Shown here: one piece after another, positions 1-14,227 of the stretch | How positions within the stretch are numbered: the first letter of the stretch is position 1 | How the letters are laid out: each line of letters begins with the position of its first letter | Source of the DNA: Pseudomonadota bacterium | GTDB lineage: Bacteria > Bdellovibrionota_B > Oligoflexia > Oligoflexales > RGVZ01 | Reading direction: 5' to 3' | NCBI GenBank assembly: GCA_041178085.1 | Contig: JBEGVZ010000129.1 | Span: 1 to 14,227, forward strand | DNA: 14,227 nt | Notes under the pieces: generated by a model | Database searches by the model: none | The model's input: the letters and a program-made list of their open reading frames with translations, nothing else | What the model was told of the DNA's origin: nothing | Translations under genes and position numbers: made by a program

Positions 1-316
1 GGCCTATCCATCCAACCAGGGCATTCACGCAATGGCGGACTGCGTATTTATCAATCCCGTGAAAGATTTTCTGGAAGACGACACAAAAGAAGTCAAACAT
101 GCCGCCGTAAAGGTACAAGTCCGAGAAATTTAACGCTGACTTGTCCCCGAAGCCTGAGCTGAAATAACGAAAAACCAACTCGCCGTATGCCTGCTGTGCT
201 TCCTCGTCCAGCGTGATGCCGTATGAAAATGAAAGCATTGGCAACGCCACCATCAATGCGGCGAGGCTGCCAAGCATAACTTGCCGGTAGATAATCTTGG
301 GCCCTGTTACCGCCAA
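1..316 (-). CDS. Partial (N-terminal part; runs off the window) GT-C fold membrane glycosyltransferase, ArnT/PMT (GT39/GT83)-like
   Basis: Not in the ORF track. Manual translation from TTG at 316, with SD AAGGGAG at 329-323 (6-nt spacing), gives MAVTGPKIIYRQVMLGSLAALMVALPMLSFSYGITLDEEAQQAYGELVFRYFSSGFGDKSALNFSDLYLYGGMFDFFCVVFQKIFHGIDKYAVRHCVNALVGWIG..., open to the window edge. An N-terminal TM helix followed by YGITxDE, then YYG-like (LYGG) and RH motifs, is typical of the first loop of GT-C transferases. A later ATG start (MLGSL...) is possible. Confidence 0.75.
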   Translation of the reverse strand, partial: MAVTGPKIIYRQVMLGSLAALMVALPMLSFSYGITLDEEAQQAYGELVFRYFSSGFGDKSALNFSDLYLYGGMFDFFCVVFQKIFHGIDKYAVRHCVNALVGWIG

Positions 317-363
317 GATTTACTCCCTTCTTGCTGTGCATGCGTGGTGGAGGGGCAGGGATT

Positions 364-391
364 ATTGTATGTCGCGTGGGACCAGCGTCCA
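364..391 (-). promoter_or_regulatory. Candidate sigma70 promoter for the glycosyltransferase gene
   Basis: Minus strand reads TGGACG (391-386), a 16-nt spacer, then TACAAT (369-364), about 35 nt upstream of the SD, with an AT-rich tract further upstream. Motif match only. Confidence 0.3.
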
Positions 392-529
392 CCGGGAATT
401 TTAAATATACAAGGATACAATGCTGTCGAATAAATTGGCGGGGGGACTCAAAGGATTTGGAGGGGCGTGCGCCAATAGGAGGATTGCAGGTGCAAGGATG
501 GTTCTGTTCCTGGAATCAACAACGCGGCT

Positions 530-1816
530 CTATCCTTTTTGCGGGAGCAGGGCTGGCAAGTTGGTCGCTCCCGGGCAGAAGTGGTTCTCAAAGCGTTGGT
601 CCAGTAAACGGCACGGACTTGCACGAAGCTGTGGCGGGCCATAGGGGGACGTCGCCTCGTAAGCAAAACAAAACCCCGCCGAGCGGTGAACAATAAAGAC
701 ACTGTGATCGTATGTGGTGAGAATGCATCCGGGGCGGGCTGACTCATCGGTGCGAATCAGACCTTTCTTTGCAAGAATGCCAGCCCAGCACTCCACGCAC
801 ATGTCTTCAATGAAGACGGCAGATTCAAAAGGCTGGGTTGACGATCGGGTCTGGTCAGCCATTGTCTCGTCGGTGCAATGATCTACCCAAAGCTGCACCT
901 TGCCGCACTGGCTGGCCGTGCAGTCCTCATGCTTCATGTTGATCAGGAGCCCACCCGGATTTAGCGCGAGTTCGGCGATTTTTGTATTCTTGTTGGCAGC
1001 GACGAATTCGCGGGCCTCTTTGCCGCACCGTGGTTCATCGGCAAGGCGCGCGAACATCACGTCTTCCAGCTGCAGGTCACCAAGAAGGTCGCCGGCCACG
1101 GCCTGCGCAGTGCCATGACAGTTGGGCGGCCCGTAGGTAACGTGGGCATACGACTGCAATCCGCTCAATTCAATGACGAACGGCTCGTTCCACGCAAGGT
1201 TCTGGTTTTTCGGGTCCTTGATCCTGTGGATCTTCTTCACGCCATCGTGGCATATAACCCGCGTCTTGCGCGGCTTCGTGCGCGCACTGATAGAGTTGCT
1301 TGAAGCGGATGGACATTCAGCCTCGACGAAACACCCCTCTGGCGTCATTCGCACCAAGTCGGTGCATTTGGGGTCCTGGAATTCAGAGGTTTCCGATGCA
1401 ATCATCTGTCGCGTAGCGTCACTGCCGCGTTTCTTGCAGAAGTCGCGCATCCGGGCACCGAGTCGCGCCATTACACCGTTGGTAAGGCCTTCCAGGCACT
1501 TTACCTTTTCGGCGCCGAGGGCAGGGTAATCGGTAGGCCAGTTGTTTTCGATCCGCGTCTGAACAGCATTCATCCAGCGGCGTGCCAGGGCTGGATCGTT
1601 GATGCATTTGCCAAGTCCCTTTGCCTCATCCGTGACTTCGGCGGTCGTGGCCGTGTAATCATCCCGCCGGCAGGCGTCATCCAGGGCTTTCGATGTCTCG
1701 ATGGACCATAGGTCAGCGACACTGAGGGAAGGTCCAGCTGTGCGGCAACCCCACATGGAAAGCAGGGTCGCCGCAAGCAGGTAAGAACAGATCTGGTGCC
1801 GGTCAGTAAGACGCAT
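530..1816 (-). CDS. Hypothetical Cys-rich lipoprotein, possibly with a papain/NlpC-P60-like Cys-His domain
   Basis: 428-aa ORF with a hydrophobic signal ending in a lipobox-like LSMWG|C (Cys24). 21 Cys by my count. GPPNCHGTA and later [13 protein letters not shown]...YEATSPYGP segments. The start overlaps the ald stop by 14 nt. Confidence 0.7.
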
Positions 1817-2903
1817 GCGGGATATTGAGCGCGTCTGCCACTGCCTTGTGCGTCAACTTGCCGTTGAAGCTGTTGAGGCCCTTGCGCAGCGGCTCGGATT
1901 CATCGAGGGCGCGGGCAAGGCCTTTGTTGGCCAGATCCAGCGCGTACTTGATGGTGACATTGGTCAGTGCGTAGGTGGAGGTCTTCGGCACGTCGCCCGG
2001 GATGTTGGTGACGCCGTAGTGAAGTACACCTTCTTCCTTGAACACCGGATCATCGTGGGTCGTCGGACGGATCGTCTCGACACACCCGCCTTGGTCAATT
2101 GCCACGTCGACAATTGCAGAGTCGGGTTCCATGGTGCGAACCATGTCGCTGCTTACCAGGCACGGGGCCTTGGCTCCAGTGATCAGGACGGCGCCGACCA
2201 GAAGATCTGACTCGCGCACGGCGCGTGCCAGGTTTTCCGGATTCGACATCAAAGTCTGGATGTTGTTGCCGAAGATATCGTCCAGGTACGCAAGGCGTGC
2301 CGGGTTGACGTCAAGAATCGTCACTTGTGCGCCAAGGCCGATCGCCATTTTCGCCGAGTTGATACCGACGACGCCACCGCCGATGATCGCAACGCGACCA
2401 CGTGCAACGCCGGGAACTCCGCCAAGAAGCAGCCCCTTGCCGCCATTATGTTTTTGCAGGCATTGCGCGCCGACTTGGACCGCCATGCGACCAGCAACTT
2501 CACTCATCGGGGTCAACAGCGGCAACGAGCCGTTGGCCAGTTCGATCGTCTCGTAAGCGATCGCAGTGACTTTGCGATCAAGCAGGGCTTTGGCCAGTTC
2601 AGGAACAGCAGCCAGGTGGAGGTAAGTATAAAGAATCTGACCAGCACGCATCCGGGAATATTCTTCCGGGATCGGCTCCTTCACCTTCATGATCATCTCG
2701 GCTTCGTCCCAGACCTGCTTGGCGCTGTTGACGATCGTGGCTCCGGCTGTGACGTAGCGCGCATCCGGGATGCCTGCGCCAAGGCCAGCGCCTTTTTCGA
2801 TCATGACCTTGTGGCCATTCGCTACCAGCACTTCAACACCGCCCGGAACGACGGCGACACGATTTTCGCGATTTTTGATTTCCTTTGGGATCCCGATCAG
2901 CAT
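1803..2903 (-). CDS. ald: Alanine dehydrogenase
   Basis: [17 protein letters not shown] start, [28 protein letters not shown], GxGGGVVG Rossmann motif, [33 protein letters not shown] upstream. Confidence 0.97.
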
Positions 2904-2936
2904 GGAATTTGGTCCTTAAACTGTGTGGTCTGAGGA

Positions 2937-3749
2937 CTATAGCACCACAGGAACCTCTACGCTAAGGCCATCGAATGCAAGGCGGACGTTGCCGGGCAGG
3001 GTGCGGGATACGGAGTGGTAGTCAATCTCATGACCCATATGGGTTATAACACCCTGTTTTGCTTCGATTTTTTTGATCAATTCGAGGGTCTCTGGCAGGC
3101 TGCTATGGGTCGGATGGCTGCTCATCCGCAGTCCGCTGGCGATCAGCGTGTGGACTTTTCCCCGCCAACGGTTGACCAGTTCTTCCGGCAGGGACTTGAA
3201 GTCCGTTGCATAAACCAGTCCGCCAACTTTGAACACGGTGACGTCCTGGTTGCCATGACTGACCGTCGCCGGTTCTATTTCGATGCCAAAAACCGTGAAC
3301 GTCTTGCCCGGTGTGATCTCATGCAACACGAGTTGCGGCCTGGTGCCGTGGTACTCCGTGTCACTGAACGCATACGAGAAACGATTCTTGATGTCTTGCA
3401 GGTGAGTCGCCGTTGCGTGGACGGAAAGCGGGTGACGCGCACGAAAAAACAGCGCACGCAGGTCATCAAACCCGTGACAATGATCCGAGTGGGTGTGCGT
3501 GTAGATCACGTGCTCAAGGTGCCGGGTTTTTTGGCGCAGCATCTGGATGCGGAATTCCGGAGCGGTGTCGAAGACAGCGTGCTGTTCCTGGTCCGTGCCA
3601 GCGCCACTCGTCAGCAGGAGAGACGCACGGGTGCGCTGGTTGAAGGGATCGCCGCCGGTGCATACTTCGCAGTCGCACCCGATCACCGGCACGCCGGGTG
3701 AACTTCCCGATCCCAGGATCGTCGCCTTAATGGTTTGTGGACTTGTCAC
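2937..3749 (-). CDS. Metallo-beta-lactamase-fold hydrolase, PhnP/YycJ/LipB-like phosphodiesterase
   Basis: LGSGSSPGVPVIGCDCEVC, RTRASLL, THTHSDHCHG (HxHxDH), YATD, THS and ITHMGH motifs. The start is placed at GTG 3749 (AAGGA 8 nt upstream) rather than the track's 3890, which lies deep inside recQ. It overlaps the recQ end by 23 nt. Confidence 0.9.
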   Translation of the reverse strand: MTSPQTIKATILGSGSSPGVPVIGCDCEVCTGGDPFNQRTRASLLLTSGAGTDQEQHAVFDTAPEFRIQMLRQKTRHLEHVIYTHTHSDHCHGFDDLRALFFRARHPLSVHATATHLQDIKNRFSYAFSDTEYHGTRPQLVLHEITPGKTFTVFGIEIEPATVSHGNQDVTVFKVGGLVYATDFKSLPEELVNRWRGKVHTLIASGLRMSSHPTHSSLPETLELIKKIEAKQGVITHMGHEIDYHSVSRTLPGNVRLAFDGLSVEVPVVL

Positions 3750-5223
3750 GCGATGGATCCTTGAAGTAGTTGCGCAACATGGCCAGGCCACGCGAAGTTG
3801 AAGACGCGGCCAGACGGGCAAAAAGGCGCATTTGTTCGAGTTTCCACAGGGCTTCCTGGCGCCGGTACTCGTACTGTCGCCACCATGCACCAGAATCCTC
3901 GATGCGGTTGCCAGCAGTGAGTATCAGGTCTGACTCCATGGATGATGGGTCCAGCACTTCGGACTGCCGGAAAAGGTTTTCCCGCAGCGCATAATCCAGC
4001 GCCGCCTCTGCATCGCGTGATTTTGTTCCTTTGGCGGCCAGCTGCTTGAGCAGCCAGTAGCGGTTTTTGCCGTATTGATCCTGACCTTCCAGTTGCCCTG
4101 CGATGAACTCACACACCTTGCGAGTCATGTTCACTTCTGGATATTGGCGGTCAATCAGGAACTTGCGCGTGTGATAGTCGCGCAGATGGAAGAACATGGT
4201 GCAGCGAGCTGGTTTTCCGTCGCGTCCTGCGCGACCAGTCTCCTGCACATATTGTTCAATGTTTTGTGGCATCCCGGCGTGGATCACGTGCCGGATGTCC
4301 GCCTTGTCTATGCCCAGGCCAAATGCACTGGTGGCGACCATGATCCCGGTATTTCCCGAAAGGAAAGCGCGCTGGCTGGCCTGGCGTGAACCTGGTTCCA
4401 TGCCTGCGTGGTAGATGCCTGCGTGCAAGTTGCGTGACCGCAAATCACGCCAGATCGTGTTGGCATCTTTGCGTGTCGGAGCGTAGATGAGGGTCGTCTC
4501 CGGTGAAATGGCGTTAGCAATCAATGCGGGAAGATCCTGGACGGAAGTAGCCTGGGTCACTGACGTAGACAGGTTGTCGCGGACCAGCTCGCTTACGACC
4601 AGGGCCGGGTCGCGGAGTTTCAGGTTGGCGATCATGTCAGCCTTGATGCCCGGTGTAGCAGTGGCTGTAAGCGCCAGGCGCACGGCGCCGGGGAAAGAAT
4701 CCAGGAAAGTTCCAATGTGGCGGTACTCGGGCCTGAAGTTGAACCCCCACTGGCTCGTGCAGTGGGCTTCGTCAATTGCCACCAGGGTGATCTTCCGCAT
4801 TCCGGCGAGGCGTTCGCGGAAGGTCAGGCTCGATAGACGCTCCGGAGAAACAAAAGCAACGACGGCCTCGCCACTGGCAAGCGATTGCCACAGTCCGTCG
4901 CGGTCATCGCGCGTTTGCAGGCTGTCAAAAGACGCAACCGGAATCCCCTTGGCGCCGAGCTTTTCTGCCTGGTCGCGCATGAGGGCTATGAGCGGGGAGA
5001 CAACCAGGACGAGGCTTCTATTCATCGGTGGCTTTGCCATTTCCATCGCCGCAGGCACGCCGTAGCAAAGGGTTTTTCCGCTGCCAGTTGGCGAGACGGC
5101 AAGGCAATCACGGCCGGCATCAATGGCGGCAAGGACTTCCCTCTGGAAGTCGTGCAGGGCGTCGAACCCGAAAATGGTTCGCGCGGCCTGCCCGTGATGG
5201 TCGGTGTCCAGAGAAGTGTGCAT
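3727..5223 (-). CDS. recQ: RecQ-family ATP-dependent DNA helicase, short form (helicase core, degenerate RQC, no HRDC)
   Basis: SPTGSGKT, VSPLIALMRDQ, SPERL, IDEAHCTSQWGFNFRPEY (DEAH plus aromatic-rich loop), ALTATA, YHAGM, VATSAFGLGIDKADIR and QETGRAGRDG motifs. Confidence 0.92.
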   Translation of the reverse strand: MHTSLDTDHHGQAARTIFGFDALHDFQREVLAAIDAGRDCLAVSPTGSGKTLCYGVPAAMEMAKPPMNRSLVLVVSPLIALMRDQAEKLGAKGIPVASFDSLQTRDDRDGLWQSLASGEAVVAFVSPERLSSLTFRERLAGMRKITLVAIDEAHCTSQWGFNFRPEYRHIGTFLDSFPGAVRLALTATATPGIKADMIANLKLRDPALVVSELVRDNLSTSVTQATSVQDLPALIANAISPETTLIYAPTRKDANTIWRDLRSRNLHAGIYHAGMEPGSRQASQRAFLSGNTGIMVATSAFGLGIDKADIRHVIHAGMPQNIEQYVQETGRAGRDGKPARCTMFFHLRDYHTRKFLIDRQYPEVNMTRKVCEFIAGQLEGQDQYGKNRYWLLKQLAAKGTKSRDAEAALDYALRENLFRQSEVLDPSSMESDLILTAGNRIEDSGAWWRQYEYRRQEALWKLEQMRLFARLAASSTSRGLAMLRNYFKDPSRDKSTNH

Positions 5224-5288
5224 GCTGACTCAGGTTTTACGCGATTTGCCAGTCGCACGGAAAGGGGTTTCTTGGGTATGATCATCAG

Positions 5289-6518
5289 ATGGATTTTGTC
5301 GTCCAAAAATACGGGGGAACCTCGGTCGGCTCCCTGGAACGGATCAACCGGGTCGCCGACCACGTCGCTGCCACCCGGGCCGGTGGCGTCAACGTCGTCG
5401 TTGTGGTCAGCGCCATGGGCGAACAGACCGACGACCTGATTGACATGGCCCGCGCCTTGAGCAAGGACCCGCCGCGCAGGGAACTTGACATGCTGCTCAC
5501 CGCGGGTGAGCGGATCACGATGGCGTTGCTGAGCATCGCCTTGCACGAACGGGGCTTGAAGTCGGTTTCTTTGACAGGTTCCCAGAGCGGCATCCTCACC
5601 GATGAGACCCACGGCAATGCGCGCATCGAAAAAATCCTGGGCGACCGGATACGGACAGGCCTTCAGGAAAATTCCATTGTGATCGTGGCGGGATTTCAGG
5701 GAGTCAGTCCCAAGACCAAGGAAATCACCACGCTTGGGCGTGGGGGGTCCGACTTGAGTGCGGTTGCACTGGCCTCTGTGCTGGGCGCACAGCGGTGTGA
5801 ACTGTACAAGGACGTCGATGGCGTCTTCACGGCCGATCCTCGTGTCGTCCCTGGAGCCCGCAAGATTGATTCATTGCCCTGGTATGCGATGTCGGAACTG
5901 GCATGGGCCGGAGCCGGCGTATTGCATGCGCGGGCAGCGCACGTCGCCGCCAGGTTTGGCCTGGTGGCAGAGATTCGTTCCAGCTTCAAGCCGCAGCTTG
6001 GCGGCACTTTGATAGAACCCGCGACGGGATTGGATGTTGACATGAGCACGAGCAAGCACGGGATGGAACAGGCGACTCTGCATGCGATCGCGAGCAAGTC
6101 AAAGATGTGTCTGCTTGAAATTGAGACCGGTGCGGGTGACGCTGTGAAGCTGAACCCTGCTGTGCTCGAGTTCCTGTGGGCGAACGGCGAGGCCCCCGCA
6201 GTCAACCAGCAGGTAGGCAGCGTCACGCGCCTCGTGGTCCCGGAAAACCTTGCAGCAGCGATCAAAGACGGACTCGCTGGCGGGCGCTTCGCGGCTGTTC
6301 GCGCCAAGTCAGTGAAGCTTTCAATGGCCGGAATGTCCGCTGTGACGGTGGTGGGCAACGGCTTCCTGCAGAACCCTGAAACTGTTGCGCAGTTGCTTTC
6401 TGCGGCATCGACCGCAGGTGAAGTCATGCTCTGGGATGTCCGCAATCACGCGTTGATGGTCGGCGTGAAGGATGCCGAAGCTCCAAAAGTTGTCCAGGCT
6501 TTGCACGCTCTTTTTTAG
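5289..6518 (+). CDS. lysC: Aspartate kinase (monofunctional, LysC/Ask type) with divergent C-terminal ACT region
   Basis: VQKYGGTSVG, VVVSAMG, DMLLTAGE, VAGFQG, TTLGRGGSDLSA and DVDGVFTADPR motifs; 409 aa. Confidence 0.95.
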   Translation: MDFVVQKYGGTSVGSLERINRVADHVAATRAGGVNVVVVVSAMGEQTDDLIDMARALSKDPPRRELDMLLTAGERITMALLSIALHERGLKSVSLTGSQSGILTDETHGNARIEKILGDRIRTGLQENSIVIVAGFQGVSPKTKEITTLGRGGSDLSAVALASVLGAQRCELYKDVDGVFTADPRVVPGARKIDSLPWYAMSELAWAGAGVLHARAAHVAARFGLVAEIRSSFKPQLGGTLIEPATGLDVDMSTSKHGMEQATLHAIASKSKMCLLEIETGAGDAVKLNPAVLEFLWANGEAPAVNQQVGSVTRLVVPENLAAAIKDGLAGGRFAAVRAKSVKLSMAGMSAVTVVGNGFLQNPETVAQLLSAASTAGEVMLWDVRNHALMVGVKDAEAPKVVQALHALF

Positions 6519-6559
6519 CGAGCCTGCGCCTGGCCGGAACAGCGTCAGCAATTCTACGG

Positions 6560-6955
6560 TCAGCGGTACCAGTGCGAACGACAAGTGAACGTGGCGACGC
6601 GGTTCCCATGGGCGGCACCCAGTGCCACGGACATCTTCCAGGTCTCGCCAGCGGTAAGTGTCGACGTATTCGTCAGCAAGGTCTCGACGTTGTCAAATTC
6701 GTCAACGACGCGTTGCAGGCTGAATTCAAAGGTTTCCGTCATCGGTTCGAAGGATCCATGAACGACCAGGTCTTCCAGAATGGTGAATGATCCCTGGAAC
6801 TTCTTGGCTGCGTCTTTGTACTGAACCAGGTCAAACCCGACCTGGGCAGGAAAGTCGGCCGAACAAAGCACATGACCTTTTTTGATCTCCGAAGCGCTGG
6901 CTGCGGAACTGATCAGGACACCCAAGATCAAAGCGAAGAATTTTTTTGAAAACAA
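6560..6955 (-). CDS. Hypothetical secreted protein (~131 aa)
   Basis: Signal peptide MFSKKFFALILGVLISSAASA. The start is more likely TTG 6955 (GGGAG 7 nt upstream) than TTG 6961, which abuts the SD. There is one Cys near each end of the mature chain. Confidence 0.7.
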   Translation of the reverse strand: MFSKKFFALILGVLISSAASASEIKKGHVLCSADFPAQVGFDLVQYKDAAKKFQGSFTILEDLVVHGSFEPMTETFEFSLQRVVDEFDNVETLLTNTSTLTAGETWKMSVALGAAHGNRVATFTCRSHWYR

Positions 6956-7139
6956 GGTCAATCTCCCTGGCGGATTCCGCCTTTGATTTCGTCAACGAAA
7001 AGCTGCCCTGTGGATACTGCAGAAGGTAGGGACGGGCAATGGAATTTCCACCGCCTGAAACCAATCCGGGCAGTCCGTGGTAAACTTGAGGGGTACGTCC
7101 TTGCCAGGAAACTTCCATTTGACCCGGGAGAATGATGTC

Positions 7140-7574
7140 ATGAGGAATTTTATTTTCGGCATTTCCCTTTTTGCGCTTGCCGTATCATCCGGGCAGCTTC
7201 TTGCTGCAGATCCCGTCATCTTCAAGACGTCCGGCGATTCCCATTACGAAAACGGTGAGATTGCGGTTCACCGTCATGGCGATTCCCTTGTCATGCGGGC
7301 ACGGCTTGTGGATCGCGGCCGTATCCATGATGTCGAGGCGACCCTCGACCCTCAGGGCGCCGGCCACTACCGTGGTGCTGGCAAGATTAAGGTCAGATAT
7401 GAGGATGGAACGGGCTGTCTGCACAGGTTTGGTGCCGCCATGACGGTCCAGGATGATGCGATCTTCTTGCGCGAAAATACGCCAGCGACCATCCCCTGGG
7501 ATCCCAATGGTCCCTGTGTCCCCGCGGGGCCTTACGAGTGGTTCAACCATCCGGAGCCGTACAGGAAGCAATAA
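7140..7574 (+). CDS. Hypothetical secreted protein (144 aa)
   Basis: GGGAG at 7126-7130 precedes ATG 7140 (in frame with the track ORF 7077). Signal peptide MRNFIFGISLFALAVSSGQLLA. Beta-rich pattern with two Cys. Confidence 0.75.
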   Translation: MRNFIFGISLFALAVSSGQLLAADPVIFKTSGDSHYENGEIAVHRHGDSLVMRARLVDRGRIHDVEATLDPQGAGHYRGAGKIKVRYEDGTGCLHRFGAAMTVQDDAIFLRENTPATIPWDPNGPCVPAGPYEWFNHPEPYRKQ

Positions 7575-7739
7575 AAAACTGCCCCCACCCGTTGTGCTTG
7601 AAAGCGGAATTGTTCTTGGAATATCGGGCGCTTCGATGTCAACCGGGTAGTTCGGTGCGTCAAGCTACGGGAAAAGCGTCTTTAGTCAATGATTACACAA
7701 GATACGTTGCCCCCATCACCAGCCGATGGGGGCAGTTTT
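7575..7739. repeat. 165-bp intergenic element bounded by perfect 13-bp inverted repeats (REP/MITE-like)
   Basis: AAAACTGCCCCCA (7575-7587) is the exact reverse complement of TGGGGGCAGTTTT (7727-7739). A third copy of the core, TGCCCCCA, is at 7708-7715. Confidence 0.55.
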
Positions 7740-7741
7740 AT
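7708..7741 (+). terminator. Rho-independent terminator-like hairpin between convergent genes
   Basis: 10-bp stem TGCCCCCATC / GATGGGGGCA with a 7-nt loop, followed by GTTTTAT on the plus strand. On the minus strand it lies directly after the stop codon of the beta-barrel gene. Confidence 0.65.
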
Positions 7742-8634
7742 AGCGACATTCCAAGGCTGAACCCCACCGTCGAAGCAAAGGCATCGTGGATGCGGGTTTG
7801 ACCCAGCCCCACGCCAATGTGCCACCGCGAAAGGTTCAAAATGGCCTGCACGTTGCCGCGTACGGCCAGTCCGAATCCGTTGTTTAGTTTGTTCTGGTAC
7901 CCTGACTCAGCATTAAGGTCCCGGTCCCCGATAACTCCCGCCACGTAACCAAAGCCCCCCGCAACTTCGGGGCGTATCGAAACTGTGCTGTCACTGAAGA
8001 GTGTATAGCCGATCCCAGCAACACCACCGACGATGTTTGCCGCCAATGGTTGAACATCCACGCCCAATGACTCTTGTCCCAGGTAATCACGGCTGACAAT
8101 TGAACGCGCTACTTCGCCCTGCATGCTGGAAAAAAATCCACGACTGACCAGTTCGATGTCCATCCATGAACGGATGATCCAGGCACCTGAGACTTCGTAA
8201 CCGCTTGCTCCCGGACCAATGGCATAGCTGGCAGAGCCAAGAGAGGCTTCCACCATGTTGTCGCCCTTGTCTTTTTGAGGCGTGTACATTTGTTCGATGC
8301 TGAGCGGGTCGGTGACGTTAGTTAGAAGTGCCACGCGTTCACTGCCCCCGATGCGTGCGTAAGCCGTCTCGATCTGGACAACCCTGCGGGAGCCCGACAT
8401 GCGTTGGACCTTGCCCCATGCGACAAGACGATCGTTGCTTCCAAACAATCCAACCCGGTCGCCTGTGATTAATTCACGGGAGTTGACGATGCACTGTTTT
8501 TTGTCGCTGCTGCAACTCTCAACCTTCGCGGCAAATGCGCCAGAAGTCGATAAAGTGCTGGCGGTCATTGCGCAAGCAAGCAGCAAGCGACGTGATAATC
8601 TTCGATTTCTTTGGCCTGTCTTTGTTCCCAGCAT
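7738..8634 (-). CDS. Putative outer-membrane protein: small N-terminal beta domain plus C-terminal ~8-strand beta-barrel
   Basis: ATG 8634 has GGAG 8 nt upstream (better than the track start at 8664). The signal peptide ends AFA|A. The C-terminal half has alternating Gly/aromatic amphipathic strands (YEVSGAW, GVAGIGY, PEVAGGFGY, WHIGVGL, TVGFSLG). Confidence 0.65.
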   Translation of the reverse strand: MLGTKTGQRNRRLSRRLLLACAMTASTLSTSGAFAAKVESCSSDKKQCIVNSRELITGDRVGLFGSNDRLVAWGKVQRMSGSRRVVQIETAYARIGGSERVALLTNVTDPLSIEQMYTPQKDKGDNMVEASLGSASYAIGPGASGYEVSGAWIIRSWMDIELVSRGFFSSMQGEVARSIVSRDYLGQESLGVDVQPLAANIVGGVAGIGYTLFSDSTVSIRPEVAGGFGYVAGVIGDRDLNAESGYQNKLNNGFGLAVRGNVQAILNLSRWHIGVGLGQTRIHDAFASTVGFSLGMSL

Positions 8635-8763
8635 GGCTGAAACTCCACAAAAAACCGGGTCCACCCGGGCTTCTGATGCAAGGATCAGGCCGCGACTTCA
8701 GGGTTATTTTTTATTGAAATTCAGCGGGTTACGGGCGAGTTTTAAATGGCGACTGTCAATGGT

Positions 8764-8780
8764 TTGGCCAATGATATGCC
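8764..8780 (+). promoter_or_regulatory. Possible sigma54 (-24/-12) promoter upstream of the 8821 gene
   Basis: TTGGCCAATGATATGCC has correct GG-N10-GC spacing (GG 8766-8767, GC 8778-8779) and a partial match to TGGCAC-N5-TTGC. An A/T tract lies about 50 nt upstream. Confidence 0.3.
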
Positions 8781-8820
8781 TTGTGTGTTAGCCTCCCGGA
8801 ACCAAAAATAAGCGGAGTTG

Positions 8821-9267
8821 ATGCTGTTGGAACACGAATCTTCCCTTGCTGAAAGCCAGGAAACAACAGAACCGGTGCGATCAGGTCGCACGAAAATCAT
8901 TCGCATCGCGGCTGTGGTTCTAGTGGTTGGGGTGGGAGCGGCGATTGCCTCGCGTTATTTTTCTCTCAGTTCCCAGGACTCATCAAATCCTGGCGAACCC
9001 GGTGATGAGTTTCTCGTGGACAGTTTCGAAGAAGGGATTTTCCGGCAACTTGAGCAGGGGGACTATCCGCAGATCATCGTCGAAGACCAGGAAGGCAAGA
9101 TGAATGCCTATGGTTGTTCCGATGGATGCCCGCCTCTTGACCAGGACCCTGAAGCTTACTTGAATCGCAGTGTCCGCGTGTACCTGCGTAACCAGACCAC
9201 ACCGGGGAATGAGGATGCCCCGGAAAACGGGGTCAAGGTTGTGGTTCGCGTGGAGTTGTTGCCCTGA
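8821..9267 (+). CDS. Hypothetical single-pass membrane protein with an acidic periplasmic domain
   Basis: One hydrophobic segment (IIRIAAVVLVVGVGAAIA) preceded by basic residues, then an acidic domain with EQGDY and CxxxC. The exact start is ambiguous (TTG 8818, ATG 8821 or TTG 8827 after GGAG 8814-8817). Confidence 0.7.
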   Translation: MLLEHESSLAESQETTEPVRSGRTKIIRIAAVVLVVGVGAAIASRYFSLSSQDSSNPGEPGDEFLVDSFEEGIFRQLEQGDYPQIIVEDQEGKMNAYGCSDGCPPLDQDPEAYLNRSVRVYLRNQTTPGNEDAPENGVKVVVRVELLP

Positions 9268-9742
9268 TCACTTCGTCCAGCTCGACGGCCTTCACTTCCA
9301 ATGCGGCAACCCCCTGATAAACTTGCCATGCTTTTAACCAGGCAAGGCGCTGCCGCTCGACTGGCATCCGGCCGAGCCATTCCGGCAGGGTAGCAAACCG
9401 GATGGCATTACCCGCGGAGGGTGTGGCGGCCTGCAAGGCGCTTGCCGGGATCAGTCGGTAAGGTGCGCGCGGTGGCTGGACGACATAAAGTGTGGCTGGC
9501 CCTTCCGGCAGCTGAACCACTTCCTGGAAACTTTGTGACACATCGTAACCCGCCTTCACCAGGCTGACGCCAAGACGTCCTGCAATGGACTCCATGATTT
9601 GCGGGATCACTGGTTGGAGTGGCGTGACCTCAAGGCGCAATCCTGCCCAAGGACCCGGATCAGACGGAAAAAGCCATAATCCTGAACCGGAATCCAGCGG
9701 AACAAGCACAACGGCATGAGGTGTCGGGCAATGAATGATCAT
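9233..9742 (-). CDS. Hypothetical protein (169 aa) immediately downstream of mglA, possibly a degenerate Nudix fold
   Basis: ATG 9742 lies 7 nt after the mglA stop, with AGGA overlapping that stop (TAGGAAAACCATG). The track's extra 31 aa overlap mglA and are unlikely. The 3' end overlaps the convergent plus-strand gene by 35 nt. Confidence 0.65.
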   Translation of the reverse strand: MIIHCPTPHAVVLVPLDSGSGLWLFPSDPGPWAGLRLEVTPLQPVIPQIMESIAGRLGVSLVKAGYDVSQSFQEVVQLPEGPATLYVVQPPRAPYRLIPASALQAATPSAGNAIRFATLPEWLGRMPVERQRLAWLKAWQVYQGVAALEVKAVELDEVIRATTPREPQP

Positions 9743-9749
9743 GGTTTTC

Positions 9750-10331
9750 CTAGACGGAAAGTGTGCTGACGATTTGTTTGGCCACCGATTGCAAGGTTTC
9801 GAGCGTGCCAATGGAGCGGGTGGCAATCGCCTCATGATCGGGAAAACCAGCCGGGTTTAGTTCCTCCCGCAGGATATCAACTGGAACCAGCTGCTCAAGA
9901 TCCCGCTTGTTGTACTGGATGACGCGCGGCAGGTCTGTGAAGTTGTAGCCATGGTCTGTAAGCAGGTGTCTTGCCTGTGTGAGTGAATCCAGATTGTCAG
10001 CCATGGATTCCATCCGGGAATCCGCCACAAACACGAAAGCATCCAAGCCTTTCAATATGGTGTGGGTCAGCGTTTCGTAAAGTGGGTGAGCCGGTATCGT
10101 ATAAAGATGGAGCTTCACGTGGTGATTTTTGACTGTCCCCAGACTTACCGGAAGAAAGTCAAAGAAGGGGGTAGGCCCGGTGGCTCCGGACATATCCATC
10201 ATCCCGCTTTTGAGTTCACTGGATGTACTGGAATAAATCGATTTCAAGTTCAGCGTCTTGCCTGAACCCCCGGGGCCAAAATAGACCACTTTGCAGTGGA
10301 TCTCGCGTGTCTCAAAGTTGGTGAAAGCCAT
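9750..10331 (-). CDS. mglA: MglA-family small Ras-like GTPase with substituted catalytic residues
   Basis: MAFTNFETREIHCKVVYFGPGGSGKT, FFDFLP, LYTIP, FVADS and QYNKRDL motifs are colinear with M. xanthus MglA ([27 protein letters not shown]..., recalled from memory). Confidence 0.92.
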   Translation of the reverse strand: MAFTNFETREIHCKVVYFGPGGSGKTLNLKSIYSSTSSELKSGMMDMSGATGPTPFFDFLPVSLGTVKNHHVKLHLYTIPAHPLYETLTHTILKGLDAFVFVADSRMESMADNLDSLTQARHLLTDHGYNFTDLPRVIQYNKRDLEQLVPVDILREELNPAGFPDHEAIATRSIGTLETLQSVAKQIVSTLSV

Positions 10332-10368
10332 GCTGTCCCGGGACGTGTTTGATTGTCAGAAGCGTCGC

Positions 10369-12084
10369 TTAGTCGACATTCTTGATACTGACATTTTCCA
10401 CTTTTCCGGCAAAAACATCCAGAAAGTCCCGCGTCGTCTGGTGATTGATGGCAGCCTGACGCATGGATTCGTGGCGGGCGCGGGTTTCGCGCTCGGTCTT
10501 TTGCGCAAGGGACTCCTGTGGAGTGACCTCAGAAGCTGTTCCGGACTTTTCAATCGCGATACGCCCCTTGAAGCCAAACAACTCCGCAAAAGCTTGCTGC
10601 AGCTTCTGTTGCTCGTCCTTTTGAAGCAGGCAGCGGGCGAATGAAGTTTCCGCAACCTGCAGCGAGATCAAGTCGGGCCCGTAATGGACCGGATTGGCGT
10701 CCTCAAGTTTGCCGGCCTGGAGCGGACGGTGTTGGCGCCAGTGGGCAACGAGTTCGCTCCATGTCGCCGGAAATGATGGCGGCAGTGCGCTGGCAGCCGG
10801 AGCCCTTGCTGGAGCGCTTGCTTGCACCGGTGGTGCGGTCAGGGGCTGGGGTGCAGGCCCGGCTGTGACTGCCGGCTTCAAATCGGGTTTCAATTCTGTC
10901 TTTAGCGGCGTGGCACTCGCCTTTGACACTAGCTGATCGAGGTCAGGCAGGCCCGGATCGAGGCACCATTCAAGCGTGTAGTTTTCCAGGATGCAGCGGT
11001 CAAGCGGGCTGCCGTCCAGGTCACTCCGGCAACGGACAAGAGTCCGGAAAATGCGGTTCAAGTCAAAGTCAGCGGCTTTTCGGGCCAGGTCAGCAAGGGT
11101 CGAAACTTCCGAGGAATCAAGGTCCAGCTGCGACGGATCAAGTGAGTCGACGCCAAGGTCGCGGATGACAAAGGCATGTCGCGCAAGCTGGGCAACATCC
11201 TCAACCACGGTCAAAAGATCAGTGCCAGTCTGCTCAACTCGTGCGATCACGCTGGCGCATTCTTTTGCGTCCTTGACCACCATCGCATTCAGGAGCGCCA
11301 TCACCAGTTCGCGAGGTGCCTGGGCGGTCAGACTTTCGCAAAGGGCGGCCGTGACCGTGCCGTTGCCGATGGCAATGGCCTGATCAAGTAGCGTCAGAGC
11401 GTCGCGCATCGATCCGCGGGCTTCGCGGCACACGGGACGCAGGGCGCCTGGCTCAAAAGGAATCGACTCCCGCCGGAGGATCTCCTCCAGGCGCGCAATG
11501 ACTGTTTTAGGCGGAATCTTTTGGAGCAGGAAAACCTGGCAGCGCGACAGGATCGTCTGCGGAATTTTCTGCAGTTCCGTCGTCGCAAACAGGAACACCA
11601 CATGGGCTGGGGGCTCTTCGAGGGTCTTCAACAAGGCGTTGAATGCGCTCTGGGACAGCATGTGGACTTCGTCGATCAGGTAAATCTTGAACTTGGAGCG
11701 CTGGGGCACATAAGCGATCGAATCGCGCAGCAGGCGGACATCATCCACGCTGGTATTGGATGCACCATCGATCTCGAGCACGTCCTCGTGGTTGCCGGCC
11801 GTGATTGCAAGGCAGCTGGCACATTGCCCACATGGGGCGGGGGTGGGGCCATTGTCGCAATTGAGTGCCTTCGCATAAAGACGCGCGGTTGTGGTTTTTC
11901 CGACACCACGCACCCCGGAAAAAATCACGGCCTGGGGCAGACGGGCCATTTTGATGGCATTGGCTAGAGCCGTTGCGGTCGTGTCTTGTCCAACCAGTTC
12001 CGAAAACGTCTGGGGGCGGTACTTGCGGGCAAGAGGCTGATGGGGCGCCTGGGGGCTCGTTTGTTGGATCGATGGATTGGTCAT
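10369..12084 (-). CDS. dnaX: DNA polymerase III subunit gamma/tau
   Basis: LARKYRPQTF, GVRGVGKTT Walker A, LNC...PCGQCASC Zn module, EIDGASN, IDEVHML, NALLKTLEEPP, TILSRCQ, GSMRDALTLLDQ, a Pro/Ala-rich linker and a C-terminal tau domain. Confidence 0.97.
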   Translation of the reverse strand: MTNPSIQQTSPQAPHQPLARKYRPQTFSELVGQDTTATALANAIKMARLPQAVIFSGVRGVGKTTTARLYAKALNCDNGPTPAPCGQCASCLAITAGNHEDVLEIDGASNTSVDDVRLLRDSIAYVPQRSKFKIYLIDEVHMLSQSAFNALLKTLEEPPAHVVFLFATTELQKIPQTILSRCQVFLLQKIPPKTVIARLEEILRRESIPFEPGALRPVCREARGSMRDALTLLDQAIAIGNGTVTAALCESLTAQAPRELVMALLNAMVVKDAKECASVIARVEQTGTDLLTVVEDVAQLARHAFVIRDLGVDSLDPSQLDLDSSEVSTLADLARKAADFDLNRIFRTLVRCRSDLDGSPLDRCILENYTLEWCLDPGLPDLDQLVSKASATPLKTELKPDLKPAVTAGPAPQPLTAPPVQASAPARAPAASALPPSFPATWSELVAHWRQHRPLQAGKLEDANPVHYGPDLISLQVAETSFARCLLQKDEQQKLQQAFAELFGFKGRIAIEKSGTASEVTPQESLAQKTERETRARHESMRQAAINHQTTRDFLDVFAGKVENVSIKNVD

Positions 12085-12132
12085 TAATCCCGATTGCCTT
12101 GAAACGCCCGGTTTGCCAAGAGAAAAAGCAAA

Positions 12133-12254
<122 letters not shown>

Positions 12255-12534
12255 ATCCGGGGGAGTACTATGAAAACGGCCCTGCTGGCAAGGCTGACCC
12301 TTGCAAGCAAGTTCTGGGGAGGATGATTTACTCCGGGAACCGGGCCTGAAATTCGTTGAGTCCGGCCCCAGTCGCCTTGCGGGAAACGTCCTGAACCGGT
12401 CACAGAACTAAGTATTTATGTCTGGTTCGAGCAGGTTTCGCACTCTTCTAGCGCCAGGGATCACCCGCGGCGGAACTTTGACCGTCGCTCACTAAAATTT
12501 GGTTTTAAAAGGCGGACTTGGTTCAGGGATTGAT

Positions 12535-12574
12535 AAAAAAAAGGGGTGCTTCAAGAAGCACCCCTTTTGTTTTG
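12535..12574 (-). terminator. Intrinsic terminator of secDF, likely bidirectional
   Basis: Perfect inverted repeat AAAAGGGGTGCTTC-AA-GAAGCACCCCTTTT (12539-12568). The GC stem is followed by T8 on the minus strand and by TTTTGTTTT on the plus strand. Confidence 0.9.
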
Positions 12575-12592
12575 TATCGACTCGCCCCAGGA

Positions 12593-14227
12593 TCAAGACG
12601 CGGTGTTAGCCTGCAAGGGCGCATCCGACTTCTTCCAGCCCTCAAACCACACCACGCACATGGTCGCCAGGAAGGTTGACGACCAGGTTGCGGCAACCAC
12701 ACCGACTGCCATTGCCATGGCAAAGTTCCAGATGCTGCCAGTGGCAAAGAAGATGATGCCGAGCAGTGACAGCAGCGTACACACAGACGTGTTGATGGAT
12801 CGCCCGAGTGTTTCGTTGATGGCGTTGTTGACGTTCTCACGAAGTGGTTTACGGGGGTGCATTTCAAGGTTTTCCCGGATCCGGTCATAGATCACGACCG
12901 TGTCATTGACCGTGTAACCCGCAACCGTCAACAGAGCTGCAATGGACGTCAGGTCGAAGGAACGTTGCGCCAGGACGTAAAATCCAAGGGTCAGGAGGAT
13001 GTCCATCACCATCTTGACGACAGATCCCGGAGCAAACCGAATGTCGAACCTGAGCATGATGTAGAGCACGATCCCGATCAGTGCATAGAGCAGGGACACC
13101 GCTCCTTGGGTGCGCAGCTCCTTGCCGACCTGAGGTCCAACATAGTCTACACGCAAGATTTCTGGCGAGGCCGCGGCCAAGTCTGAAGCAAGGTTGGCCT
13201 TGAACTTGTCGGTCCTTGAGTCAACGGAGATCGTTCTTTCCTTTGCCATGACGTCGCCCGTTGCAGCTTTCTTTTCGTCACGGTCAAAACGGAGCAGGTA
13301 TTGCTGGGAACCGCCTCCGAGAGCCTGGACAGTGACGTCACTGATCCCGGCCTTGGTTGCTGCCTGTTCCAGCTGGGTCGACGTGACCGCCTGGCTGAAC
13401 TTCACCTCCAGCTCGGTTCCGCCGGCGAAATCAACCGCCCAGTTCATGCCTTTCGTTGCAAGTGCGCCCAGTGAGATGAGCACAATCAATATCGGCACGG
13501 CGATCGCCACCGGTGCCTTGCCAAGGAAATTGAATTTGAGTGGCTTGTGCTCCTTGGAAGTAACGGATCCACCCAGCCACAAGCGGGTGTCCTGCTCGGT
13601 TGTGCAGCGTGATACGATCCAGTCAAACATCAGGCGTGAGCAGTAGAGTGAAGTGAAAAGCGATACGAGGAGGCCAAGCAGCAAGGTGATGGCAAAGCCC
13701 CGGATGGGACCTGATGAGTTCGTTTGCAGCAGAACTGTGGCTGCGATCAACGAGGTTGCGTTGGAGTCTACGATCGTCCAGAAAACGCGCTGGAATCCAG
13801 TTTCCAGTGCCCTGCGTCCGGTTTTTCCTTCACGGAGCTCTTGGCGGATGCGCTCGTTGATCAGGACGTTCGCGTCAACGGCCATGCCAAGGGTCAGGAT
13901 GAAGCCTGCGATGCCTGGTAGTGACAACGAGAAGTTGAACATGGCCATCAGTGCGAGCAGAAAGATGCCGTTTAGCAGCAGCGCGAGTGAGGCGATCAAG
14001 CCTGGCCGACGGTAATAAAATATGATGAACGCGAATACAAATATCAGCCCCACAGCCGTTGCCCTGAGGCCCTGACTTGCCAGCTCAGGCCCGAGGCTTG
14101 CACCGACTTGTCGTTCCTCAAGCACCTTGATGGTGGCGGGCAGGGCGCCCGATTTAAGGATGATCGACAGCTGGTTGGCTTCCTCGATGATCTTGTCGTA
14201 GGCAAGGCCGCTGCCCAGGGTGATCTG
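12593..14227 (-). CDS. secDF: Fused protein translocase subunit SecDF (partial; N-terminus outside the window)
   Basis: The frame is open to the window edge (QITLGSG...LSIILKSGALPATIKVLEERQVGASLG). SecD motifs (GMAVDANVLINERIRQE, IVDSNATS) are followed in the same ORF by SecF motifs (VDFAGGT, VGPQVGKEL, GYTVNDTVVIYDRIRE, RSINTS). Confidence 0.96.
   Translation of the reverse strand, partial: QITLGSGLAYDKIIEEANQLSIILKSGALPATIKVLEERQVGASLGPELASQGLRATAVGLIFVFAFIIFYYRRPGLIASLALLLNGIFLLALMAMFNFSLSLPGIAGFILTLGMAVDANVLINERIRQELREGKTGRRALETGFQRVFWTIVDSNATSLIAATVLLQTNSSGPIRGFAITLLLGLLVSLFTSLYCSRLMFDWIVSRCTTEQDTRLWLGGSVTSKEHKPLKFNFLGKAPVAIAVPILIVLISLGALATKGMNWAVDFAGGTELEVKFSQAVTSTQLEQAATKAGISDVTVQALGGGSQQYLLRFDRDEKKAATGDVMAKERTISVDSRTDKFKANLASDLAAASPEILRVDYVGPQVGKELRTQGAVSLLYALIGIVLYIMLRFDIRFAPGSVVKMVMDILLTLGFYVLAQRSFDLTSIAALLTVAGYTVNDTVVIYDRIRENLEMHPRKPLRENVNNAINETLGRSINTSVCTLLSLLGIIFFATGSIWNFAMAMAVGVVAATWSSTFLATMCVVWFEGWKKSDAPLQANTAS

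What the first reader, a model, noticed from the sequence alone, without database searches (positions are those of the whole stretch)
9750..10331. MglA homologue lacking both catalytic residues: candidate GTPase-dead polarity switch
Seen: the protein aligns without gaps to M. xanthus MglA numbering over the first 82 residues (reference recalled from memory). It keeps the P-loop (G19-P-G21-G-S-G-K25-T26), switch I T54, FFD and NKRD. However, TDRTLFFD has become TGPTPFFD (R53->P, L55->P), TVPGQ has become TIPAH (G81->A, Q82->H), and T27 is L. Established: MglA hydrolyses GTP using its intrinsic Arg53 finger and Gln82, positioned by the GAP MglB, and Q82 substitutions lock it in the GTP state. 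Inference: this copy binds nucleotide but hydrolyses poorly, acting as a constitutively on or pseudo-GTPase adaptor. This would be a different route from the position-21 change described for Bdellovibrio bacteriovorus MglA, since G21 is intact here.
Basis: partly seen in the sequence, partly recalled or inferred. Interest (0 to 1): 0.8.

Follow-up and report, generated by a model that had tools for sequence, protein, structure and literature searches.

The report
Class-wide switch-dead MglA pseudo-GTPase
In every sampled member of a whole bacterial class (Oligoflexia), the single copy of the cell-polarity GTPase MglA has lost part or all of the residue pair it needs to split GTP, and its activating partner MglB is not found, yet the gene is strongly conserved, so it likely works as a fixed, non-switching adaptor at the cell pole rather than as an on/off switch.

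Summary
Observation confirmed. Window 9750-10331(-) aligns without gaps to M. xanthus MglA, with R53P, L55P, G81A, Q82H and T27L. Contigs from other studies carry the same switch residues. The loss is class-wide: none of 90 Oligoflexia copies has both Arg53 and Gln82, and none has Gly81, against 68 of 68 myxobacterial-type copies. The P-loop is kept, NKxD too in Oligoflexales, and selection is purifying (median dN/dS 0.054). The gene was found in 106 of 116 genomes, with no second full copy; mglB in 0 of 116. Gly21 is intact in only 1 of 70 Oligoflexales copies, so the clade lost it too. Gly81 is also gone, so 'GTP-locked on' is unproven. Best reading: a nucleotide-binding, hydrolysis-dead, non-switching adaptor, likely acting with a REC-TPR protein at the sgmX/bd2492 locus and type IV pili. 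No biochemistry exists and the partner link is indirect. Not found in print in my searches.

The parts
9750..10331 (-). mglA*: 193-aa MglA orthologue lacking Arg53, Gly81 and Gln82 (pseudo-GTPase candidate)
   Evidence: gapless alignment to M. xanthus MglA; AlphaFold2 model pLDDT 82; best match 6izw_A, TM 0.90
10254..10277 (-). P-loop G19-P-G21-G-S-G24-K25-T26 (kept; G21 is variable in the clade)
10167..10175 (-). switch I codons 53-55: P53 (was the Arg finger), T54, P55
10086..10091 (-). switch II codons 81-82: A81 (was Gly), H82 (was the catalytic Gln)
9900..9911 (-). G4 guanine-specificity motif N141-K-R-D144 (kept)
9233..9742 (-). conserved downstream gene, 169 aa, 7 bp after the mglA* stop; Nudix-like fold without a Nudix box; found only in Oligoflexales
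   Evidence: (80 of 86 order genomes, 0 of 30 in the other order)
10332..10368 (-). 37-bp spacer between dnaX and mglA*, where myxobacterial loci carry recR-mglB
10369..12084 (-). dnaX (DNA polymerase III gamma/tau), the ancestral synteny anchor of mglBA

Best explanation
This is the only MglA found in an Oligoflexales genome, and it has lost Arg53, Gly81 and Gln82 while keeping its P-loop and NKxD motifs, so it is predicted to bind guanine nucleotide without hydrolysing or switching and likely serves as a fixed polar adaptor. Shown: loss of the catalytic pair or of Gln82 in all 90 sampled copies of the class; no mglB found; purifying selection; switch regions less conserved than the core. Inferred from MglA biochemistry: near-zero GTP hydrolysis and no GDP/GTP-driven switch. 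Inferred more weakly: the effector is the REC-TPR protein encoded upstream of ATPase-tamB-tamA (the sgmX/bd2492 position), and the output is one-pole control of type IV pili. On this reading the lineage gave up pole reversals, lost the GAP MglB and mostly RomR, and kept MglA as a scaffold. It would be a more extreme endpoint of what happened in Bdellovibrio.
For: Catalysis (PMC3199381, passages): Q82A abolishes and R53A strongly reduces hydrolysis, and Thr54 and Gly81 sense the gamma-phosphate. Residues, positions anchored on F57 and T78: in 70 Oligoflexales genomes R53 0, G81 0, Q82 3, G21 1, T54 34, but G19 70, G24 70, K25 69, T/S26 68, N141 70, K142 66, D144 70. In 20 genomes of the second order R53 16, T54 2, G81 0, Q82 0. 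In 119 close homologues R53 1, G81 5, Q82 1, T54 106, K25 119, D144 119. Controls: 68 of 68 myxobacterial-type copies are canonical; among 150 library representatives, 116 of 121 canonical-side proteins have R53+G81+Q82 and 0 of 29 Oligoflexia-side proteins show G81-Q82. Selection: median dN/dS 0.054 over 21 unsaturated pairs; pN is 0.12 in the switches against 0.065 in the core, the reverse of canonical MglA (0.025 against 0.104). GAP: 0 of 116 genomes with a myxobacterial MglB profile or PF03259 (the control rang in 3 of 14). dnaX directly precedes mglA* in 55 of 70 loci, and MglB-like ORFs lie beside 63 of 68 canonical loci. Output: this genome has PilB and a PilT-family ATPase over NCBIfam cut-offs, PilC, and a TPR-ATPase-tamB-tamA run that matches the published sgmX arrangement (PMC3983030 section 14). 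The REC-TPR gene is near full length in 69 of 86 order genomes. Among the 15 without it, mglA* is deleted in place in G032, has lost its P-loop in G039, and was not found in G043 or G060. In the two second-order regions read in full, mglA* ends a same-strand run that starts with pilMNOPQ (L179, L180).
Against: No biochemical test exists. The REC-TPR protein is tied to SgmX/Bd2492 by gene position only: its profile gave only weak, generic hits in four myxobacterial genomes, and I did not find their sgmX loci. Bd2492 itself aligns poorly with SgmX and not with its MglA-binding end (PMC11025332, passages). Eleven order genomes keep mglA* without the REC-TPR gene, two of them single-contig, and family f5 keeps it at dN/dS 0.07-0.10. 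The drop in MglA* score without the TPR gene (median 143.5 bits, n=11, against 196.9, n=54) rests on four families and shrinks to about 143 against 163 in the subset with a DnaX control. SgmX binds only MglA-GTP (PMC7519303, passages), and Thermus MglA binds GTP about 100-fold more weakly than GDP, so a sensor-less MglA* might sit in the GDP form. pilMNOPQ was not found in this assembly, although contig C117 ends where it would lie. In the second order K142 is His in 16 of 20 copies, so even nucleotide binding may be lost there.
Confidence: 0.55

Rival explanations
1. GTP-locked 'always on' MglA, the first reader's version: it behaves like Q82L/A, stays GTP-bound with the beta2 strand in the active register, and permanently activates effectors.
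For: T26, T54 and D58 (Mg ligands) are kept in this protein, and T54 in 106 of 119 close homologues. F57 and F59 stay conserved. The model's best match is the GTPgammaS/MglB-bound structure (TM 0.90, against 0.83-0.86 for M. xanthus GDP forms).
Against: Gly81 is absent in 90 of 90 copies and Thr54 in 36 of 70; switch I has variable length. Model confidence in switch I is only 52-58, so the state match is weak.
Confidence: 0.18
2. Rewired but active GTPase: an unknown non-roadblock GAP, possibly the Nudix-like neighbour, supplies the missing residues in trans, or His/Asn82 positions the water as His does in translation-factor GTPases (recalled).
For: The P-loop and NKxD are nearly invariant. 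Position 82 is often polar: N in 85 of 119 homologues, H in 17 of 70 and 16 of 20 genomes. MglA groups 2-5 lack the Arg (PMC4316618, passages). The neighbour is 7 bp away and conserved.
Against: Groups 2-5 keep GTPGQ, whereas these copies lack Gly81 and Gln82. Residue 82 varies among H, N, S, D and others. The neighbour persists where mglA* is deleted or broken (G032, G039, G043, G060) and was not found in the second order.
Confidence: 0.12
3. Repurposed scaffold unrelated to pili, working with the Nudix-like neighbour or another partner, for example in cell division or growth of these often filamentous cells (morphology recalled).
For: mglA* is kept under purifying selection in family f5 without the REC-TPR gene and in genus g52, where most genomes show only the weaker PilM-like hit (pilMNOPQ missing at its usual place in G109). 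It is tightly linked to dnaX and the neighbour.
Against: Almost all order genomes carry a canonical PilM, mglA* lies beside the pil run in the second order, and erosion follows loss of the TPR gene.
Confidence: 0.1
4. Decaying relic: after mglB was lost, mglA drifts and survives by sitting in the dnaX operon.
For: Long branches; clean loss in G032, a remnant in G039 and a split gene in G020.
Against: Found in 106 of 116 genomes, almost always as an open frame, including where it has moved away from dnaX. Median dN/dS 0.054, and 21 synonymous against 3 non-synonymous differences in a close strain.
Confidence: 0.05

Closest known systems
Myxococcus xanthus / Thermus thermophilus MglA (group 1 MglA family; PDB 6hjh, 6izw, 3t12)
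   Same: Gapless alignment, about 44% identity, same fold (TM 0.90), P-loop, T78, FFDFLP and NKRD, and location behind dnaX.
   Different: Arg53, Gly81 and Gln82 are lost, switches are hypervariable, no MglB was found, and RomR was found in only 1 of 116 genomes with a weak profile.
Bdellovibrio bacteriovorus MglA (Bd3734), orphan MglA with Ser21
   Same: mglB lost from the dnaX region, non-Gly at position 21 (69 of 70 Oligoflexales), TPR-tamB-tamA locus kept (PMC3983030 passages and section 14).
   Different: The paper reports the switch motifs as conserved in Bd3734 and RomR as present and essential; here the catalytic pair and Gly81 are gone and RomR was not found. The Bdellovibrio sequence was not examined here.
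MglA groups 2-5 (Wuichet and Sogaard-Andersen, PMC4316618)
   Same: They lack the intrinsic Arg finger (passages).
   Different: They have Thr in its place, keep GTPGQ and are mostly coupled to MglB; MglA* derives from the group 1 sequence type and lacks Gln, Gly and MglB.
Hydrolysis-deficient small G proteins of eukaryotes (Rnd/RhoH type; recalled, no call)
   Same: Natural substitutions at the G12/A59/Q61-equivalent positions, with regulation by localisation or amount rather than by cycling.
   Different: Unrelated branch; those are shown to be GTP-bound and keep the switch II Gly (recalled), whereas MglA* lacks it and its nucleotide state is unknown.

Membership tests
Group 1 MglA (orthology) | Full-length sequence and fold similarity to M. 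xanthus MglA | tested here: met
   E 1.7e-53, gapless; TM 0.90; Atlas nearest clusters named MglA
Group 1 MglA (orthology) | Located downstream of dnaX (dnaX-recR-mglB-mglA region) | tested here: met
   dnaX ends 37 bp upstream; directly adjacent in 55 of 70 order loci
Group 1 MglA GTPase (functional class) | Intrinsic Arg53 finger, conserved in all group 1 members in PMC4316618 | tested here: not met
   Pro here; Arg in 0 of 70 Oligoflexales and 16 of 20 in the second order
Group 1 MglA GTPase (functional class) | G3 motif TVPGQ with Gly81 and catalytic Gln82 | tested here: not met
   TIPAH here; Gly81 in 0 of 90, Gln82 in 3 of 90
Group 1 MglA GTPase (functional class) | P-loop GxxxxGK[TS] and G4 NKxD | tested here: met
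   kept here; K25 69 of 70, K142 66 of 70, D144 70 of 70
Group 1 MglA GTPase (functional class) | Cognate roadblock GAP MglB | tested here: not met
   0 of 116 genomes by two searches; PF03259 control rang in 3 of 14
Group 1 MglA GTPase (functional class) | RomR partner | tested here: inconclusive
   three-sequence C-terminal profile: one RomR-like hit (G061) and one unrelated hit in 116 genomes, none in G000; low sensitivity. RomX and RomY not tested.
MglA groups 2-5 | GTPGQ motif and coupling to MglB | tested here: not met
Pseudo-GTPase | G-domain fold with catalytic residues absent and maintained by selection | tested here: met
Pseudo-GTPase | Measured absence of GTP hydrolysis; nucleotide binding state | not testable with these tools
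   needs purified protein
SgmX/Bd2492 effector (for the REC-TPR gene, G000:C74:5576-6520) | TPR gene upstream of (ATPase)-tamB-tamA | tested here: met
   against PMC3983030 section 14; TPR matches are below Pfam cut-offs
SgmX/Bd2492 effector (for the REC-TPR gene, G000:C74:5576-6520) | Sequence homology to SgmX or Bd2492 | tested here: inconclusive
   only generic hits in four myxobacterial genomes; their sgmX loci were not located
Nudix hydrolase (for the downstream gene) | Nudix box GX5EX7REUXEEXGU (pattern recalled) | tested here: not met
   0 of 52 aligned members, also for RExxEE; no Pfam Nudix hit; fold Nudix-like only at E about 2e-3

The most novel reading that the evidence does not exclude
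A whole bacterial class turned its Ras-like polarity switch into a true pseudo-GTPase in steps: loss of the GAP and of Gly81/Gln82 at the class root, then separate erosion (Arg53 in Oligoflexales; Thr54 and the NKxD lysine in the second order), and finally deletion where the TPR effector is lost. In Oligoflexales it is paired with a second pseudo-enzyme, a Nudix-fold protein, that may replace nucleotide cycling as its regulator. This would be a bacterial small pseudo-GTPase family that fixes cell polarity without GTP turnover.
Probability: 0.3. Interest if true: 0.8.

Novelty: new variant of a known kind. Interest (0 to 1): 0.62.

Why it matters
The 2014 survey reported Arg53 as conserved in all group 1 MglAs. 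A class-wide, selected loss of the catalytic pair together with the GAP would be a natural experiment on what MglA does apart from switching. It makes an open question from Bdellovibrio testable: whether an orphan MglA needs a nucleotide cycle at all. It also predicts that Oligoflexia have fixed polarity without MglB-driven reversals. Residues still conserved in MglA* (N-terminal strand, F57/F59/P61, H75) point to the effector-binding surface. Automatic annotation calls these proteins MglA or SRP receptor beta, which hides the change.

Tried and rejected
Complex prediction of MglA* with the REC-TPR protein gave no verdict (score 0.01, mark 0.32). No RNA holder was listed for the region, so expression is untested. 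Pfam and NCBIfam gave no family for P0001 or the neighbour. The phylum search added no genomes beyond the class, so Bdellovibrio- and Bacteriovorax-type MglAs were not examined and the tree lacks them; the tree is the quick version with long branches. Motif searches for valS and RomR in the genome printed nothing; valS was then found by Pfam, with no romR-like gene beside it. sgmX loci of four myxobacterial genomes were not located. GYF_2 proteins exist in G000 but are about 200-230 aa stand-alone ORFs, not GltJ-like, so no gliding link is claimed. PF11104 rang in 116 of 116 genomes but also hits a roughly 560-aa protein of the type II secretion cluster, which is the only hit in G000; it is not a clean pilus marker. 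VIA-align comparisons and a second homologue search could not be run because the machines were busy, so the Nudix fold call rests on Foldseek and the Atlas. dN/dS for G000 against congeners is saturated (pS 0.74-0.80, pN 0.13-0.16). Rejected: sequencing error, genome-specific decay, a second canonical mglA, P53/A81/H82 as a conserved signature, and the 'G21-intact route'. Earlier findings of the scan: nothing shown.

Full report
Observation. The ORF at 9750-10331 (-) encodes 193 aa. There is no Arg between residues 10 and 105 and no Gln before 119. Contigs from four runs of four studies were laid on the gene. One spans it whole, and a related strain's contig differs at 24 listed sites in the gene, 21 synonymous and 3 not, none changing residues 53, 55, 81 or 82. 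An AlphaFold2 model (pLDDT 82; 52-58 in switch I) matches MglA structures best (6izw_A, TM 0.90).

Lineage and distribution. The closest titled records are Oligoflexales and Oligoflexus, so the class is Oligoflexia. That the second order (families f17 and f18) is Silvanigrellales-like is recalled from taxonomy and comes from no call. The genome holds one MglA hit (96% complete). Across the class, 106 of 116 genomes have a hit and none has a second full copy: G020 is one gene in two pieces and G088 has a weak partial second hit. The phylum search added no genomes. Of 110 genomes with a hit, I fetched and tallied 90 (70 Oligoflexales, 20 second order).

Residue pattern (positions anchored on F57 and T78 because switch I has indels). 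In the 70 Oligoflexales copies: G19 70, G24 70, K25 69, T/S26 68, N141 70, K142 66, D144 70, but G21 1 (this genome), R53 0, T54 34, G81 0, Q82 3. In the 20 second-order copies: R53 16, T54 2, G81 0, Q82 0, and K142 is His in 16. No copy of the 90 has both R53 and Q82, and P53+A81+H82 occur together only here. In 119 close database homologues: G21 2, R53 1, T54 106, G81 5, Q82 1, K25 119, D144 119. The control is 68 mostly myxobacterial loci (best 80 of at least 595 matches; the scan patterns did not include these residues), and all 68 are canonical. Among the best 150 representatives of the 50% library, 116 of 121 canonical-side proteins have R53, G81 and Q82, while 0 of 29 Oligoflexia-side proteins show G81-Q82, one of them unreadable at that site. 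Five canonical-side proteins show partial losses, so sporadic losses exist elsewhere. A quick tree of 78 rows puts the 23 canonical rows on one side of a branch with support 99. This allows a single origin but does not prove it, since Bdellovibrio-type sequences are missing.

Selection. Over 21 Oligoflexales pairs with dS between 0.05 and 1.2, median dN/dS is 0.054 (range 0.01-0.31; three of the four highest values are cross-family pairs). Pooled pN is 0.12 in the switches and 0.065 in the core; in canonical MglA it is 0.025 and 0.104. G000 against its congeners is saturated at synonymous sites (pS 0.74-0.80, pN 0.13-0.16). Only five second-order pairs qualified, median 0.32, mostly near saturation. 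The protein is maintained, and constraint is lifted specifically from the switches.

Regulators. A profile of 30 myxobacterial MglB-like proteins found 0 of 116 genomes, and so did PF03259, whose control rang in 3 of 14. MglB-like ORFs lie beside 63 of 68 canonical loci, whereas dnaX directly precedes mglA* in 55 of 70 Oligoflexales loci, 37 bp away in this window. A three-sequence RomR C-terminal profile found one RomR-like protein (G061, family f17) and one unrelated hit in 116 genomes, and none in G000; sensitivity is low. RomX and RomY were not tested.

Possible outputs. G000 encodes PilB and a PilT-family ATPase above NCBIfam cut-offs, and PilC. pilMNOPQ was not found, but contig C117 ends just upstream of the TPR gene that follows the pil run in relatives. 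At C74:5576-6520 a 315-aa protein with a receiver-like N-terminus and weak TPR matches precedes an AAA ATPase, tamB and tamA. This is the arrangement published for sgmX in M. xanthus and, without the ATPase, for bd2492, whose product binds Bdellovibrio MglA (PMC3983030, passages and section 14). Its profile gives near full-length matches in 69 of 86 order genomes, weak ones in 2 and none in 15; 28 of 30 second-order genomes have weak matches of unproven orthology. In eight TPR-negative order genomes and G109 the gene is missing from its place before tamB, with G005 as positive control. Among the 15, mglA* is deleted in place in G032, reduced to a P-loop-less remnant in G039, and not found in G043 and G060. 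The other 11 keep it at lower scores (median 143.5 against 196.9 bits; about 143 against 163 in the subset with a DnaX control, where DnaX scores overlap). These are four families, so the data are not independent, and family f5 keeps mglA* at dN/dS 0.07-0.10. Homology of the TPR protein to SgmX or Bd2492 is positional only. In the two f18 regions read in full, mglA* ends a same-strand run beginning with pilMNOPQ, and G109 lacks the pil genes at that place.

Neighbour. A 169-aa gene starts 7 bp after mglA*. It is found in 80 of 86 order genomes and 0 of 30 others. Its model (pLDDT 88) matches Nudix-fold entries weakly (best E 1.6e-3; Atlas TM 0.59), and 0 of 52 members has a Nudix box. It survives where mglA* is lost, so it need not be a partner.

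Mechanism. In Thermus MglA, Q82A abolishes and R53A strongly lowers hydrolysis, Thr54 and Gly81 are the gamma-phosphate sensors, and GTP binds about 100-fold more weakly than GDP (PMC3199381, passages). Loss of R53, Q82 and MglB therefore makes hydrolysis very unlikely (my estimate 0.85). Conserved P-loop and NKxD suggest that guanine nucleotide binding is kept in Oligoflexales (about 0.75). Because G81 is always gone and T54 often, the protein is more likely uncoupled from nucleotide state than GTP-locked. Its role as a fixed polar adaptor for the REC-TPR protein and type IV pili is the weakest step (about 0.5). The rivals are an always-on GTP form (0.18), a rewired GTPase with a trans-acting factor (0.12), a pilus-unrelated scaffold (0.10) and decay (0.05).

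Comparison and novelty. It is an MglA orthologue by sequence, fold and synteny, but fails the defining catalytic features of group 1 (Arg conserved in all members, TVPGQ; PMC4316618, passages) and of groups 2-5 (GTPGQ, MglB). It resembles Bdellovibrio's orphan MglA (Ser21, no mglB), and position 21 is non-Gly in 69 of 70 Oligoflexales, so this extends that route rather than taking a different one. I found no description in seven searches ('MglA' with 'Oligoflexus' gave 0 papers). The library lacks most subscription papers, and I read no supplements; the tables of PMC4316618 could list such sequences. Papers seen: passages only for PMC4316618, PMC9481161, PMC6428892, PMC7668184, PMC3199381, PMC3000849, PMC7519303, PMC6785124, PMC11135422 and PMC11025332; abstract, outline and passages for PMC13408092; passages and section 14 for PMC3983030. 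Verdict: real, class-wide, a new variant of a known kind; interest 0.62.

Noticed in passing
window 9233-9742 (-): Oligoflexales-specific gene with a Nudix-like fold but no Nudix box, 7 bp behind mglA*; a second probable pseudo-enzyme with invariant Q140 and near-invariant G34, R132, G144.
   Followed up: partly
window 7738-8664 (-): 308-aa unannotated protein with a signal-peptide-like start and a beta-barrel-like C-terminus by eye; relatives lie near mglA* in 37 Oligoflexia loci; no Pfam or NCBIfam match.
   Followed up: no
L179:3922-13380 and L180:510-12083: In family f18 mglA* has left dnaX and sits at the end of pilMNOPQ-X-TPR-aroQ-(X)-phosphomannose-isomerase-like; in L181 (G109) the pil genes are missing from that place.
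   Followed up: partly
L266:2506-3108 (G039): mglA* remnant between dnaX and the Nudix-like gene with the P-loop GK gone; G032 (L263) has a clean deletion and G020:C120 a gene split in two frames.
   Followed up: partly
L252:169-1623 (G061, family f17): RomR-like protein (receiver, acidic linker, C-terminal helix) in the family whose MglA* scores closest to canonical within the second order; may mark an early stage of the loss.
   Followed up: partly
G000:C18:25916-27658 (L186): 581-aa PilT-family ATPase with about 215 extra N-terminal residues before the ATPase match.
   Followed up: no
P0131-P0270: Many library representatives are canonical MglA domains with long C-terminal extensions (300-890 aa); 116 of 121 canonical-side proteins keep R53, G81 and Q82.
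   Followed up: no
G000:C3:12396-13001 and C110:68-766: Two small stand-alone GYF_2-domain proteins, not GltJ-like in size.
   Followed up: partly
window 1803-6518 and 12593-14227: Ordinary housekeeping neighbours: alanine dehydrogenase, a metallo-beta-lactamase-fold hydrolase, a RecQ-like helicase and aspartokinase, and a SecDF-like membrane protein (by eye).
   Followed up: no
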